Shown: positions 1 through 28,825 of the stretch, piece by piece | Numbering within the stretch: position 1 is the stretch's first letter | Layout of the letters: each line of letters begins with the position of its first letter | Notes under the pieces: model-generated | Database searches by the model: none | What the model was told of the DNA's origin: nothing | Seen by the model: the letters and a program-made list of their open reading frames with translations, nothing else | Translations under genes and position numbers: made by a program | Source of the DNA: a virus | Lineage: Duplodnaviria; Heunggongvirae; Uroviricota; Caudoviricetes | Strand: one strand, 5' to 3' | IMG/VR virus record: IMGVR_UViG_2698536355_000015 | Coordinates: 1 to 28,825 of that record | Length of the DNA stretch: 28,825 nucleotides

Positions 1-240
1 ATGTTCGTCGAACTGGTTTACGACAAACGCAATGTGGCAGGGTTACCTGGGGCAAAGGATATCATCCTGAATGAGCTGACCAAGCGAGTGCATCATATCT
101 TCCCTGATGCAGAGGTGAGGGTTAAGCCGATGCAGGCGAACGCATTAAACAGCGACTGTACCAAAACAGAAAAGGAACGGTTAAACCGTATGCTGGAGGA
201 AATGTTCGAAGAATCTGATTTTTGGATGGTAGCCGAATAA
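1..240 (+). CDS. dinI: DinI-family protein (DNA-damage-inducible protein I-like)
   Basis: 79-aa product aligns along its length with E. coli DinI (81 aa), including the ...FPD... core and the acidic C-terminal ...E.DFWMVAE tail (DinI: ...ESADDWFVSE). ORF begins at window position 1, so promoter and any LexA box lie outside the window. Confidence 0.8.
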   Translation: MFVELVYDKRNVAGLPGAKDIILNELTKRVHHIFPDAEVRVKPMQANALNSDCTKTEKERLNRMLEEMFEESDFWMVAE

Positions 241-327
241 TAAGCTTTGTTTTTACATTGCTGTTTTATAGAATCCGCCGCCAGCCGGATATTTTCAATA
301 CTCGCACTATCGATTAAAACTGGCTGG

Positions 328-359
328 CCGCAGCCCCTCCTGTACACGGGGAGCTGCGG
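328..359. terminator. Putative bidirectional rho-independent terminator between convergent dinI-like and umuD'-like genes
   Basis: Inverted repeat CCGCAGC...GCTGCGG (about 7-bp stem) followed by TATTTTC on the plus strand and preceded by a T-run in minus-strand sense; lies directly after the stop of the minus-strand gene (365) and about 90 nt after dinI. Confidence 0.4.
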
Positions 360-364
360 TATTT

Positions 365-751
365 TCACATTACCGGGCAGTCATCAAATTCATCAGACCG
401 CGCATCGTTGATGATGTAGATCACCACACCAAAAACACCACTATCATCAAGTTCTGACAGGTCGTCACACTTCAACGGATCATCGAGTCTTTCCAGAACA
501 GTGCTCCGGGAAAATCGAATACGGCGCAGGGTAAACTCGCCTGCAATAGCACAGATCACGATTGAACCATCACAGGCTCTGACACCAGAGTCCACCACCA
601 GCAACGCATCTTTCATAATACCGGCACGCCAGTACGACTGGCCGGCACGCATGAAATACGTCGAAGACGGGCTTCTGATAAGCTGTTCGTCCAGTGAAAT
701 TCTTCGCTCAACATAGTCCTGCGCTGGCGACGGAAACGGCCCCATTACCAC
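365..751 (-). CDS. UmuD/UmuD'-like S24 peptidase-domain protein, N-terminally truncated at the position of the UmuD autocleavage site
   Basis: Product aligns with E. coli UmuD residues about 25-139 (GFPSPAADYVEQRI vs GPFPSPAQDYVERRI; DGEFTVKKL vs AGEFTLRRI; DVFGVVIHVV vs GVFGVVIYII). Ser60 equivalent is retained (GQSY), Lys97 equivalent is Arg. Track start is GTG at 749-751; an ATG lies two codons in (743-745). Confidence 0.75.
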   Translation of the reverse strand: MVMGPFPSPAQDYVERRISLDEQLIRSPSSTYFMRAGQSYWRAGIMKDALLVVDSGVRACDGSIVICAIAGEFTLRRIRFSRSTVLERLDDPLKCDDLSELDDSGVFGVVIYIINDARSDEFDDCPVM

Positions 752-829
752 ACCCTCCCCATCGCGCGGAGAATCCAGTATCTGTTCTCCGTCTGCTGGG
801 TTGTCTTGTCTGTAAAATCACCCTGATAT

Positions 830-1234
830 TTAGGAGCGAATTTCTTTGCGAAACAAGAGGAATCTTGATGACGCCAAGTTGACAACCATACCGGCTATAC
901 TTCCAGCTGCAACACCAATGATCGGATTTTCAAGGGCTATATTATATGTTGAGATTAGCCAACTATAGAGGCCGTAGTTGACTGAACCTCCACCTAACAT
1001 GAGAACAAAGTATGAGAGAAATTCGTTTTTAGGCTTCATGCATGAGCTTTTATCTTTGAAGGTTATCTTTCTATTAAAAACCCATGTAACGGCCACTGCT
1101 GCAAAAAAGGAAAAGGCTCGAGCTATGTAAGGCCCACAGTATCCAAGCAAAATATAAAGCACTGTGGTATCTACCAGAAAACCGATAGCCCCACTAATTC
1201 CGAAGAAAAAAATCTCTCTCATGATTTTTATCAT
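830..1234 (-). CDS. gtrA: GtrA-like small polytopic membrane protein (putative lipid-linked sugar flippase)
   Basis: About 120-134 aa with four predicted hydrophobic helices, the size and topology of the GtrA family; ATGA start/stop overlap with the upstream GT2 gene; low GC. An alternative start at Met5 is possible. Confidence 0.6.
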   Translation of the reverse strand: MIKIMREIFFFGISGAIGFLVDTTVLYILLGYCGPYIARAFSFFAAVAVTWVFNRKITFKDKSSCMKPKNEFLSYFVLMLGGGSVNYGLYSWLISTYNIALENPIIGVAAGSIAGMVVNLASSRFLLFRKEIRS

Positions 1235-2184
1235 TTATTTTTTCTCATACACGGAAGAGGAATCCCAAGATAGACCAGCCGCTTCATTTCATGCCGCCCC
1301 CTAGTCACATTGTCCAAGACTAAACCACAAACGAATGATAATGCCGCAGCAATCATGATGGAAGCCGCTAAAACTGCAGTTGGGAGTCGGGGAACCAGTC
1401 CATCACGAAGATATTCAGTTAATAGCGGGAACCCCAGTAATAATGACACCATCGCCATGCTCAAAGAACAAATCCCGAAGAAGGCAAATGGGCGTTCACT
1501 TATATATAGTCGACCAATCGTCTTTAGTATTCTCCAGCCATCTCGATATGTCGACAATTTACTGACAGACCCTTCCGGGCGTGCTCCGTAGGCTGTCATT
1601 ATTTCACCATAAGGCATGCGAAGCTCCAGAGCATGCACTGTCAGCTCAGTTTCAATTTCAAAGCCATTGGAAAGCGCAGGGAAAGATTTAGCATATCTAC
1701 GCGTGAAAGCCCGGTACCCTGAAAGCATATCGGTGAAATTCCCACCAAATATTTTAACAACACTTTGGGTAAGTATATAATTACCCCATTGATGTCCGCG
1801 CCTATACGCCTCACCAGCAATTTCCTCTTTCGTTTCTCGACAGCCAACAACCATATCAAGATGGTTATCAAGTAGTTTATCTACAAGACTTCTAACAGCA
1901 CTTGCATCATAAGTTGCATCCCCATCTACCATTACGTAGATATCAGCATCAACGTCGGCAAACATGCGGCGTACAACATTTCCCTTACCAGGAAGTTGCA
2001 CAGATACCACTTTAGCACCAGCATTGGTTGCAACAAGGGCGGTGCGATCCGTCGAATTATTATCAAAAACGTAGATATCAATCTCAGGCATAGCATCGCG
2101 AAATCCACTAACTACTGCTTCGATCGCTGCTTCTTCATTATAGCAAGGAACGATTAATGCCACATGTTGTTCACGATAATACAT
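1231..2184 (-). CDS. gtrB: GT2-family polyprenol-phosphate glycosyltransferase (GtrB/ArnC-like)
   Basis: N-terminal GT2 signature (ALIVPCYNEE...FDNNSTD...VDGDATY) followed by two C-terminal transmembrane helices, about 317 aa, the architecture of GtrB-type bactoprenol glucosyltransferases. Confidence 0.8.
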   Translation of the reverse strand: MYYREQHVALIVPCYNEEAAIEAVVSGFRDAMPEIDIYVFDNNSTDRTALVATNAGAKVVSVQLPGKGNVVRRMFADVDADIYVMVDGDATYDASAVRSLVDKLLDNHLDMVVGCRETKEEIAGEAYRRGHQWGNYILTQSVVKIFGGNFTDMLSGYRAFTRRYAKSFPALSNGFEIETELTVHALELRMPYGEIMTAYGARPEGSVSKLSTYRDGWRILKTIGRLYISERPFAFFGICSLSMAMVSLLLGFPLLTEYLRDGLVPRLPTAVLAASIMIAAALSFVCGLVLDNVTRGRHEMKRLVYLGIPLPCMRKNK

Positions 2185-2200
2185 ATCAACCTCATTTAAA

Positions 2201-3514
2201 TTATTCCTTTGTTTTTATTGACAGCAAAATAAATGGAACGCTTGCCGATGTTGCTAATATTGACCAATATGCGTATCTAAAATCAGATGCAACTCCGACA
2301 AATAGGTATGCCACAAGATACAGAAAACTTGACGTATTCAAGGCAAGAAAAACATCCCTGGCGAAACACTTACGGGATAACAGTCCATAAAGTGAAAATA
2401 TAAAAGAGGTCATAAGCCAGAACCCGGGATGAAAAACGAACGTATTTTTCAATAAGTTGGTCGTCGTTTCAAGCACTCTGAACAACCCAGTTTTTTCGTA
2501 TTTTAACCCTAATGAATTTTCTACAGTAGAATCACCCAATACTGAATTTGGATGCCACAACAATTTCATAAAGTTTTCATAACGATGATTCAGGTATGCA
2601 CCAGGTTCATGATATATAGCAAAAATCCATTTTTTCATTAATGATCCATCACCCCATGAACCAGAGTTTTGTATTTTTTTTAAAACAAAACTACAAGATC
2701 CCCAAACGTAAACATCCCATGCAGCCGCATCATAACAAGTTGAAAGCATCTTATGGCCTTCATCACTATCCCAAGTTTCCTCAAAATAGTCTTTACCTGA
2801 AAAATGAGAAATTCCCCCAAGATCAAAAACTATCAACGATTGATGAACTCGGGATTTTTCAGCATTTAAAAAACCGTAATTGAAGGTTGTTGTGAATAAA
2901 ATGGAGCATGCAGGAAAAAGAAAGAGAATAATCACCCATTTTTTCCATGACTGGAATTTACTTTTATTGAAAAGCAACCATACCAATGGTAACAAACCAA
3001 ACATCGCATTAAATCTTACCATACTTCCAATAAATAGCATGACACCAGCAAGAAGCAATATTTTCTTATTCTGCCCGTTATATTTTGAAATACTTAAGCA
3101 AATAAACCCTACAGCGCAAAGCCAAATAACCGCGTGAAGAACATCCTTCCAAATGTGGCTAAGCGTACCAACTGCAAACGGCATGAAGCCAACAACAATA
3201 ACTGATAACGAAATTTTTTTATATGTTTGCGGAATAGAAAGAGATATAAGTAATAAACCGCCCCAATACAGAAAACATTCAAGCAATAGCATTCCAAATG
3301 CCCCTGGCATCCAGTCATTCGTGATAGCCCAAATGAAACTCATAATCGGTGGATGCCAATCACTGAAATTAAAACTTGTCGCTTGCTGGTATTGATCTAA
3401 CGCATCACTAGTGATTAATCCAGGGAAAAAGGCTCGCAAAGTTATTAGCAACCCAAAAGTGGCTAAGGCAACTTGAGTAAATACTGCTTTTTTACCGAGT
3501 TTTGATGTTAGCAT
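2201..3514 (-). CDS. Polytopic membrane glycosyltransferase, GtrC-like / GT-C-fold candidate (serotype-specific transferase position)
   Basis: 437 aa with many hydrophobic helices in the N-terminal two-thirds and a more polar C-terminal region; sits immediately upstream of the GtrB-like and GtrA-like genes; very low GC. Family assignment rests on context and topology, not on a recognised motif. Confidence 0.5.
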   Translation of the reverse strand: MLTSKLGKKAVFTQVALATFGLLITLRAFFPGLITSDALDQYQQATSFNFSDWHPPIMSFIWAITNDWMPGAFGMLLLECFLYWGGLLLISLSIPQTYKKISLSVIVVGFMPFAVGTLSHIWKDVLHAVIWLCAVGFICLSISKYNGQNKKILLLAGVMLFIGSMVRFNAMFGLLPLVWLLFNKSKFQSWKKWVIILFLFPACSILFTTTFNYGFLNAEKSRVHQSLIVFDLGGISHFSGKDYFEETWDSDEGHKMLSTCYDAAAWDVYVWGSCSFVLKKIQNSGSWGDGSLMKKWIFAIYHEPGAYLNHRYENFMKLLWHPNSVLGDSTVENSLGLKYEKTGLFRVLETTTNLLKNTFVFHPGFWLMTSFIFSLYGLLSRKCFARDVFLALNTSSFLYLVAYLFVGVASDFRYAYWSILATSASVPFILLSIKTKE

Positions 3515-3690
3515 TGAATCATCTAATCTTGAGGAGTGTCATGGGGTTAATACTGTGAATTCTCCCACATGAGATATATTCAGGCAAGCATTTCGATCAG
3601 GGATTTCCTTACAGCAAGAAGCCATTGATGTGGGGATAGCGACGGCGGAGTGGAGAAATACCAAGTGCTGCTAATACGCGTTGATACCTC

Positions 3691-3709
3691 AAAAGCCGCG
3701 CGAAGCGGC
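3691..3709 (-). terminator. Rho-independent terminator downstream of tfa (end of late operon)
   Basis: Minus-strand sense GCCGC-TTCGC-GCGGC hairpin followed by TTTT, 6 nt after the tfa stop codon. Confidence 0.55.
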
Positions 3710-3715
3710 CCCTTG

Positions 3716-4129
3716 TTACGGTTGCGGAGGCCAGTTAACGTCCGGCGCGGTGCTGGTATTTGTAGCCGTCACCGCATCGATATAGTCCAGTGTGGCATTA
3801 ATCTGTTCCGTCTCAGACGTGGTGAGTTTGCGCCCCGCCTGGAGCTTCAACTGAACAACGCTGATTGACTGCATCGCCACATCAATCAGTGCCCGCCGCT
3901 GCAGTTCGGCCTGCGCTACGAGTTGCTCGTGCGACAGTTCCGGCACGGGGACGATAGTCACCATTCCATCATTATCAACAGTAAAGGTTTCGCCTGGCTG
4001 GCGGCTCATCGCTTTGCTGAACTCCTCAGCGGATACGTTGATTGCGCCCTCCGGGATTTGACGGTACTCCTCATTACTCGGGTAAAACAGACCGCCGGAA
4101 AACCAGTAAATAATATTATCCATACTCAT
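3716..4129 (-). CDS. tfa: Tail fibre assembly protein (Tfa)
   Basis: C-terminus ...TSTAPDVNWPPQP matches the conserved Tfa C-terminus (E. coli TfaE ...TSTAPDIEWPAVP); located directly after the tail fibre gene. Track ORF extends to 4177; the start chosen here is the internal Met (MSMDNII...) that avoids a 44-nt overlap. Confidence 0.8.
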   Translation of the reverse strand: MSMDNIIYWFSGGLFYPSNEEYRQIPEGAINVSAEEFSKAMSRQPGETFTVDNDGMVTIVPVPELSHEQLVAQAELQRRALIDVAMQSISVVQLKLQAGRKLTTSETEQINATLDYIDAVTATNTSTAPDVNWPPQP

Positions 4130-4133
4130 CCCC

Positions 4134-4874
4134 TTAATATCCGATAGCAATCCATGAACAGGTTTCGTAGTAGCCACTAGGTGCCCAGTTCTGAATCTGT
4201 AGTCCCTGCGTCCCTGTAGCGTTAACGTTCATTGATGCGTTTGAGCCGCTTGCCCAGCGATTCCCCATAGCGAACAAAATGGTATTGGGGAACGCGATAT
4301 TCACGTTATAGGTATTGTTTGAATTCGGCGGCGTTGAGGTGTTACCCCATTGCAGATACAGCTTCAGATTGCTGCCGGTGGTCGCAACAGAGGGAAGCTG
4401 AATATAACCATTACCTGACATCATGGACCTTACGCTGTCCATATCGATAAGATTTGATGCGCTTCCCATTCCGACATTGCGCGTAGAGGCAGAACCTAAT
4501 CCTAATGTAGTACGCATATCAGAGGCTGCTGCATTCCCCAATAATGTCCTGGCAAGCGATGTCAGGCTTGTTAATGCAGCTGTTTTTTGTCCGGTAAAAT
4601 ATGGAACTTTATCAGCCACACCTGTCAGCGCGGCTAATGCCGCCAGAGAGTCAGTATTTGCAGCAAACATCTTCTTTAAAGCAGTAAGCACCTGGGTCAT
4701 ATCATTGGGATCCAGGACCATCGAAGCTGACTCTACGATGTTCGCCAGCTCTTCCTGCACCGCGTTAAAAGCTGGCGCACGCAACCGCGTCGCCGGGGTT
4801 CCGCCGGCAACGTTGCCATCGGTATATTTGCCATCGGATGTGGCTGTAGATTCAACTTGCCCGATTCTGAGCAT
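4134..4874 (-). CDS. Tail fibre protein
   Basis: 246-aa Gly/Ser/Asn/Thr-rich protein immediately upstream of tfa and downstream of the baseplate genes; call is by position and composition. Confidence 0.55.
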
Positions 4875-4929
4875 GGGTCATCCTCACTTGATTAAGCGAT
4901 TAAAATGAAAGTCATTGTGTTGTGGTCGG

Positions 4930-5523
4930 TTATGCGTAACTGAAAATAAGACGCAGATGCGAGGGCGCAATTTTAGTGATCGCGCACTCGAGTTGTTTAT
5001 TTCCCCAGGAGGCCAGGGAATCACCACAGTAAGATGCACCTGACAGTGCGTATTTGATGGTGGTTTGCGGGGCGTTAATCTGCCAGGTAAAAGGCCACTC
5101 ATCGCCGTTCAGGGCATCGCCGCACGCCGACATACCGCACATCGCGGGGCGAAACTGTGTGATGGTGATGGTATACCCCAGCGCCGCCGCCACGCGGATG
5201 TAGTAATCGCGGTTCAGGCCGCCGGTACTGATGAGCTTTGCCACCACCATGCGCTGGCGATCGCTGACCCCGTCGATTTCACCGATAGCGCAGTCATCCG
5301 GCAGACCAAGCGTCGCCTCCCATTCCGGAAGCATACTGGTCGCAGTGGGCGGAAATGCCCCGGCAATGAGATTTATCGCGTCGTCATCCGAACGCTGGAA
5401 TGCACTTCCCAGGGCGCGCAGAACCGCCGCCTGAACTGTTTTTGACGCCCGTGGCCACGCCCTGCCGGTGGGCAGCAGCGCCCCCAGCGCGCCAGCGTAA
5501 TCATCTTTCGAAAAGAGGCTCAT
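4930..5523 (-). CDS. Mu gp48-like tail/baseplate protein (YmfQ-like)
   Basis: 197 aa, downstream of the J-like baseplate gene; size and position match Mu gp48-type proteins. Confidence 0.55.
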   Translation of the reverse strand: MSLFSKDDYAGALGALLPTGRAWPRASKTVQAAVLRALGSAFQRSDDDAINLIAGAFPPTATSMLPEWEATLGLPDDCAIGEIDGVSDRQRMVVAKLISTGGLNRDYYIRVAAALGYTITITQFRPAMCGMSACGDALNGDEWPFTWQINAPQTTIKYALSGASYCGDSLASWGNKQLECAITKIAPSHLRLIFSYA

Positions 5524-6662
5524 ACAAAATGTACCTCACCCAGCACCGGAATTTCACCCACCGCAAACGTAATATTGGCCGTCGGAGAGTTCAGGATATA
5601 GCCCGTGGTGCCGTTAACATCACCGATGCTCCCGTTGATATCCGAGAGATACACTTTCCCGGAGCCGTCAGGATTGGCCTCATCAAAAAACAGCGTTGTC
5701 AGTGCGTCCCTGATGCCCTGTACCGTGGTGGTGTCGGCATTTTTTATCCCCGCAATTTCGACGTCGATGGTCTTCGGGATTGGGGAACACACAAACACGA
5801 TGGCTGTGTCAGTCTGCAACGGGTAAATGTGATCGGCGACAGCCAGCTGGTCCCCGGTGGCCCTGACAGCCCCCCAGTCTTCCAGTTGCGATATTCCGTC
5901 GGTACCTACCGGAAACCCGCCGCTGGCGTTCTGGTCACACATGATGTACACCCCGACGGTCCCGGCCCCGTTCAGGCGACGTTTTACCCACGCCCGGGTC
6001 ACGCCAGGTACCTCGAGCGCCCATTTTTTATAATCGGTATCGCTGCCGCCCTGTGGCGGATTCTGCCACGCCAGCAGGCCACGGCTGCGAAACTCGTCTT
6101 CGCTTTCAATGTCCGCCCCGCCGGTCGCGGCAGACAGCAGCGTCACCTGCGCATCCACCCCGGCAATATTGGCATCCAGTGTCAGAAGGGTCCCGGCATC
6201 CGCATTACCGCGGGCACCGCCCCCGGTCACATCGCTGGTAATATCCGGCAGTATGGCGGTCACGGCAGCAGTACCATAGCCATTCGCCTGAATTTTCAGC
6301 TCAGCATCCGTGCGATACTGATACCCGTCGCCACGGTTCAGGATCGTACCCGGCGGAATGATGCTGTCAGCGGCGCCGGAGGCCTGTGCCGATGGCGATT
6401 TCGCGGCCGTGGCCGGTTTGCGAAAAACCTGCTTCATGGCCATCCATCCTGCCTGGAACTCATCGGTAGACGTGAACGGGTTCGTCTGCAGGGCAATATA
6501 GTCCAGGTAGGCGTAGTGCAGATGCCCCATCCCGGCATCCATATCGGCGAGCACTTTCAGGTTAGCGAAGCGCAGCAGCGCGCCGACTCCCTCCAGCTCC
6601 GCTTGCATAAACTTCCGGTTTCCGTCACGCAGCTCGCTGAGCGTCGGTCGTTTAAACGGCAT
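5520..6662 (-). CDS. Baseplate J-like protein (Mu gp47-like)
   Basis: 380 aa; size and position after the gp25-like gene; 4-nt overlaps with neighbours indicate translational coupling. Confidence 0.65.
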   Translation of the reverse strand: MPFKRPTLSELRDGNRKFMQAELEGVGALLRFANLKVLADMDAGMGHLHYAYLDYIALQTNPFTSTDEFQAGWMAMKQVFRKPATAAKSPSAQASGAADSIIPPGTILNRGDGYQYRTDAELKIQANGYGTAAVTAILPDITSDVTGGGARGNADAGTLLTLDANIAGVDAQVTLLSAATGGADIESEDEFRSRGLLAWQNPPQGGSDTDYKKWALEVPGVTRAWVKRRLNGAGTVGVYIMCDQNASGGFPVGTDGISQLEDWGAVRATGDQLAVADHIYPLQTDTAIVFVCSPIPKTIDVEIAGIKNADTTTVQGIRDALTTLFFDEANPDGSGKVYLSDINGSIGDVNGTTGYILNSPTANITFAVGEIPVLGEVHFV

Positions 6663-6663
6663 A

Positions 6664-7101
6664 TTAATGTTGCTCCCATATCCAGTAAAACCTGAATTCC
6701 TGCCAGTCTTTGCCCGGTGCCAGATACCGGATGATGAGGTTCAGGCGGTTCGGCATAACGATCTGCGCAACAGGGATAACATCGCTGACCACGCCATCAT
6801 CCTTAAGCCAGGCAAGAGCCTCGCGCGCATATTCCTCCGCTCTTTTCGCCACGTCGGTCGTCAGTTTCTGCCTCCGGAGTAACCACAACCGTGACCCGAG
6901 CTGCGATTCATCACCAGAATCCCCCCACCAGCCACGGCGATCGCTGCCTTCATAGTCGTCATCCGCGCGCGCCAGCCGGTCGGTAAACAGGCTGTCCAGT
7001 ATCGCGGTCTGTAAATCGTACCCGGTGGTGAGTGCACCCGGGCCTTCCTGCCAGTCGGCAACCATCTCGTCCACGTTCCAGAAAGAGGCAATGTCGCTCA
7101 T
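6664..7101 (-). CDS. Baseplate wedge protein, gp25/GPW-like (Mu gp46-like)
   Basis: 145 aa; size and synteny between the V-like and J-like genes. Confidence 0.6.
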   Translation of the reverse strand: MSDIASFWNVDEMVADWQEGPGALTTGYDLQTAILDSLFTDRLARADDDYEGSDRRGWWGDSGDESQLGSRLWLLRRQKLTTDVAKRAEEYAREALAWLKDDGVVSDVIPVAQIVMPNRLNLIIRYLAPGKDWQEFRFYWIWEQH

Positions 7102-7682
7102 GTCACCTTCTCCTCGGGTCGTTCACTGCGGATATCGTCATTGCCTCTCTGGGCATTTTTAACCAGGTGATCATGGTCGTTGTGCGCTTCCCGCAGGTCT
7201 TTCAGCGTGCGGGTATTGGTTTCACAGTTATCCACAATATCGCCGGTGCATTTTAAAATCGGGGTTCTGGCCAGAACACTCTCGCTGGCGTTAATGGTCA
7301 CGTTGGTCGCGTTATTGACTTCCACATCCTTGCCCTTCGCATCGACAAATACTCCATCTTTGGTCAGCAGCACCTCCTGCCCCCACTGGCTGTAGATAAC
7401 GGTTTCGCCGTCTTTCAGCCCGGCGCGCCGGTACCCCTGATGATTCGTGGCAATGACCACCGGACTTGAACGGTCACCGCCAATAAAGGCCAGGACCACG
7501 TCGGTGCCTTTCGGCAGCCCGGAAGAAAAGCCAAACTCGGCGAGCCGCGGCGCGCTGGCGACCTCAAGCGGCGTCTGGTACTGAACAGTCTGCACAACAC
7601 CACTGTCTTTCAGCGCAGTGATCCGGCCAATGCCCAGCATGCTGGCGATGCGGGTGGCGGCGCGCCTGACTAACTGGTTCAT
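7098..7682 (-). CDS. Baseplate assembly protein V-like (central spike, Mu gp45-like)
   Basis: 194 aa; synteny (P-like, V-like, gp25-like, J-like) as in Mu-type tails. Confidence 0.6.
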   Translation of the reverse strand: MNQLVRRAATRIASMLGIGRITALKDSGVVQTVQYQTPLEVASAPRLAEFGFSSGLPKGTDVVLAFIGGDRSSPVVIATNHQGYRRAGLKDGETVIYSQWGQEVLLTKDGVFVDAKGKDVEVNNATNVTINASESVLARTPILKCTGDIVDNCETNTRTLKDLREAHNDHDHLVKNAQRGNDDIRSERPEEKVT

Positions 7683-8764
7683 GTATTTAACCCCGGTATC
7701 TGCTGGTAGAAGGCGTAGGGCTGAACTTCAAACGCTGCCGGCGGCATCAGTGTCATGCGTGCATGCGTCCCGTTGTCATCACGCATGTAGGTGACATCTG
7801 CCAGCAGCAGCTCGGTATCCGGGAGGCGGAACGCCGGCATATTCACCGGAATAAGGGTATTGGGCTCCCACAGCTTCCCCGCCTCATCCCGCCAGGAGTC
7901 TGTCGTCACAGTCAGCGGCTTCGAGCGGCCATACCGGCGGTTCATTTCCCAGTCGATAGCGCGCTGCGCCTGTTGTGATGCCATCAGAGTGCTTTCAATA
8001 ATGGAAATATGCTTTCGGTAGCGCATACGGGCGGCTTCCGGATCCCTCGCCGTCGCCAGCGTCACGGCGTCATAGGCCGAATCCGGCGAATAGCCTGCTA
8101 TCGGGGAAATACCCATAGAAACACCGACATAGTCAGAGAACCTGTCAGCCATCGATTTACGGTAATAAGCCTGCTCGACGTTCACACCCTCGGCAATACC
8201 GCTGGCGGCACGGCGCGTACCGACGCGGGTCAGCAGCAGGTTGCCGTCAGGCTGGTCGTAATAAAGCAGGGCTGACCACCGGGCCACCCGCTCTATAATC
8301 TCCTGCGGTGACTCCCCCCAGTTAAGGGTGAACTGGGGAACCTTAATCAGATCGCTTACATCCGTCGAGACGCTGATGCCGTAATACGATGCCAGCCGCG
8401 TGGCGATTTCCAGCGCATTACCGCCATTGATGACGTTGTTGGGCCACTCAGCGGAGCAATCCACCAGATCCTGGCATTTGCTTCTCCCCGTCGCGCGCAC
8501 CTCGTGGCGGGAGCGCGATATTGACGGCTCCCAGTCATCCACATAGCCCGTCAGTGTCAGGTCATTCCCGATACGGACGGTACAGGGCATCCCTTCTTCC
8601 ACAAGCTGGCGGTTATCACTGCCGGGAAAATAATCCATCAGACCGAGATCGAAATCAGAGGGAAAACGTTCAATACCGCGGGTCACCCGGACTGAATCCC
8701 AGCCCTCAATAATTTTACCGCCGACCGTCAGCGAGACGGCGTCCTGATCGCTGTCTGCACTCAT
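7679..8764 (-). CDS. Mu gpP-like tail/baseplate hub protein
   Basis: 361 aa directly after the N-like gene, as in Mu-like tail modules. Confidence 0.6.
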   Translation of the reverse strand: MSADSDQDAVSLTVGGKIIEGWDSVRVTRGIERFPSDFDLGLMDYFPGSDNRQLVEEGMPCTVRIGNDLTLTGYVDDWEPSISRSRHEVRATGRSKCQDLVDCSAEWPNNVINGGNALEIATRLASYYGISVSTDVSDLIKVPQFTLNWGESPQEIIERVARWSALLYYDQPDGNLLLTRVGTRRAASGIAEGVNVEQAYYRKSMADRFSDYVGVSMGISPIAGYSPDSAYDAVTLATARDPEAARMRYRKHISIIESTLMASQQAQRAIDWEMNRRYGRSKPLTVTTDSWRDEAGKLWEPNTLIPVNMPAFRLPDTELLLADVTYMRDDNGTHARMTLMPPAAFEVQPYAFYQQIPGLNT

Positions 8765-10161
8765 TTTCTCAGTACCTTCATGGTTACCGGCATAAACGCC
8801 GGATGCGGAACGCGCGCTTCCTGCACCAGTTCATCCGCACGGGTGGCATCCTGATACAGCCGGTTAGCCAGCGTCAGCGCCGGAAGGGGCTGAGCCAGCG
8901 TGACCTGAATCAGTTCGCTCAGTCCGGATGCGCGGTCGCTCATTGTGGCCAGGAAGGAAGACCTGATGGCAAGCAGGCTGCCATACATACCGTCCTCCGC
9001 ACGGTCACCGGCCAGCACCAGCGCCGTATCCAGCTGAACGGAAACCCGCTGCGTTATCGCTTCAGCCTCATCGCGGCTGGACGGTCTGGCATCGGCGGCC
9101 GCGCGGGTCATGGCCCCCGAGCACAACACAACGATCAGCGTGTTCATGGTCGCGGATATCGCTTTGCTGCTGTCGGATTGCTGGCATTCCGTGCTGATGA
9201 CATTAGCCAGTTTTTCCAGTGCTGAGATCCGGTCATTCACGCTGCCGGCACTGTCAAGAATGGCATTCACAACATCGGCGACACCCTGCACAAAGTCATC
9301 CGGGTTGGTTGAGTTATTCAGATGATCCACGGTATCGGTGATGTTTTTCCGGTCCATCACCGACTGCGCGGTCACCTGGTCGGCAAGCGCCTGAGTGTCC
9401 TCCACGTCGGCAGTCGACGTATTGCCTGAAACAGCGGAAGAGCTACCACCGACTGGCCCCTTGCTGTAACGGCCATATTGCGTATTTCCAAACGTGGAAT
9501 TCAGGACGTTACTGAGGTTTGTGACTTCGCTGATGGTGCTGTCCACCATATTCGTCCAGAACGTGACGGTACCTTTAATGGTGTTGATCGCCTGCGTAAC
9601 ACCGCGGATTTCACCCTTTATCCTGGCGAGGGTACTGGCGACCGTCGTGCTCACCAGTTTCAGGTAGTTGGTGTTTACAGTATCGCCTGCGGTGGTACTG
9701 TCCGTGACGGCGAATACTTTGAGACCTGACTCAATTGCCATCAGGGTGAACTCAAACACTCGGCCATTTTCTGTCGATCCGGAAATACGCAGACCGTTTT
9801 CAGGAATAGAAACCGTTAATTCGCCGAGCGTCGGGTGGATCAGGGTACCGCTTCCCTTTGCTTCACAGGCGGCGATCAGCGACTGACGCTGGGTAATGGC
9901 ATCGCCGCCGCCGTAGACCTGGCTGTTCTGGATAAGGAACCCGCGAATAATAAACCGCCGGGTGGCGCGGCCGATATCTTCAATCCACGCGGTATCACGC
10001 CAGGGGTACTCATGCACGGCCTGACGACGGCCGTGGCTGCCCTCTTCTGCCACAACGGCAAACGGCACGCCGCGAAACGAGCTGGCACGCAACTGGCTCT
10101 GCCAGTCATCGCTGGCACCACCACCCATCAGGGACGTTATTGCATCCTGAATAATTGACAT
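8761..10161 (-). CDS. DNA circularisation protein N-like (Mu gpN-like tail protein)
   Basis: About 466 aa following the tape measure gene. The track ORF begins at a TTG inside the upstream terminator hairpin (10191); the ATG at 10159-10161 (MSIIQDAITSL...) has a GGAGG Shine-Dalgarno 7 nt upstream and is the likely start. Confidence 0.6.
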   Translation of the reverse strand: MSIIQDAITSLMGGGASDDWQSQLRASSFRGVPFAVVAEEGSHGRRQAVHEYPWRDTAWIEDIGRATRRFIIRGFLIQNSQVYGGGDAITQRQSLIAACEAKGSGTLIHPTLGELTVSIPENGLRISGSTENGRVFEFTLMAIESGLKVFAVTDSTTAGDTVNTNYLKLVSTTVASTLARIKGEIRGVTQAINTIKGTVTFWTNMVDSTISEVTNLSNVLNSTFGNTQYGRYSKGPVGGSSSAVSGNTSTADVEDTQALADQVTAQSVMDRKNITDTVDHLNNSTNPDDFVQGVADVVNAILDSAGSVNDRISALEKLANVISTECQQSDSSKAISATMNTLIVVLCSGAMTRAAADARPSSRDEAEAITQRVSVQLDTALVLAGDRAEDGMYGSLLAIRSSFLATMSDRASGLSELIQVTLAQPLPALTLANRLYQDATRADELVQEARVPHPAFMPVTMKVLRK

Positions 10162-10180
10162 CACGCCTCCAGAAAGAAAA

Positions 10181-10203
10181 AAAACCGCCAATTTGGCGGT
10201 TTT
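10181..10203. terminator. Bidirectional rho-independent terminator after the AT-rich tail-module insertion
   Basis: Perfect palindrome CCGCCAAATTTGGCGG flanked by an A8 run upstream and T4 downstream, giving a hairpin plus U-tract in either orientation; sits between the stop of the 10226..10627 gene and the start of the N-like gene. Confidence 0.6.
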
Positions 10204-10225
10204 GATTTCTATTGAACAACGATAA

Positions 10226-10627
10226 TTAAGGGTGAACTGAAAACCCGTCTGGCGATTTAGTAACGATCAGAGTCCTACCATCGGTAGTTTTTACTACTGC
10301 CAGATTCTCTGTAACATTCATCACTCCAGAAACATTTATACCATTATTTTCCAGATAATCATGAGTAACATTTATTGAGCCATAACATAAGTCATTATTA
10401 GTATAGAAGCCTTGGTATTCCTGCTTGCATTTATTTATCGACAAAAACTCATCCCTAAGAGAAAAAAACGCCATAACAAATGTGATAGCTAAAACAACTG
10501 AAATAACTCTGGCGATAGCTCTCCTTTTACTTTTCTCCTTCCTAAATGAAAGAAAAAGACAGATAAAGAATAAAATCAATAAAGCAATGCAACCTTGATA
10601 AATGCTCATAATCCACCAATCCACCAT
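10226..10627 (-). CDS. Small membrane protein of unknown function, AT-rich insertion in tail module (candidate superinfection-exclusion or host-interaction gene)
   Basis: ORF in a markedly AT-rich island between the tape measure and N-like genes; two N-terminal hydrophobic helices then a polar C-terminal domain of about 70 aa; followed by its own terminator. No recognisable homologue. Confidence 0.5.
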   Translation of the reverse strand: MVDWWIMSIYQGCIALLILFFICLFLSFRKEKSKRRAIARVISVVLAITFVMAFFSLRDEFLSINKCKQEYQGFYTNNDLCYGSINVTHDYLENNGINVSGVMNVTENLAVVKTTDGRTLIVTKSPDGFSVHP

Positions 10628-10714
10628 TAATAATATTCCGTTACCCAGATGACTGGGACAGTTTGCACTTCCACATCGATTTTGTCATCAAAAACCACTT
10701 ATCCAAACCCGGTA

Positions 10715-12529
10715 TTAATAATTCATGGCGGTGGCTATTCTGCCATTATCCTCAACGTTATAAGTTTTTTTCTCTCCCTTATCATTTACCAGAGTTATCT
10801 CCAACTTTAACTTTTGATCAGACATTGCCTCTTTCAGGGATCGGGCAAGATTGTCTGCCATAGCATTACCTACTCCACTAGGTGAACCAGTGATAATTGA
10901 AGTTCCCGGTCCATTGTCAGTACCAGAGGAATGATAGATACTTTGTTCTGTAAAGTTACTTTCTTGTTGGCCTTCATTATTGATTATCCTCTGGTAATGT
11001 CCCAGAACGGCCCCAGGATAGGCCTGATTTTGCTGTCCCCACCGACTGGTATCGTAACCACCGTTGTAATAGCGGAGCGCCAGCGGAACATTTCCGCCGG
11101 ACCTTTTCAGGTTCTCAGATAAGATTTGTGCCCCAGCCATAATGTTCTGCCGCGGATCGGTCCAGTCCGTTATCCCGGTCGACCGGAAATTTGACGGCAT
11201 AATCTGCATTAACCCTCGGGCGTCAGCACTACTAACTGCATATGGATTCCCGTTAGACTCCTGGGTCATTATGGCCTTCAGCAGGCGGGGATCCACACCA
11301 TATTGCTTGCCGGCTTCATTGAGTAGATCGTCATACTGTCCGCCCTGGTTATACGGTACATAGTTATTGCCGCCGACAGCAGGTCGGGTAATGGCAGCCA
11401 TATCGTCCTGCAGCTGGTTCGCCGTATCCGTCGCCCGGTAATTCGCATCGTAGCGTTTGCTCACAGCATCCGTCATAAACCCGGCATCCACCATCCCGCG
11501 CTCGCTGCGGGGCAGGCTGTTATAGAGTTCCTTGTCACCCTGAATACGGCGCAGTTTGGCCGCGTCCGCGCTGCTGATAAACCCCAGCGCATGCGACAGG
11601 CCGGTGAAATCGCCGTTGGTAAACAGGTCTGTCACGCCCTCGAGGCCGTCTTTCACCGACCCGTCGGAAAGCAGGCCTTTGAACAGCTTATTCTGCGATC
11701 GTTGCTTCAGTCCGTCCCATGAGGCGCCCAGTTCGTTCATCGTGCCGTTGATATCGGACAGTTGTTTATTAAGTTCGGGATCGACCGTCAGCCCGAACGT
11801 ATCGGATTTTGCCAGCAGGGTTTTCATGCGTTCACCTTCACGCATCAGCGCCAGCATTTCAGGGGTAAAACCCATCGCATCCGCGACAGATTTTTGCTGC
11901 TCGGGTCGCAACGTCGGGAACACACGCGCGATCTCTTCCATGGTTTTGAGCGTATCGACTGAACCATCCTTGTTTTTCTGGATCTGCACACCAATCTGCG
12001 ATAACGCGCCAAGTACCTGACCGTTTGCCCCGCTGGCCGCTTCCTTCAGCGTTTTTGCCATCCCTTCAATCGATGCATTTGCGCTTTCGCTGTCAGCCCC
12101 CAGAATACGCATGGCGCCAGCGAGCCTGGTAAAGTCATCAACCCGCATACCGGCGTTTTTCGATGCTGTATCCAGGTTGTACGCCTCCCGGGATGCTTCC
12201 CGAAAACCGTAGGCAACCTGCTGAAGGCCATATCCTGCTGCCCCAACAGCACCGAGCGCGCCCAGCTTGCCGGAGATTTCCCCCACCATTTTTAGCGGGG
12301 GAACCATATCACCGATGAACTGCACGTTATCCCGCGCGCTCTTCGACATATTCTCCAGGCGTGAAATAAAACCGTTCAGCCCGTCGACCGTCTCCTGGCC
12401 CCCTAACTGGAGCCCTTCTTTGGTTTTATTCAGCTTCGGCTCAAGATCGCGGATAGCTTCATCAATCCGGGTTATCGCGTCACTGACCTGATCGCTGGCC
12501 ACCAGCTCAAAATCAAAAGAATTACTCAT
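10715..12529 (-). CDS. Tail tape measure protein with lytic transglycosylase (SLT) domain
   Basis: 604 aa, largely Ala/Gly/Leu-rich and helical, directly downstream of the frameshifted chaperone pair; contains a family-1 lytic transglycosylase motif (...AIMTQESNGNPYAVSSADARGLMQIMPSNF...). Confidence 0.75.
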   Translation of the reverse strand: MSNSFDFELVASDQVSDAITRIDEAIRDLEPKLNKTKEGLQLGGQETVDGLNGFISRLENMSKSARDNVQFIGDMVPPLKMVGEISGKLGALGAVGAAGYGLQQVAYGFREASREAYNLDTASKNAGMRVDDFTRLAGAMRILGADSESANASIEGMAKTLKEAASGANGQVLGALSQIGVQIQKNKDGSVDTLKTMEEIARVFPTLRPEQQKSVADAMGFTPEMLALMREGERMKTLLAKSDTFGLTVDPELNKQLSDINGTMNELGASWDGLKQRSQNKLFKGLLSDGSVKDGLEGVTDLFTNGDFTGLSHALGFISSADAAKLRRIQGDKELYNSLPRSERGMVDAGFMTDAVSKRYDANYRATDTANQLQDDMAAITRPAVGGNNYVPYNQGGQYDDLLNEAGKQYGVDPRLLKAIMTQESNGNPYAVSSADARGLMQIMPSNFRSTGITDWTDPRQNIMAGAQILSENLKRSGGNVPLALRYYNGGYDTSRWGQQNQAYPGAVLGHYQRIINNEGQQESNFTEQSIYHSSGTDNGPGTSIITGSPSGVGNAMADNLARSLKEAMSDQKLKLEITLVNDKGEKKTYNVEDNGRIATAMNY

Positions 12530-12713
12530 CGTTGTCAGGGTTCCTGAGTTTGTTAATCCGGGAGGCCTGTGTCACCCACCAGGTCAGCCGGGCGCGGGTC
12601 ATTCCCCACGCCCGGTCCTCAGACCAGCGGAAATAGAAGGTGATATCAGCGGCGGTTTCCTGCCAGACGGTCAGGGCTTCCAGGTCAAAAAACCGAGCAG
12701 GTACTCCTCGCAT
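12522..12713 (-). CDS. -1 frame extension of the tail assembly chaperone (G/GT-type fusion product)
   Basis: ORF in the -1 frame overlapping the 3' end of the chaperone ORF and ending 8 nt into the tape measure gene; joined to the upstream frame through a T_TTT_TTG slippery heptamer. Confidence 0.5.
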   Translation of the reverse strand: MRGVPARFFDLEALTVWQETAADITFYFRWSEDRAWGMTRARLTWWVTQASRINKLRNPDNDE

Positions 12714-12949
12714 TTTCGAAAATCGATGAAATCCATCGGCTGCAGCACGGATTCACGCGTGCCGGACACCAGCGCAATAAGCAGGCGCATCGCCGCCAGT
12801 GAGGTGGATGCGGCTTGTTTTTCGTAAAACTGCTCTGCCTGGCTGAGCGTCGGGGCTTTCAGCTCCAGCTGCTCATAGCGGGTTTTCTGCGGCGCATCTT
12901 CAAGCGGTACCGCCAGCAAAATGATTTTTACACGTTCAATTTCTGCCAT
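12671..12949 (-). CDS. Tail assembly chaperone (tape measure chaperone)
   Basis: 92-aa ORF between the tail tube and tape measure genes with an overlapping -1 frame extension, the conserved arrangement of tail chaperones. Confidence 0.6.
   Translation of the reverse strand: MAEIERVKIILLAVPLEDAPQKTRYEQLELKAPTLSQAEQFYEKQAASTSLAAMRLLIALVSGTRESVLQPMDFIDFRKCEEYLLGFLTWKP
12686..12692 (-). other. Programmed -1 ribosomal frameshift slippery heptamer (T TTT TTG)
   Basis: Minus-strand GGT TTT TTG in the chaperone frame; a -1 slip gives TTT TTT then GAC CTG GAA..., which is the reading frame of the 12522..12713 extension ORF. Confidence 0.55.
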
Positions 12950-12950
12950 C

Positions 12951-13322
12951 TTAGTTCTCCGTTACTTCCCGGCCTTCCCAGCGAACATCAAATACAGCAT
13001 CTTCGCTTTCCACTTCCTGGACGTTTACCGTCCAGAGCTGCTGACCGATAATGGTTTTCCCATTCGCCAGTTCCGCCACAATGTTGACATTGGTTTGCCC
13101 ATTGAAACCTTTGACGTTCGTCCCGCCGCTGTCACGCAGCCGGGCCGAGATATACGGCGCCACAGGTTTTTCTTTGTACCCGTGTACGCCGTCCATCCCC
13201 GTCAGGGTGGTGCGGTTGACGGTGGAAACCTGGTATTTAAATGAGCCCTCCACCATCACTGTTACACCGTTGACGGTGACATACGCGGTTCCCGCCAGGC
13301 GGTTAGAAGTATCACCTGCCAT
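12951..13322 (-). CDS. Tail tube protein (Mu gpM-like)
   Basis: 123 aa immediately downstream of the sheath gene. Confidence 0.65.
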   Translation of the reverse strand: MAGDTSNRLAGTAYVTVNGVTVMVEGSFKYQVSTVNRTTLTGMDGVHGYKEKPVAPYISARLRDSGGTNVKGFNGQTNVNIVAELANGKTIIGQQLWTVNVQEVESEDAVFDVRWEGREVTEN

Positions 13323-13325
13323 CGT

Positions 13326-14828
13326 TTATGCTCCTGTTGATTCAGCCCGCGTACGGAACTGGTTGAGCAGCGCAAAAATGCGCAGCTGGTTCATGAGGGT
13401 TCCCGGCCACAGCACATCGACGCGGTTCGGGTTTTTGGCGTTCTGCTCAACAATGATGTTTTTGGCAAAGGCCGCGGCATCCTGCGCATACCCGTTCCAC
13501 ACCAGGTTGCCATACTCCGCAATCTGATCTGCTTTGATAATGTTCGGGGTGACAATCGCGGCGCCGGGGGCAAAACGGGTACCGTCAGCCGCCAGCTTCA
13601 TCCGGCCAAACTTACTGGTTACCGCCGTGCGCAGGTAACGGGTCACAAACATCAGACTGAAGAGCGTTTCCACCTCGAGGTAGCTGCCATCCTCGTCGCC
13701 GTAGCTGTTCTTCTGGTAAGTGGTGATCAGGTTCTCAATACGCACCGTGCCGTCATCATCCACCGTAAACGTCGAAATGCCGCTGTACAGCAGGTTGTTA
13801 CGCTCGGTCAGTTCAAAGCGGTCCTGCAACTCCGGCGCAAGAACCCCCAGGATAGCCAGCGACTGCACCGGGCGCCCCGGATCATTGCGCAGGCTGACCG
13901 CCGCCGCGCCTGTGTACCCGGCAGACCACACCCAGGAGGGCGACGGTGATTTATTCACGCCCATCAGCGTTTCATGCTGGTTGTTTCGCACCTCGCCTTT
14001 CGTTCCGAGCTGCGCATAGGTTCCGGTAGTCGTACCAAAGGAATGACCGTACAACTGCTTATCCCACGCCCAGCGGCCGCCGACATCTGAAAGGAACGCC
14101 TTCATCGCATCCAGTGATGCGGTGTCGTCATAGGGGTTAACGATAAAGTCGAACGTCCGGTCCTGCAGGTTGGCCAGCGCGCCAGTGATATCCGGCGCAC
14201 TGGCACCACCGCTCATGGCTGTAATGGTCAGTTCCAGGCCTGCAGGTGTCACCTCCCCACCAGGTGATCGGAGGTAGTTCAGGCGAACATCAATACCATT
14301 GCCAATGGCGCCAAGGTTTTTCGCTGTCAGGGTTACTGTATCAGTGGCCGCACTGGCGGTTACCGGCAGCGTGGTTTTTGCGTTAATCGCCGCCGCCAGA
14401 GAGGTGGCAATCGCGGCCGCCGTATCCGTTGCCACAACGGTCAGTTGAATACGCTCGCCGGCGATGTACAGCGAAATCACCCCGGTTGCCGTCGGTACGC
14501 TGGTTACTTTAATGGTGCCGGTGGCGGAAACCATGGAGTCAGGGTCTTCCTCCAGCGGCAGGATCCAGACTTCGGCGGCGGTATCATTGTTCTGATACGC
14601 CGTCATCATGGCCTGCAGGATACTGCCCTTTCCGGCCAGATCGCCGACAGTATCAGCAGAAGAGACGCGTTCAGGAATACCGGCGGTTGCCGAACCGGAA
14701 GTCAGCATCCCACCGATAAGCAGGGTGCGCTGCGTGGCTGTGGCGTTATTCGCCATCGAGTTATCAAACTCAACGAAGAACAACCCCACCCGCAGGTTAT
14801 CGGGGACTCGGGCGAAGGGTACGGTCAT
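13326..14828 (-). CDS. Contractile tail sheath protein (Mu gpL-like)
   Basis: 500 aa, the expected sheath size, followed by tube, chaperone and tape measure genes. Confidence 0.8.
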   Translation of the reverse strand: MTVPFARVPDNLRVGLFFVEFDNSMANNATATQRTLLIGGMLTSGSATAGIPERVSSADTVGDLAGKGSILQAMMTAYQNNDTAAEVWILPLEEDPDSMVSATGTIKVTSVPTATGVISLYIAGERIQLTVVATDTAAAIATSLAAAINAKTTLPVTASAATDTVTLTAKNLGAIGNGIDVRLNYLRSPGGEVTPAGLELTITAMSGGASAPDITGALANLQDRTFDFIVNPYDDTASLDAMKAFLSDVGGRWAWDKQLYGHSFGTTTGTYAQLGTKGEVRNNQHETLMGVNKSPSPSWVWSAGYTGAAAVSLRNDPGRPVQSLAILGVLAPELQDRFELTERNNLLYSGISTFTVDDDGTVRIENLITTYQKNSYGDEDGSYLEVETLFSLMFVTRYLRTAVTSKFGRMKLAADGTRFAPGAAIVTPNIIKADQIAEYGNLVWNGYAQDAAAFAKNIIVEQNAKNPNRVDVLWPGTLMNQLRIFALLNQFRTRAESTGA

Positions 14829-15022
14829 TCAGTCTCTCCCTCTTTTTTCGGTGAAACACCTTTCGCTGGCGCGATCGTCTGCTGAGTGGCCGGAACCACA
14901 TCACCGTCACGCAGCCTGCGGCGCCAGAAAATATTGTCAGGAACCTCTGCGCCGTCTGGCGGCAAAGGGCTGCCCTTGACGGGACAGCGAACGCTGAGCC
15001 CGTCTTTCGGTTTTACAAACAT
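14825..15022 (-). CDS. Small hypothetical protein preceding the sheath gene
   Basis: 65-aa ORF packed between neighbours with a 4-nt overlap with the sheath start; no homologue recognised. Confidence 0.35.
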   Translation of the reverse strand: MFVKPKDGLSVRCPVKGSPLPPDGAEVPDNIFWRRRLRDGDVVPATQQTIAPAKGVSPKKEGETE

Positions 15023-15025
15023 AAT

Positions 15026-15571
15026 TTACTCCTGGAAGTTGAGGCTGATACCGGGCTGCGGCGTACCGTCGGGTACGACAATCGCGATATCGATGCCTTC
15101 AAGGGGAACCGCCTGAACAGGATAGAAGTCTTCCGGCCCCTGATAATGTTCGATGTCGATTTCAAGCAGCAGCTGGCCCATATGCGCTTCACCGTCGGCA
15201 TCGACATTGATGGTTGAGCGCACCTCGGCGTATTTCTGAATCTTCCGGGTCAGCTCATAGCTGTTGATGACCGCGCGCTCCACCTGATCCCGCAGCGCTT
15301 CCAGCGCCAGCTCTGCTTTCATCGCGCCATCATCTGTCGTATCGCCGTCGTACTCCTGTACCCGGCCAGTAATTCTGACGGTAGTGATAGTGGTAAACGC
15401 CGGGGTATTCCGCCCCAGCGACTTTTTTTGCTCAAACGGCGTCTGAACCAGCAGCGCCGGATACATGTCCGCCGATGTTGACCAGTCGCGGGGGGAATAC
15501 ACGCTGCTTCCGGCGTCCGTGGCGCCGGTCAGCGCCGTGACCACCATCTGTCGTACTGCTGCTGCATTCAT
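15026..15571 (-). CDS. Putative tail completion / neck protein
   Basis: 181 aa between the head-tail joining genes and the sheath gene; assignment by position only. Confidence 0.45.
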   Translation of the reverse strand: MNAAAVRQMVVTALTGATDAGSSVYSPRDWSTSADMYPALLVQTPFEQKKSLGRNTPAFTTITTVRITGRVQEYDGDTTDDGAMKAELALEALRDQVERAVINSYELTRKIQKYAEVRSTINVDADGEAHMGQLLLEIDIEHYQGPEDFYPVQAVPLEGIDIAIVVPDGTPQPGISLNFQE

Positions 15572-15927
15572 CGTTGTTTCACCACGTTAAGAACGAGTTT
15601 TGAGCCGCCATGGCTGTCCGGTTCGACGTTTGATACCACGAACAACTGATTCACAGGCTTTCCGCCGGCAGTTTTGATAAAGACACGATCGGACACCGCC
15701 GGGAGCGGTCTGCCGGAGTCGGTAAACTCCGCATCGCGCACCCCCAGTACCGGGCTCGTGGTATTTATCGCTGAATCACCGTCCAGATTTTCGGTTACCT
15801 GGGCGTAACCGCGGTCGAAAATGCCGTTTATCGGAAAGGGAGTACCGTTTCGGGGGCGGTACTCCTGCTCGTCGCCGAAGACACCATGCAGCGGACTCAG
15901 GAGGTGTAAATCCCAGTCCACGCCCAT
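15568..15927 (-). CDS. Putative head-tail joining protein (lambda FII position)
   Basis: Track ORF is 15568..16077, but the likely start is the internal Met (MGVDWDL...) at 15925-15927, giving 120 aa and no overlap with the upstream gene; lambda FII is 117 aa. Confidence 0.45.
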   Translation of the reverse strand: MGVDWDLHLLSPLHGVFGDEQEYRPRNGTPFPINGIFDRGYAQVTENLDGDSAINTTSPVLGVRDAEFTDSGRPLPAVSDRVFIKTAGGKPVNQLFVVSNVEPDSHGGSKLVLNVVKQR

Positions 15928-15931
15928 GGCA

Positions 15932-16234
15932 TTACCCCGAAGTGACAGTGACGGCGGGTTGTGCCGCCTGCGCGCGCTGACGCAGTACGTGGACGTCAGC
16001 AATAATGCCCGCCTGCAGCAGGCGCTCTGCATCCTGGCCGGTGACCGGAATAACGCTGTTTTCCCGGTAGACTTCACCGTTGTGGCGGACCATGTTGCCC
16101 TTCAGCACGACAAACTCCGGCCCATCATCCACGATGACATCATCATCCTCAGCGGAGGTATCTACTACCGGGACGATGCCTTCGGCGTTCAGATCATCGG
16201 CTGCAGGCGCTGGACTGTTTGTTGCTTTCGCCAT
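15932..16234 (-). CDS. Hypothetical head protein (lambda FI position; possible DNA-packaging/head completion factor)
   Basis: About 100 aa directly after the major capsid gene; start taken at the Met of MAKATNSP... to avoid overlap with the capsid gene. Assignment by synteny only. Confidence 0.4.
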   Translation of the reverse strand: MAKATNSPAPAADDLNAEGIVPVVDTSAEDDDVIVDDGPEFVVLKGNMVRHNGEVYRENSVIPVTGQDAERLLQAGIIADVHVLRQRAQAAQPAVTVTSG

Positions 16235-16235
16235 A

Positions 16236-17285
16236 TCACACCACCGTTGCACAAAGGGACGCGTTTACCCGGCTTGGAATAACCAGCGGGGAAGATTGCA
16301 TCAGGATAAGACGCTGGGCAGGATCTTCTTTCACCCATGATTTTGGTGCATAGGCCAGCGGGCCGTAGTTGAATGCGGGATCCATAATCACGCCAAATGC
16401 GCGGGTACCCATCAGGTCAGCACCACTCATAATGACAGCCCCATCGGGGATCATGGGCTTCTCGATGTTATCAAGCGGGTCAATAAACCAGTCGTTATAT
16501 AACCAGAGGTCAAAGTTACCCCAGCGCCCTTTATAGATGGCACCCTTCATCACCTGCGGGCCAGCGTTAATCTGGTTACCAAACGGGCTCAGCGCCGGGA
16601 AGGTGATGGCGTTGTCCTTGATGGTGGTATCCAGGCGGAATGCACGCCATGACTTGCTCGTGAAAACCAGATCAGTCGCGACAGAACCGGACTCTTTCAG
16701 GAAAAGAGTCTGCCAGACTTCGATATCATCTGATGGTTGAGTGTTAGTGGTGCCGGATGCAACCGTCAGCGGCCATTTATCAGAACCACTGAGAGTAATA
16801 GTGAGATCTGAAGAGCGTCCGAAATCCACCACTTTGGTTTCATAGCCTTCCCCGGTAACTGTAACGGTACCGGACACCAACGCGCTGGCCGCCATCCATT
16901 CAAGACGACGGTTGATCATGTCAATCTGATCAGTCATCTCAAACTGCAGGTTCAACATTTCACGCTCTGCTGCTGTGTACTCTCCACCAATACGCTCACC
17001 AATCTGGCGACGAATCGGTTTGCGTAGGTCCGGCGCTCGCTTATCTTTGATGTAAGCCGGTTTGAAGGTATTGGTCTGGTATTTACGGGATTCGACCAGC
17101 TTACCTTCCACCAGTGGGGAGACGAACGGCGCCATACGACGCAGGCCGACATCAACATCAATCGCTACTTCTTCAGTCTCGTAAGTCACAACATTCGGAA
17201 AGAAGCGATCAAGCAGCCAGTTCTGACTGGTTTTCAGGTTAGGAACGACCTGCACCAGCACACTGGTTTCATAAATATTATCCAT
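16236..17285 (-). CDS. Major capsid protein (lambda gpE family)
   Basis: 349 aa versus lambda gpE 341 aa; follows the gpD-like gene as in lambda. Confidence 0.8.
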   Translation of the reverse strand: MDNIYETSVLVQVVPNLKTSQNWLLDRFFPNVVTYETEEVAIDVDVGLRRMAPFVSPLVEGKLVESRKYQTNTFKPAYIKDKRAPDLRKPIRRQIGERIGGEYTAAEREMLNLQFEMTDQIDMINRRLEWMAASALVSGTVTVTGEGYETKVVDFGRSSDLTITLSGSDKWPLTVASGTTNTQPSDDIEVWQTLFLKESGSVATDLVFTSKSWRAFRLDTTIKDNAITFPALSPFGNQINAGPQVMKGAIYKGRWGNFDLWLYNDWFIDPLDNIEKPMIPDGAVIMSGADLMGTRAFGVIMDPAFNYGPLAYAPKSWVKEDPAQRLILMQSSPLVIPSRVNASLCATVV

Positions 17286-17390
17286 AGTCAGTCTCTTGAT
17301 GATGCCGGACGGGGGCCCGGCAGGAATTTGAAATACGCGATCCCCTGCCGGTTAAAGCACGGAGAAAAAAATATCCGGGAGAGGGTTAAA

Positions 17391-17792
17391 TCAGGAAACG
17401 GGTGCCTGAATACTGTCGCGCAGGAAAATCGCCAGCGGGCGCAGGGCGGTTTTCATATCCGCAAGGGTCCAGGAGGCATCGAGGGTAATACGGTTCTGGT
17501 TAAACTCGCCCATCAGGTAAACACCACCGGACTGATCGCCGTGCGTGGCCGCCTGAACATCGTCGACCAGGATAGCGCAGGGTTTTTCGCTACCGTCAGC
17601 AGCCGTTTTAACACAGGCGGTATATTTCCCGCTTGCCGAAATCATGCCAAGCACAGTGCCACGTTTATAGTCTCCGCCAGTAACAGTCACCGTATCAGTG
17701 ATGAGCTGCAACGGACCCGCAATAAGCTGATCCGGTACAAACAGCGAGCTTTTCATACCCGGCGCAAACGGGTTCTGACCAAACTGATCCAT
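17391..17792 (-). CDS. Head decoration protein (lambda gpD-like)
   Basis: 133 aa between the scaffold and major capsid genes, as gpD in lambda. Confidence 0.7.
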   Translation of the reverse strand: MDQFGQNPFAPGMKSSLFVPDQLIAGPLQLITDTVTVTGGDYKRGTVLGMISASGKYTACVKTAADGSEKPCAILVDDVQAATHGDQSGGVYLMGEFNQNRITLDASWTLADMKTALRPLAIFLRDSIQAPVS

Positions 17793-18370
17793 TATTTTTC
17801 CCCTTTTACAGAGTTGTAGAGGCTGGTCATCTTGCCCACCAGCGCAGATTTACCAGTCTGTTTTTCACCGTCCGGGTTCAGGCGCGCCTGGTGACTGGCC
17901 TGCATACGTTCATCCAGAGAACGACCGCGCTTAGGCTGCGATGCCGGCGCCTGCGAAGCCATGACGTTGATGGCTGCAGCAGAGCTCATGCCGGTATAAA
18001 AAGCGAGCGATGCGGCAAGCGCTGGGTTGGCGGCAGCATGCGGGCTACCGAAGATACGGGCGCAGCGCTTACGCTCTGAAATACAAGCCTGGCGGCCAGA
18101 CTTACTTTCTTTTCGGTCATCGCCATCATCGTCTTCAGCGTCCGGATCGTCTTCATCATCCTCTGCATCCGGATCGTCATCTTCGGCGCTTTTATCACGG
18201 TCATCGTCTTCCGCATCATCATCGCGCTCATCGTCTTCAGCATCGTCCTCGCGGTCATCTTCTTCCGCTTTACGTGCCTTCGATTTTTTGGTTTTTTTAT
18301 CTTCATCTTCTTCTGATGCCGATTTTCCAAAACCCAGCAGGTGAGCAAAACTCATCGTTTTCTTTGCCAT
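17792..18370 (-). CDS. Putative head scaffolding protein with acidic low-complexity repeat (Nu3 position)
   Basis: 192 aa between the protease and gpD-like genes; contains an Asp/Glu-rich repeat region of about 70 aa (EDDREDDAEDDERDDDAEDDDRD...). Confidence 0.5.
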   Translation of the reverse strand: MAKKTMSFAHLLGFGKSASEEDEDKKTKKSKARKAEEDDREDDAEDDERDDDAEDDDRDKSAEDDDPDAEDDEDDPDAEDDDGDDRKESKSGRQACISERKRCARIFGSPHAAANPALAASLAFYTGMSSAAAINVMASQAPASQPKRGRSLDERMQASHQARLNPDGEKQTGKSALVGKMTSLYNSVKGEK

Positions 18371-18371
18371 A

Positions 18372-19241
18372 TCAGGCTCCTGTTACTTGAAGTAAATGTC
18401 TGAACGCAGCATCAGGAGGGCATACCTCATCCGCCAGTCCAAGCTCCACACCATCAGCCGCCATAAAACAGGCCGCCTGCGTATTTTTGATAATTTTTGC
18501 GCTGATCCCGCGGTTACGGGCAACGGTATTCACGAACAGCTCCCCCATGGTGTTGATGTCATGCTGTATGGCCGCCAGCGCCTCTTCTGACAACTCACGA
18601 TACGGAGAGCCCTCCGCCTTCCGGCTGCCGAAAGTAATGATGGTGACCTTCAGACCGTCCTCTTTAATGCGCTGCGTCCAGTCAAGGTGCATGGTGATGA
18701 CGCCCACCGACCCCACGCCGCCGGTGCGGGGAACCGAAATCCGGTCAGCCGCGCTGGCGATGGCGTACGCAGCTGAATACGCGCTTTCCGTCAGAATGGC
18801 GTGGACAGGTTTTTCGCCGCGGGCGTTGTAGATTTCGTCCACAAGGTCGAAACACCCCGCCACTTCCCCGCCCGGTGAATCGATATCCAGACAGATACCC
18901 TTCACATCCGGGTCGGCCAGCGCGGACAAAAACGCCTGGCGGATACCGTCATAGCCCGTCATGCCACTGTACGGCCGCAGGCTGCCGAGCTTTTGAACCA
19001 GGGTTCCGCAGATGGAGATGACCGCAACACCCGCCACATTGTCATAGCCGGGGTCGCGCCGGGTTTCCCGCCCGCGGTTGTCGTCGTAGCCGTACCCGTC
19101 GTCATCTTCCATCGCCAGTGAGGTTTCAATTCTGGAGATACCGAACCGGTCCATGACGGCTGCCATGATGACTTCAGCTTTGTTCGGGTGGATGGCCAGC
19201 GGCGTGTTAAACAGGCGCTGGGCCAGATGAGGTAGATTCAC
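18372..19241 (-). CDS. Head maturation protease, S49 (SppA/ClpP-like) family (lambda gpC-like)
   Basis: 289 aa immediately downstream of the portal gene with a 4-nt overlap; S49-type fold inferred from sequence character and the lambda gpC position. Confidence 0.75.
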   Translation of the reverse strand: MNLPHLAQRLFNTPLAIHPNKAEVIMAAVMDRFGISRIETSLAMEDDDGYGYDDNRGRETRRDPGYDNVAGVAVISICGTLVQKLGSLRPYSGMTGYDGIRQAFLSALADPDVKGICLDIDSPGGEVAGCFDLVDEIYNARGEKPVHAILTESAYSAAYAIASAADRISVPRTGGVGSVGVITMHLDWTQRIKEDGLKVTIITFGSRKAEGSPYRELSEEALAAIQHDINTMGELFVNTVARNRGISAKIIKNTQAACFMAADGVELGLADEVCPPDAAFRHLLQVTGA

Positions 19242-20875
19242 TTTTCCTCCGGGTCTTTAATCGTTTCGGGGGCAAATACATCAGCCTGCGCCCAGCTGGG
19301 TAGCGGCAGCCCGCGTTTCTTACAGGCATCAATTTCACGCTGGCGCTGATCGAGCACTTCTTCCCAGTCTTCACCGACGTTCTCACCCACCTCAATTTCG
19401 AGGGTGGAAAGCCCGGCATCCAGGCCAAGAATGGCGCCTTTCTTCTCTGCAACCGGATCCACCCAGCCGCGGCCCGGCCCCATCCAGCGCGCGCGGGAAT
19501 AGGCTGCTCTGGCGTCAACAAAATCCGGTGCGCCGGCAGGCAGGGGTAAATCCTCGTTGTCGTGCACTTCCTCGGCAAAAGCGGTCACCACAGGTTGTGC
19601 GGTTCCCATGGCGAAATCGTCGCGGCGCCGGGTCAGCGTCTTCCAGGCCTCCAGCAGCGAAGAGCGCGCGGAGCTGTAGTTAACGTCAGACCAGTCCTGG
19701 GTGACCTGCTGCGGCGATAAGCCGGTACCGGAGGAGAAATTGCGCAGCACGGCAGACTCGAACACCTCGAAGTTGCTGTAGGGCCGCGCCGCATTGACCG
19801 TGGTGATTTTTTCTCCGGGGTAAAGAATGGGCATACGGGCTCCGTTCTGCAGCGTCAGGCGCCGGTCAGTATGAAATTCGACACGCCCGTCCTGATAAGC
19901 ACCCAGCTCGGATTCGTCATAGTTTTCACCCAACGCCGACTGCACCATCGCAGGGTCATAGGGTGACTCGATATAGGCTGCAAAAATGGCGTTGAGAATA
20001 GCGGCCTCGAGCTCACTCTGGTCGTACTTCACCAGCATTTTCAGGCGCTGGACCACCGGCGTCAGAATGCCGTTTCCGCGATGCTGCGCACCGCGCTCAT
20101 GGTCAAAGTCATGTACCACATGCGGGCGTCCCCATGCCGTCTCGCGCGGGATACGCTGCCAGGTCATGGTTTTGGCCCCGCTCCACCAGTCACCGATATG
20201 GGCTTCCCGGATGTGGTAGGCCACCGGCGCACCGTCGGCGTCAATCTCCACGCCGCCACGGATATGCGGCATATCGAAATTCTGCTGCGGATTGCTGAGG
20301 CGATCAGGATCGACAACCTGCACCGTGGTGGCATAGCGCCCCCGACCTCGCCCCAGCCGGTCCGTCCGGTACTGGAGCACCAGCAGCGCATCACCATCGA
20401 TTAACTTATGGCGAAATGCCAGCCGCAGCATCTGAGGAACCGTCAGCTTGCGCTCGGCATCGCAGTAGCGCCCGGGGTCATATGCCCAGGTTCGCCAGTG
20501 CGCCTCCAGTGCCTTGCCATACTCTTCAGCCCACGTGGCATCGAATGACGGGTTCCCGGTCATCATCCTGAGTACCCGGTGATCCGGTTTCATAATGGGG
20601 CGGAAGTTTGCACCGACAGCATTGTCCAGCAGGCGGGTCACCGCACCGTTAGCCCAGCCATCGTTACGGACCAGATCCCGCGCGCGGGAAACAATCCGGT
20701 CCCGGTAGATGTTGATTTCGTTATCCGGCGACCAGAGCGCCGGCTGCCAGTTCGCCAGCTGGTCACTGAACGAATCCGCCGCGTCATAGGGCACGCGGCT
20801 GCCGCCCACCAGCATCGAGGGCCGCGCCGGGCGTACCGGCTGACCATCCGGCCCCAGTATCTGTACTTTATTCAT
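19238..20875 (-). CDS. Portal protein (lambda gpB family)
   Basis: 545 aa versus lambda gpB 533 aa; shared segment DLVRNDGWANGAV versus lambda DLVRNNGYAANAI; lies between the gpW-like and protease genes. Confidence 0.85.
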   Translation of the reverse strand: MNKVQILGPDGQPVRPARPSMLVGGSRVPYDAADSFSDQLANWQPALWSPDNEINIYRDRIVSRARDLVRNDGWANGAVTRLLDNAVGANFRPIMKPDHRVLRMMTGNPSFDATWAEEYGKALEAHWRTWAYDPGRYCDAERKLTVPQMLRLAFRHKLIDGDALLVLQYRTDRLGRGRGRYATTVQVVDPDRLSNPQQNFDMPHIRGGVEIDADGAPVAYHIREAHIGDWWSGAKTMTWQRIPRETAWGRPHVVHDFDHERGAQHRGNGILTPVVQRLKMLVKYDQSELEAAILNAIFAAYIESPYDPAMVQSALGENYDESELGAYQDGRVEFHTDRRLTLQNGARMPILYPGEKITTVNAARPYSNFEVFESAVLRNFSSGTGLSPQQVTQDWSDVNYSSARSSLLEAWKTLTRRRDDFAMGTAQPVVTAFAEEVHDNEDLPLPAGAPDFVDARAAYSRARWMGPGRGWVDPVAEKKGAILGLDAGLSTLEIEVGENVGEDWEEVLDQRQREIDACKKRGLPLPSWAQADVFAPETIKDPEEK

Positions 20876-21138
20876 CAGAATCGAAACCTCGCTGGTTTCC
20901 GCGGACGCGAGATAATGCCCAGCTGCGCCTGCAGGAGCTGGATCAGCGCCAGCAGGTCAGCCAGGGTACTTTGCTGGTAGGACACGGATCGCGTTCCGTC
21001 TCCCTGGGAATAGGAAAACGAAACACCGTGGCTCCCGGTCGCTAAATCAATGTAGGCCTGCTGGGCCTTGGCGAGCGCAGCCCTGAGCTGCTCATCGGTC
21101 ATCGCGCCGGCAAGCAGGCTGGTGTTCCGGTTAAACAT
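20875..21138 (-). CDS. Head-tail joining / head completion protein gpW-like
   Basis: Small protein between TerL and portal with a lambda gpW-like pattern (...DLATGSHGVSFSY...RSVSYQQSTLADLLALIQLLQAQLG...); the true start may be the internal Met (MTDEQLRAAL). Confidence 0.7.
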   Translation of the reverse strand: MFNRNTSLLAGAMTDEQLRAALAKAQQAYIDLATGSHGVSFSYSQGDGTRSVSYQQSTLADLLALIQLLQAQLGIISRPRKPARFRF

Positions 21139-21146
21139 AATTATCC

Positions 21147-23276
21147 TTATTGCGGCAGGAGTTTTGACAGTCGCTTACGTTTGACGGGAGCAGGCTCTTC
21201 AATAACGGCCCCCGGCAATTCGTAGCTGATGGTTTCTTCCGGTCCGGCCGGTGCTGGCAGGAATTTGTCCGGGTTGGCTTCCAGGTTCGCGGCGCGTACG
21301 TTCAGCTTGAGTCCCATGTGCATCAGGCCACACAGCGCGGCGTAGCTATACACCCTACAGTCGAGCGCTTCGTTTGCCCTGCCGGGAATGGCTTCCCAGA
21401 CGCTGAAGCGCTGCCCGGCAATGACTTTGTACACAAGGCGCTCAGCCAGCAGCTGGTTGAAATAGCCGATATCCCGATCGTCAGGGAAATGCATATACCC
21501 CGGCGCGGCCATACCCGGCGCAGGTGGCTCGATATGCAGCCGCCCGCGGATCACATCCTTCGCGGAGTTGACCCCCAGAATGATCGGCCGGAACTGCGCC
21601 TTGCTCTTCGATGAAGGACGTTTGGTTGGCCAGACCGGATTTCGCTTCCCGCCCTGCGCCGATTCACCTTTGACAGCCCAGATTCGGCGATTGAGCCGCT
21701 CTTTCGCAAACTCGTAGACCTTCTGGGTATGGTGACCGCCGGAGTCATGGCAGGCCGCCATAATGGTCAGTCCCCTGCCATCGTTCCGGCGCCATATCTG
21801 CTTCAGGTACGCATCCAGACGCCGCCAGGGTTCATCCGTTTCCAGATCGCCGTAGATGACATCATGGGAGACAGACCAGGACTCCTCGTTTTTACCCCAG
21901 CCTGTCACTTCGATTTCGAAGCGATCATCCTGGGTATCAATCCCGGCCGTCAGCAGGGCAACACCATCCGGCACTTTCGCCGGAAAGACCTCTCGGCGAG
22001 CCAGCAGGATATCCACCGGCAACTGCTTGCCATGGTTTGGCCGGTGAGGCAGTCCCATCTGGGTATTCCACCAGGCCTGCTCTTTATCCGGGTCCCCCTT
22101 CGCTTTGATGTATTTCTCGGCAATATCGGACGGCTTGTCTTTCTGCCACGGGCTGAACAGTTTGGATGCCTGATACCCGGCATGGTGGTTATCGACGGCC
22201 TCCTGCCCGCACTCCGGACAGACAGCGCGCCAGACTGCATGACGTTCGGATTCCGACCATCGCCACACCTTTTCAACACTGCCCTCATCCTCTGTCCGCC
22301 AGGCCAGGTCATAATCCATCAGCGGGGAATGCCGCTCTCCGCAGCACTCGAACGGTCGGGTCTGGTGCCAGCGGATGGTCTGCAGCGCCCTTAGCCGCTC
22401 CCCCTCGGACCAGCCAGCGCCGCAGCACTCACAGTGGAGCATCGCTGATTTGGTCAGGTGTTTATCCCCGTCCTTCGGCCACTGAACGTGTTTAAAAAAG
22501 TCAGGGAACTGTCGGTGCCCACAGTGTGGACACACCACCGAGGCCCGGCGCTGGTCAGATTCGGCATAACTGTCGGCAATCCGGCTTTCGTCTTCCACCG
22601 TCGGCGAGCAGGCACGAACCGACAGCCAGGTGAGGCCAAACGTCGCCGTGCGCTCTTCCGCCAGCGCGATGGGGTCGCCTTCGCGGGTGATCGGGTATTT
22701 ATCCACCTCATCCGCCAGCAGGACACGAATCGGGCGGCGCGCGAGGTTATCGGGACTACCGGCGCCCGCCAGCGCCAGAAAGCCGCCGGTGAACGCCTTA
22801 TAGAGAATGGTTTCTTTCGAGCTCTTCTGCTTTGAGTCGCCGATGATTCTGCGCAGTGCCGGCGTCACCCTCACCAGCGGGCTGATGCGTTCCTTCGAGA
22901 ACTGCTCGGCCGCTTCCTCTTTCGGCTGCAGCAGCAGTATCGGGCAGGGATCGAGATGCGCGAAATAACCAAACAGGTTTTCCAGCAGCGCGGTTTTCAT
23001 CAGCTGAGTGCAGCACATCACCGTAATGATGTGAACGCCTGATTCTGTCGCCGCCAGCATCGGGCCGCGGGCGATCTCCACGGTGGACGTCTCCCAGTTG
23101 CCCGACGTACTCCCGGCTTCCTTCGCCAGCTTGCGATAATCATCAGCCCACTGCGGAACGCTGATCCTCGGCGGTGGCGTCCAGCCTTTTCGTACGCTCA
23201 GCTCAAGACGCTCAATCTTCAGCCGGGTTAAATTCTGGCTCTCCGAGGACTGAGATATGTTTGTGGACATGTTCAA
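21147..23276 (-). CDS. terL: Terminase large subunit (lambda gpA family)
   Basis: 709 aa; segment VPDGVALLTAGIDTQDDRFEIEVTGWGKNEESW matches lambda gpA VPDRVAYLTAGIDSQLDRYEMRVWGWGPGEESW; overlaps the end of the TerS gene. Confidence 0.9.
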   Translation of the reverse strand: MNMSTNISQSSESQNLTRLKIERLELSVRKGWTPPPRISVPQWADDYRKLAKEAGSTSGNWETSTVEIARGPMLAATESGVHIITVMCCTQLMKTALLENLFGYFAHLDPCPILLLQPKEEAAEQFSKERISPLVRVTPALRRIIGDSKQKSSKETILYKAFTGGFLALAGAGSPDNLARRPIRVLLADEVDKYPITREGDPIALAEERTATFGLTWLSVRACSPTVEDESRIADSYAESDQRRASVVCPHCGHRQFPDFFKHVQWPKDGDKHLTKSAMLHCECCGAGWSEGERLRALQTIRWHQTRPFECCGERHSPLMDYDLAWRTEDEGSVEKVWRWSESERHAVWRAVCPECGQEAVDNHHAGYQASKLFSPWQKDKPSDIAEKYIKAKGDPDKEQAWWNTQMGLPHRPNHGKQLPVDILLARREVFPAKVPDGVALLTAGIDTQDDRFEIEVTGWGKNEESWSVSHDVIYGDLETDEPWRRLDAYLKQIWRRNDGRGLTIMAACHDSGGHHTQKVYEFAKERLNRRIWAVKGESAQGGKRNPVWPTKRPSSKSKAQFRPIILGVNSAKDVIRGRLHIEPPAPGMAAPGYMHFPDDRDIGYFNQLLAERLVYKVIAGQRFSVWEAIPGRANEALDCRVYSYAALCGLMHMGLKLNVRAANLEANPDKFLPAPAGPEETISYELPGAVIEEPAPVKRKRLSKLLPQ

Positions 23277-23775
23277 TCAGCACCTCTGTCATCCTGTCCG
23301 CCGGTACATCCAGATCAGCAGCCATCAGCGGCGCCACCCTGGACGGCCAGTTGAGCCAGGCATCGCGCTGCTGGCGAAAGGCGTTGAAAAGAACCTCCTC
23401 GGCGACCACCAGCTCAACGAGCTGGCCACTGTCTTTTTCGTACTGCAGTTTGGCCTGCAGGGCCATATAGTTTTCGCGGATACGCGCCGCCTCCTCCCGC
23501 GAAAGGTCTGCGCCTTCGGTGAGCATTATCTGGCGTACGGTATTCTCGATGTCATCCCCGTCATCATCGCTGGCAACAGGGGTTTTCTTTTTCTTCGCGT
23601 TCGAAGCGCGCGGGTCTTTGCCATCGCGGTTTTTCTTCAGTGCGGCATCGCTGGCCTCAACATCAATCAGGTCCCCATCCATCACAATGAAGCGACCCGC
23701 TTTAATCCAGCGTCCGATGGTCTTGCGATCGACACCCGAATGTTGTGCGTACTGACTCTGGTTCATCGTGGTCAT
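23212..23775 (-). CDS. terS: Terminase small subunit (lambda Nu1-like)
   Basis: 187 aa immediately upstream of and overlapping TerL; N-terminal DNA-binding-type region (MNQSQYAQHSGVDRKTIGRWIKAG) resembles the Nu1 N-terminus. Confidence 0.7.
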   Translation of the reverse strand: MTTMNQSQYAQHSGVDRKTIGRWIKAGRFIVMDGDLIDVEASDAALKKNRDGKDPRASNAKKKKTPVASDDDGDDIENTVRQIMLTEGADLSREEAARIRENYMALQAKLQYEKDSGQLVELVVAEEVLFNAFRQQRDAWLNWPSRVAPLMAADLDVPADRMTEVLIEHVHKHISVLGEPEFNPAED

Positions 23776-23922
23776 GGGACATCACCTGGGACATTTTCAG
23801 GGGTGGGACATTTACCTGGGACATTTTTGCGATGTCCCACCGGAATGTCCCACTGGAATAAACAGGAATAGCCAGCACTGGTGCGGTGTCAGGCGCGATC
23901 GCCCCGGGTGGGACATGGGACA
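23775..23922. repeat. Array of about 8 copies of TGGGACAT in both orientations (putative cosB-like terminase-binding sites)
   Basis: Direct copies near 23775, 23787, 23804, 23817, 23909 and 23916; inverted copies (ATGTCCCA) near 23832 and 23845. The first copy overlaps the TerS start codon. Confidence 0.5.
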
Positions 23923-24016
23923 CAAATCTGAAACCTGTAGCTAGGAAAACACCGCGGCGCGCAATGCCCGTGCAATATGATCCCCTCAGGAAGGACCCAA
24001 ACCCACCGGGGCGGGG

Positions 24017-24370
24017 TCACAAGGCATGCTGGAAAAGAAAAATACGCGTGATGCTATCCTGACGGAAATGGAAACGGTCACGGGCAATGTTTAATAATCC
24101 ACCTTCCCCGAACCGCTCAAACTCTTCGGCGCAGCGTATGGCATCATCAAAAACATAAATATCGGGCGGCGGTAATGTGAAGCTTCTCACGTTGTCTGCA
24201 GGGAGAATACGGCCACCAAAGAGGCCTGGGCGGATATTATTCACATCACGCATCGTGGGTACGATTAATTGCACGTGCAAGCCAGCTGCTTCAAATCCAC
24301 TCGCTAATGCCAGTGCGGCGCTCGTCATTCCACTGTGGCGCTTAATAAGAATTGTTGCTGTGTTGCTCAT
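24017..24370 (-). CDS. Hypothetical protein (cos-proximal, unknown function)
   Basis: 117-aa ORF with GC content like the phage core, 7 nt downstream of the 227-aa gene; no recognisable family. Confidence 0.4.
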   Translation of the reverse strand: MSNTATILIKRHSGMTSAALALASGFEAAGLHVQLIVPTMRDVNNIRPGLFGGRILPADNVRSFTLPPPDIYVFDDAIRCAEEFERFGEGGLLNIARDRFHFRQDSITRIFLFQHAL

Positions 24371-24377
24371 GATGTCC

Positions 24378-25061
24378 TCATTTTGCTGTTCGGAGCGCCT
24401 CCGCTATCGCCTGATTCAACGCAGATGGTAGCAGCGCGTTCGCCATGGTGTTTGCCCGGTCCATATAGCCCAGCGAGGGTTTTACTGGCAGCGCGTTGCC
24501 AAAGCGGATAAGCAGTTTTGGCGCACGTTGTTTAACCTTCTCCCGACGCGTTCCATTCGGCGAGCGTTTCGCCCGCTTCTTCCCTTTCCTGGTCCTGGCC
24601 TTTCTGCGCTGCCAGACAGAGTTAACACCGCCGACATCACCGATGAAGGTGTTTGGCTTCGCCTTGAGCTGAGAAAGCTTATTACGCGGCAGGTTGCCGA
24701 ATTTATTCAGCTTAATGTCTTTGGGGTTGAGCAGAGCGCTACCGTTGAGCTTATGTTCGCCGCCAAACTCAAACGGATCGAGGTAATCCGCGGCAGTATC
24801 GCGGACGAACACTTTCGCGTGCAGACTGTTTTTTCGGGCAGCCACAGAGCCGACCGACTTCACGGTGAAAGGTGTGGGATTATCCAGATGGCGCTCGAAC
24901 GCCGTTTTCTGAGCCGTTTCTATCTGCCGAACGACCTTTGTCATCGCCTGCGCTGTAGCGAAGGGGATTTGCTTCTGAAGCTGCCGCAACTGACTGGAAA
25001 GGTCTTTAAGTGTTGCCATGACAGTCTCCGCAATTATTGCCATTATGATGGGGCTCCCCAT
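24378..25061 (-). CDS. Hypothetical protein with highly basic Lys/Arg-rich segment (possible nucleic-acid-binding protein)
   Basis: 227-aa ORF containing WQRRKARTRKGKKRAKRSPNGTRREKVKQRAPK; no recognisable family. Confidence 0.45.
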   Translation of the reverse strand: MGSPIIMAIIAETVMATLKDLSSQLRQLQKQIPFATAQAMTKVVRQIETAQKTAFERHLDNPTPFTVKSVGSVAARKNSLHAKVFVRDTAADYLDPFEFGGEHKLNGSALLNPKDIKLNKFGNLPRNKLSQLKAKPNTFIGDVGGVNSVWQRRKARTRKGKKRAKRSPNGTRREKVKQRAPKLLIRFGNALPVKPSLGYMDRANTMANALLPSALNQAIAEALRTAK

Positions 25062-25118
25062 GATGATGGCAACAAAAAACCGCCCGAAGGCGGCTTGTGC
25101 CGTTATTGCTGGTCAATC

Positions 25119-25346
25119 TCACTCTTCAGATGAGCCTTCTTCCAACGCATCCTGGATAGCATCCGCAAGTTGTGAAATATTATCTTTAGCAAAAACCAAA
25201 TCGTTATACATCGATCCTCCTGAAGCTGCAGAATCAGAAGATGCAGAGGCTTTGGCTATTTCTAGTGCAGCCTTAACAGCTAACAGGCGTTGGTGTTCTT
25301 CTTTTGTCGCTCCTAATTCAGGTGCTCCATAATAATTTTCAAGCAT
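25119..25346 (-). CDS. Small hypothetical protein (AT-rich island)
   Basis: 75-aa ORF in a locally AT-rich segment with an AGGGGA Shine-Dalgarno about 8 nt upstream of the ATG; acidic, Ala/Ser-rich. Confidence 0.35.
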   Translation of the reverse strand: MLENYYGAPELGATKEEHQRLLAVKAALEIAKASASSDSAASGGSMYNDLVFAKDNISQLADAIQDALEEGSSEE

Positions 25347-25463
25347 TTTATATCCCCTATATCCGCAGCCAATCTGCGGTTATCTATAAGTTGGGGATTA
25401 AGTAATAATTTCAACCCTAACAAAACATTATCGAAACCCATCAGAGATGAGCTTCTGTAATGC

Positions 25464-25760
25464 TTACTCTTCAACCACTGCACCTTCCGGCAGTTCTACG
25501 CAACCAAAAACAGGCATACCCGGTGAACGGTAATCTTCCACTGCCACCAATTGTGATTCTGAATACCAGCACTCTGTAGCGCACTTGTCCGCTGCCTGGT
25601 AATAAACAAAATACTGGTTATCACCTGTTACATGTTGAGATCGGGCCTGAACCTCACCAAACTCATCACTGATACGCAGGCTCACCAATTGGCCCAGGCA
25701 GAATTTAAAATCTTTTGCTACAGGCAGGATTGCGCAGCCGTTTTGTTCTTTGTCTATCAT
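25464..25760 (-). CDS. Hypothetical Cys-containing protein downstream of Rz
   Basis: 98-aa ORF with six Cys residues; no recognisable family. Confidence 0.4.
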   Translation of the reverse strand: MIDKEQNGCAILPVAKDFKFCLGQLVSLRISDEFGEVQARSQHVTGDNQYFVYYQAADKCATECWYSESQLVAVEDYRSPGMPVFGCVELPEGAVVEE

Positions 25761-25801
25761 TCACTCCCGTGTTGTTAAAAAGCTCGCTTTTGCGAGGATC
25801 G

Positions 25802-26281
25802 TTATTTGAGGCACTGCGTGGTGATGTATTCCTGCAGGCCGCTCACTTGTTTGGTGATAACGCTAATTCGCTCTCTGAGGGTGAAATAATCCCGTTGAGC
25901 GGCGTCAGTAAGTCGGGGGCCGGTTGCATCATCCACGCCGGTGGCGCCGGAGGTATTACCCTTGGGGCAGGTGGCGTTGATGTGCAGCCCACACTTGCCA
26001 GAACGAACACACTGCTGAAGAGCATCAAGCTGCTTTTTCGCATCAGCTAACTCCTTTGTGTATTTGGCATCCAGCGCAGCGACGTCGCGCTGCCGGGTCT
26101 GCATGTCGGTTATGGTGGCGTTCGCCAGCGTCAGGGCGGATGTGGCTTTATCGCGCTGGTCTTTGTAGGTGATGGCGTTGTCGCGGTAGTGGTTCACTGC
26201 CAGTAACAGCACGCCGATAACTGCAAATACCAGAATCGGCAGCCATAGCTTTTTCAGCGCTGCGAAGATGGCTTCACTCAT
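25802..26281 (-). CDS. Rz: Inner-membrane spanin Rz (i-spanin)
   Basis: Strong identity to lambda Rz ([13 protein letters not shown]...[24 protein letters not shown]...RDYFTLRER); N-terminal transmembrane helix. Confidence 0.85.
25843..26043 (-). CDS. Rz1: Outer-membrane lipoprotein spanin Rz1 (o-spanin), embedded in Rz in the +1 frame
   Basis: Lipobox (LASVGC) and Pro-rich segment [14 protein letters not shown]...[11 protein letters not shown], matching lambda Rz1 (PPPPPAWIMQPPPD...[11 protein letters not shown]); lies entirely within Rz. Confidence 0.8.
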
Positions 26282-26763
26282 GGTTTAGACTCGCTCACCT
26301 GACCGCCAGCGGCTTTGAATACCGCGATCAGATTATCCGCTTTGTGCTCAAACTGGCCGTAGCCCGCACCGGGGAGTGAGGCCCATATATTGCTGCAGCG
26401 GTCGATAGCCTGTCGAATGTCTCCGCTGTCGATTAACGGCAGCGCGCCACGCTCCTTAATTTGCTGAAGCGCCACTGCGTCCTGGCTGGCCGGGGAGAAG
26501 TCTTTCAGACCAAGCTGCACCCGGTATGCATCCCACCATTTGGACAGCAGCTGGTAGCGGCCGGCAGCCGTTGATTTCAGTGTTGGGCTAAGCGTGACCA
26601 GCTTTCGGGGGTGATCTGAATAATCGGTAAACAGGGAACCGCCGACAATAACGTCGTATCCGTGGTTATTGGTCTTCTGCCTGCCGTTATCGGTTCCTTC
26701 AGACCAGGCCAGCATATCGAGAAATGCTTTTCGTTGAGGACTCATCGTCTGCATCAGCGCCAC
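26278..26763 (-). CDS. R: Endolysin, lambda R-like lytic transglycosylase
   Basis: Near-identical over most of its length to lambda R ([47 protein letters not shown]...[22 protein letters not shown]). Confidence 0.9.
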
Positions 26764-26768
26764 CTTTT

Positions 26769-28825: not shown

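Follow-up and report, generated by a model that had tools for sequence, protein, structure and literature searches.

The window, i.e. the whole 28,825-nucleotide stretch of Caudoviricetes DNA analysed here (IMG/VR record IMGVR_UViG_2698536355_000015), opens with a dinI-like gene and a UmuD'-like gene that converge at a prophage edge, which raises the question of whether the two act together as an SOS-modulating module, as proposed in the initial annotation. In our reading, which we hold to be probable, positions 1..829 are the remains of a LexA-controlled prophage-edge cassette, with dinI under SOS control and humD decapitated by the insertion of a gtr-like cluster and expressed by read-through only. 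The features on which the argument is built are as follows.

1..240, plus strand: dinI-like gene (79 aa), prophage 'MFVELVYDKRN...' DinI subfamily (Pfam PF06183, PHROG 189, PDB 1GHH)
273..290, plus strand: small stem-loop, then ATTTTCAATA; candidate dinI terminator (terminator-like site in a consensus scan)
about 328..359, both strands: GC-rich hairpin CCGCAGCCCC...GGGGAGCTGCGG; candidate bidirectional terminator (minimum-energy folds of both strands)
365..745, minus strand: humD, encoding a pre-truncated UmuD'-like protein of 126 aa (ATG 745, stop 365-367; NCBIfam HumD NF051876)
745..829, minus strand: 3' remnant of phrog_3893, last 27 codons plus stop (phmmer and DNA alignment)
830..3514, minus strand: low-GC gtr-like cluster (Pfam GtrA_DPMS_TM, Glycos_transf_2)
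830..1234, minus strand: GtrA-like protein of the gtr-like cluster
1231..2184, minus strand: GT2 polyprenyl-phosphate glycosyltransferase of the gtr-like cluster
2201..3514, minus strand: 437-aa membrane protein of the gtr-like cluster

Regarding the gene at 1..240, its product matches Pfam DinI (PF06183) with an E-value of 9.2e-22 and 77.6 bits (gathering threshold 24.2) over profile positions 3-63 of 63, aligns with the E. coli DinI structure 1GHH (E 1.1e-8) and is assigned to PHROG 189, 'RecA filament binding protein DinI'. The chromosomal DinI equivalog of NCBIfam, NF007893, is not reached (43.9 bits vs. a cutoff of 111), and the sequence places the protein as a prophage paralogue rather than as an orthologue of chromosomal DinI. 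Compared with E. coli DinI (1GHH; RecA-DinI complex 7YWA), the family, the length (79 vs. 81 aa) and the acidic C-terminal helix are shared, as would be LexA control, judging from the LexA box of the window gene, whereas membership in the 'MFVELVYDKRN' prophage subfamily, likened to MsgA in the HK140 annotation, sets the window protein apart. In E. coli DinI, the residues contacting RecA are L13, L21, W71, W77, F78, E24, E69 and D76, and the RecA groove concerned is bound by both DinI and UmuD (PMC9926225). At those eight positions, the window protein carries L, I, F, W, M, E, E and F in the 1GHH alignment, i.e. seven of the eight RecA-contact residues appear kept or conservatively replaced and D76 is a Phe.

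The dinI promoter was said to lie outside the window, and the sequence upstream of position 1, where a LexA box was to be sought, does hold a perfect one, TACTGTATAAATAAACAGTA, 39-58 nt 5' of the dinI ATG and beyond the window edge (L001, positions 9943-9962; no core mismatch). LexA boxes were defined by the core CTGT-N8-ACAG (consensus TACTG(TA)5CAGTA), the known recN boxes within the same locus served as positive control, and the background rate of LexA-like boxes is 0.17 per kb per strand. As a caveat to the SOS control of dinI, most carrier contigs (L002-L004) contain a group II intron that directly adjoins the dinI box and could change the dinI promoter.

On the opposite strand, the ORF 365..751 contains a Pfam Peptidase_S24 match, and the humD product scores 164.7 bits against the NCBIfam HumD equivalog NF051876 (cutoff 120) and is 54.6% identical to phage P1 HumD over the full length, while the autoproteolytic UmuD family NF007621 is not reached (91.8 bits vs. 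a cutoff of 110). Both gene identities of the initial annotation, dinI-like and UmuD'-like, are real, and its coordinates were nearly right for both genes, save for the humD start, which is ATG 745 (126 aa) and not GTG 751. This start is indicated by the TAATG stop/start overlap with the upstream small ORF, as in HK140 and the closest relatives; besides, a GGAGG Shine-Dalgarno sequence lies 8 nt 5' of the ATG, and gene callers also give 126 aa. A search for the exact 128-aa GTG-start product found no record of it. The claim that the UmuD'-like protein needs no cleavage stands as well: the alignment with UmuD' (PDB 1UMU, E 2.5e-22) runs from UmuD Phe26 onward and, when aligned with UmuD, 11 HumD proteins and 1UMU, the HumD N-terminus (MGFPSP...) falls at the Gly25/Phe26 position of UmuD, so that this HumD-family protein starts at the UmuD' N-terminus and has neither N-terminal arm nor cleavage site. 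Upstream of humD, the in-frame DNA shows no start codon after a stop. A vestigial UmuD N-terminal arm in that frame (…NPADGEQILDSP…GVVMG) was considered and rejected, as the other frame is the conserved 3' end of phrog_3893 with its canonical TAATG junction.

The C-terminal family tail, YIINDARSDEFDDCPVM, is present in the window protein, and its columns (Y-I-I-N-D-A-R-x-x-E-F-D-D-C-P-V) are invariant or nearly so family-wide. At the position of UmuD Ser60, which is Thr in 87% of HumD family members, Ser is kept; an Arg occupies the position of UmuD Lys97, 12 of the 62 columns conserved at 90% or more are off-consensus, and an extra Pro3 and a 4-residue deletion are also found. Given the 12 deviations, the Arg and the deletion, the activity of the protein is not assured. 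Since the same 12-deviation profile is found in an Atlantibacter branch (P0004) whose operon is intact, the deviations mark a divergent sub-branch and not decay. The ORF is intact, without a difference among several independent assemblies of E. coli, and shows a dN/dS of 0.09-0.11 vs. relatives; only 11 nucleotides separate the window from its closest counterpart (L090), and the purifying-selection signal is mostly older than the truncation described below.

With P1 HumD, as with N15 gp26, phiKO2 gp23, HK140 gp28 and HK639 gp28, the window protein shares the start at the UmuD' N-terminus and the tail ...INDARSxEFDDCPV and, in the window as in P1, humD stands as an orphan, without a umuC beside it. 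The window protein differs from P1 HumD in belonging to a divergent sub-branch (12/62 conserved columns changed), and its gene lacks the LexA box that precedes P1 humD. Compared with E. coli UmuD/UmuD' (1UMU, 1I4V, 8GMT), the Pol V accessory subunit, the catalytic/dimerisation domain is homologous, whereas residues 1-24 and the Cys24-Gly25 cleavage site are missing, the general base Lys97 is replaced by Arg and 11 residues are added as a C-terminal tail. The P1 member of the family is annotated as complementing UmuD' (P1 annotation; PMC7092418, citing McLenigan 1999); replacement of UmuD' by HumD alongside host UmuC in SOS mutagenesis is known for P1 HumD only and would extend to the window protein by analogy.

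The two genes converge on a 124-nt spacer (241..364), where the hairpin described as shared is real but is one of two to three stem-loops rather than the only one. The strongest, at 328..359, lies six bases beyond the humD stop and is followed on its 3' side by TATTTTC directly on the plus strand and by the tail CCAGCCAGTTTTAATC on the minus strand, on which the U-run is 8 nt away from the hairpin, except if a shorter stem forms instead. Positions 280..288 and 320..328 form a long-range stem, and the folding z-scores of the spacer are -3.6 (plus strand) and -2.5 (minus strand). In an 84%-identical relative (L089), the main hairpin has the same stem and a different loop. No Rfam family was detected in window positions 1-4000 (E <= 0.1).

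Upstream of humD, the humD transcription unit has been decapitated. The intact upstream gene belongs to phrog_3893, a family of no assigned function whose usual place is before humD, overlapping its start (TAATG); in the closest relatives, it is intact, overlaps the humD start in this way and lies 3' of a LexA box, and a Pfam search with the protein returned nothing significant. Two relatives, whose HumD is 98% (L090) and 84% (L089) identical, thus read LexA box, phrog_3893, humD and hairpins, then dinI on the opposite strand with its own LexA box or boxes. In the window, phmmer matches the remnant at 745..829 to ORFs of 79 aa that are intact in L090 and in HK140 (gp27; E 6.3e-16), and the DNA alignment with L090 shows near-identity from ATATCAGGG onward and none upstream, which sets the breakpoint at window 829/830. 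The insertion junction is the gtrA stop codon, and the GC content of the gtr-like cluster (0.37-0.43, vs. 0.55-0.60 for the phage body) argues for a foreign origin of the insert. As the initial annotation had noted, no LexA box is present in 752..829, and none occurs within 400 nt upstream of humD even with one mismatch allowed, because the gtr-like cluster replaced everything upstream, i.e. box, promoter and the 5' end of phrog_3893. With operator, promoter and upstream partner gene lost, dinI and humD can no longer be co-regulated by LexA at this locus. On the minus strand, a consensus scan found no terminator-like site between gtrA and humD, and a simple scan found no sigma-70-like promoter in 1..1300.

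Whether the pair recurs in other prophages, a survey called for in the initial annotation, can be answered positively: dinI is linked to humD in 13/44 HumD species representatives and in 50/80 viral contigs, vs. 1/26 full-length umuD loci with a dinI nearby (Fisher p = 0.012 for 13/44 vs. 1/26). The opposite outcome, two genes unlinked in relatives with the umuD-like gene a pseudogene, is not what is seen, as the genes are linked in relatives far more often than expected by chance and humD is intact with a dN/dS of about 0.1. The convergent, hairpin-sharing arrangement is present here but is not the usual one: it is a rare variant, seen only in the window lineage (L089, L090); convergent pairs also occur in L011 and L081. 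The common layout is divergent (11 species representatives, 50/80 viral loci), the two genes sharing a spacer of about 75 nt that holds one LexA box or two. DinI matches within the 4-kb flanks on either side adjoin humD in all loci but two (L134, L156). The pairing is recurrent and not obligatory, each gene often occurring alone: humD without dinI in 31/44 species-representative HumD loci as well as in P1 and HK639, and dinI without humD in at least 37 of the 80 closest DinI loci with adequate flank. A LexA-like box upstream of humD is found in 43/43 assessable species-representative loci and in 76/80 viral loci, the window copy being an exception; this trait belongs to the locus and not to the HumD protein. 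Some cassettes have a DinI about 90% identical to that of the window but a HumD only about 56% identical, so that the two genes must have been brought together anew on more than one occasion. No published account of a dinI-humD cassette was found among the papers searched in full text; the window pair consists of members of known families and is a degraded variant of a common, undescribed cassette (dinI, phrog_3893, humD) at prophage edges.

The setting at a prophage edge is borne out by E. coli contigs with an identical region, in which dinI begins 267 nt beyond ssrA (tmRNA); the prophage, a rare one of E. coli, has ssrA as its integration site and carries the pair as its outermost cargo. Carrier assemblies include GCA_012594945.1 and GCA_012614485.1. 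In a megablast search with window 1-1300, neither 5,426 complete E. coli genomes nor 50,697 phage records gave any near-identical DNA, and the sole match of the prophage structural genes is Citrobacter phage phiNP, at 75%. A further point of comparison is HK140, in which dinI (gp26) and gp27 diverge from a LexA box, followed by the umuD-like gene (gp28) and attP. The three gene families, the slot between tail fibre genes and attachment site, and the TAATG overlap are common to both, whereas dinI is divergent in HK140 and shares its LexA operator with the gp27-humD operon, and is convergent with a box of its own in the window, where the gp27 homologue (down to its 3' remnant) and the humD operator are deleted. 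In the Salmonella prophages Gifsy-1/2/3, dinI-antirepressor operons likewise contain a prophage-borne LexA-boxed dinI homologue (PMC3121763), but it lies downstream of replication genes, whereas the window dinI is at the prophage edge with no antirepressor/irsA gene 3' of it.

In the explanation that we favour, dinI, with its intact operator, would be induced after DNA damage, and its product, given the conserved contact residues, would occupy the groove of activated RecA filaments in the manner of E. coli DinI, thereby stabilising the filament and competing with groove substrates such as host UmuD or CI-type repressors. HumD would be a ready-made UmuD' homologue requiring no RecA-mediated cleavage and, by analogy with P1 HumD, could form a Pol V-like translesion polymerase with host UmuC. 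A gtr-like O-antigen-modification cluster, gained horizontally, has taken the place of the LexA box, of the promoter and of some 52 initial codons of phrog_3893. With its head lost, humD would be expressed only where transcripts of the gtr-like operon read through into it, as suggested by the lack of a predicted terminator between gtrA and humD, and would be translated from the ribosome-binding site that it has kept. Its expression would then be independent of DNA damage and any mutagenic output gated by the LexA control of host umuC. As to the convergent layout and its stem-loops, they would merely be the ends of two independent transcription units.

A different view is that dinI and humD are a co-selected SOS module, in which DinI would block the processing of host UmuD, HumD would bypass that block and mutagenesis would be timed during induction, DinI perhaps also tuning repressor cleavage. 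The recurrence of the linkage in two orientations, the adjacency to humD of nearly all flanking DinI matches (L134 and L156 excepted), the repeated reassembly of the pair and the RecA groove common to DinI and UmuD (PMC9926225) all speak for it, and the recurrent linkage could reflect a real functional coupling that our preferred explanation underweights. We nonetheless find it doubtful, considering that P1, HK639 and the many other single-gene loci counted above show the pairing not to be obligatory, that both genes are of the kind typically carried, each independently, in the slot between tail fibre and att, and that induction reporters did not respond significantly to non-polar dinI deletions in the Gifsy prophages (PMC3121763); in the window itself, moreover, a humD without LexA control makes coordinated SOS expression impossible. 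Along the same line, though unlikely in our estimation, dinI, phrog_3893 and humD would constitute a phage-encoded translesion-synthesis switch, with DinI blocking host UmuD and possibly also repressor cleavage, HumD providing UmuD', and phrog_3893, a 79-aa protein whose translation is coupled to that of humD, as third component; the window may then be a natural 'rewired' allele, with HumD expressed together with O-antigen modification genes and not with the SOS response.

Conversely, humD could be a silent decaying remnant, promoterless since the gtr-like insertion and heading to a pseudogene. The loss of its operator, promoter and translationally coupled upstream gene, the failure to find a sigma-70-like promoter on the minus strand of 1..1300 and the 12 deviations at conserved family columns would agree with such a fate, as would the decay of humD elsewhere, i.e. 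two broken pieces beside gtr genes in BTP1 and C-terminal fragments in L083-L088. This is questionable for a gene whose ORF is intact and the same in several independent E. coli assemblies, whose GGAGG ribosome-binding site is retained, which no detected terminator separates from the gtr-like operon, whose deviations recur beside the intact operon of Atlantibacter P0004 and whose dN/dS is about 0.1. Finally, it seems very improbable that dinI belongs to an antirepressor operon under LexA control, like those of Gifsy or 186 (Tum), and directly triggers prophage induction. While Tum of phage 186 has a DinI-like half (PMC3121763) and the window dinI is LexA-boxed, stem-loops and then the convergent humD come directly 3' of dinI, the only plus-strand ORFs there (31 and 54 aa, with TTG starts) run through the hairpins, and the prophage immunity region lies outside the window. 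Since the spacer of L089 shows substitutions and indels vs. the window, it holds no conserved antirepressor gene, and a Gifsy-like antirepressor 3' of dinI was ruled out, no conserved ORF being present.

Both gene families are characterised and belong to the RecA/SOS axis, and the genes themselves are ordinary prophage cargo. Beyond these two genes, HumD genes of Enterobacteriaceae are almost always preceded by a LexA box, are often paired with a prophage DinI across a common operator and often come after phrog_3893, which is small and unstudied. The E. coli prophage described here represents a natural rewiring, in which humD is uncoupled from DNA damage. Should the pairing have no function, the locus would merely illustrate the overwriting of cargo slots at prophage ends. 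If it is functional, temperate phages would control when their host becomes mutagenic, which would matter for stress-induced mutagenesis and for the way in which antibiotic resistance evolves in lysogens.

The edge of this E. coli prophage, where a dinI-like and a umuD'-like gene (humD) converge, comprises the following features:

1..240, plus strand: dinI-like ORF, 79 aa (Pfam DinI family, E 9.2e-22, 77.6 bits against a cutoff of 24.2)
273..290: smaller terminator-like stem in the spacer (site scan)
about 328..359: GC-rich hairpin six bases 3' of the humD stop, with TATTTTC next on the plus strand (folding)
365..751 as an ORF, minus strand: humD, S24-peptidase fold, start ATG 745, 126 aa (NCBI HumD equivalog model, 164.7 bits against a cutoff of 120)
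745..829, minus strand: 3' remnant of a phrog_3893 gene, a small-gene family upstream of humD, ending in ...YQGDFTDKTTQQTENRYWILRAMGRVW*, the C-terminus of the 79-aa family (E 6.3e-16 to intact copies)
830..3514, minus strand: gtr-like cluster encoding a 437-aa membrane protein, a GT2 glycosyltransferase and a GtrA-like protein

The identity of both genes given in the initial annotation holds. Besides the Pfam family, the DinI-like protein matches PHROG 189 'RecA filament binding protein DinI' and the E. coli DinI structure 1GHH (E 1.1e-8); its 43.9 bits do not reach the cutoff of 111 of the NCBI model for the chromosomal dinI orthologue, and it is therefore a prophage paralogue, from a 'MFVELVYDKRN...' subfamily present in many prophages. 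Regarding the umuD'-like product, supposed to need no cleavage, the equivalog match is accompanied by 54.6% full-length identity to HumD of bacteriophage P1, by an alignment to the UmuD' crystal structure 1UMU (E 2.5e-22) that begins at UmuD residue 26, leaving both the N-terminal arm and the Cys-Gly cleavage site absent, and by the HumD-specific C-terminal tail YIINDARSDEFDDCPVM. The gene extent to 751 was nearly right, the start being ATG 745, as also chosen by gene callers; GTG at 751 was rejected, as GTGTGGTAATGGGG holds the TAATG of phage HK140 and the closest relatives, in which the stop of the upstream small gene overlaps the humD start. The ORF is intact, with a GGAGG ribosome-binding site 8 nt 5' of the ATG. 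Folding of the 124-nt spacer is more stable than that of shuffled sequence (z -3.6 and -2.5 for the two strands), and the hairpin previously placed between the genes is there, together with the smaller stem.

At 12 of the 62 family columns that are highly conserved, the window HumD differs from the consensus, against 0-4 in typical members; since the Atlantibacter branch, with an intact operon, departs equally (12), the window protein is a divergent sub-branch rather than an obvious case of decay. The positions of UmuD Ser60 and Lys97 are Ser and Arg here (Thr in 87% and Lys in 82% of the family, respectively), and such loss of the dyad would be expected of a protein with nothing to cleave. 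The dN/dS of humD is 0.09-0.11 against its closest relatives, on metagenomic contig L090 (HumD 98% identical) and on L089 (84%), but with just 11 substitutions relative to L090 this ratio says nothing on selection after truncation.

The host element, a prophage whose tail is contractile and whose baseplate is Mu-like, is rare: megablast of positions 1-1300 matched none of 5,426 complete E. coli genomes and none of 50,697 phage records, and the sole resemblance of the structural genes is to Citrobacter phage phiNP (75%). An identical DinI protein is present in 78 collection blocks, and the four contigs whose layout was viewed share the order dinI-humD-gtrA. In carrier contig L001, whose humD DNA is identical to that of the window, the pair is indeed the outermost cargo at the prophage edge, dinI starting 267 nt after the tmRNA gene ssrA; smpB and ssrA adjoin the pair in L001 and L002, and the flanking chromosomal DNA matches E. 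coli at 100% identity. Of 80 viral contigs from IMG/VR (L092-L171), 28 have no more than 10 nt between the humD 3' end and the predicted provirus end, and in HK140 (L005 2860..3006) the putative attP overlaps the 3' end of the gene, so that humD typically comes last before the attachment site. Elsewhere in the window, a 133-aa ORF in the tail module (10226..10627, minus strand; GC dip to 0.41 against about 0.57), with weak, membrane-transporter-like Pfam matches, may be a cargo gene put between tail genes.

Upstream of position 1, where the dinI promoter was presumed to lie, a LexA box with a perfect CTGT-N8-ACAG core and consensus flanks, TACTGTATAAATAAACAGTA, is found in L001, 39-58 nt 5' of the dinI ATG and just beyond the window edge; the same scan recovered the expected recN boxes of the locus. 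In most carrier contigs, though not in L001, a group II intron (Rfam RF02005, 186.6 bits; 494-aa RVT_1 protein) lies between ssrA and dinI, with an edge 1 nt away from ACTGTATAAATAAACAGTA, so that the LexA core is kept and the DNA 5' of it replaced:

L002 7825..10000, strand opposite to dinI: group II intron
L003 1..1945, strand opposite to dinI: group II intron
L004 1..82, strand opposite to dinI: group II intron

For humD, the initial annotation saw no LexA box within 752..829, and none exists there or over 400 nt upstream. This copy is an exception: wherever enough upstream sequence was available, species-representative HumD loci (43 of 43) have a LexA-like box within 400 nt upstream, and 76 of 80 viral-contig loci have one too, against a background of 0.17 such boxes per kb per strand. 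The closest relatives carry what the window has lost, namely a phrog_3893 gene directly 5' of humD, preceded by a LexA box (TACTGTATGTATAATCAGTA in L090, CTGTATATGTAAACAG in L089); both have dinI convergent on humD with the same hairpins between, and dinI of L089 has LexA-like boxes of its own. Intact copies (79 aa, HK140 gp27-like) are located as follows:

L090 116..355: intact phrog_3893 gene
L089 2862..3101: intact phrog_3893 gene
L005 (HK140) 2262..2501: intact phrog_3893 gene

In the window-L090 DNA alignment, near-identity starts at ATATCAGGG (window 829) and runs through humD, similarity being absent 5' of it; the stop codon of the GtrA-like gene, at 830-832, abuts the remnant. Given this break at 829/830 and the low GC of the gtr-like cluster (0.37-0.43, against 0.55-0.60 in the phage body), a horizontally acquired cluster has overwritten the start of the humD operon, removing its operator and promoter together with about 52 codons. 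Since scans detected neither a terminator-like site nor a sigma-70-like promoter (simple scan) between gtrA and humD, read-through from the gtr-like operon would be the sole visible expression route for humD. The gene order of the cluster is unusual; its polytopic 437-aa protein has no family match, its GT2 best matches AglJ, partially, and a 170-nt region lies upstream, after a terminator-like hairpin behind the tail-fibre assembly gene. Salmonella phage BTP1 parallels the window in having humD beside an O-antigen-modification module, but its copy has already decayed: gtrC-gtrA are followed by an unannotated HumD homologue in two pieces, then int (L007 2100..2900).

As to whether the pair co-occurs in other prophages, linkage is recurrent, but solo genes are frequent and most pairs are divergent. 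With one genome per species, a DinI gene lies within 1.6 kb at 13 of 44 HumD-type loci, against 1 of 26 loci with a full-length umuD-type gene in that scan (Fisher p = 0.012). In eleven of these 13, dinI is the divergent gene immediately 5' of humD, and the common spacer of about 75 nt holds one or two LexA boxes; the remaining two are convergent, 1.1-1.2 kb downstream (Atlantibacter L011, Enterobacter L081). The best 80 HumD loci in IMG/VR, redundant contigs whose counts are not independent events, include 50 with divergent dinI, 29 with the phrog_3893 gene and 20 with both. In the converse survey, of the 80 IMG/VR proteins closest to the window DinI, a HumD gene clearly adjoins 14, and no HumD neighbour is present at 37 or more whose flanks were adequate; P1 and HK639 carry humD without dinI. 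The window DinI is about 90% identical to those of divergent cassettes, whose HumDs share only about 56% with that of the window. These surveys establish a linkage that is real but facultative and that was put together anew in more than one orientation; only the window lineage has the tight convergent form. The phrog_3893 gene stands directly 5' of humD, mostly with the TAATG overlap, at 16 of 44 species-representative loci; at some DinI loci (L245, L247 and L251, for example) it lies beside dinI with no detectable HumD. In Klebsiella pneumoniae ATCC 13883 (L053 3416..4342), a dinI-like gene stands upstream of, and divergent from, a full-length umuD that has both the N-terminal arm and the Cys-Gly site, with two separate LexA boxes some 200 nt from each other; dinI-umuD adjacency is therefore not confined to the truncated form. 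In Enterobacter sp. TMH.L2 (L081 4469..5823, minus strand), three small ORFs (78, 146 and 107 aa) on the dinI strand separate the convergent genes; dinI and these ORFs could form a dinI-led operon of cargo genes like the Gifsy dinI-antirepressor layout.

E. coli DinI stabilises activated RecA filaments by binding deep within their groove, features of which LexA, UmuD and lambda CI use as well (PMC9926225); in the 1GHH alignment, the window DinI keeps, or replaces conservatively, seven of the eight contact residues named there. P1 HumD is described, in the P1 annotation and in PMC7092418 citing McLenigan et al. 1999, as a pre-truncated UmuD' replacing UmuD' in SOS mutagenesis. A combined model, in which DinI would stop maturation of host UmuD while HumD gets round the block, gains plausibility from the recurrent linkage. 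As a co-regulated unit, however, it cannot work in the window, and the frequency with which each gene stands alone weakens it; non-polar dinI deletion in Gifsy prophages did not significantly change induction reporters (PMC3121763). The two genes are most likely independent SOS-related cargo: dinI would still be damage-inducible, humD would now be expressed regardless of damage or not at all, and polymerase activity from humD, if any, would depend on the LexA-controlled host umuC.

The annotated HK140 genome shows the cassette as gp26 DinI, gp27 hypothetical and gp28 UmuD-like, then attP, and a full-text literature search found no description of dinI-phrog_3893-humD as a unit; there is a small residual chance that this cassette, phrog_3893 included, is a real functional module. 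Both window genes are further members of known families, HumD and DinI-like, and the window carries a degraded, rewired variant of the HK140-type cassette; the dinI-humD finding is mostly explained.

Follow-up and report, generated by a model that had tools for sequence, protein, structure and literature searches.

A HumD-family UmuD' analogue in an E. coli prophage, apparently parted from its SOS operator by a glycosylation cassette

We analyzed a 28,825-nucleotide stretch of viral DNA (IMGVR_UViG_2698536355_000015:1-28825; hereafter the window), which carries a UmuD-like gene on its minus strand. This is very probably an intact gene of the phage HumD family, encoding a pre-activated UmuD' substitute for Pol V; its SOS operator and the start of the adjoining gene, orf79, have been replaced, and the sequence that resembles a UmuD N-terminal arm is the tail of orf79 read out of frame. 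The sole unusual aspect of this humD is regulatory, in that a glycosylation moron has made it an SOS-box-less copy.

The humD-like coding sequence (365..745, minus strand) specifies a product of 126 amino acids, a pre-truncated UmuD' analogue of the HumD family that begins with MGPFPSPAQ... and ends with ...INDARSDEFDDCPVM. The minus-strand reading frame offers GTG 751 and ATG 745 as possible starts and ends at the stop codon 365..367. The start is ATG 745, because this codon gives the N terminus MGPFPSPAQ..., has a suitably spaced GGAGG Shine-Dalgarno sequence, and agrees with the start position found throughout the HumD family. The GGAGG, read from the sequence at 754..758 (minus strand), lies 8 nt 5' of the ATG and inside the last orf79 codons (M-G-R), and a similar motif was present 7-10 nt 5' of the humD ATG in all 11 aligned junctions. 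Upstream of the ATG, the frame is closed by a stop after 24 codons, and the GTG at -2 codons is the only possible start within it. The first-pass annotation had correctly described this in-frame stretch as devoid of an ATG and closed by a stop.

The HumD product matched the Peptidase_S24 family (PF00717) with 36.1 bits. Its best solved relatives are the UmuD' structures, exemplified by PDB entry 1umu (E 2.6e-22, ~42% identity), with homology extending from Gly25 to the C terminus. The first residues, MGPFPSPAQDYVERRI, align with the UmuD cleavage position, C24-G25-FPSPAADYVEQRI; Met replaces Cys24, and the next residue is the Gly25 equivalent. These data are in agreement with the earlier proposal of a UmuD-like gene that begins at the autocleavage site and with its corollary that translation would directly give a UmuD'-like species without RecA-mediated cleavage. 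The protein consists of the S24 domain alone, without the N-terminal DNA-binding (HTH) domain of LexA and phage CI-type repressors.

Profile comparisons place the protein in a curated family. It scored 164.7 bits against the NCBIfam equivalog NF051876, "HumD family translesion DNA polymerase" (cutoff 120), in an alignment that spans profile positions 2-129 of 129, compared with 91.8 bits against the UmuD model NF007621 (under the cutoff of 110) and 30.7 bits against the LexA model (cutoff 110.95). The exact 126-residue sequence is present in NCBI/UniRef for E. coli, named either "S24 family peptidase" or "HumD family translesion DNA polymerase." The closest phage proteins found by tblastn, at 52-56% identity, were the "UmuD" of Enterobacter phage vB_Ecl_MII_003, P1 HumD, P7/D6 HumD, N15 gp26, phiKO2 gp23, and the UmuD-like proteins of HK639 and HK140. 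Identity to P1 HumD, the one experimentally tested member, is 54%, and the highest identity to any protein in species-representative genomes is 61%. The gene at 365..745 is thus, by its sequence, an unremarkable representative of a phage family already described, HumD, and a pre-truncated UmuD' mimic is a known kind of protein, since the P1 RefSeq record annotates HumD as "functionally complements E. coli UmuD'" and a passage of PMC7092418, with reference to McLenigan et al. (1999), describes HumD as a shorter UmuD that P1 supplies in its activated form. Phage pre-activated UmuD' analogues were described for P1 HumD in 1999 and now form a curated NCBIfam family, so that the headline finding of the first-pass annotation adds nothing new.

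To define the conserved features of the family, we aligned the protein with 120 representatives (P0001-P0120) from a collection of 5.8 billion proteins, giving 121 sequences in total. Met occupies the Cys24 position in 120/120 representatives, and Gly occupies the Gly25 position in 119 of them (all being M-G/A); P1 HumD, N15 gp26, and HK140 share this start. Pre-truncation was therefore not caused by a cassette insertion, as had been proposed, and is a defining, ancient feature of the HumD family. At the other end, the C-terminal tail ...INDARSGEFDDCPVM is common to the HumD family and absent from UmuD; its pattern is ...INDARxxEFDDCPV[MIL], with ...EFDDCPVM nearly invariant, and the window protein carries this HumD-type extension. 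P1 HumD, N15 gp26, phiKO2 gp23, and the HK140/HK639 UmuD-like proteins resemble the window protein in the S24 C-terminal fold, the start at C24-G25, and the tail ...NDARSxEFDDCPVM. Compared with these P1 HumD-type proteins, the window HumD has one extra residue inserted after Gly2 (MGPFPSPA), and its loop preceding the last strand is shorter.

The alignments to UmuD and HumD sequences also locate the Ser-Lys dyad. Ser37 (codon TCG, 635..637, minus strand) corresponds to UmuD Ser60, the nucleophile position, and Arg74 (codon CGC, 524..526, minus strand) corresponds to Lys97, the general-base position. That the Ser is kept and the Lys is replaced by Arg had already been noticed. Among the 121 sequences, the Ser60 equivalent is Thr in 102, Ser in 16, Met in two, and Ala in one, whereas the Lys97 equivalent is Lys in 96, Met in 13, and Arg in 12 (Met or Arg, 25/121). 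The Arg-bearing members, a minority state found in ~10% of the family, come from several lineages with a mutual identity of just 50-64%. The Lys-to-Arg change is thus real yet no distinguishing feature of the window protein, because the dyad is degenerate across the whole family. Such degeneracy is expected for proteins that never need to cleave themselves. The dyad seems dispensable and is largely lost family-wide (Thr for Ser in ~84%; Lys replaced in ~20%), in line with the idea that the chemistry of cleavage ceases to matter in a protein devoid of the arm. Engineered UmuD' is likewise said, from work by Nohmi et al. in 1988, to need no Ser60 for mutagenesis.

E. coli UmuD/UmuD', the Pol V accessory subunit (PDB entries 1umu, 1ay9, 1i4v, and 8gmt), is homologous to the window HumD from Gly25 onward and shares the Ser60 equivalent. 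Unlike UmuD, the window protein has no N-terminal arm and no Cys/Ala-Gly cleavage site, lacks one residue before the Ser, has Arg for Lys97, and carries an extra C-terminal tail of 10 residues; its gene does not form an operon with umuC. The absence of a umuC partner was pointed out by the first-pass annotation, and we found no umuC-like sequence anywhere in the 28.8-kb window. This is the family norm, as umuC was absent from 18/18 HumD-type loci (flanks of up to ~6 kb on each side, less on short contigs), and P1 HumD-type genes share with the window gene both the lack of an adjacent umuC and a moron position in the prophage. The plasmid operons impCAB, mucAB, and rumAB are, like the HumD loci, mobile-element-borne UmuD-type genes under SOS control; in contrast to the window humD, they specify a cleavable UmuD homologue of full length and supply a UmuC homologue of their own as well. 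The impCAB operon also has a small first gene, and its product, ImpC, is DinI-like.

By analogy with P1 HumD, the window protein most likely dimerizes and takes the place of the host's UmuD' within UmuD'2-UmuC, the Pol V translesion complex of E. coli. It would be made already "activated," with no N-terminal arm and no need for a Ser-Lys dyad of its own, and its substitution for UmuD' would bypass the checkpoint imposed by RecA*-dependent cleavage.

The region upstream of humD is occupied by a low-GC glycosylation cassette (830..3514, minus strand, in a low-GC region that spans 830..~3700), which we recognized through Pfam and PHROG matches and whose genes are all co-directional with humD. Its three minus-strand genes specify a 437-aa polytopic membrane protein (2201..3514), a GT2/GtrB-like product (1231..2184), and a GtrA-like product (830..1234; stop codon 832..830). 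The GC content is 34-44% in the cassette versus 51-55% in its flanks. The 437-aa protein matched no Pfam, PHROG, or NCBIfam model. Searches for the source of the cassette, by blastn in distant mode with 830..3764 and by tblastn with the 437-aa protein, gave no match in ~50,000 phage records, and the exact 24-mer spanning the cassette/orf79 junction had no match in the IMG/VR and JGI metagenome contigs. The gene order, membrane protein - GT2/GtrB-like - GtrA-like, is the reverse of the classical gtrA-gtrB-gtrC.

The right-hand junction of the cassette lies at 829..830, 84 nt upstream of humD. Homology to three related loci ends exactly at 829, one base past the gtrA-like stop: window positions 1..829 match 1394..567 of an ENA metagenome contig (L090) at 97.6% identity, a second locus (L005) at 97.8%, and a more distant one (L004) at 83.3%, the HumD proteins of the latter two being 99 and 84% identical to ours, respectively. 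In all three, a 79-aa gene, orf79, is situated directly 5' of humD, with its TAA overlapping the humD ATG; the L005 sequence ends inside orf79. The window retains a 3' remnant of this gene (phrog_3893; 745..828, minus strand), consisting of the last 27 codons, YQGDFTDKTTQQTENRYWILRAMGRVW, and the stop TAA at 747..745, which shares one base with the humD ATG (TAATG); codons 1-52 are missing. Positions 748..828, in a frame other than that of humD, thus read YQGDFTDKTTQQTENRYWILRAMGRVW*, identical to the C terminus of the intact protein P0121 (L090 412..651). The cassette takes the place of 1,051 bp in L004, comprising the terminal part of the tail-fibre-assembly gene, a 78-aa ORF, a LexA box, and orf79 codons 1-52. 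This comparison shows that the cassette replaced the LexA box and promoter together with those 52 codons of orf79. The earlier claim that a cassette insertion disrupted the 5' end therefore stands for the sequence just upstream; the casualties were orf79 and the LexA box, and humD itself was left untouched.

The orf79 product is a winged helix by prediction and matched no Pfam or NCBIfam model. We considered an ImpC/DinI-like identity for it and rejected this, as the DinI Pfam model gave no match even at E<=1. The gene for this uncharacterized small protein opens SOS-box operons that continue with humD or, in Pantoea, with umuDC, and may be worth studying for its own sake.

On the other side of humD, a dinI-like gene (1..240, plus strand; 79 aa; Pfam DinI, 77.7 bits; phrog_189) is convergent with it. 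A G+C-rich hairpin followed by a U-run (328..359, minus strand; fold of -25.2 kcal/mol and a hit in the terminator scan) is a candidate terminator, likely common to humD and dinI, and is kept in L004, L005, and L090. The window humD belongs to an SOS moron module at the prophage end, with the order LexA box - orf79 - humD and a convergent dinI. The lambdoid module of phage HK140 (gp26-gp28; LexA box - orf79 - humD (+ dinI)) has the same gene content and relative position, lying 3' of the tail fibre genes near the prophage end, and its orf79 stop also abuts or overlaps the humD start. The window differs from it in that orf79 is cut to its last 27 codons and the operator/promoter is replaced by the glycosylation cassette.

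A LexA box (TACTGT-N8-ACAGTA-like; CTG-N10-CAG) was found 29-42 nt 5' of the first module gene in 17/17 comparison loci. These include P1, N15, the Enterobacter phage, HK140, L004, L090, loci from Atlantibacter, Enterobacter, Citrobacter, Dryocola, Phytobacter, and Acerihabitans, and the Pantoea orf79-umuDC operon. A pattern search allowing one mismatch detected no LexA box within 200 nt 5' of the window humD or within 250 nt 5' of the cassette. A degenerate candidate, "CAG-N10-CAG" at ~810-825, was discarded because it has no CTG half-site, lies inside the orf79 coding remnant, and does not qualify as a box in the one-mismatch search. The convergent dinI keeps its own LexA box, TACTGTTTATTTATACAGTA, just outside the window (upstream in contig L091). 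Loss of the SOS box is a regulatory feature that came about through the cassette replacement and not a property of the HumD protein. Because the cassette replaced the LexA box and promoter, humD would no longer be under its usual SOS operator. The window gene is the only 1 of 18 examined without such an operator, and with a glycosylation moron in its place it constitutes a natural experiment on SOS-independent expression of HumD.

How humD might now be expressed can be judged from the anatomy of the locus. We found no convincing sigma-70 promoter or promoter-like site between gtrA and humD, and the terminator scan found no terminator-like site in 745..830. Cotranscription with the cassette operon is the simplest inference, and expression, if any, would probably occur by read-through from that operon, with translation from the gene's own GGAGG site. 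The gene may be poorly expressed, since it has lost both its LexA-controlled promoter and the tightly juxtaposed upstream gene and no convincing sigma-70 promoter has taken their place. In the window lineage, a predicted local hairpin includes the humD Shine-Dalgarno sequence. We examined this hairpin as a conserved translational-coupling device and found no support for that role, because the consensus fold of 11 junctions reached just -3.1 kcal/mol with no covariation.

These features bear on the possibility that humD is a silenced passenger, unexpressed since it lost its SOS promoter and orf79, and hence intact but functionally dead because too little time has passed for decay. The missing LexA box and promoter, the lack of a promoter-like site downstream of gtrA, and the predicted hairpin around the Shine-Dalgarno sequence would all fit such silencing. 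So would the age of the event, which must be recent, as the cassette-bearing copies are all >= 99.97% identical: an exact-protein look-up recovered the arrangement from at least 24 contigs (78 index blocks), two NCBI E. coli drafts among them, and these match window positions 1..6745 at that level and share the order cassette - orf79 remnant - humD - dinI. On the other hand, the arrangement is carried by many E. coli contigs, the hairpin is not conserved, humD lies co-directionally 84 nt downstream of the cassette operon with no terminator-like element between them, and its ORF, Shine-Dalgarno sequence, and terminator are all intact. Taken together, we regard silencing as rather improbable. 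A decaying remnant, as suggested in the first-pass annotation, is likewise not favored, given the intact ORF and a dN/dS of 0.089 against L004 (dS 1.08; 51 synonymous and 26 nonsynonymous changes); the comparison with L005 gave five synonymous changes and one nonsynonymous change. The low dN/dS reflects history before the insertion, and purifying selection since then is not measurable because all cassette-bearing copies are nearly identical.

The opposite outcome is that humD, uncoupled from LexA, has been joined to a surface-glycosylation operon expressed in the lysogen, so that lysogens hold a standing pool of the UmuD' mimic. We consider this unlikely. If it were true, both temporal brakes on Pol V assembly would be gone, namely LexA repression of the D subunit and the slow cleavage that depends on RecA*; another possibility is that the pool would titrate UmuD/UmuC of the host. 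In either case, damage-induced mutagenesis would change in timing or level in the E. coli lineage that carries this prophage at ssrA.

A different function for the protein would follow if the HumD proteins of these modules were mainly modulators of RecA*/SOS signaling and not Pol V subunits. Together with DinI and orf79, for example, they might enter the groove of the RecA filament in competition with LexA, UmuD, or the phage repressor. The common occurrence of humD and dinI in one module (the window, L004, L005, L090, and HK140) and the lack of umuC in all 18 HumD loci are consistent with this reading, as are solved structures in which, according to a passage of PMC9926225, UmuD and DinI occupy a common groove of the RecA filament; PDB entry 8gmt was matched by our protein. 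However, P1 HumD reportedly complements UmuD' function in mutagenesis, and the arm with the cleavage site that is presented to RecA* is absent from HumD. A primary role in signaling is considered unlikely, and the assignment of HumD as a pre-activated Pol V subunit is preferred.

Finally, we assessed the stretch immediately upstream of humD, which the first-pass annotation had read at 752..817 as the N-terminal arm of UmuD. In the humD frame, the 24 upstream codons match UmuD residues 1-24 at 6/24 positions (shuffle p ~2e-4 for that single register). The same DNA, read in another frame, encodes the conserved C terminus of orf79. Fourteen substitutions separate the window from L004 in the orf79-tail stretch; they are distributed over codon positions 1/2/3 as 4/0/10 in the orf79 frame, equivalent to 10/4/0 in the humD frame, a pattern indicating that selection acts on the orf79 frame. 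Amino acid identity over this stretch is 24/27 in the orf79 frame versus 13/27 in the humD frame. The match to UmuD residues 1-24 falls to 1/24 in L004 and to 0/24, with stops, in HK140, and in most relatives (10 loci examined) the humD frame is open for 5-37 codons upstream with no start codon. Codon-position pattern, two-frame identity, register-specific shuffles, and upstream openness in the 10 loci thus rule out a UmuD arm relic, and the apparent arm is, on comparative grounds, best described as a chance off-frame reading of the orf79 tail.

The same explanation applies to two gene calls of 168 aa from metagenome assemblies (P0154 and P0157; L090 525..1031), in which humD is extended 42 codons upstream. 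A longer, arm-bearing product was rejected, as the ATG at -42 occurs only in the L090 lineage and is not conserved, and the frame is closed in the window. The 168-aa protein is a spurious wrong-frame reading through orf79, in a frame that is open by chance and has an ATG in that lineage.

The model in which the gtr cassette decapitated a full-length cleavable umuD, leaving an arm relic in frame and an accidental UmuD' mimic, can draw on the 6/24 resemblance and on the closeness of the cassette junction, but it is hardly credible, since the M-G start is universal in the HumD family, including the cassette-free L090, L004, HK140, P1, and N15, and the comparative data effectively refute it.

The window as a whole represents the late/tail half of a contractile-tailed temperate phage, with genes for sheath, baseplate, tape measure, fibre, and fibre chaperone. 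It aligns with Citrobacter phage phiNP at ~75% identity, with 36% of the query covered. In contig L091, the prophage end abuts ssrA (tmRNA, tag ANDENYALAA; L091 6746..7375), just outside window position 1, and the flank matches recN-smpB of E. coli K-12 at 100% identity; judging from these flanks, the prophage is integrated at ssrA in E. coli. A megablast search of window positions 1..1300 against complete E. coli genomes gave no match, which first suggested a host other than E. coli; the L091 flanks led us to discard that suggestion. No close copy of the prophage was found in 5,426 complete RefSeq E. coli genomes, and it is present in many draft assemblies and SRA runs; E. coli isolates that carry it include those of GCA_012594945.1 and GCA_012614485.1. 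The best matches in the complete genomes were other HumD-type genes with ~71% DNA identity, and 479 of the 5,426 matched the queried stretch at that sensitivity.

Two neighborhoods contain additional reverse transcriptase genes. In the two NCBI E. coli drafts (L092 7169..8653 and L093 7169..8653), a 494-aa reverse transcriptase gene (RVT_1) is located between dinI and smpB/ssrA and is absent from L091; this gene may represent a group II intron, or else an insertion of the retron type, at the prophage/ssrA boundary. In an Atlantibacter hermannii contig (L006 1013..4193), a TIR-domain protein and a 574-aa reverse transcriptase are encoded beside the orf79-humD module, in a neighborhood that looks like a defence island.

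Follow-up and report, generated by a model that had tools for sequence, protein, structure and literature searches.

Morons are accessory gene units carried in prophages. Of those described, the gtrABC loci of P22, Shigella SfV, SfX and SfII and the E. coli prophage CPS-53 (GtrABS) most resemble the locus considered here, and they combine a GT2 undecaprenyl-phosphate (Und-P)-sugar synthase, a GtrA-family protein and a variable GT-C transferase. In P22 the genes are transcribed in the order A-B-C from the att side. In the prophage, these morons occupy the interval that separates the receptor-binding gene from the att end, and they share a conserved donor pair while the transferase varies (PMC7685785; PMC11127046). 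Flippase activity has never been demonstrated directly for GtrA-type proteins (PMC11127046).

The same division of labor is found outside phages. In ArnC/ArnT and related systems of lipid A modification, a GT2 enzyme makes the Und-P-sugar and a GT-C enzyme transfers it in the periplasm. In mycobacteria, the galactosamine system described by Skovierova et al. in 2010 reportedly consists of a GT2 polyprenyl-phosphate-sugar synthase (PpgS, Rv3631) followed by a GtrA-family gene (Rv3632), plus a GT-C transferase (Rv3779); the GT-C gene is unlinked and the acceptor is arabinogalactan. In the pentofuranose (GT136) systems, a GT-C enzyme with a polyprenyl-phosphate donor likewise adds side chains outside the cytoplasm after polymerization; the other two components are a PRPP-dependent polyprenyl phosphoribose synthase and a flippase of the MATE type (Kelly et al. 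2024; PMC11127046).

Here we describe a three-gene cassette in an E. coli prophage window, the window being the whole 28,825-nt stretch of DNA that was analyzed. We consider it probable that the cassette is a self-contained moron (approximately 828-3698) with its own promoter, encoding three-component, lipid-carrier-dependent glycosylation in the periplasm, likely on O-antigen.

Results

The cassette comprises three co-directional ORFs, all on the minus strand at the positions given in an earlier note on this DNA: a 437-aa polytopic membrane protein (3514..2201), a 317-aa GT2 protein with two C-terminal transmembrane (TM) helices (2184..1231), and a small 134-aa membrane protein of the GtrA family (1234..830). 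The GT2 stop and the GtrA-like start share the sequence ATGA at 1231-1234, the coupling that the note had pointed out, and this 4-nt overlap is kept in the enterobacterial loci checked. Equally borne out is the claim that the cassette is far more AT-rich than the phage core, as its GC content is 39.7% compared with 56.3% in the 5 kb upstream; in steps of 500 nt, GC runs at 34-44% over the cassette and 55-62% over most of the phage. Low GC of this kind is commonplace in morons. Purifying selection acts on all three genes (dN/dS of 0.04-0.14 against relatives). In the window, the genes for the tail fibre and its assembly precede the cassette, which sits close to the prophage end on the ssrA side. 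One otherwise different phage contig (L091) shows 87.8% nucleotide homology to the window exactly over 828-3698, and these limits define the mobile block as the promoter region plus the three genes. A megablast of positions 1-5000 of the window against 50,697 phage records and complete E. coli genomes returned no matches.

The earlier note had also taken the cassette to be a separate transcription unit, placed behind a hairpin terminator (3691..3709) that ends the late operon. The separate unit is supported by a sigma-70-like promoter motif on the minus strand (3559..3587), approximately 45 nt upstream of the ATG of the 437-aa gene, with a -35 element TTGCCT (3587..3582), a 17-nt spacer, and a TGg extended -10 followed by GAGAAT (3567..3559). 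In an alignment of nine loci from different genomic backgrounds, 12 positions of this motif are invariant: C66, T67, T68, G69, C70 and T72 (CTTGCnT) over the -35, and T85, T87, G88, A91, A94 and T95 over the extended -10 and -10 hexamer. With 8 of 12 matches to consensus, the motif fell below the scan threshold. A conserved promoter-like motif thus travels with the cassette. Salmonella gtr has a phase-variable Dam/OxyR promoter with paired GATC sites. We looked for such a layout upstream of the cassette and did not find it; the 200 nt there hold no GATC cluster, just a single GATC (3595-3598), which is not conserved in relatives.

As for the hairpin, its presence and position stand, and it is weak. 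On the minus strand at 3691..3713, a hairpin with a trailing TTTT lies 6 nt past the stop codon of the tail-fibre-assembly gene, where it would close the late/tail operon. Its core is GCCGC/GCGGC at 3709-3695, followed at 3694-3691 by only four U residues; the RNA fold of -14.2 kcal/mol is no better than that of shuffled sequences (z -0.3), and a consensus terminator scan did not pick up the hairpin at 3709..3691. An equivalent hairpin (GGCCGC-TTCG-GCGGCC) is found upstream of the cassette in the P22-like loci (L005 and L092). We regard the upstream element as a weak terminator candidate that is nevertheless supported by its position and by these counterparts. A downstream terminator was found in relatives, and the cassette in the window lacks one; a humD-like gene (751..365) lies beyond its end.

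The two smaller proteins fall into known families. The 317-aa protein matches Pfam PF00535 (E 1.6e-16) and has a GT-A catalytic domain with a DXD motif and C-terminal TM helices, in a structure that matches solved members; structurally it is a polyprenyl-phosphate glycosyltransferase, in agreement with the GtrB-like role first assigned to it, and it is predicted to act as an undecaprenyl-phosphate sugar synthase of the DPMS/AglJ/ArnC/GtrB type. Its structure is nearer to DPMS and ArnC, the latter among its top matches, than to GtrB. At the level of family models, its similarities are partial or distant. It scores 196.7 bits with the model for Haloferax AglJ (TIGR04182), a Dol-P-hexose synthase of the archaeal/eukaryotic type like P. 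furiosus DPMS (5MLZ), which is below the equivalog cutoff of 325; it matches the NCBIfam PpgS model at E 1.2e-15, yet weakly (57.5 bits, where the cutoff is 370), and NCBIfam ArnC at only 20.6 bits. The match to PHROG_841 is partial (2.8e-13). The 134-aa protein, described earlier as a GtrA-like membrane protein, indeed belongs to GtrA/DPMS_TM (PF04138 at 7.5e-19; 68.5 bits, where 26.1 is the cutoff) and is a predicted flippase or accessory subunit for a lipid-linked sugar. Because it has no match among PDB sequences, the term "split DPMS" for this pair is used as an analogy and makes no claim of homology for the whole. In contrast to the Arn pathway, the cassette contains neither an ArnE/F-type flippase nor Ara4N biosynthesis genes and lies in a phage context; in place of the phosphoribose synthase and MATE flippase of the GT136 systems, it has the GT2 and the GtrA-family protein.

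The 437-aa protein required identification by fold. We found no sequence-level match to any characterized protein: none in Pfam at E<=10, none in NCBIfam or PHROGs, and none when a profile of its family was compared with all PDB sequences at E<=10. The family nonetheless counts 6,502 representative clusters, with no Pfam model, and the NCBI annotation of the transferase reads only "hypothetical protein" and is 74 residues short. The silence of these searches, together with a Foldseek comparison that gave no hit among BFVD viral models at E<=0.001, is what one would cite for the view that the protein is no glycosyltransferase, being instead a transporter, a Wzy/WaaL-like polymerase or ligase or an acyltransferase, with GT2 and GtrA serving another pathway. 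We think this very improbable. The protein has a multi-TM GT-C core fold, with ArnT among its top structural matches, and, as expected of a GT-C enzyme, its first loop outside the cytoplasm carries conserved acidic residues: in this loop, which follows TM1 (residues 36-70), D37 is at least 90% conserved and D52 is invariant. The N-terminal nine residues include three K/R, and the loop contains no K/R and four D/E. By its fold, the protein is thus a GT-C glycosyltransferase, and its family carries no annotation; it is neither transporter nor acyltransferase but the predicted periplasmic transferase, as the earlier proposal of a large membrane transferase held.

From the synteny with GT2 and GtrA, and from a natural fusion of GtrA and GT-C domains (P0194), we infer that the donor for this GT-C protein is polyprenyl-phosphate-linked. 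A scan of long relatives for fused domains (P0121, P0122, P0124, P0135 and others) revealed an informative domain in P0194 only, namely GtrA. In soil alphaproteobacteria, most homologues of the GT-C protein lack an adjacent GT2 or GtrA gene, indicating that the family does not strictly require a linked donor module.

The gene order was initially seen as a reversal of gtrA-gtrB-gtrC. The order itself holds: transferase, GT2 and GtrA-like genes follow one another (C-B-A) in 12 of 12 full-length enterobacterial loci examined (L001/2, L004, L005-7, L011-13, L014, L091 and L092), which span three phage types as well as chromosomal sites. What does not hold is the derivation from a canonical gtrABC locus by rearrangement. 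Both have components for the same three functions, and along the phage map the genes lie as they do in P22 (receptor-binding gene, C, B, A, att end), with the difference that the cassette is transcribed co-directionally with the late genes. Its proteins, however, are at best approximately 23% identical to those of P22 (GT2 and GtrB, 23% over 137 aa; GtrA-like protein and GtrA, 23% with E 1e-3), and the family profile of the 437-aa protein aligns to P22 GtrC with an hhalign probability of 0.1%. P22 GtrC matches PF14264 (Glucos_trans_II) at 1.3e-33, and the 437-aa protein lies outside this family. Furthermore, a tblastn search with GT2 found no canonical GtrB at 1e-5 in 50,697 phage records, and C-B-A is kept throughout the lineage. 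The cassette thus resembles canonical gtrABC in its PF04138 protein and in its location between a receptor-binding gene and the att or int end, and departs from it in lacking a GtrB orthologue, a GtrC-type PF14264 protein, A-B-C order and paired GATC sites. A scrambled gtrABC, refuted at the sequence level, is in our judgment barely credible. Judged by sequence, the cassette belongs to a distinct lineage, functionally analogous to gtrABC and with a normal gene order of its own.

Within this lineage, the components differ in their conservation. Amino acid identity to relatives is highest for GT2 (86-96%), intermediate for GtrA (66-92%) and most variable for the GT-C protein (58-86%), a pattern that resembles gtr. 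GT2 retains 72-75% identity in Azotobacter, Pseudomonas and Chlorobiaceae, and there the GT2-GtrA pair follows unrelated large membrane proteins. The pair with other large membrane partners is found in Azotobacter, Chlorobiaceae and Caldimonas, in the last of these in the order B-A-C, and in P. chlororaphis an int gene is followed by GT2 and a member of the 437-aa family (E 3e-37). We describe the lineage as one in which the GT2-GtrA donor module is highly conserved and the large transferase in front of it is exchangeable. Literature searches turned up no account of the cassette. Kapi1, an argW-integrating, P22-like seroconverting phage (PMC8787464), was considered as a carrier and rejected because tblastn of the 437-aa protein against the phage records gave no matches.

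Discussion

The earlier reading of this locus as a three-component, bactoprenol-linked system for modifying surface glycans is supported by the GT-C fold, the polyprenyl-phosphate GT2 and the PF04138 protein. According to its fold and motifs, GT2 would load undecaprenyl phosphate, on the cytoplasmic side of the membrane, with a sugar taken from a nucleotide sugar. The GtrA-like protein may then help to export the lipid-linked sugar or pass it on, as suggested by its family, its translational coupling to GT2 and the natural fusion. Finally, the fold of the 437-aa protein, the acidic residues of its first periplasmic loop and its synteny suggest that, within the periplasm, it would attach the sugar to a glycan of the cell surface.

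Genomic context points to the O-antigen that the phage uses as its receptor as the likely acceptor. As in the window, the cassette directly follows tail fibre and assembly genes in L091; it lies between tailspike and int in L005-7, and in L005 and L092 it comes directly after P22-type or TSP1-type tailspikes, the slot that gtrABC occupies in P22. L092 also has an Acyl_transf_3 gene, encoding an Oac-type acyltransferase, next to the cassette. It is this proximity to tail-fibre or tailspike genes, and to an acyltransferase-3 gene in one locus, that leads us to O-antigen. The same three-component chemistry could instead serve lipid A or core (as with ArnT, LgmB and FlmK), enterobacterial common antigen, capsule, periplasmic glucans or protein. 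We find this unlikely, given that the cassette directly follows a receptor-binding gene in three phage backgrounds and neighbors the Oac-type acyltransferase gene in one, and that P22-type tailspikes bind O-antigen. If the acceptor is the receptor O-antigen, the serotype of the lysogen and its susceptibility to phages would change.

Our findings bear on how prophages alter the bacterial surface. Side-chain modification of O-antigen by prophages affects serotype, recognition by vaccines and antibodies, and susceptibility to other phages; effects of GtrABS have been described (PMC11990801). The cassette would escape searches based on GtrB or GtrC homology, Pfam, PHROGs or NCBI annotation. A broader reading, which we offer tentatively and consider somewhat doubtful, is that the cassette represents an unrecognized and widely mobile lineage, in which a near-invariant DPMS/AglJ-like GT2-GtrA module (72-75% identity between E. 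coli phages and Chlorobiaceae) produces, for an interchangeable GT-C enzyme, a lipid-linked sugar that is not Und-P-glucose, and that the 437-aa family is a new CAZy GT family. If this were true, the cassette would be invisible to present in-silico serotyping and gtr searches, and it could explain side-branches of E. coli O-antigens that have no assigned transferase genes, for example non-glucose branches such as the GlcNAc branch of O151 (PMC7685785). Characterization of a single member would show what a GT-C family of thousands of proteins does, and would reveal the product of an unusually conserved GT2-GtrA module present in several bacterial phyla.

Results

The cassette comprises three co-directional minus-strand genes within 830-3514, encoding a 437-aa polytopic membrane protein (GT-C, a predicted periplasmic transferase; 3514..2201), a 317-aa predicted polyprenyl-phosphate sugar synthase (GT2; 2184..1231), and a 134-aa GtrA-like membrane protein (1234..830), its start codon sharing an ATGA overlap with the GT2 stop codon. 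The C-B-A order and ATGA coupling are thus as the earlier note described, as is the AT-richness relative to the phage core (39.7% GC against 56.3% in the 5 kb upstream). Two contigs from E. coli draft genomes match the window's first 13.3 kb at 99.98% identity; in them, the cassette lies at the prophage end, beside smpB. In this prophage, the portal and terminase are of lambda type and the baseplate genes of Mu type. The cassette's immediate upstream neighbour is a tail-fibre assembly gene (PF02413), itself preceded by a gp53-like tail fibre gene; downstream, at the prophage end, are two SOS-related morons, a HumD-family UmuD-like gene (751..365, minus strand; NF051876, 164.7 bits) and a DinI-family gene (1..240, plus strand).

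Other features of the prophage deserve mention. Outside the window, E. coli contig L001 carries a 494-aa reverse transcriptase gene (PF00078; 13716-15200) between DinI and smpB; at this ssrA-side prophage junction it may represent an element of the retron or group II intron type. A second low-GC island (0.38-0.44 at 10001-11000) lies inside the tail module, between SLT-domain tape-measure-like and DNA-circulation genes; its 133-aa ORF (10226-10627, minus strand) encodes two hydrophobic N-terminal segments, matches no Pfam or PHROG family, and may be a moron, for example for a membrane protein or one conferring superinfection exclusion. An Rfam match to the Hfq-binding sRNA isrI (27586-27682, minus strand; 71 bits, gathering score 45) falls in a low-GC stretch (27501-28500, ~0.43) adjoining a 301-aa plus-strand ORF (phrog_7003).

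The proposal that these genes form a three-component glycosylation system, a well-established type (PMC11127046, PMC11194591, PMC8035078), is supported. The GtrA-like protein belongs to PF04138. GT2 matches PF00535, and its full-length match to the AglJ model scores 196.7 bits, under the equivalog cutoff; in an alignment with P. furiosus Dol-P-Man synthase, the GT2 motif DGD falls on the DAD of that enzyme, and the GT2 C-terminus has two TM segments. GT-C has no match in Pfam even at E<=10, nor in NCBIfam, PHROGs, or PDB sequences. Its AF2 model, built with 41 homologues as input, has pLDDT 91 and pTM 0.91, and in the family alignment D52, W62, D124, R167, and N169 are invariant and D37 nearly so. 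Both D37 and D52 fall in the loop that directly follows TM1, where GT-C catalytic acidic residues are expected; the lack of K/R in this loop, against a K-rich N-terminus, fits a periplasmic location. These features therefore argue against a transporter or acyltransferase, the alternatives raised in the earlier note. NCBI's E. coli entry for this gene, a 363-aa hypothetical protein from M75 (P0003, GKQ19_11915), omits 74 N-terminal codons (3293-3514) that carry TM1 and the D37/D52/W53 loop; because these are conserved in all homologues, the deposited entry is N-terminally truncated.

Searches showed a large GT-C family, with 441 matches in an indexed search and 6,502 representative clusters matching its profile at E<=1e-3 (1,647 at <=1e-30). 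Among the 80 genome loci that match best, the majority come from soil Alphaproteobacteria (Xanthobacteraceae, Pseudolabrys, Bradyrhizobium). Alphaproteobacterial members mostly have no adjacent partner, and in about ten a GT2 of the same type lies ~2.4 kb away. The order C-B-A holds in 12/12 full-length enterobacterial loci, which include Mu-tail and P22-like E. coli prophages, Cedecea, Pseudescherichia, two MAGs, Yersinia aldovae, and two IMG/VR contigs; a third (L093) stops inside the GT-C gene and is not counted. Caldimonas has B-A-C, and P. chlororaphis has int, GT2, then a GT-C family member. A single representative, P0194, was noted as a fusion of a GtrA domain (6-118) to a GT-C family domain (137-571). 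Three to five profile matches each in P0121 (1341 aa) and P0122 (1386 aa) suggest tandem fused GT-C paralogues. In Yersinia aldovae ATCC 35236 (L014 1-793), two ORFs (1-345 and 356-793) stand in place of a single GT-C gene, beside intact GT2 and GtrA genes, probably through pseudogenisation or a sequencing frameshift.

The earlier note had placed the cassette behind a terminator as a separate transcription unit. A GCCGC-UUCGC-GCGGC hairpin followed by UUUU does lie at 3709..3691, six nt past the assembly-gene stop, with an equivalent ahead of the cassette in P22-like loci, but it is a weak terminator candidate, because a consensus scan missed it and its folding energy is no better than that of shuffled sequence (z -0.3). 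The stronger evidence is a promoter-like motif conserved across nine loci with unrelated flanks: in the ~75 nt before the ATG, an invariant CTTGCnT is followed by a 17-nt spacer ending TnTG and then by GAnnAT (in the window, minus strand: -35 TTGCCT at 3587..3582, TGgGAGAAT at 3567..3559). Because nucleotide homology to the IMG/VR phage contig L091 covers exactly 828-3698, the mobile unit is the promoter plus three genes.

A clear intrinsic terminator (GC stem and T-run) directly follows the GtrA-like gene in relatives (L004, L005, L012, L013, L091, L092). The window copy has none at 752-829 and runs straight into the HumD-like gene, past which the consensus scan places the next terminator-like site (335..322); the cassette and this gene may be co-transcribed. 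In the P22-like E. coli prophage L005 (10680-10900), the cassette terminator is followed by an intact-looking LexA box, TACTGTATAAATACACAG, and then by a remnant of 34 codons that shares 68% identity with the HumD-like protein of the window. Two unrelated prophage backbones therefore have a humD-type gene beside the cassette.

Discussion

In regard to ancestry, we rejected a scrambled gtrABC. GT2 and the GtrA-like protein are each 23% identical to their P22 counterparts (over 137 aa for GtrB; E 1e-3 for GtrA), and the GT-C profile aligns to P22 GtrC with an hhalign probability of 0.1%; P22 GtrC matches PF14264 strongly, whereas the 437-aa protein does not. A tblastn search of 50,697 phage records with GT2 did not find canonical GtrB. 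These low similarities therefore exclude a rearranged gtrABC; as judged from sequence, the cassette represents an analogous system from another lineage. Thus, the order itself stands, but not its reading as a reversal: C-B-A is how this separate, uncharacterised lineage is natively arranged. Our literature search found no description of the cassette, its gene order, or its GT-C family.

The cassette mirrors gtr logic, in which GtrA/B are conserved and GtrC is variable (PMC7685785); GT2 diverges least and GT-C most. GT2 identity is 85-96% within enterics, and in the cassette comparison amino-acid identity is 86-96% for GT2, 66-92% for GtrA-like proteins and 58-86% for GT-C, with dN/dS of 0.04-0.14 for all three genes. 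In Azotobacter and a Chlorobiaceae MAG, GT2 and GtrA genes follow a large membrane protein (DUF7657; a 493-aa protein) with no detectable relation to the 437-aa family. The picture is one of a putative conserved GT2-GtrA donor module with exchangeable upstream transferases. GT2 remains 72-75% identical in Azotobacter, Pseudomonas, Undibacterium, Methylosarcina, and the Chlorobiaceae MAG (P0320-P0377; L094, L096, L098), far above the partner transferases, pointing either to a donor-making enzyme under strong constraint or to a module that has recently spread widely by horizontal transfer.

Gene neighbours bear on the likely target. The cassette follows tail fibre and assembly genes in the window and L091. 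In three P22-like loci (L005-7) it sits between int and the gene for a tailspike whose head-binding domain is of P22 type; past int, the E. coli prophage has yfdC-, mlaA-, and fadL-like genes. This position between tailspike and int is the slot of gtrABC in P22, where the tailspike gene is followed by convergent gtrC, gtrB, and gtrA, their promoter, attP, and int. The cassette of IMG/VR contig L092 comes after a TSP1-type tailspike and beside an Acyl_transf_3 gene, whose family includes O-antigen acetylases such as Oac. Although lipid A/core, ECA, or another acceptor is possible, these surroundings fit a role in modifying the O-antigen that serves the phage itself as receptor.

Follow-up and report, generated by a model that had tools for sequence, protein, structure and literature searches.

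Results

The small gene described here lies in the tail operon of a 28,825-nucleotide stretch of viral DNA, which we refer to as a whole as the window. It belongs to a lineage of temperate enterobacterial phages in which a lambda-like head and lysis module is joined to a Mu-like, contractile tail module; the lambdoid reading of the tail in the first-pass annotation was therefore dropped. A complete holin/Rz lysis cassette was found at 25802-27432 (PF16931, PF05449, PF03245), and the same prophage carries gtrA/gtrB, a classic conversion module, at 830-2184. All the genes around the small ORF are on the minus strand. The features of the locus are the following, in the direction of transcription, with the basis for each call in brackets:

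10715-12529, minus: tape-measure protein (TMP) gene, 604 aa, with an internal SLT lytic-transglycosylase domain (PHROG 2276, E=6e-107; PF01464 SLT, E=5e-27)
10189-10978, minus: exchangeable cassette (segment without similarity to the nearest relative, L021, by blastn)
10715-10978, minus: last ~88 codons of the TMP gene, inside the swapped AT-rich cassette
10660-10688, minus: candidate weak promoter, a -35-like ATGACA (10683-10688), a 17-nt spacer and a -10-like CAAACT (10660-10665)
10226-10609, minus: small membrane-protein gene, probably 127 aa from the ATG at 10609 (ORF list and translation; homologue starts; dN/dS; GC)
10457-10603, minus: two predicted transmembrane helices, at about residues 3-21 and 33-51 in the 127-aa numbering (Kyte-Doolittle hydropathy, charge count)
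10229-10456, minus: predicted periplasmic C-terminal domain, residues 52-127 (invariant alignment columns, AF2, dN/dS)
10177-10203, minus: intrinsic-terminator-like hairpin and T8 (terminator scan; fold energy; comparison of junctions)
10166-10170, minus: ribosome-binding site of N, GGAGG (sequence read directly)
8761-10170, minus: Mu N-type DNA-circulation/baseplate gene with its ribosome-binding site (CDS 8761-10161, ATG at 10161, 466 aa; PF07157, E=3e-28; PHROG 184, E=1e-82)

The location first proposed for the gene, between a tape-measure and an N-like gene, was confirmed by the PHROG 2276 and SLT matches on one side and PF07157 on the other. The small-ORF region has the lowest GC content of the window (mean 0.536, s.d. 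0.072), with a 400-nt minimum of 0.33 at 10326. The AT-rich island had been estimated at ~500 bp, which proved too short: it spans ~790 bp (10189-10978) and reaches into the final ~88 codons of the TMP gene, whose last 300 nt have a GC content of 0.41 compared to 0.55 upstream. The composition of the small ORF is foreign to its flanks, as the suggested GC and codon comparison with the adjacent tail genes made clear (GC 0.34 and GC3 0.31, against 0.53-0.58 and 0.58-0.68 in the neighbours), and this contrast is repeated in all the loci of the family.

The limits of the cassette were set by comparison with L021, whose N protein is 97% identical to that of the window. The blastn alignment runs at 92% identity down to position 10979 and at 96% from 10188 onward, with no similarity in between, and these limits match the GC trough. 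At exactly the same boundaries L021 contains a different cargo of 687 nt encoding an unrelated secreted protein. The cassette in the window takes in the C-terminal segment of TMP (88 codons), followed by 105 nt of spacer, the small ORF and the stem of the hairpin. A C-terminal TMP motif, LEIT...GE...GR...M, is conserved among the relatives. Our search for near-identical DNA in GenBank phages and in complete E. coli genomes yielded no match.

Only 33-36 nt separate TMP from N in phiNP, a viable temperate myovirus (PMC6456863), and in BZS1, in agreement with the view that the gene is inserted into an otherwise contiguous junction. E. coli K-12 is a plating host of phiNP. In a tally of 80 IMG/VR viral contigs, ~39 junctions were empty and ~35 occupied, and the GC content of the occupied gaps was 0.28-0.52 (mostly 0.33-0.43) against 0.40-0.57 in their flanks. 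The cargo comprises at least 10 unrelated families, most of them with a signal peptide or transmembrane helices, and elsewhere it includes varied secreted proteins, an SGNH hydrolase and a DUF4431 protein; in another locus, L011, the small ORF has shrunk to a 38-aa remnant. Judging from these comparisons, the small ORF is dispensable and is swapped as a cassette between near-identical backbones. Set against the Juhala/Hendrix definition of a moron as given in PMC3594210, the insert is extra DNA absent from close relatives (phiNP, BZS1, ~39 of the 80 contigs, and L021 with its other cargo), its GC content is unlike that of the surrounding genes, and it has a terminator, which is swapped with the cassette although empty junctions carry an equivalent one. 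We are thus highly confident that the region is an exchangeable accessory-gene cassette in a TMP-N hot spot, and a moron in the broad sense. The literature that we searched contained no description of the TMP-N slot, which is no proof that none exists.

The hairpin lies upstream of the ribosome-binding site of N and is separated from it by 6 nt. Its core on the minus strand is CCGCCAAATTGGCGG (10185-10199), followed by T8 at 10177-10184, and consists of a 6-bp stem and a 3-nt loop, with A/T pairs that extend the stem to 10181-10203. A perfect 16-bp palindrome, CCGCCAAATTTGGCGG, had been reported at this site but is absent from the sequence, which contains instead the imperfect 15-nt palindrome CCGCCAATTTGGCGG (10185-10199); its flanking runs on the plus strand are as described, A8 at 10177-10184 and T4 at 10200-10203. 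With a fold energy of -16.8 to -18.9 kcal/mol and a folding z of -3.5, the element has the stem-loop and U-tract of an intrinsic terminator (AAAACCGCCAAATTGGCGGTTTT and then further Ts, T8 in total after the GC core). Moreover, the structure is kept through sequence change: an equivalent hairpin is present in 15/15 compared junctions, the empty ones included, with at least 8 different stems, each with a T-run, as read directly rather than by a covariation score. In the junctions of the lineage, the GC-rich hairpin and its T-run lie 8-16 nt ahead of the N ribosome-binding site. These properties predict terminator activity, strong on the minus strand with its T8; the proposed activity in both directions was sustained only in part, as the plus strand is weak (T4) and has nothing there to terminate. 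Being common to the junctions in general, the hairpin is uninformative as to autonomous expression, and a terminator beside the inserted gene, offered earlier as a sign of a moron, is not diagnostic when the uninterrupted junction already has one. An integron-attC-like recombination site was considered and rejected, because the hairpins are plain GC stems followed by T-runs, and some cargo genes have none. A search of Rfam with the region 9800-11200 returned only sub-threshold matches to amino-acid operon leaders (attenuators), reflecting the terminator hairpin.

Autonomous expression is the defining feature of a moron. In the 220 nt upstream of the ORF we found no near-consensus sigma-70 promoter in any of the 13 family loci, where ~3.4 would be expected by chance. 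The genes of the operon are otherwise tightly packed, yet 55-110 nt of non-coding spacer lie ahead of the ORF, and the pattern ATGACA-17-CA(A/C)ACT is conserved in eight loci (the window, L001, L002, L005, L033, L044, L046 and L101), in which the 17-nt spacer between the hexamers keeps its length while its sequence diverges. The ATGACA-17-CAAACT site does not pass the consensus scan, and this weak conserved motif is possibly the ORF's own promoter. Of the earlier description of an independently expressed moron, the insertion, the foreign GC content, the dispensability and the exchange hold, while for the independent expression there is the weak motif and no consensus promoter. The lack of a consensus promoter in the 13 loci implies that the gene may depend entirely on transcription of the late tail operon.

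The ORF can be read from an ATG at 10627, giving the 133 aa first proposed (10226-10627, minus; stop codon at 10226-10228). Its homologues begin with MS(V/I)YQG, which corresponds to the second ATG, at 10609. The upstream codons for DWWIM are conserved as nucleotides, at the position of the ribosome-binding region, and relatives have no in-frame ATG there. The true start is thus probably 10609 and the product 127 aa long.

This protein belongs to a rare family: a set of 5.8 billion proteins yielded 6 clusters of it, and exhaustive HMMER gave 11 representatives. Every member with recovered context lies directly downstream of TMP, including 7 look-ups made independently of N, and the adjacency is kept even at 22-34% identity and where further genes follow (L018-L020). 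A profile search with a 7-sequence family alignment added one new locus, likewise in the TMP-N slot, and we found no member outside a phage tail context. Homologous cassettes are present in public strains of Salmonella (GCA_050507695.1), Citrobacter freundii (GCA_905338045.2) and Klebsiella (GCA_014168915.1). The ORF had no match by tblastn in GenBank phages, only sub-threshold matches in Pfam and NCBIfam, driven by the transmembrane helices, nothing in PADLOC and no sequence relative in the PDB; PHROG gave no consistent assignment over 20 family members. We therefore regard the family, which is without database match, as previously undescribed.

The motif C-x6-FY-x4-LC is invariant in alignments of 16 and 20 sequences. 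The dN/dS is ~0.1 (range 0.08-0.22 over the whole protein, in a comparison with saturated synonymous sites) and drops to 0.05-0.10 in the periplasmic domain, with the least-diverged pair as the sole exception, which makes this domain the most constrained part of the protein. By these measures the ORF is a genuine gene and evolves under purifying selection. In the close subfamily selection is likewise purifying and not diversifying; this absence of an arms-race signature counts against a role in exclusion.

The two N-terminal transmembrane helices and polar C-terminal domain proposed at first were recovered in the topology prediction, both by hydropathy and by the AF2 model, which has a mean pLDDT of 80.9 and helices at 3-21 and 28-58. 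The loop joining the helices, FRKEKSKRRAIAR, contains 7 K/R and is predicted to be cytoplasmic; its positive charge implies that the C-terminus is outside, and the predicted topology in the inner membrane is N-out, loop-in, C-out. The polar C-terminal domain, ~75 aa long, is modelled as a small beta-rich fold with strands at 73-76, 93-98, 103-108, 113-119 and 122-126, and contains the family-invariant residues C61-x6-F68-Y69-x4-L74-C75. This domain, predicted to be exposed to the periplasm, is probably disulfide-bonded. We consider it likely that the small-ORF protein is located in the envelope.

Discussion

We regard the locus as a good, if ordinary, representative of the phage morons, whose likeliest role here, tentatively, is superinfection exclusion at the DNA-entry step; we infer this by analogy with HK97 gp15 and T4 Imm. 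In the proposed mechanism the lysogen would produce small amounts of the protein, possibly from the conserved weak ATGACA-17-CAAACT motif, and the transcript of the gene would be terminated at the hairpin. The inner-membrane protein would then prevent incoming related phages from delivering their genomes, acting when their ejected tape-measure protein makes contact with the inner membrane or passes through it. In the lytic cycle, expression of N and the baseplate genes would require the late transcript to continue past the hairpin. The full statement, cassette and exclusion mechanism together, has in our judgement slightly less than an even chance of being correct.

The strongest competitor, which we hold to be possible though rather unlikely, is that the gene is an accessory of the late operon without a promoter of its own, transcribed together with sheath, tube and TMP as far as the hairpin. 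The protein would act late in the infected cell and not in the lysogen, for instance protecting the cell from superinfection or lysis-from-without in the latent period, or modulating the timing of lysis. The absence of a consensus promoter in the 13 loci is consistent with this, as are the position of the gene on the tail-gene strand upstream of the junction hairpin in every locus and its place directly after TMP throughout the family. What such a gene would leave unaccounted for is the 55-110 nt non-coding spacer ahead of the ORF in a tightly packed operon, and the conservation of the ATGACA-17-CA(A/C)ACT hexamers around a diverged spacer. Moreover, morons expressed from prophages typically show such persistently foreign GC content and cargo directed to the envelope (PMC3594210).

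A lysogenic-conversion factor unrelated to phage exclusion, that is, an envelope protein altering host physiology such as stress tolerance, permeability or host interaction, is unlikely in our view. A predicted envelope protein of no known family would suit such a role, the same slot also holds secreted proteins, the SGNH hydrolase and the DUF4431 protein, and the prophage already carries the gtrA/gtrB conversion module. Nevertheless, a function directed at the host can hardly explain a strict adjacency to TMP maintained over 22-34% identity, in a family that was not found outside this phage tail context.

We also considered that the unit of exchange could be a matched injection/immunity module, in which the C-terminal domain of TMP is paired with a cognate inner-membrane blocker of that TMP type. 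The C-terminal domain would engage the inner membrane during ejection, in a way that may be likened to pore-forming colicins and their immunity proteins. We give little credence to such a module. If the module were real, swapping a cassette would change in one step the exclusion proteins that the phage evades and the competitors that its lysogen excludes, and the slot would amount to a general collection of exclusion proteins that act at the envelope and are aimed at tape-measure proteins. The pairing was rejected when the TMP C-termini were grouped by single-linkage clustering of a small sample, as one cluster is found alongside five types of cargo as well as empty slots. That a single TMP C-terminal type goes with several cargos and empty slots also counts against exclusion itself.

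It is very unlikely that the protein, anchored in the membrane, inhibits the SLT domain of TMP from the periplasm in a manner comparable to T4 Spackle acting on the gp5 lysozyme. The adjacent TMP does carry an SLT domain and the periplasmic domain has an invariant Cys-bounded loop, but members also lie beside TMPs without a detectable SLT (L018/L019), and no inhibitor family, Spackle and Ivy included, was found to resemble the protein. A holin or lysis role was rejected, given the complete lysis cassette elsewhere in the window (25802-27432), the lack of a match of the ORF to any holin family and the implied C-out topology.

Homologues at the same position in distant relatives, the result named at the outset as fatal to a moron if they proved to be conserved core tail genes, do exist and could point to a core component of tail assembly or ejection. 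They are accessory: a core Mu-type tail gene would be present in all functional relatives, while this one has no copy in the viable phiNP, in BZS1, in L021 or in many others and is reduced to the 38-aa remnant in L011, and a membrane-embedded protein could not enter a tail assembled in the cytoplasm. The phages with an empty slot effectively refute a core role, which we consider highly improbable. Finally, a chance frame in AT-rich spacer DNA or a non-coding RNA, to which the lack of a match in any family database might point, has practically no chance of being correct and was rejected on the conservation pattern (dN/dS ~0.1 with saturated synonymous sites, a motif invariant over 20 sequences), together with the confident AF2 model and Rfam matches limited to sub-threshold terminator look-alikes.

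Few envelope proteins that stop phage DNA entry are known and their mechanism is poorly understood; direct binding of TMP by T4 Imm has been reported only recently, in a 2026 preprint. The locus adds a rare protein family strictly linked to the tape-measure gene and a defined hot spot in a widespread enterobacterial prophage group, whose at least ten unrelated families of mostly secreted or membrane proteins constitute a compact candidate set for new exclusion or lysogenic-conversion functions. If the gene were expressed only late, or without an exclusion phenotype, it would be merely one more accessory ORF of unknown function.

In neither sequence nor structure did we find homology of the small-ORF protein to a characterised DNA-entry exclusion protein (HK97 gp15, T4 Imm or P22 SieA), and the resemblances discussed below are analogies. 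Superinfection exclusion by HK97 gp15 was reportedly described by Cumby and colleagues in 2012. This moron, a neighbour of the TMP gene, codes for an inner-membrane protein that blocks DNA entry in a tail-dependent manner (PMC3594210), leaving the receptor untouched. Both are small inner-membrane proteins (by prediction in our case) encoded by dispensable insertions of deviant GC content that adjoin the TMP gene in the tail operon. They are unrelated in sequence: gp15 is YebO-like and has bacterial homologues, whereas members of our family combine two transmembrane helices with a periplasmic domain of 75 aa, and none is known outside phages. In addition, gp15 lies upstream of TMP in a siphovirus and the small ORF downstream of it in a Mu-type myovirus tail, and expression from the prophage, which has been demonstrated for gp15, is a proposal for the small ORF.

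T4 Imm, which binds the tape-measure protein directly (bioRxiv 10.64898/2026.03.06.709160), and which we compared along with Sp, is a small inner-membrane protein of a contractile-tailed phage that prevents genome translocation. It shows no homology to our protein (PHROGs and Pfam were negative), it is the product of an early gene of a virulent phage that is not linked to TMP, and its functional core lies inside the membrane, whereas the conserved part of the small-ORF protein is predicted to be periplasmic. The comparison with cor and lom made at first turned out to be a looser analogy than those with HK97 gp15 and T4 Imm. P22 SieA, lambda lom and phi80-N15 cor are prophage envelope proteins with a phenotype in the lysogen, some encoded in or next to tail clusters, but no homology to them was detected. 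Lom resides in the outer membrane and the target of Cor is the outer-membrane receptor FhuA (PMC3594210), in contrast to the predicted inner-membrane location of the small-ORF protein.

As for the slot, it resembles the general hot spots of temperate phages in that a fixed junction of core genes holds unrelated cargo of foreign composition. It differs from them in lying inside a tail morphogenesis operon, in having the TMP C-terminus and a conserved terminator hairpin as its borders, and in its cargo of mainly envelope-targeted proteins instead of cytoplasmic defence systems.

Gene order around the small membrane-protein gene

The gene under study lies between the genes for the tape-measure protein (TMP) and the Mu N-type DNA-circulation/baseplate protein (N), in a part of the window where the minus strand carries every gene. 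The features of the window are:

13326-14828, minus, tail sheath
12951-13322, minus, tail tube
12671-12949, minus, tail assembly chaperone
10715-12529, minus, TMP of 604 aa with an internal SLT lytic-transglycosylase domain
10226-10627, minus, small ORF
10177-10203, minus, hairpin with T-run
8761-10161, minus, Mu N-type DNA-circulation protein
after N in transcription order, minus, baseplate genes like Mu P/gp44, gp45, gp46, gp47 and gp48
25802-27432, lambda-like lysis cassette with two holins and Rz
1231-2184, minus, gtrB (GT2)
830-1234, minus, gtrA (PF04138)
within 830-3514, minus, 437-aa ORF at the position of a serotype-specific gtrC, no Pfam match

Given its sheath, tube, chaperone, TMP, N and Mu P/gp44-gp48-like gene content, the tail is Mu-like and contractile. 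The head is lambda-like: a gpA-type terminase is present in the window itself, and the S49 protease and the gpD-like and gpE-like capsid genes were assigned through synteny with the related locus L001. The 142-nt gap from the chaperone ORF (12671-12949) to the TMP start is spanned by an overlapping 63-aa ORF (12522-12713, minus), a layout (12522-12949, minus) typical of programmed frameshift extension of tail assembly chaperones. At its low-coordinate end the window has a 128-aa S24 peptidase-like ORF that resembles UmuD or a repressor (365-751, minus), and a 301-aa ORF without a Pfam match occupies an AT-rich stretch upstream of the holin genes (27920-28825, plus).

The small ORF belongs to a rare protein family

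The small ORF is a genuine gene, and its family is both rare and unannotated. Only six clusters came out of a word-indexed search of 5.8 billion proteins, one 98% and five 61-63% identical, from prophages of Salmonella, Klebsiella and Citrobacter. An HMMER profile search run exhaustively over 1.84 billion representatives gave 11 representatives at E<=0.001, and a second profile search gave 18 clusters. The first-pass annotation had described a 133-aa protein; the reading frame is present, but the product is probably 127 aa long, because all homologues start at the second ATG, from which the window protein begins MSIYQG... The six codons upstream of this ATG are kept as DNA, at the position of the ribosome-binding region, and the relatives have no in-frame ATG there.

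All members are ~130 aa long and share two hydrophobic helices with a strongly basic loop between them, followed by a domain in which a C-x6-FY-x4-L-C motif is invariant and whose C-terminus is rich in beta structure. Our AF2 model (20 sequences, mean pLDDT 80.9) combined a TM hairpin (helices at residues 3-21 and 28-58) with a small beta domain. Since the inter-helix loop carries 7 K/R, the positive-inside rule predicts it to be cytoplasmic, which would place the C-terminal domain and the conserved Cys pair it carries in the periplasm.

Among close homologues dN/dS was 0.08-0.22, with synonymous sites near saturation relative to the window copy. It was 0.05-0.10 in the C-terminal domain (in all but the least-diverged pair) versus 0.12-0.25 in the TM region; judged by these ratios, the C-terminal domain is under the stronger constraint. 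By sequence comparison, the family is also more diverged than any neighbouring tail protein: against L001 the small ORF is 61-63% identical while the tail proteins are 75-96% identical, and against distant loci the corresponding values are 22-34% for the family member, 30-36% for TMP and 43-74% for the other tail proteins.

An exchangeable cassette at the TMP-N junction

Only 33-36 nt separate the TMP stop from the N start in two phage isolates, Citrobacter phiNP and Serratia vB_SspM_BZS1, which bears out the earlier proposal that the gene was inserted at a normally contiguous junction. phiNP is a viable temperate myovirus (PMC6456863), and since its junction lacks the gene, the gene is dispensable.

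Of the relatives found, the IMG/VR contig L021 is the nearest (N 97% identical). It is 92% identical to the window down to 10979 and 96% identical from 10188 onward, with no similarity between, where it carries a 687-nt cargo for an unrelated secreted protein of ~190 aa. These breaks define the exchanged unit as 10189-10978, comprising the last 88 codons of the TMP gene, the spacer, the ORF and the hairpin stem. The left boundary (10979) lies at the start of a hypervariable Ser/Gly/Thr-rich TMP linker (10805-11030) that runs from the SLT domain to a conserved C-terminal segment of ~45 aa, and in which nucleotide identity to relatives falls to 0.33-0.56 before recovering.

The ORF region is the GC minimum of the entire window, with a 400-nt low of 0.33 at 10326 versus a mean of 0.536 (sd 0.072). 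The AT-rich island first described as ~500 bp long is there, but the GC trough measures ~790 bp and takes in the 3' end of the TMP gene, and its edges match the cassette boundaries. The family gene keeps a GC of 0.27-0.37 and a GC3 of 0.21-0.39 in every background. The sole stretch of comparable AT-richness in the window (~830-3650) is a gtr-type O-antigen modification module (830-3514, minus; GC down to 0.34), a classic lysogenic-conversion locus that lies downstream of the tail-fibre genes in the same prophage.

The TMP-N junction is a hot spot. In five species-representative genomes with an N 85-87% identical, its contents differ: signal-peptide proteins of 169 and 188 aa, a two-TM protein (48/82 aa) and remnants, one of the 169-aa type and one, 38 aa long, of the present family. 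Among 80 IMG/VR junctions (our own tally, not de-replicated) ~39 were empty, defined as a gap <=110 nt, ~35 were occupied, five of the 80 holding the present family, and 6 were unclear. Occupied gaps had a GC of 0.28-0.52, mostly 0.33-0.43, versus 0.40-0.57 in the flanks. Clustering outlined at least 10 unrelated cargo families, the majority with a signal peptide or TM helices; an SGNH-type hydrolase also occurs, as do a few cytoplasmic cargos of several genes. Individual loci hold a DUF4431 protein (L019, 6412-7059), an SGNH/GDSL-like hydrolase (L070, 2952-3443), a two-TM protein with a zinc-ribbon motif (L059, 2869-3402) and multi-gene cytoplasmic cargos of ~2 kb (L051 and L068); PADLOC gave no match for any of these cargos that were tested. 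The most distant relatives (N ~35% identical) lack the hairpin, and their TMP and N genes overlap as ATGA.

When context was looked up from the protein alone, without reference to N, the gene lay directly downstream of TMP in 7/7 cases, even for Yersinia and metagenomic members that are only 22-34% identical; five IMG/VR loci and L101 have it in the same position. Where the slot is shared, it is again the family member that directly follows TMP. In L020 (5547-8660) four more genes come after it: a repressor-like gene (HTH plus S24 peptidase) read from the opposite strand, a 57-aa ORF, and one gene each for a Bro-N and an ORF6N protein. The L020 slot thus looks like a regulatory module within the tail operon, with a second hairpin after the small ORF. 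The L018 and L019 slots have one additional ORF beside the family member. Insertion sequences break tail genes in prophages with a homologous cassette (L002, 8444-10999; L005, 3500-5985): N is interrupted by a DDE_3 transposase in a Klebsiella prophage and TMP by an IS66 element in a Citrobacter freundii prophage. Both are probably defective, yet the small ORF is intact.

Hairpin and promoter evidence

Within the tail operon, just ahead of the N ribosome-binding site, lies the palindrome CCGCCAATTTGGCGG (15 nt, 10185-10199), with a 6-bp stem and a 3-nt loop rather than the perfect 16 bp reported at first; A/T pairs extend it to 10181-10203. On the minus (coding) strand it is followed by T8 and folds at ~-17 kcal/mol (z = -3.5 versus shuffles). 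In 15/15 junctions compared, the empty ones of phiNP and BZS1 included, a GC-rich hairpin (-12 to -21 kcal/mol) with a T-run after it stops 8-16 nt short of the N ribosome-binding site, and pairing is preserved through at least 8 different stem sequences. Most empty IMG/VR junctions have a fold of about -11 to -15 kcal/mol. The stem is swapped along with the cassette, one type being common to L021 and L014 and another to the window, L001, L002 and L005. The hairpin is a property of the junction, not of the insertion: the cassette does have a terminator, but empty junctions have an equivalent, so it is no sign of autonomy.

No promoter would fit in the space from the hairpin to N, from which we infer that the baseplate genes are expressed by read-through of this conserved terminator-like element. 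The hairpin may tune the tail:baseplate protein ratio, attenuate baseplate expression, insulate the baseplate genes in the lysogen or affect RNA stability.

From the TMP stop to the ORF, a consensus scan found no sigma-70-like site, and a separate scan of our own over the 220 nt upstream of 13 family members also found none, versus ~3.4 expected from composition-matched shuffles. Both the window (10683-10688 and 10660-10665) and seven relatives of two subfamilies keep an ATGACA-17 nt-CA(A/C)ACT motif, while the 17-nt spacer has diverged, as a weak promoter would be expected to behave; we consider the motif a candidate only. The non-coding spacer of 55-110 nt ahead of the ORF is unusual for this tightly packed operon.

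Possible function and comparison with known systems

An accessory, moron-type cassette is the best-supported reading. The original observation was essentially right, its details being corrected here: insertion, composition, dispensability and exchange uphold the moron interpretation, autonomous expression is only a possibility, and the terminator argument falls away. The locus belongs to a known class, the hot-spot accessory cassettes of prophages, and encodes an undescribed protein family.

As to function, we tentatively suggest, at somewhat less than even confidence, interference with genome delivery by incoming phages. The product would reside in the inner membrane, expose its conserved domain to the periplasm and act where the ejected TMP meets that membrane. 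The predicted envelope location, dispensability, cassette behaviour, envelope-directed other cargos, strict TMP linkage and two precedents point to this reading.

Its main rival, an accessory gene expressed only late, agrees with the absence of a recognisable promoter and seems rather unlikely; a host-directed conversion factor we regard as unlikely. A matched pairing of TMP C-terminus and cargo, like a colicin and its immunity protein, is attractive, as the TMP C-terminus moves with the cassette, but a single C-terminal type was found with five cargo types and with empty slots. The co-transfer may simply reflect the places where homology permits recombination, which are the conserved SLT region at one end and the N start at the other. 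An inhibitor of the SLT domain is very improbable, as family members also lie beside TMPs without one.

Interference with genome delivery has precedents in T4 Imm, which binds TMP directly (bioRxiv 10.64898/2026.03.06.709160), and in HK97 gp15, which blocks DNA entry in a tail-dependent manner (PMC3594210). The latter is an inner-membrane protein encoded by a moron adjacent to the TMP gene, and the present gene is likewise TMP-adjacent, with a product predicted to reside in the inner membrane.

Follow-up and report, generated by a model that had tools for sequence, protein, structure and literature searches.

The DNA analysed here, a 28,825-nt stretch of a Caudoviricetes virus (IMG/VR record IMGVR_UViG_2698536355_000015) that we call the window, carries a lambda-type head module on its minus strand. 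In same-strand order, a lambda-family portal protein (19238–20875; PF05136, 1.3e-100) is followed by a 289-aa S49, lambda gpC-like prohead protease (18372–19241; PF01343, 3.9e-28), a 192-aa ORF (17792–18370), a lambda gpD-like head decoration protein (17391–17792; PF02924, 2.8e-20) and a lambda gpE-like major capsid protein (16236–17285; PF03864, 4.8e-59), which puts the 192-aa ORF in scaffold position. The protease is 36% identical to residues 7–283 of lambda gpC (E 3e-58). Since these lambda-type head genes occur together with sheath, tape-measure and baseplate genes, which along with terminase and lysis genes make up the remaining window, the element is a myovirus prophage with a lambda-type head, similar to phiNP and BZS1. 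The same gene is present at the same place in Citrobacter phage phiNP and Serratia phage BZS1. Elsewhere in the window, a region at 830–3514 (minus strand) contains a GtrB-like O-antigen conversion gene (1231–2184; phrog_841, E 3e-13) downstream of the tail-fibre assembly gene, flanked by 437-aa and 134-aa ORFs that both lack a PHROG match; this region is probably a serotype-conversion moron cassette. The tape-measure protein (10715–12529, minus strand) has a lytic transglycosylase-like region at about residues 390–530.

The 192-aa ORF, a predicted Nu3-type head scaffolding protein gene according to the ORF list and a match to PHROG 6382, starts with ATG (18368–18370) 1 nt downstream of the protease stop TGA (18372–18374) and in a different frame. 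A Shine-Dalgarno sequence, AGGAG (18377–18381, minus strand), lies 6 nt 5′ of this ATG within the last protease codons, and the scaffold stop TAA (17792–17794) overlaps the ATG of the decoration gene as TAATG. This arrangement differs from that in lambda, where translation of Nu3 begins internally in gene C and Nu3 has its C-terminus in common with the protease, whereas the window has a scaffold gene of its own, read in a different frame from the protease, preceded by its own Shine-Dalgarno sequence and not nested in frame. A programmed +1 frameshift at GCC-TGA-T, giving a protease–scaffold fusion comparable to lambda C/Nu3, was also weighed and rejected, because a slippery codon is missing, the scaffold frame contains a TAA four codons upstream of the ATG, and AGGAG can be explained as the scaffold's own ribosome-binding site. 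Two apparent fusions in relatives were likewise set aside. One (P0010), a 306-aa protease–scaffold fusion on a 1.1-kb Logan contig (L004; SRR12298395_150, 139–1059), is most likely a frameshift error, because the called ORF is not in the frame in which the protease stop TGA is read, and was left unused; the other, a 431-codon stop-to-stop frame in L143, is spurious, belonging to a GC-rich genome in which the protease ends separately. The window protease stops after its protease domain, without the Nu3-like C-terminal extension present in lambda gpC.

Along the 192 residues of the encoded protein, net charge changes in blocks, in the order +3, -5, +7, -33, +11. The N-terminal segment, conserved in the family alignment (residues 1–18, MAKKTMSFAHLLGFGKSA, including FSFAHLLGFG; 18317–18370, minus strand), has a net charge of +3 and is followed by a mixed-charge segment kept in the alignment (residues 19–35; 18266–18316, minus strand), in which SEEDED (residues 19–24, net -5) precedes KKTKKSKARKA (net +7). 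The polyacidic core (residues 36–85; 18116–18265, minus strand), delimited by composition, AlphaFold2 and alignment indels, has a net charge of -33, with 37 D/E, 6 A and 4 K/R in 50 residues, while the next most acidic 50-aa stretch among all open frames of at least 90 codons in the window contains 14 D/E. D/E-dominated low complexity combined with predicted disorder makes this core a polyacidic intrinsically disordered region. The remainder of the protein (residues 86–192; 17795–18115, minus strand) is a basic domain (net +11, pI 10.4) that profile homology and AlphaFold2 delimit and that is predicted to be helical.

The DNA encoding the core is itself repetitive. TRF detects two imperfect 27-nt tandem arrays, one at 18119–18185 with 2.5 copies and 77% matches, encoding DDPDAEDDE-type 9-aa units, and one at 18194–18268 with 2.8 copies and 83% matches, encoding DDAEDDERD-type 9-aa units. 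Allowing at most two mismatches, the 13-mer unit CATCGTCTTCAGC occurs five times within 18127–18268, two copies being exact, and nine times across the window as a whole, where chance would give 0.77; a count of nine was not attained in any of 100 shuffles. The Asp/Glu repeat tract and the repetitive coding DNA reported in a preliminary description of the locus are thus both borne out. Its extent, given there as about 70 residues that are almost entirely D/E/A, is overstated: the pure core measures 50 aa, and the 67-aa span of residues 19–85 includes the basic KKTKKSKARKA. The same segment had been called GC-rich, which it is not: GC content is 54% in the tract against 53% in the gene and 53% in the window, and 150-nt windows over 18100–18400 range from 41 to 51%, below the 55–65% of their neighbours. 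What stands out in the composition of the tract is the 69% purine content of its coding strand.

Over its entire length, the protein matches phrog_6382 (E 7.2e-66, residues 1–192 on profile positions 1–200 of 201), a PHROG annotated as "unknown function", and all 885 homologues of the protein are named "hypothetical". Pairwise BLASTP of the protein against lambda Nu3 gave no significant match (E 0.13). Using hhalign, a profile of 50 diverse family members aligned with lambda Nu3 at 88% probability (E 3.2e-6, 72 columns), covering Nu3 residues 42–113, and, reciprocally, Nu3 matched phrog_6382 (E 5e-5). With the acidic tract removed, the C-terminal domain matched phrog_17040 (7e-7) and phrog_53 (1e-5), both annotated as "head maturation protease", in the part of each profile to which lambda Nu3 also aligns. 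These profile comparisons indicate that the basic C-terminal half, which carries an ERKRCARIF...LAASLAF..GMSS motif, is a homologue of the lambda Nu3 scaffolding domain, and we call it a remote one because pairwise BLASTP was not significant. Together with the order portal, protease, ORF, decoration protein and capsid protein, this remote homology supports the scaffold position assigned to the protein in the preliminary description.

AlphaFold2 predicts no secondary structure in residues 1–89, with pLDDT below 50 over most of residues 14–84, and places helices of moderate confidence at residues 90–107, 110–126, 130–140, 152–159 and 174–189. Overall, the model has an elongated shape and low confidence (mean pLDDT 60), and a Foldseek search with it against BFVD and PDB returned no match at E ≤ 0.001. 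A profile search of PDB sequences gave compositional matches only, for example to prunin and Toc34. Matches to Nop14, Mpp10 and CDC45 in Pfam and to a sigma factor in NCBIfam lie on the acidic tract, far below cut-offs, and were discarded as compositional artefacts.

The likeness to lambda Nu3 comprises the head-module context (lambda-type portal, S49 protease, gpD-like and gpE-like proteins), the homologous C-terminal helical domain, and a disordered, net-negative region that precedes this domain in both proteins. The two proteins differ in how strongly their charges are separated: the N-terminal part of Nu3 is rich in Ser, Thr, Ala and Gln with a net charge of -5, and its C-terminal domain is near neutral, compared with -33 and +11 in the window protein, which also has an F-A-H-L motif that lambda Nu3 lacks. 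The PHROG 6382 proteins of phiNP (WOZ57184.1) and BZS1 (p06) have the same neighbours and the same three-part layout as the window protein, from which they differ solely in the length and sequence of the charged tract; that of BZS1 p06 contains a duplicated KEKGKKAKSRRAEE block. Mass spectrometry of BZS1 virions has identified 13 proteins, including the decoration protein p07 and the capsid protein p08 (PMC7556043). The homologue p06 is absent from these 13 proteins, as are the portal p04 and the protease p05 (PMC7556043). The absence of p06 fits a scaffold as negative evidence only, in that an Asp/Glu-rich protein gives few tryptic peptides. Our literature search found no paper on the PHROG 6382-type protein family, and the sequence evidence leads us to predict that this unannotated protein is a previously undescribed family member of a known, Nu3-type kind of scaffold.

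To place the tract in the context of its family, we compared relatives of the gene. Megablast of the protease-to-decoration stretch gave no match among 50,697 phage records and just three partial matches of 75% identity in E. coli complete genomes; therefore, close DNA relatives were taken from protein searches. In tblastn, two distant representatives found just phiNP and BZS1, or nothing, among the phage records. Scanning with the basic C-terminal domain alone in HMMER yielded 216 cluster representatives, and among the matches listed with a length of 150–300 aa, 122 of 131 representatives reach 15 or more D/E in their best 30-aa window. A portal gene and an S49 protease gene lie immediately upstream in every one of the 64 genome loci inspected, from alpha-, beta- and gamma-proteobacteria, and in 62 of the 64 the protein runs from FAHL through a net-negative charged tract to a Nu3-like domain. 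Because this layout and acidity recur across proteobacterial representatives and genome loci, the charged tract is a module that characterises the family and no accident of this one locus. The repeats that build the tract are lineage-specific, with ESDEDYAKRMEE in beta-proteobacteria, DDSGKGKKGKRA in Paraburkholderia and DPDADPNA in Acidocella; L085, L088, L098, L103, L127, L146 and other loci also have their own repeats at this position, and many tracts of other lineages alternate acidic and basic blocks instead of being purely acidic.

The F-A-H-L motif (F8–L11; 18338–18349, minus strand) marks the N-terminal end of this layout. Residues F8, H10, L11, G13 and G15 are invariant across the close family alignment, and among the matches listed, "FAHL" is found in 100 of 131 diverse representatives and F.H[LM] in 114 of 131. 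Its conservation exceeds that of everything else outside the Nu3-like domain, and the motif may serve as a peptide for docking. The N-terminus of the window protease (NLPHLAQRLF) and lambda gpC (NLPHIASMAF) each contain an x-H-L/I segment that resembles it vaguely.

Sequence comparison within the close family shows that variation is concentrated in the tract. In 106 close homologues the acidic core ranges from 37 to 52 aa, while the distance from FAHL to the start of the core is 24 aa in 103 and the C-terminal part measures 96–98 aa in 105; all gaps of the family alignment are confined to the acidic tract. One metagenomic copy (L003), which comes from a short-read assembly (ERZ28566148), is 100% identical to the window at the DNA level except for a 75-nt in-frame deletion in the tract that removes 25 residues. 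Its endpoints in the alignment coincide with two copies of an 11-nt direct repeat, TCATCGTCTTC (GAAGACGATGA on the coding strand), the promoter-distal copy at 18126–18136 and a second one 75 nt away at 18201–18211, and both ends fall in copies of the CATCGTCTTCAGC unit. The deletion thus carries what looks like the signature of slippage or of recombination between repeats. As for the half-length tract that results, the full length may be non-essential, the copy may be defective, or the assembly may be in error. A different kind of change is seen in two IMG/VR prophages (L081 and L079, gene at about 3501–4079), whose scaffold-gene flanks are 97.6% identical in DNA while their tracts are wholly different, one built of Glu-rich EEEEEETA 8-aa repeats and the other of Asp-rich DDAEDDERD-type units, which suggests cassette-like replacement or very fast turnover. 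The expectation that the tract would vary in length by slippage therefore agrees with what its relatives show, namely variable tracts between constant flanks and a deletion bounded by repeats, and the comparison of repeat lengths that had been proposed finds them anything but invariant. We rejected the idea of a phase-variable, simple-sequence contingency locus, in view of the 27-nt period and the fact that every length variant, the 75-nt deletion included, is in frame.

While sequence and length vary, net charge does so far less. The tract carries between -26 and -37 in the 106 close homologues, with a mean of -32 and a standard deviation of 2. Across 109 representatives, the charge of the tract is anticorrelated with that of the C-terminal domain (Spearman -0.53, p 4e-9, uncorrected for phylogeny), and the total charge stays near a mean of -12. 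Across proteobacterial prophages, then, the presence of the tract and its net charge are conserved and its sequence is not. The narrow charge spread and the anticorrelation are compatible with an electrostatic role of the tract, whether towards the capsid, as the preliminary description suggested, or towards another partner.

In the explanation that we consider probable, this ORF supplies a phiNP/BZS1-like temperate myovirus with its head scaffolding protein, a stand-alone counterpart of Nu3 with a polyanionic spacer maintained for its charge. The protein would consist of three modules, a short F-A-H-L motif, a charged disordered spacer and a basic helical Nu3-like domain. By analogy with the helix-loop-helix of P22 gp8, the basic domain may bind the inner face of the capsid protein or self-associate. 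Previous work on P22 has shown that gp8 is anchored to the shell by R293 and K296, which pair with acidic residues of the coat N-arm (PMC9965877). We use P22 gp8, with its basic C-terminal helical element and long flexible regions upstream, as a working analogy only: no sequence or fold relationship to the window protein was detected, and P22 has no maturation protease, its gp8 being recycled and lacking a polyacidic tract. The spacer, for its part, would project into the procapsid lumen, keep the scaffold soluble and net negative, offset the basic domain and keep nucleic acid off it, and help to expel the scaffold or its fragments after S49 protease cleavage and DNA entry. The 27-nt repeats would make the tract mutable through slippage or recombination, while selection would hold its net charge near -32 in this lineage. 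Other phages also have assembly proteins of high acidity, such as gp9 of T7 and gp22 and gp68 of T4, which are removed or broken down either ahead of DNA packaging or in its course; Pfam, PHROG and PDB searches of the window protein found no homology to these.

The variability of the tract could also be read as indifference to charge, with the tract a tolerated low-complexity linker whose repeats drift neutrally and for which any flexible spacer would suffice. The unconserved sequence, with repeats peculiar to each lineage (ESDEDYAKRMEE, DDSGKGKKGKRA, DPDADPNA), the exchange of a whole Asp-rich for a Glu-rich tract between the near-identical genes of L081 and L079, and the natural variant L003 that lacks 25 residues are all in line with this view. 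Drift alone, however, would not be expected to give a net-negative tract in 62 of 64 loci from three proteobacterial classes or an Asp/Glu-rich one in 122 of the 131 listed representatives, nor to hold net charge at -32 ± 2 in the close family or yield an anticorrelation with the charge of the C-terminal domain, and we regard a charge-indifferent linker as unlikely. That charge matters is common ground with a further possibility, in which the chief function of the tract is to fold back and mask the basic Nu3-like domain (+11) and the KKxKK patches of the same molecule, blocking premature self-association or non-specific nucleic-acid binding until the capsid protein is met. Acidic tails regulate basic DNA-binding domains in this manner in, for example, HMGB1. 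The succession of charge blocks (+3, -5, +7, -33, +11) and the tract/C-domain anticorrelation in 109 representatives would suit such a mask, as would lambda Nu3, which pairs a near-neutral C-terminal domain (-2) with a weakly acidic N-terminal part (-5). Against it, the AlphaFold2 model shows no confident contact between tract and C-terminal domain, and the tract would do more than neutralise, because total charge stays clearly negative (mean -12). Masking overlaps with the charge-maintained spacer that we favour and does not exclude it; as the main function of the tract, we consider it distinctly improbable.

Two other readings would change the identity of the gene product itself. DNA mimics such as Ocr and ArdA are typically extremely acidic, and for a gene located in the head module packaging is conceivable. 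On this reading the protein would not be a scaffold but a DNA mimic or an acidic internal protein of the head, packaged and then injected together with the DNA, for instance against restriction. We think this highly unlikely, considering that the C-terminal domain is homologous to Nu3, that no Pfam DNA-mimic family matches at E ≤ 0.01, that the tract is predicted to be disordered and not a folded, DNA-like surface, that the gene sits in the late head operon whereas a mimic of this kind would be marked by early expression, and that BZS1 p06 is not among the virion proteins (PMC7556043). The chance that the coding strand is the other one, or that a second gene overlaps here, is negligible. On the plus strand, 18027–18344 does hold a 105-codon open frame with a TTG start that encodes a Ser-rich sequence, already taken for an artefact in the preliminary description. 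It spans just the repeat region and parts of its flanks and is an automatic product of reading GAT, GAC and GAA codons in reverse; conservation in the family, also in the non-repetitive N- and C-terminal parts, follows the minus-strand frame throughout, and Glu-rich variants of the tract would alter the antisense reading. We thus treat the Ser-rich frame as a by-product of Asp/Glu codons and not as a gene. A 431-codon open frame at 5400–6695 on the plus strand, antisense to a baseplate wedge gene (5520–6662, minus strand) with strong PHROG support, is probably a shadow ORF.

More speculatively, and with only a small likelihood in our estimate, PHROG 6382 and its relatives could form a distinct class of stand-alone scaffolds, in which an F-A-H-L docking motif, possibly for protease or portal, is joined to a polyanionic "DNA surrogate" and a basic Nu3-like domain, and in which the charge of the tract co-evolves with the domain and drives scaffold expulsion. 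If this were true, repeat-driven turnover of the tract would provide a means of tuning how heads assemble. Current views of phage head assembly are not overturned by the charge-maintained scaffold that we propose, which attaches a predicted name, Nu3-type scaffold, to the PHROG 6382 family, which counts 885 close homologues and, among proteobacterial prophages, 216 or more diverged clusters. Since phiNP and BZS1 are culturable, the part that scaffold charge may play in procapsid assembly and scaffold exit is directly testable. The family would also offer a clean natural case of a disordered region that is kept for its charge and not for its sequence, built on repeats that yield in-frame length variants.

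Follow-up and report, generated by a model that had tools for sequence, protein, structure and literature searches.

Positions 23775-23998 of the window (the whole 28,825-bp stretch of viral DNA that was analysed) are very probably the cos site of a myovirus prophage that packages its DNA in a lambda-like manner, with an array of TGGGACAT repeats serving as its cosB. The site most likely belongs to a known kind, the lambda-type cos; it differs from lambda in the recognition word and in a higher copy number.

The array lies in a 240-bp intergenic region directly upstream of the genes for TerS and a gpA-type TerL, which is where a lambda-type cos is found. The locus falls in the late region of a prophage whose terminase is of the lambda-like, cos-cutting kind, and its genes are as follows.

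20875-21138, minus strand: gpW, 87 aa, the next gene after TerL
21147-23276, minus strand: TerL, 709 aa, lambda gpA type (Pfam GpA_ATPase, 4.7e-65; GpA_nuclease, 1.3e-77)
23212-23775, minus strand: TerS, 187 aa (phrog_57 "terminase small subunit", E 6e-36); overlaps the TerL gene
24017-24370: 117-aa ORF upstream of cos
25802-26281: Rz, a lysis gene upstream
26278-26763: endolysin, a lysis gene upstream

A sequence search of the PDB with TerL returned no match, and the 117-aa ORF had none in Pfam, PHROGs, NCBIfam or PADLOC. Since E. coli relatives carry a 213-aa gene (89% identical to window 24378-25061) directly upstream of cos, the 117-aa ORF is an extra insertion in the window. The gene upstream of cos varies among relatives in general, with homology resuming 18 bp before the GGGTCCT box described below, and TerS is the one neighbour that travels with the array. 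A headful (pac) site was also considered and set aside: TerL is of the gpA type, and the closest isolated phage has defined cohesive ends.

Related loci were collected at several distances. A near-identity search against isolated phages gave no match, and a distant search for isolated phages with the cos core (see below) returned phiNP only; judged by TerS, the nearest isolated phages are Serratia phage vB_SspM_BZS1 (BZS1) and Citrobacter phage phiNP. Fifty-nine complete E. coli genomes carry a related prophage with about 87.6% identity over window 23101-24016, and the similarity of these prophages to the window ends at 24016. Scanning IMG/VR with the cosN core 20-mer identified at least 119 contigs, and another scan, this time with the repeat doublet, brought in contigs whose cores differ slightly. 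Altogether, more than 200 related viral contigs retain the nick site and differ in their repeat words. One locus is a degenerate remnant that lacks terS.

The array itself consists of the following elements, in which "forward" refers to the direction of TerS transcription.

23775-23782, 23787-23794, 23804-23811 and 23817-23824, minus strand: forward block, R1-like, four ATGTCCCA copies
23782-23787, minus strand: AGGTGA, a Shine-Dalgarno-like sequence that precedes the TerS ATG by 6 nt and links the last two repeat copies
23832-23839 and 23845-23852, plus strand: reverse block, R2-like, two ATGTCCCA copies inverted with respect to TerS and 13 bp apart
23853-23908: 56-bp spacer between the reverse block and the distal doublet
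23855-23870, minus strand: TATTCC-N4-TATTCC element, within the 56-bp spacer and at its proximal end
23909-23923, minus strand: distal doublet GTGTCCCATGTCCCA, two forward copies with a 1-base overlap, at bp 45-59 from the inferred left end (the R3 position)

Exact copies of TGGGACAT start at 23775, 23787, 23804, 23817 and 23909 on the plus strand and at 23832 and 23845 on the minus strand, and a one-mismatch copy, TGGGACAC, starts at 23916. Along the TerS direction the order is two forward copies, the 56-bp spacer, two reverse copies, the A-tract CGCAAAAA and four forward copies, the last four spaced 13, 17 and 12 bp from start to start. Over the whole array, start-to-start spacings are 7, 12, 13 and 17 bp for a word of 8 bp. 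The T of the first copy, at 23775, is the complement of the A in the TerS ATG (minus strand 23775-23773). Outside the array, the window contains a single exact copy of TGGGACAT, at 10997. In 100 dinucleotide-preserving shuffles of the window, the word occurred 0.92 times on average and four times at most, and the count of eight was reached in 0/100.

Upstream of the array, at the far end of the intergenic region, lie the elements expected of a cutting site.

23924-23955, minus strand: I2-like spacer GCGGTGTTTTCCTAGCTACAGGTTTCAGATTT, from the nick site to the first repeats
23953-23972: cosN core 20-mer CACGGGCATTGCGCGCCGCG, conserved
23956-23967, minus strand: inferred cosN cohesive end GCATTGCGCGCC, a 12-nt 5' overhang identical to the annotated cosL of BZS1
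23988-23998, minus strand: cosQ-like box GGGTCCTTCCT, whose first 7 nt are GGGTCCT (23992-23998)

The position of the cut comes from BZS1, whose cohesive end was mapped by PhageTerm on virion reads and by comparing phage-end sequences with the PCR product across the prophage cos (PMC7556043). The BZS1 record opens with the annotated 12-nt cosL, GCATTGCGCGCC, and its TerS starts at base 75; the left genome end reads GCATTGCGCGCCGCGTTCTGCGTCTAGCTA, and the right end terminates in GGGTCCTTCCCTGCACTTTTGTAAAGCACGG. Across cosN, the minus strand of the window reads CACGG, then GCATTGCGCGCC, then GCGGTGTTTTCCTAGCTA. Because this sequence is homologous to the mapped BZS1 end, we place the cohesive end of the window at 23956-23967 and infer that the prophage itself would be cut there. 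By eye, twofold symmetry about the inferred nick is weak (about 4/11 positions). Two contigs begin at the nick, at overhang positions 11-12; these were set aside as evidence for termini, as assembly breaks at repeats could explain them.

Sequences flanking the putative nick also resemble lambda. GGGTCCT starts 31 nt upstream of the inferred top-strand nick, and in the right end of lambda GGGTCCTTTCC starts 30 nt before the nick. The lambda GGGTCCT string (bp 48473-48479) is presumably cosQ, an element that Wieczorek and Feiss reportedly defined in lambda in 2001. Feiss et al. (2015, PMC4669245) describe cosQ as an element of 7 bp with high conservation, and the box in the window, about 30 bp before the putative nick, is a good sequence candidate for it. 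The box is invariant among 40 distinct close relatives, and GGTCCTTCC is found upstream of the cosN core at a fixed offset in 96/121 related loci, covering all TerS types. On the other side of the nick, the CTAGCTA and the T-rich run of the I2-like spacer are retained in nearly all TerS types, and 82/84 measurable loci place the doublet equally far from the nick, to within 1 nt.

These results bear on several proposals of the earlier note, which was made from the sequence of this DNA. Its count of about eight copies within 150 bp, in both orientations and beginning at the TerS start, agrees with ours: there are eight (seven exact and one with a mismatch) in the 149 bp of 23775-23923, with the first overlapping the ATG. 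Its GC-rich tract at about 23952-23962 is present and overlaps GCATTGCGCGCC, the sequence identical to the mapped BZS1 end. The proposal that cosN lies upstream of the array is borne out, but the predicted distance of 100-250 bp beyond it is not, since the putative cosN is 33 bp past the distal repeat and 181-192 bp upstream of the TerS start. Finally, the array was suggested as a candidate cosB, and this suggestion is strengthened by its location between a lambda-type nick site and TerS and by the way its word follows the TerS N-domain across related loci (see below).

The similarity to lambda extends over the entire site. Joined lambda cos can be written as GGGTCCTTTCC, 19 nt, ACG, the overhang GGGCGGCGACCT, then CGCGGGTTTTCGCTATTTATGAAAATTTT and, further on, R3. 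In both phages, repeats lie between cosN and terS and a gpA-type TerL is followed by gpW; a 12-nt 5' overhang, as in lambda, is predicted for the window by homology. The sequence after the overhang is similar (GCGGTGTTTTCC..CTA in the window, CGCGGGTTTTCGCTA in lambda), and the I2-like spacer GCGGTGTTTTCCTAGCTACAGGTTTCAGATTT resembles lambda CGCGGGTTTTCGCTATTTATGAAAATTTT, with a similar post-nick GTTTTC..CTA. Counted from the inferred left end, the start codon of TerS lies at bp 193, and that of lambda Nu1 is at bp 191. The doublet, at bp 45-59, occupies the position of R3, for which the critical bases in lambda are bp 55-63 (PMC9026076). Furthermore, lambda R2 is inverted relative to R3 and R1 (PMC4669245), and the forward, reverse and forward blocks of the window mirror R3, R2 and R1, which is the arrangement expected of a cosB.

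There are also clear differences from lambda. The predicted overhang is GCATTGCGCGCC, where lambda has GGGCGGCGACCT; the 8-bp ATGTCCCA takes the place of an R sequence of the CGTTTCC type, and there are eight copies (2+2+4) instead of three. TerS of the window is not detectably of the Nu1 family, and the window prophage is a myovirus while lambda is a siphovirus. Lambda carries the IHF site I1 between R3 and R2, a trait of "complex" cosBs; in the window, the IHF consensus WATCAANNNNTTR (with at most one mismatch) is absent from bp 1-215 of cos. The same scan recovered lambda I1 at bp 78 and gave a match in the spacers of two other TerS types. As no IHF consensus separates the R3-like and R2-like blocks, we do not propose an IHF-dependent bend here.

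We used an alignment of 40 distinct close relatives to examine conservation. Repeat columns are 99.3% conserved. The remaining intergenic columns, taken from the TerS start as far as 23934, reach 73.6% (Mann-Whitney p = 6e-11 for the difference from the repeats), and third codon positions of terS reach 63%. In the proximal array alone, the values are 99.3% for repeats and 81% for spacers. The repeats are therefore under strong purifying selection relative to the spacers. The TATTCC-N4-TATTCC element is invariant or nearly so in the 40 relatives (type A), and the rest of the 56-bp spacer varies; the element may have arisen by decay of a 13-bp repeat unit, or it may serve as a bend site. The forward-reverse-forward order is kept in 85 of the 89 distinct arrays built from this word, which have between 5 and 10 copies in total and differ in how many forward copies precede the reverse block. 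The copy pattern of the window is the commonest (33/89).

The comparison across related prophages that the earlier note had proposed reveals a consistent pattern: the repeats are conserved, and the word changes with the TerS N-domain. The pairings of N-domain and word are as follows.

N-domain ...VDRKTIGRWIKAG (window) and two related forms: word ATGTCCCA
N-domain ...VSRKTVT.WK.RGW (BZS1, phiNP and others): word GGTAACA
N-domain ...MSRRAFYNWE: word TTCACAC / TTGACAC
Two N-domains of the ...VRRA type: word GTTCGCA or GTCCGCA
N-domain ...ISQQAVSDLL: no evident repeat

Further words (GTGTCAA, GTTCGCA, GTCCGCA) pair with further N-domains, and in every class that has repeats the doublet consists of that class's word and lies equally far from the nick. 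Taking the word of each locus as the most frequent 7-mer between +40 and +340, the top 7-mer was TGGGACA in 58/58 loci with an N-domain matching [DN]RKTI.RW[IM]K and GGTAACA in 46/46 matching S[RK]KT[VA]..WK (in one of these as GGGTAAC, the same word shifted by one base). Thus, the word follows the N-domain in 104/104 classified loci; loci missed by the regular expressions have the same N-domains with small changes. The type with ISQ.AVSDLL has the same cosN and shows no obvious repeats, so arrays are not obligatory in this cos family.

Since the repeats adjoin the sequence coding for the N-domain, part of this association is simple linkage. Two groups of natural recombinants bear on this point.

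L012, L017, L033 and others: N-domain 69-73% and C-domain 24-31% identical to the window; word TGGGACA
L030, L063 and L115: N-domain 50-52% and C-domain 80-81% identical to the window; word GGTAACA

The word tracks the N-domain of TerS, and not its C-domain, TerL or the upstream gene. The recombinant classes reduce the linkage objection but do not remove it.

The TerS proteins themselves are annotated as "hypothetical protein" in almost all genomes. TerS of the window is predicted to begin with a helix-turn-helix-like domain (residues ~1-50), followed by a linker without order (~50-75) and by a C-terminal domain of helices. Across the family, the alignment is modular: the N-domain (about 50 residues) and the linker vary, and the C-domain is near-identical between some classes. 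All four combinations of N-domain and C-domain occur naturally, as expected of a modular build in which the specificity domain can be swapped separately from the one that interacts with TerL. TerS matched no family in Pfam or NCBIfam, curated Nu1 or TerS families included, and PHROG 57 was its sole match; a sequence search of the PDB gave nothing below E 0.1. The N-terminus shows a weak match to residues 3-33 of lambda Nu1 (31 residues, 29% identity, pairwise E 0.039), a region that includes the Nu1 recognition helix at residues 17-24 (PMC9026076). An AF2 model built from a 30-sequence alignment had low confidence (pLDDT 59.8) and consisted, at that confidence, of a strand, helices at 6-13 and 17-25, further strands and a helix at 39-51. 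The best Foldseek matches, over about 50 residues, were to a DNA-binding domain related to small terminases in 7lwr/7lxs, two entries for motors that package viral DNA (E 0.31, rmsd 2.2 Å, target TM 0.70). Further matches included BldC, RacA, Xis and an excisionase, and all top matches had E >0.1. Because the AF2 model is weak, these matches serve as a hint only. They are compatible with a predicted winged helix of the MerR/Xis kind in the N-domain and do not establish it.

Repeats next to a start codon could also act as an operator for the terminase and head operon, whether because TerS forms an autoregulatory roadblock across its own ribosome-binding site and start codon or because another late regulator acts there, instead of or in addition to a role in packaging. 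The local layout is suggestive: the Shine-Dalgarno sequence is flanked by the last two copies, and the final copy has one base in common with the ATG. This overlap, ATGTCCCATG, is found in 61/89 distinct arrays and in a degenerate form in six more, and loci of the GGTAACA type likewise end a copy 0-2 nt from the start codon. However, no sigma-70-like promoter or terminator was detected on the TerS strand when 23776-24016 was scanned. The overlap is absent from 21/89 arrays, where the last copy ends about 20 nt upstream, and the start-proximal copy degenerates in some relatives (ATGCCCCATG). Furthermore, an operator would explain neither why the distance to cosN is fixed nor why a doublet stands at the R3 position. 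We therefore regard such an operator, alone or alongside packaging, as quite unlikely. The earlier note had raised autoregulation through the overlap with the start codon, an idea that gains no support, given the promoter scan and the 21 arrays lacking the overlap; autoregulation may be a side effect of the array, not its main role.

The array could also fold as RNA. We consider it very improbable that the inverted copies exist to form a hairpin in the late transcript, controlling translation or processing just upstream of the TerS ribosome-binding site, instead of binding protein as DNA. Minus-strand RNA from 23765-23870 does fold at -34.2 kcal/mol (z = -2.65 compared to shuffles), with arms at 23803-23824 and 23832-23853 that are 82% complementary. 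However, any array with copies in both orientations will automatically have hairpin potential, the spacers between copies are unpaired within these arms, and shifts of copy number and spacing among related arrays would break any single conserved stem. The distal doublet lacks a partner arm, as do the arrays that other types carry inside the gene, and there is no credible Rfam match. Least probable of all, and scarcely credible in our view, is that the repeats serve replication or partition, as iterons or centromere-like sites, or that they are a tandem duplication with no function. Short repeats in both orientations, spaced 12-17 bp apart, do resemble iteron arrays, and the 13-bp units suggest a history of tandem duplication. 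However, the array is within the lysis-terminase-head late region with no adjoining replication or partition gene, and its word follows the N-domain of TerS and no other gene. The strong purifying selection described above is at odds with both an iteron array and a functionless duplication.

With cosB as the preferred reading of the array, it can be compared to other phages. BZS1 and phiNP share with the window the cosN core, the overhang, the cosQ-like box, the spacer, a gpA-type TerL and gpW, and two or three repeats form a doublet or triplet that lies as far from the nick as in the window. They differ in the word (GGTAACA) and the N-domain (SRKTV..WK type), and the C-domain of their TerS is 22-30% identical to that of the window. 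Their TerS starts just 74-79 nt from the nick or core, and a second array is located inside the terS coding sequence. No cosB is described in the BZS1 paper (PMC7556043), which is the one place in the searchable literature where the overhang sequence turns up in connection with a phage.

The two arrangements parallel a distinction made previously. N15 has a "simple" cosB, with rR2 inside the terS gene at bp 249-260, while those of Monarch and lambda are "complex" (Feiss et al. 2015, PMC4669245). The window belongs with the "complex" form, having all of its sites upstream of terS. BZS1, phiNP and the other classes with in-gene arrays parallel the "simple" form of N15, with sites at the R3 position together with inverted or direct copies within terS. 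N15 has another cohesive end, other repeat words and a TerS of another family, and the in-gene element here is a multi-copy array, not a single rR2. A second precedent is the pair of lambda and phage 21, which share cosQ and cosN and differ in cosB and in the recognition helix of TerS (PMC4669245). As in that pair, a constant cutting site is combined with exchanged pairs of TerS domain and repeat word that define specificity classes. Unlike lambda and 21, the present family has at least five classes of word and N-domain on one cosN, as well as natural N/C recombinants; specificity in this family is deduced from sequence.

We infer that TerS binds the repeats and that the DNA is bent. In this scheme, helix-turn-helix domains at the N-terminus of oligomeric TerS would bind the 8-bp words, and bending of the DNA would bring the opposed blocks of sites together. 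The TerS-DNA complex would then hold TerL, which is of the gpA type, where it can nick cosN at a distance of 45 bp from the doublet, and TerS would stay on the cut end while DNA is threaded into the prohead. A more elaborate version is speculative, and we think it unlikely: the eight sites may be more than a multiplied R3/R2/R1 and may nucleate a head-to-tail filament or wrap of TerS winged-helix domains, similar to those of BldC or Xis, which would bend the DNA in the absence of IHF, cover the DNA of the TerS ribosome-binding site and throttle terminase expression. In that case, prophages living in one host with the same cutting site but different words would compete, and copies gained or lost (relatives have 5-10) would tune this competition.

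This analysis locates the probable packaging origin of a widespread and unstudied group of Enterobacterales myovirus prophages. The site marks where the virion genomes of such prophages should be opened in annotation, and the repeats account for gene-caller artefacts that extend terS into the array. One cutting site is combined with at least five pairings of N-domain and word, natural domain recombinants included. As many N-domain and word pairs occur on one site, these prophages provide a comparative series for how small terminases read DNA, and this series could help to predict which helper packages which prophages, satellites and cosmids. The main value of the locus is a natural specificity-swap series built around a single cutting site.

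Four features of the window lie within or beside the cos site:

23855-23870: the paired box TATTCC-N4-TATTCC, directly upstream of the reverse repeat copies
23900-23912 and 24002-24013: the two arms of a GC-rich inverted repeat of 12-13 nt, CGCCCCGGGTGGG / CCCACCGGGGCG
24017-24370, minus strand: a 117-aa ORF, placed between the conserved 213-aa gene and cos
24378-25061, minus strand: a gene matching PHROG 1924, 'minor tail protein' (4e-61)

Across 40 close relatives the TATTCC pair is invariant or nearly so, in a spacer that is otherwise variable. It does not match the IHF consensus; it may have arisen by decay of a 13-bp repeat unit, or it may serve as the site of some other factor. The arms of the inverted repeat are roughly symmetric about the inferred nick site; a by-eye comparison showed that this repeat is not conserved in the E. 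coli relatives.

Those E. coli relatives also lack the 117-aa ORF, and in them the 213-aa gene directly adjoins cos on its upstream side. Searches of Pfam, PHROGs, NCBIfam and PADLOC returned no match for this ORF, which appears to be a moron-type insertion at the edge of cos. The neighboring gene at 24378-25061, the window's counterpart of the 213-aa gene, additionally has a weak match to a tail-completion family. It sits between the lysis cassette and cos, and homologues are found at the same place in the closest isolated phages, Serratia phage BZS1 (p72) and Citrobacter phage phiNP. Either a tail gene is unusually placed here, or the PHROG annotation is in doubt.

Among related loci, one class of small terminase (TerS), with an N-domain containing ISQQAVSDLL, is represented by L010, L029, L054 and L114, all from GC-rich hosts. 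These loci have the cosN core and cosQ-like box common to the other classes, and terS starts about 58 nt past the core; no obvious repeat word was found in any of the four. Another locus, L187, carries a degenerate copy of cos with an altered core (CACGAGCATTGCGCACCG), a few repeats and no terS downstream. In addition, two viral contigs (L138 and L173) start inside the 12-nt overhang, at its positions 11-12, and these starts could be real virion ends or assembly breaks.

The small terminase family itself (window 23212-23775 and homologues) has no Pfam or NCBIfam model; of the 120 clusters listed, which come from Enterobacter, Klebsiella, Raoultella, Citrobacter, Yersinia, Serratia and others, nearly all carry the name 'hypothetical protein'. 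ATGTCCCAT translates as Met-Ser-His, and for this reason terS is prolonged upstream into the repeats by ORF finders and in some database entries, as seen for P0053 and for the ORFs of loci L012, L017 and L033 (e.g. MSHADVPMSHNPGMS...).

In some related loci, repeats also occur inside terS. In phiNP (L002) and in loci L007, L027 and L041, all of which have a terS that begins right after the first repeats, the terS coding sequence contains a second multi-copy array of the locus's own word, located in phiNP at about +230 to +320 from the cosN core. These arrays resemble rR2 of N15 but are multiplied. They fall in the linker-encoding part of terS, so the linker is forced to carry peptide repeats dictated by the DNA sites, such as Gly-Asn from GGTAAC.

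What the first reader, a model, noticed from the sequence alone, without database searches (positions are those of the whole stretch)
24017..25760. Four uncharacterised genes between the lysis cassette and cos, including a highly basic 227-aa protein and an AT-rich small gene
Lambdoid phages carry accessory genes such as bor in the Rz-to-cos interval. This window has four co-oriented ORFs of 98, 75, 227 and 117 aa there, none of which I can place in a known family. The 227-aa protein has an extremely basic Lys/Arg-rich segment typical of nucleic-acid-binding or virion-internal proteins. The 75-aa gene lies in an AT-rich patch with a good Shine-Dalgarno and a hairpin (CCGCAG-CCAAT-CTGCGG near 25363-25379) just upstream. 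The 98-aa protein has six cysteines. Adjacency to cos also allows a packaging-accessory role.
Basis: partly seen in the sequence, partly recalled or inferred. Interest (0 to 1): 0.5.

Follow-up and report, generated by a model that had tools for sequence, protein, structure and literature searches.

The report
Tail-completion gene plus cargo genes by cos
Of the four unannotated phage genes between the lysis genes and the DNA-packaging site, one is a conserved virion part (a lambda gpZ-type tail completion protein) and three are swappable passenger genes of unknown function; a widespread, apparently undescribed RNA hairpin sits among them.

Summary
The four ORFs exist as described, all on the minus strand in late-operon order: Rz, orf98, orf75, orf227, orf117, cos, terS. 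They are not equivalent.

- **orf75** is a 406-nt AT-rich cassette with its own intrinsic terminator, absent from a close relative.
- **orf117** is a near-orphan single-gene insertion between the TCP stop codon and cos.
- **orf98** belongs to the phiP27 L33 family. It has five cysteines, not six, and none is conserved. The functions of orf75, orf117 and orf98 remain unknown.

A new observation is a 38-nt hairpin directly after orf98 (25426-25463). It recurs in phi80, phiP27, Fels-1, many Klebsiella prophages and at least 719 E. coli genomes. Its stem co-varies, it is strand-specific, and it has no Rfam match.

The gene finding is ordinary. The hairpin is worth following up.

The parts
25464..25760 (-). 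orf98: small acidic protein (pI 4.4) of the phrog_1935 / phiP27 L33 family. Variable cargo gene, function unknown.
   Evidence: phrog_1935 at E 3.8e-45. 53 protein clusters, all labelled hypothetical. Homologues in phiP27 (L33) and Yersinia phage YpM_44, also between lysis genes and cos/terS. Present in only 4 of the 57 TCP-anchored genome loci. dN/dS 0.04 against L065. Five non-conserved Cys. SD GGGAG lies 4-5 nt before the ATG.
25426..25463 (-). Conserved 38-nt hairpin, GCAUUACAG-[10-bp variable stem, 3-nt loop]-CGAUAAUG. It starts on the base after the orf98 stop codon. Candidate late-transcript RNA element.
   Evidence: CM R1 gives a single window hit of 54.4 bits, E 1.5e-15; the next best is 11.8 bits. 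At least 119 IMG/VR stretches match the flanks; 108 of 120 matches fold into the hairpin, with 69 distinct sequences. In 51 distinct sequences, 99.5% of cells are paired, 6 pairs change on both sides, and 0/500 shuffles reach the score. U-G is the commonest pair at one position (45/51). The reverse strand scores no more than 31 bits. No Rfam match.
25020..25425 (-). 406-nt AT-rich insertion cassette (GC 0.43) carrying a leader, orf75 and a terminator. Absent from the close relative L065.
   Evidence: blastn shows window 25797-25426 aligning to L065 2632-3005 and window 25019-24457 aligning to L065 3026-3585. So 406 nt in the window replace about 20 nt in L065. GC.
25363..25379 (-). Leader hairpin CCGCAG-AUUGG-CUGCGG, just 5' of the orf75 ribosome-binding site.
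   Evidence: An analogous hairpin with a different sequence (CCTGTC...GACAGG) sits at the same place in L014, and a weaker one in L019. It is not evident in L122, L068 or L082.
25119..25346 (-). orf75: small acidic (pI 4.3) protein of family phrog_5901. Cargo gene, function unknown.
   Evidence: phrog_5901 at E 1.7e-18. Homologue in Serratia phage OS31, again between Rz and terS. In L014 and L019 the homologue lies directly upstream of the TCP gene. Across six independent loci the unit has the same architecture.
25067..25096 (-). Intrinsic terminator (AAGCCGCC-UUCG-GGCGGUUU + UUUGUU) 22 nt after the orf75 stop codon.
   Evidence: orf75-family genes are followed by a hairpin plus T-run in 5 of 6 loci.
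24378..25019 (-). Tail completion protein (TCP), 213 aa, of the gpZ / HK97 gp10 superfamily with a basic beta insert. The mechanical ORF extends to 25061 (227 aa).
24017..24370 (-). orf117: near-orphan cargo gene inserted between the TCP stop codon and cos. Function unknown.
   Evidence: Only 4 clusters among 5.8 billion proteins. No Pfam, PHROG, NCBIfam or PADLOC hit. Against L008, window 24395-24012 (384 nt) is an insertion. Absent from all 57 genome loci. The 64%-identical homologue P0124 occupies the same last-gene-before-cos slot. pN 0.26 against pS 0.92. SD GAGGA overlaps the TCP stop codon.
23938..24001 (-). Conserved cos block containing the cosN cohesive-end 12-mer GCATTGCGCGCC (23956-23967).
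   Evidence: Exact match to the BZS1 cohesive end (PMC7556043). The same 12-mer lies between TCP and terS in 34 of 44 loci, often about 50 nt after the TCP stop. This block is about 80% identical across many genera.
23775..23922 (.). Array of eight TGTCCCA / TGGGACA heptamers directly upstream of the terS start codon. Candidate cosB-like small-terminase binding sites.
   Evidence: 10 copies in the window against 3.5 expected, with 0/100 shuffles reaching 10. Eight of the ten lie in these 148 bp.
23212..23775 (-). Small terminase subunit (context; marks the end of the interval).
   Evidence: phrog_57 at 6e-36. Followed by a GpA-type terL, gpW and portal.

Best explanation
The Rz-to-cos interval is a mosaic of one core virion gene and three passenger genes. 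All are read as part of the late transcript that runs from the lysis cassette across the joined cos into the terminase and head genes.

**The core gene (shown).** The 213-aa basic protein is a tail completion protein homologous in fold to 80alpha gp51 and related by profile to lambda gpZ.

**How it most likely works (inferred from the 80alpha structure and lambda genetics).**
- A single copy sits in the lumen of the neck.
- Its net-basic beta insert and loop face and cap the end of the packaged DNA. This holds the DNA ready for ejection.
- Loss of the protein should give normal-looking but poorly infectious particles.

**Gene position (shown) and its possible reason (inference).** In this lineage the TCP gene lies not in the neck/tail module but immediately upstream of cosN, terS and terL. 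One possible reason is co-inheritance of the end-capping protein with the cos/terminase unit that creates that end.

**The passenger genes (shown to be variable; functions unknown).**
- orf98, orf75 and orf117 are small translated cargo genes of unknown function.
- orf75 is a moron-like unit with its own leader and intrinsic terminator.
- orf117 is an insertion into the short TCP-cos spacer.

**The hairpin (shown to be conserved; function inferred).** A conserved RNA hairpin follows orf98. It most likely acts on the late mRNA as a processing, stability or translation element between cistrons.
For: **TCP identity**
- PHROG hits and a reciprocal gpZ cross-hit.
- Pfam Minor_tail_Z hits in 7 of 70 diverse family members.
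- hhalign against gpZ aligns the N-terminal 70 columns at E 1.2e-3.
- The predicted topology is a long N-terminal helix, a beta-rich middle and a long C-terminal helix. PMC11661146 describes this for gp51, with gpZ carrying an extra beta domain.
- Lambda gpZ also carries a run of basic residues, SRRRRRKKGQR.
- The loop is net basic across the family, with median K+R 7 against D+E 1.

**No other TCP candidate in the structural module**
- gpW, an FII-like protein, an unrelated 181-aa protein and DUF2635 precede the sheath.
- hhalign of the family against the 181-aa protein gives probability 0.1%.

**Core status and position**
- 2204 clusters at 50% identity.
- terS and terL follow the gene in every locus with enough flank.
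- The cos 12-mer lies about 50 nt downstream in many loci.
- The gene is at the far right end of the cos genomes of the RcCronus group and R4C (PMC8601537).
- PMC7556043 already remarked on this position.

**Cargo status**
- Indel mapping and presence/absence across loci.
- Near-orphan status of orf117.
- phiNP and BZS1 carry different genes in the same slots: a sialyltransferase and a pol III theta homologue.

**Coding status**.

**orf75 terminator and cassette architecture**.
Against: - The window protein itself does not reach any Pfam or NCBIfam model.
- A profile search against PDB sequences finds nothing.
- hhalign against a single gpZ sequence gives only 19% probability.
- Foldseek against the PDB ranks the TCP hit with a non-significant E-value, although TM normalised to the target is 0.60.
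- The gene is not in the canonical FII-Z-U position.
- Gel-band mass spectrometry of BZS1 virions did not detect the homologue p72. It also missed the portal, so its sensitivity was low.
- No virion location, copy number or DNA binding has been measured for any member of this family.
- The strict linkage to cos would fit a packaging role equally well.
- No convincing sigma-70 promoter was found for orf75, so 'moron' in the strict sense of an autonomous transcription unit is unproven.
Confidence: 0.75

Rival explanations
1. The 213-aa basic protein is a DNA-packaging accessory factor rather than a tail part. It would be a cos-end or terminase cofactor acting at cosQ/cosN, broadly in the manner of lambda gpFI or IHF-like helpers. 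That would explain why its gene never separates from cos, terS and terL.
For: - Linkage to cos/terS/terL held in all 44 analysable loci, and at the right end of several cos phage genomes.
- Strongly basic, pI 11.2.
- Not detected in BZS1 virions.
- The BZS1 authors themselves suspected a non-structural role.
Against: - Its one strong fold match is a solved tail completion protein.
- Profile links run to gpZ, phrog_27 and Minor_tail_Z.
- No similarity to any packaging protein was found in Pfam, PHROGs or the PDB.
- The structural module otherwise lacks a TCP.
- The BZS1 mass spectrometry also missed the portal.
Confidence: 0.12
2. All four ORFs are lysogenic-conversion or accessory ('moron') genes like lambda bor, dispensable for phage growth.
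For: - This interval is a known cargo slot. phiNP, BZS1, phi80 and phiP27 carry unrelated genes here.
- orf75 and orf117 are insertions.
Against: - The 213-aa gene is present and syntenic in every relative examined. It spans Entero-, Chromo-, Pseudomonas- and Burkholderiaceae-type hosts and alphaproteobacterial phages.
- It is under strong purifying selection.
- It has a virion-protein fold.
Confidence: 0.05
3. orf75 and/or orf117 are not real genes. On this view the AT-rich patch is a non-coding regulatory or terminator region, and orf117 is a chance ORF in the spacer before cos.
For: - No Pfam, NCBIfam or PADLOC hits.
- orf117 has almost no homologues.
- The ORFs are small.
Against: - orf75 matches phrog_5901 at E 1.7e-18. 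It recurs at 43-54% identity with a conserved leader-gene-terminator architecture in six loci.
- orf117 keeps an intact full-length frame at 64% identity, with pN well below pS. It has a strong SD coupled to the TCP stop codon.
- Close relatives lack the whole 384-nt segment rather than carrying a degraded version.
Confidence: 0.07

Closest known systems
Staphylococcus phage 80alpha gp51, tail completion protein (PDB 9mu2 chain P; PMC11661146)
   Different: - Only 11% sequence identity.
- The window protein is about twice as long, with a roughly 110-residue beta-rich insert that includes a Lys/Arg loop.
- 80alpha packages by headful and caps a blunt end non-specifically. This phage has a 12-nt cohesive end.
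- gp51 is encoded in the neck module, whereas this gene lies next to cos.
Lambda gpZ (Pfam PF06763 Minor_tail_Z; phrog_27)
   Same: - Reciprocal weak profile hits.
- Family members hit PF06763.
- Similar size (192 against 213 aa).
- An inserted beta domain, as stated in PMC11661146.
- A run of basic residues.
- Cos-packaging phage with gpW and FII head completion proteins, as here.
   Different: - The window protein itself is below every Pfam threshold.
- The confident alignment covers only the N-terminal 70 residues.
- Lambda Z sits between FII and U, whereas this gene is separated from the tail genes by cos and the whole head module.
- The tail here is contractile and Mu-like, not lambda-like.
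phiBZS1_p72 (Serratia phage vB_SspM_BZS1) and its homologues in Citrobacter phage phiNP, Dinoroseobacter phage R4C and the RcCronus group (phrog_1924)
   Same: True orthologues at 69-80% identity for BZS1 and phiNP, in the same position upstream of terS/cos. The conserved position was already noted in PMC7556043.
   Different: Those records call it 'hypothetical' or 'minor tail protein' with no structural assignment. The BZS1 authors leaned towards a non-structural role. The neighbouring cargo genes differ.
Morons of lambdoid phages (concept from the HK97/HK022 comparison; lambda bor, phi80 rha). Cited from my own knowledge of that literature.
   Same: orf75 is a compositionally distinct (AT-rich) single-gene insertion between two genes that are adjacent in a relative, and it carries its own terminator. 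orf117 is likewise a clean insertion.
   Different: No convincing promoter was found for orf75, and no terminator follows orf117. Expression from the prophage is untested.
Phage intercistronic RNase III sites and 3' stabilising hairpins (for example T7 R1.1). Functional analogy only, from my own knowledge.
   Same: For the 38-nt element: an intercistronic hairpin on the sense strand of a long late transcript, about 17 stacked steps with a conserved 2x2 internal loop, placed immediately after stop codons.
   Different: No sequence relationship and no cleavage data. The flanks and apex are sequence-conserved while the stem co-varies. The element recurs as 'gene-hairpin' units, which also resembles cassette boundaries.

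Membership tests
Tail completion protein (TCP) superfamily: lambda gpZ / HK97 gp10 / SPP1 gp16.1 / 80alpha gp51 | Core fold of a long N-terminal helix, a beta hairpin/extended loop and a long C-terminal helix | tested here: met
Tail completion protein (TCP) superfamily: lambda gpZ / HK97 gp10 / SPP1 gp16.1 / 80alpha gp51 | Sequence-profile membership (Pfam PF06763 Minor_tail_Z or PF04883 HK97-gp10_like; phrog_27) | tested here: inconclusive
   The window protein has no Pfam or NCBIfam hit and hits phrog_27 at E 8.4e-5. 7 of 70 family members hit PF06763, best 2.4e-7. gpZ hits phrog_1924 at 1.9e-4. hhalign against a single gpZ sequence gives E 1.2e-3 and probability 19%.
Tail completion protein (TCP) superfamily: lambda gpZ / HK97 gp10 / SPP1 gp16.1 / 80alpha gp51 | Gene located between the head-tail joining gene (FII / gp7 type) and the tail terminator gene | tested here: not met
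   The gene lies between the lysis cassette and cos, about 8 kb and the whole head module away from the FII-like gene at 15568-16077. This is a usual position, not a structural requirement of the family.
Tail completion protein (TCP) superfamily: lambda gpZ / HK97 gp10 / SPP1 gp16.1 / 80alpha gp51 | The phage otherwise lacks a TCP, so this protein fills the vacant role | tested here: met
   Between the major capsid and sheath genes there are only DUF7210, an FII-like protein, a 181-aa phrog_6774 protein and DUF2635. The 181-aa protein is unrelated to the family.
Tail completion protein (TCP) superfamily: lambda gpZ / HK97 gp10 / SPP1 gp16.1 / 80alpha gp51 | Virion component in the neck lumen contacting the DNA end and the tape-measure N-termini; loss lowers infectivity of complete particles | not testable with these tools
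   The only indirect data are gel-band MS of BZS1 virions, which did not list p72 but also missed the portal.
Moron (autonomous accessory transcription unit in a late operon) | Single-gene insertion between genes that are adjacent in related phages | tested here: met
   The orf75 cassette is 406 nt against about 20 nt in L065. orf117 is 384 nt against about 20 nt in L008.
Moron (autonomous accessory transcription unit in a late operon) | Base composition different from the neighbouring genes | tested here: met
   GC is 0.42-0.43 for orf75 and its cassette, and 0.49 for orf117. The TCP, terS and Rz genes have 0.55-0.56.
Moron (autonomous accessory transcription unit in a late operon) | Own promoter upstream and own terminator downstream | tested here: inconclusive
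   A terminator is present after orf75 and after orf75-family genes in 5 of 6 loci. The only promoter-like match overlaps the start codon. orf117 has neither a promoter nor a terminator.
Rfam RNA families (for the 38-nt hairpin) | A match to any curated covariance model | tested here: not met
   cmscan of 23600-26400 at E<=1 gives no hit at 25426-25463.

The most novel reading that the evidence does not exclude
The 38-nt hairpin GCAUUACAG-[co-varying 10-bp stem]-CGAUAAUG at 25426-25463 may be an undescribed, widespread structured RNA element of temperate enterobacterial phage late operons.

What is seen:
- It sits directly after the stop codons of many unrelated small genes in the lysis-to-terminase interval.
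- It often lies 19-22 nt ahead of the next gene (terS, TCP, HNH or a cargo gene).
- It can recur as 'gene-hairpin' units.

The novel reading has two parts:
1. The hairpin is a dedicated intercistronic signal. It could be a processing or stability site, or the binding site of a phage or host protein. It would set expression of packaging genes and cargo genes and mark the boundaries at which cargo cassettes are exchanged.
2. The fixed TCP-cos-terminase linkage, together with a 12-nt cohesive end that stays invariant across genera, may mean that this TCP recognises the cohesive end in a sequence-specific way.
Probability: 0.4. Interest if true: 0.65.

Novelty: new member of a known kind. Interest (0 to 1): 0.4.

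Why it matters
**For annotation.** A protein family of about 2,200 clusters, now labelled 'hypothetical' or loosely 'minor tail protein' in prophages of Enterobacterales and other Proteobacteria, can be named a gpZ-type tail completion protein. Its odd location explains why neck-module-based classifiers find no TCP in these phages.

**For phage biology.**
- The strict TCP-cos-terminase linkage offers a concrete way to test whether TCPs of cos phages recognise their cohesive end.
- phiNP and BZS1 are cultivable and could serve for that test.

**For prophage cargo.**
- The interval is shown to accept clean single-gene insertions at two defined points: after the hairpin, and between the TCP stop codon and cos.
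- This helps separate core genes from cargo genes in related prophages.

**For the hairpin.** If it is functional, it would be a new RNA motif present in hundreds of E. coli and Klebsiella prophages and in classic phages such as phi80.

Tried and rejected
- **First AF2 run.** A shallow alignment of 21 sequences at 72% identity or more gave pLDDT 46 and was unusable. It was replaced by a 70-sequence diverse alignment.
- **PDB sequence searches.** Profiles of the TCP family found nothing meaningful. The orf98 profile gave only a chromodomain hit at E 0.15, which is not significant.
- **Family searches.** Pfam, NCBIfam and PADLOC gave nothing for any of the four proteins. No defence or anti-defence assignment can be made.
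- **Cysteine-rich or zinc-binding idea for orf98.** Rejected, because there are five Cys and none is conserved.
- **Second TCP or paralogue.** The 181-aa neck-module protein is unrelated.
- **Own promoter for orf75.** The only consensus match overlaps the ATG, so this stays open.
It is only partly conserved among orf75-family loci.
- **Nucleotide-level relatives.** None cover the interval in the phage or E. coli collections; only Rz and the cos/terS ends match.
- **The search for related loci on viral contigs with the diverse alignment.** Failed for lack of a conserved stretch.
- **BZS1 virion proteomics.** Uninformative for a low-copy protein.
- **Hairpin as a chance pattern.** Rejected. 108 of 120 flank matches also fold, the stem co-varies, and the element is strand-specific.
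- **Hairpin as an intrinsic terminator.** Rejected as a general role, because a T-run follows it in the window but not in L065, L014 or L019.
- **Literature search.** A search for the motif string together with related terms found nothing.
Full report
**Observation**

The window's right part is a late operon on the minus strand. In order it carries:
- two holin-like genes
- an endolysin
- Rz/Rz1 (26281-25802)
- the four ORFs in question
- a 240-nt gap
- terS (23775-23212)
- a GpA-type terL, gpW, a portal and an S49 protease
- a lambda-like head module and a Mu-like contractile tail

The four ORFs are at the coordinates given. The basic segment, the AT-rich patch and the hairpin at 25363-25379 are all real.

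Two small corrections apply.
- orf98 has five cysteines, none conserved.
- The 227-aa ORF is best read as 213 aa from ATG 25019. That start has a GGAG Shine-Dalgarno, homologues begin there, and the gene call on the identical NCBI contig agrees.

**Where cos is**

The related Serratia phage BZS1 has a 12-nt cohesive end, GCATTGCGCGCC. It was predicted with PhageTerm and checked by sequencing across the prophage cos junction (PMC7556043). That 12-mer occurs once in the window, exactly, at 23956-23967, 50 nt after the orf117 stop. It also lies between the 213-aa gene and terS in 34 of 44 related loci. Between it and the terS ATG sit eight copies of TGTCCCA/TGGGACA within 148 bp. This arrangement resembles cosB. 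[quoted passage not shown]

**The 213-aa protein**

Sequence evidence:
- It hits phrog_1924 ('minor tail protein', 4e-61) and, weakly, phrog_27 ('tail completion or Neck1', 8.4e-5).
- Lambda gpZ hits phrog_27 at 3e-69 and phrog_1924 at 1.9e-4.
- An exhaustive profile search finds 2204 clusters at 50% identity.
- Among 70 diverse members, seven hit Pfam Minor_tail_Z, best 2.4e-7.

Structural evidence:
- With that alignment AlphaFold2 gives pLDDT 91.2. An earlier shallow alignment had failed.
- Foldseek against BFVD returns proteins named HK97 gp10 family or tail component.

The 80alpha paper (PMC11661146) shows that this TCP is a monomer inside the neck. It caps the DNA end and forms a sheet and helix bundle with the tape-measure N-termini. 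The paper equates it with lambda gpZ, HK97 gp10 and SPP1 gp16.1, and says gpZ has an extra beta domain. The model here shows the same layout: two long terminal helices around a beta-rich insert. Like gpZ, the protein carries a run of basic residues. The corresponding loop is net basic across the family and extreme in this lineage.

The neck module of the window contains gpW, an FII-like protein, an unrelated 181-aa protein and DUF2635, but no other TCP candidate. I therefore assign the protein as the phage's tail completion protein. The mechanism is inferred by homology, not shown.

**Its position**

In 57 genome loci from Enterobacterales, Chromobacterium, Aquitalea, Pseudomonas and Trinickia, the gene is followed by terS and terL in every locus with enough flank (44 loci). 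The gap ranges from 113 to about 1470 nt. In many loci the cos 12-mer is about 50 nt after its stop codon. In the cos siphophages RcCronus, RcRhea, RcSaxon and R4C it is the last gene at the right end (PMC8601537). The BZS1 authors had already noticed this conserved position and the similarity to minor tail proteins. They suspected a non-structural role.

So the family and its position are not new. The structural assignment to the TCP superfamily is the addition here. A packaging-accessory role is the main rival. I rate it low, because every homology signal points to the neck.

**The other three genes**

Nucleotide alignment with close relatives maps two clean insertions.
- Window 25425-25020 (406 nt) holds a leader, orf75 and an intrinsic terminator. 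It replaces about 20 nt in L065.
- Window 24395-24012 (384 nt) is orf117. It replaces about 20 nt in L008, where the TCP stop codon abuts the cos block.

orf75:
- It belongs to phrog_5901 and is AT-rich.
- It recurs in six loci, including Serratia phage OS31, with the same architecture of hairpin element, leader, gene and terminator.

orf117:
- It has only four homologous clusters in 5.8 billion proteins.
- One homologue occupies the same slot before cos.
- It shows pN well below pS and has a strong, coupled SD.

orf98:
- It belongs to phrog_1935, the phiP27 L33 family, and is under strong purifying selection.
- It is patchily distributed and also lies between lysis genes and cos in phiP27.

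phiNP and BZS1 carry quite different genes in these slots. None of the three has a Pfam, NCBIfam, PADLOC or PDB-sequence match. Their functions remain unknown.

**An unexpected element**

Immediately after the orf98 stop codon lies GCATTACAGAAGCTCATCTCTGATGGGTTTCGATAATG (25463-25426, minus strand).

Distribution:
- The same flanks around a different, complementary 10-bp stem were seen in 14 held loci.
Of 120 matches, 108 also form the hairpin, with 69 distinct sequences. By my own rough estimate, chance matches to the flanks alone could number in the tens, but they would not fold.
- BLAST with six variants finds the element in 72 phage records, including phi80 (right after rha), phiP27, cdtI, Fels-1, mEp390 and ZF40. 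It also finds it in at least 719 of 5426 complete E. coli genomes, mostly in unannotated intergenic DNA.
- There is no Rfam match.

Structure and strand:
- On 51 distinct sequences, 99.5% of cells pair and six pairs change on both sides. No shuffle reaches the observed score, and slid controls collapse. These sequences were pre-filtered for six basal pairs, which inflates the pairing percentage but not the covariation.
- G-U pairs are frequent on this strand, and U-G is the commonest pair at one position. The covariance model scores the sense strand at 45-65 bits against no more than 31 for the antisense strand. This points to an RNA on the late transcript.

Context:
- The element begins within 12 nt of a same-strand stop codon in 66 of 91 contexts, against 14 of 91 for convergent ORFs.
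- The genes upstream belong to more than 20 families.
- The genes downstream include three terS families, the TCP, the orf75 family and HNH. They often start 19-22 nt after the element.
- Some phages carry two or three copies, each after a small gene.
- The orf75 cassette is inserted directly 3' of the element.

I could not determine its function. An intercistronic processing or stability signal is my leading guess, and a cassette-boundary role is an alternative.

**Verdict**

One gene is a conserved tail completion protein in an unusual but previously noted position. Three are genuine variable cargo genes of unknown function. As a gene finding this is a new member of a known kind, and of modest interest. 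The conserved hairpin and the TCP-cos linkage are the parts worth further work.

Noticed in passing
window 25426-25463 (minus strand): A conserved 38-nt hairpin, GCAUUACAG-[10-bp co-varying stem]-CGAUAAUG, lies directly after the orf98 stop codon. It is widespread in temperate enterobacterial phages (phi80, phiP27, Fels-1, cdtI, mEp390, ZF40, Klebsiella prophages) and occurs in at least 719 E. coli genomes. It is strand-specific and has no Rfam match.
   Followed up: yes
window 23775-23922: Eight TGTCCCA/TGGGACA heptamers, in both orientations, are packed into 148 bp immediately upstream of the terS start codon. The whole window has 10 copies against 3.5 expected. They are probably small-terminase (cosB-like) binding sites.
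   Followed up: partly
window 23938-24001; loci L008-L064: The cohesive-end 12-mer GCATTGCGCGCC is identical in 34 of 44 related prophages from Enterobacterales, Chromobacterium, Pseudomonas and Trinickia. In those same loci TCP identity falls to 40% and terL identity to 27-69%. The DNA end is more conserved than the proteins that handle it.
   Followed up: partly
window 27920-28825 (+ strand): A 301-aa ORF runs opposite to the late operon, between the Q antiterminator gene (just beyond the window end, seen in L001) and the holins. It lies in markedly AT-rich DNA (GC 0.34-0.42). It has no Pfam or PADLOC hit and is probably another cargo gene.
   Followed up: partly
window 10226-10627 (minus strand): A 133-aa hydrophobic ORF lies between the tape-measure gene and the next tail gene. 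It has no PHROG hit and only weak Pfam hits to membrane-protein families, which is odd inside a tail module.
   Followed up: no
L189 (Klebsiella phage ST147-VIM1phi7.2) 2501-3461; also L009, L117, L122: Two or three copies of the hairpin occur within about 1 kb, each following a small gene, just upstream of HNH and terS. The layout of repeated 'gene-hairpin' units looks like a cassette array.
   Followed up: partly
L001, L014, L068, L082, L122 (orf75-family loci): orf75-family genes are followed by their own hairpin plus T-run terminator in 5 of 6 loci, with two tandem terminators in L014. Some (L082, L122) are also preceded by a terminator. They behave as insulated units inside late operons.
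   Followed up: partly
L014 (NZ_JBQPOM010000071.1): This contig is titled Vagococcus sp. WN89Y. It carries a prophage whose terS and terL are 91-92% identical to the window's enterobacterial-type genes. That suggests a mislabelled or contaminated assembly.
   Followed up: no
window 15026-15571 (minus strand): The 181-aa protein just before DUF2635 and the sheath gene (phrog_6774, unknown function) has phage homologues only in phiNP, BZS1 and Acetobacter phage phiAP1. These three phages also carry the TCP-next-to-cos gene. The deposited records annotate 'ATP-binding tail sheath protein' and 'head-tail joining protein' under the match. Judging by its position, it may be the tail terminator.
   Followed up: partly
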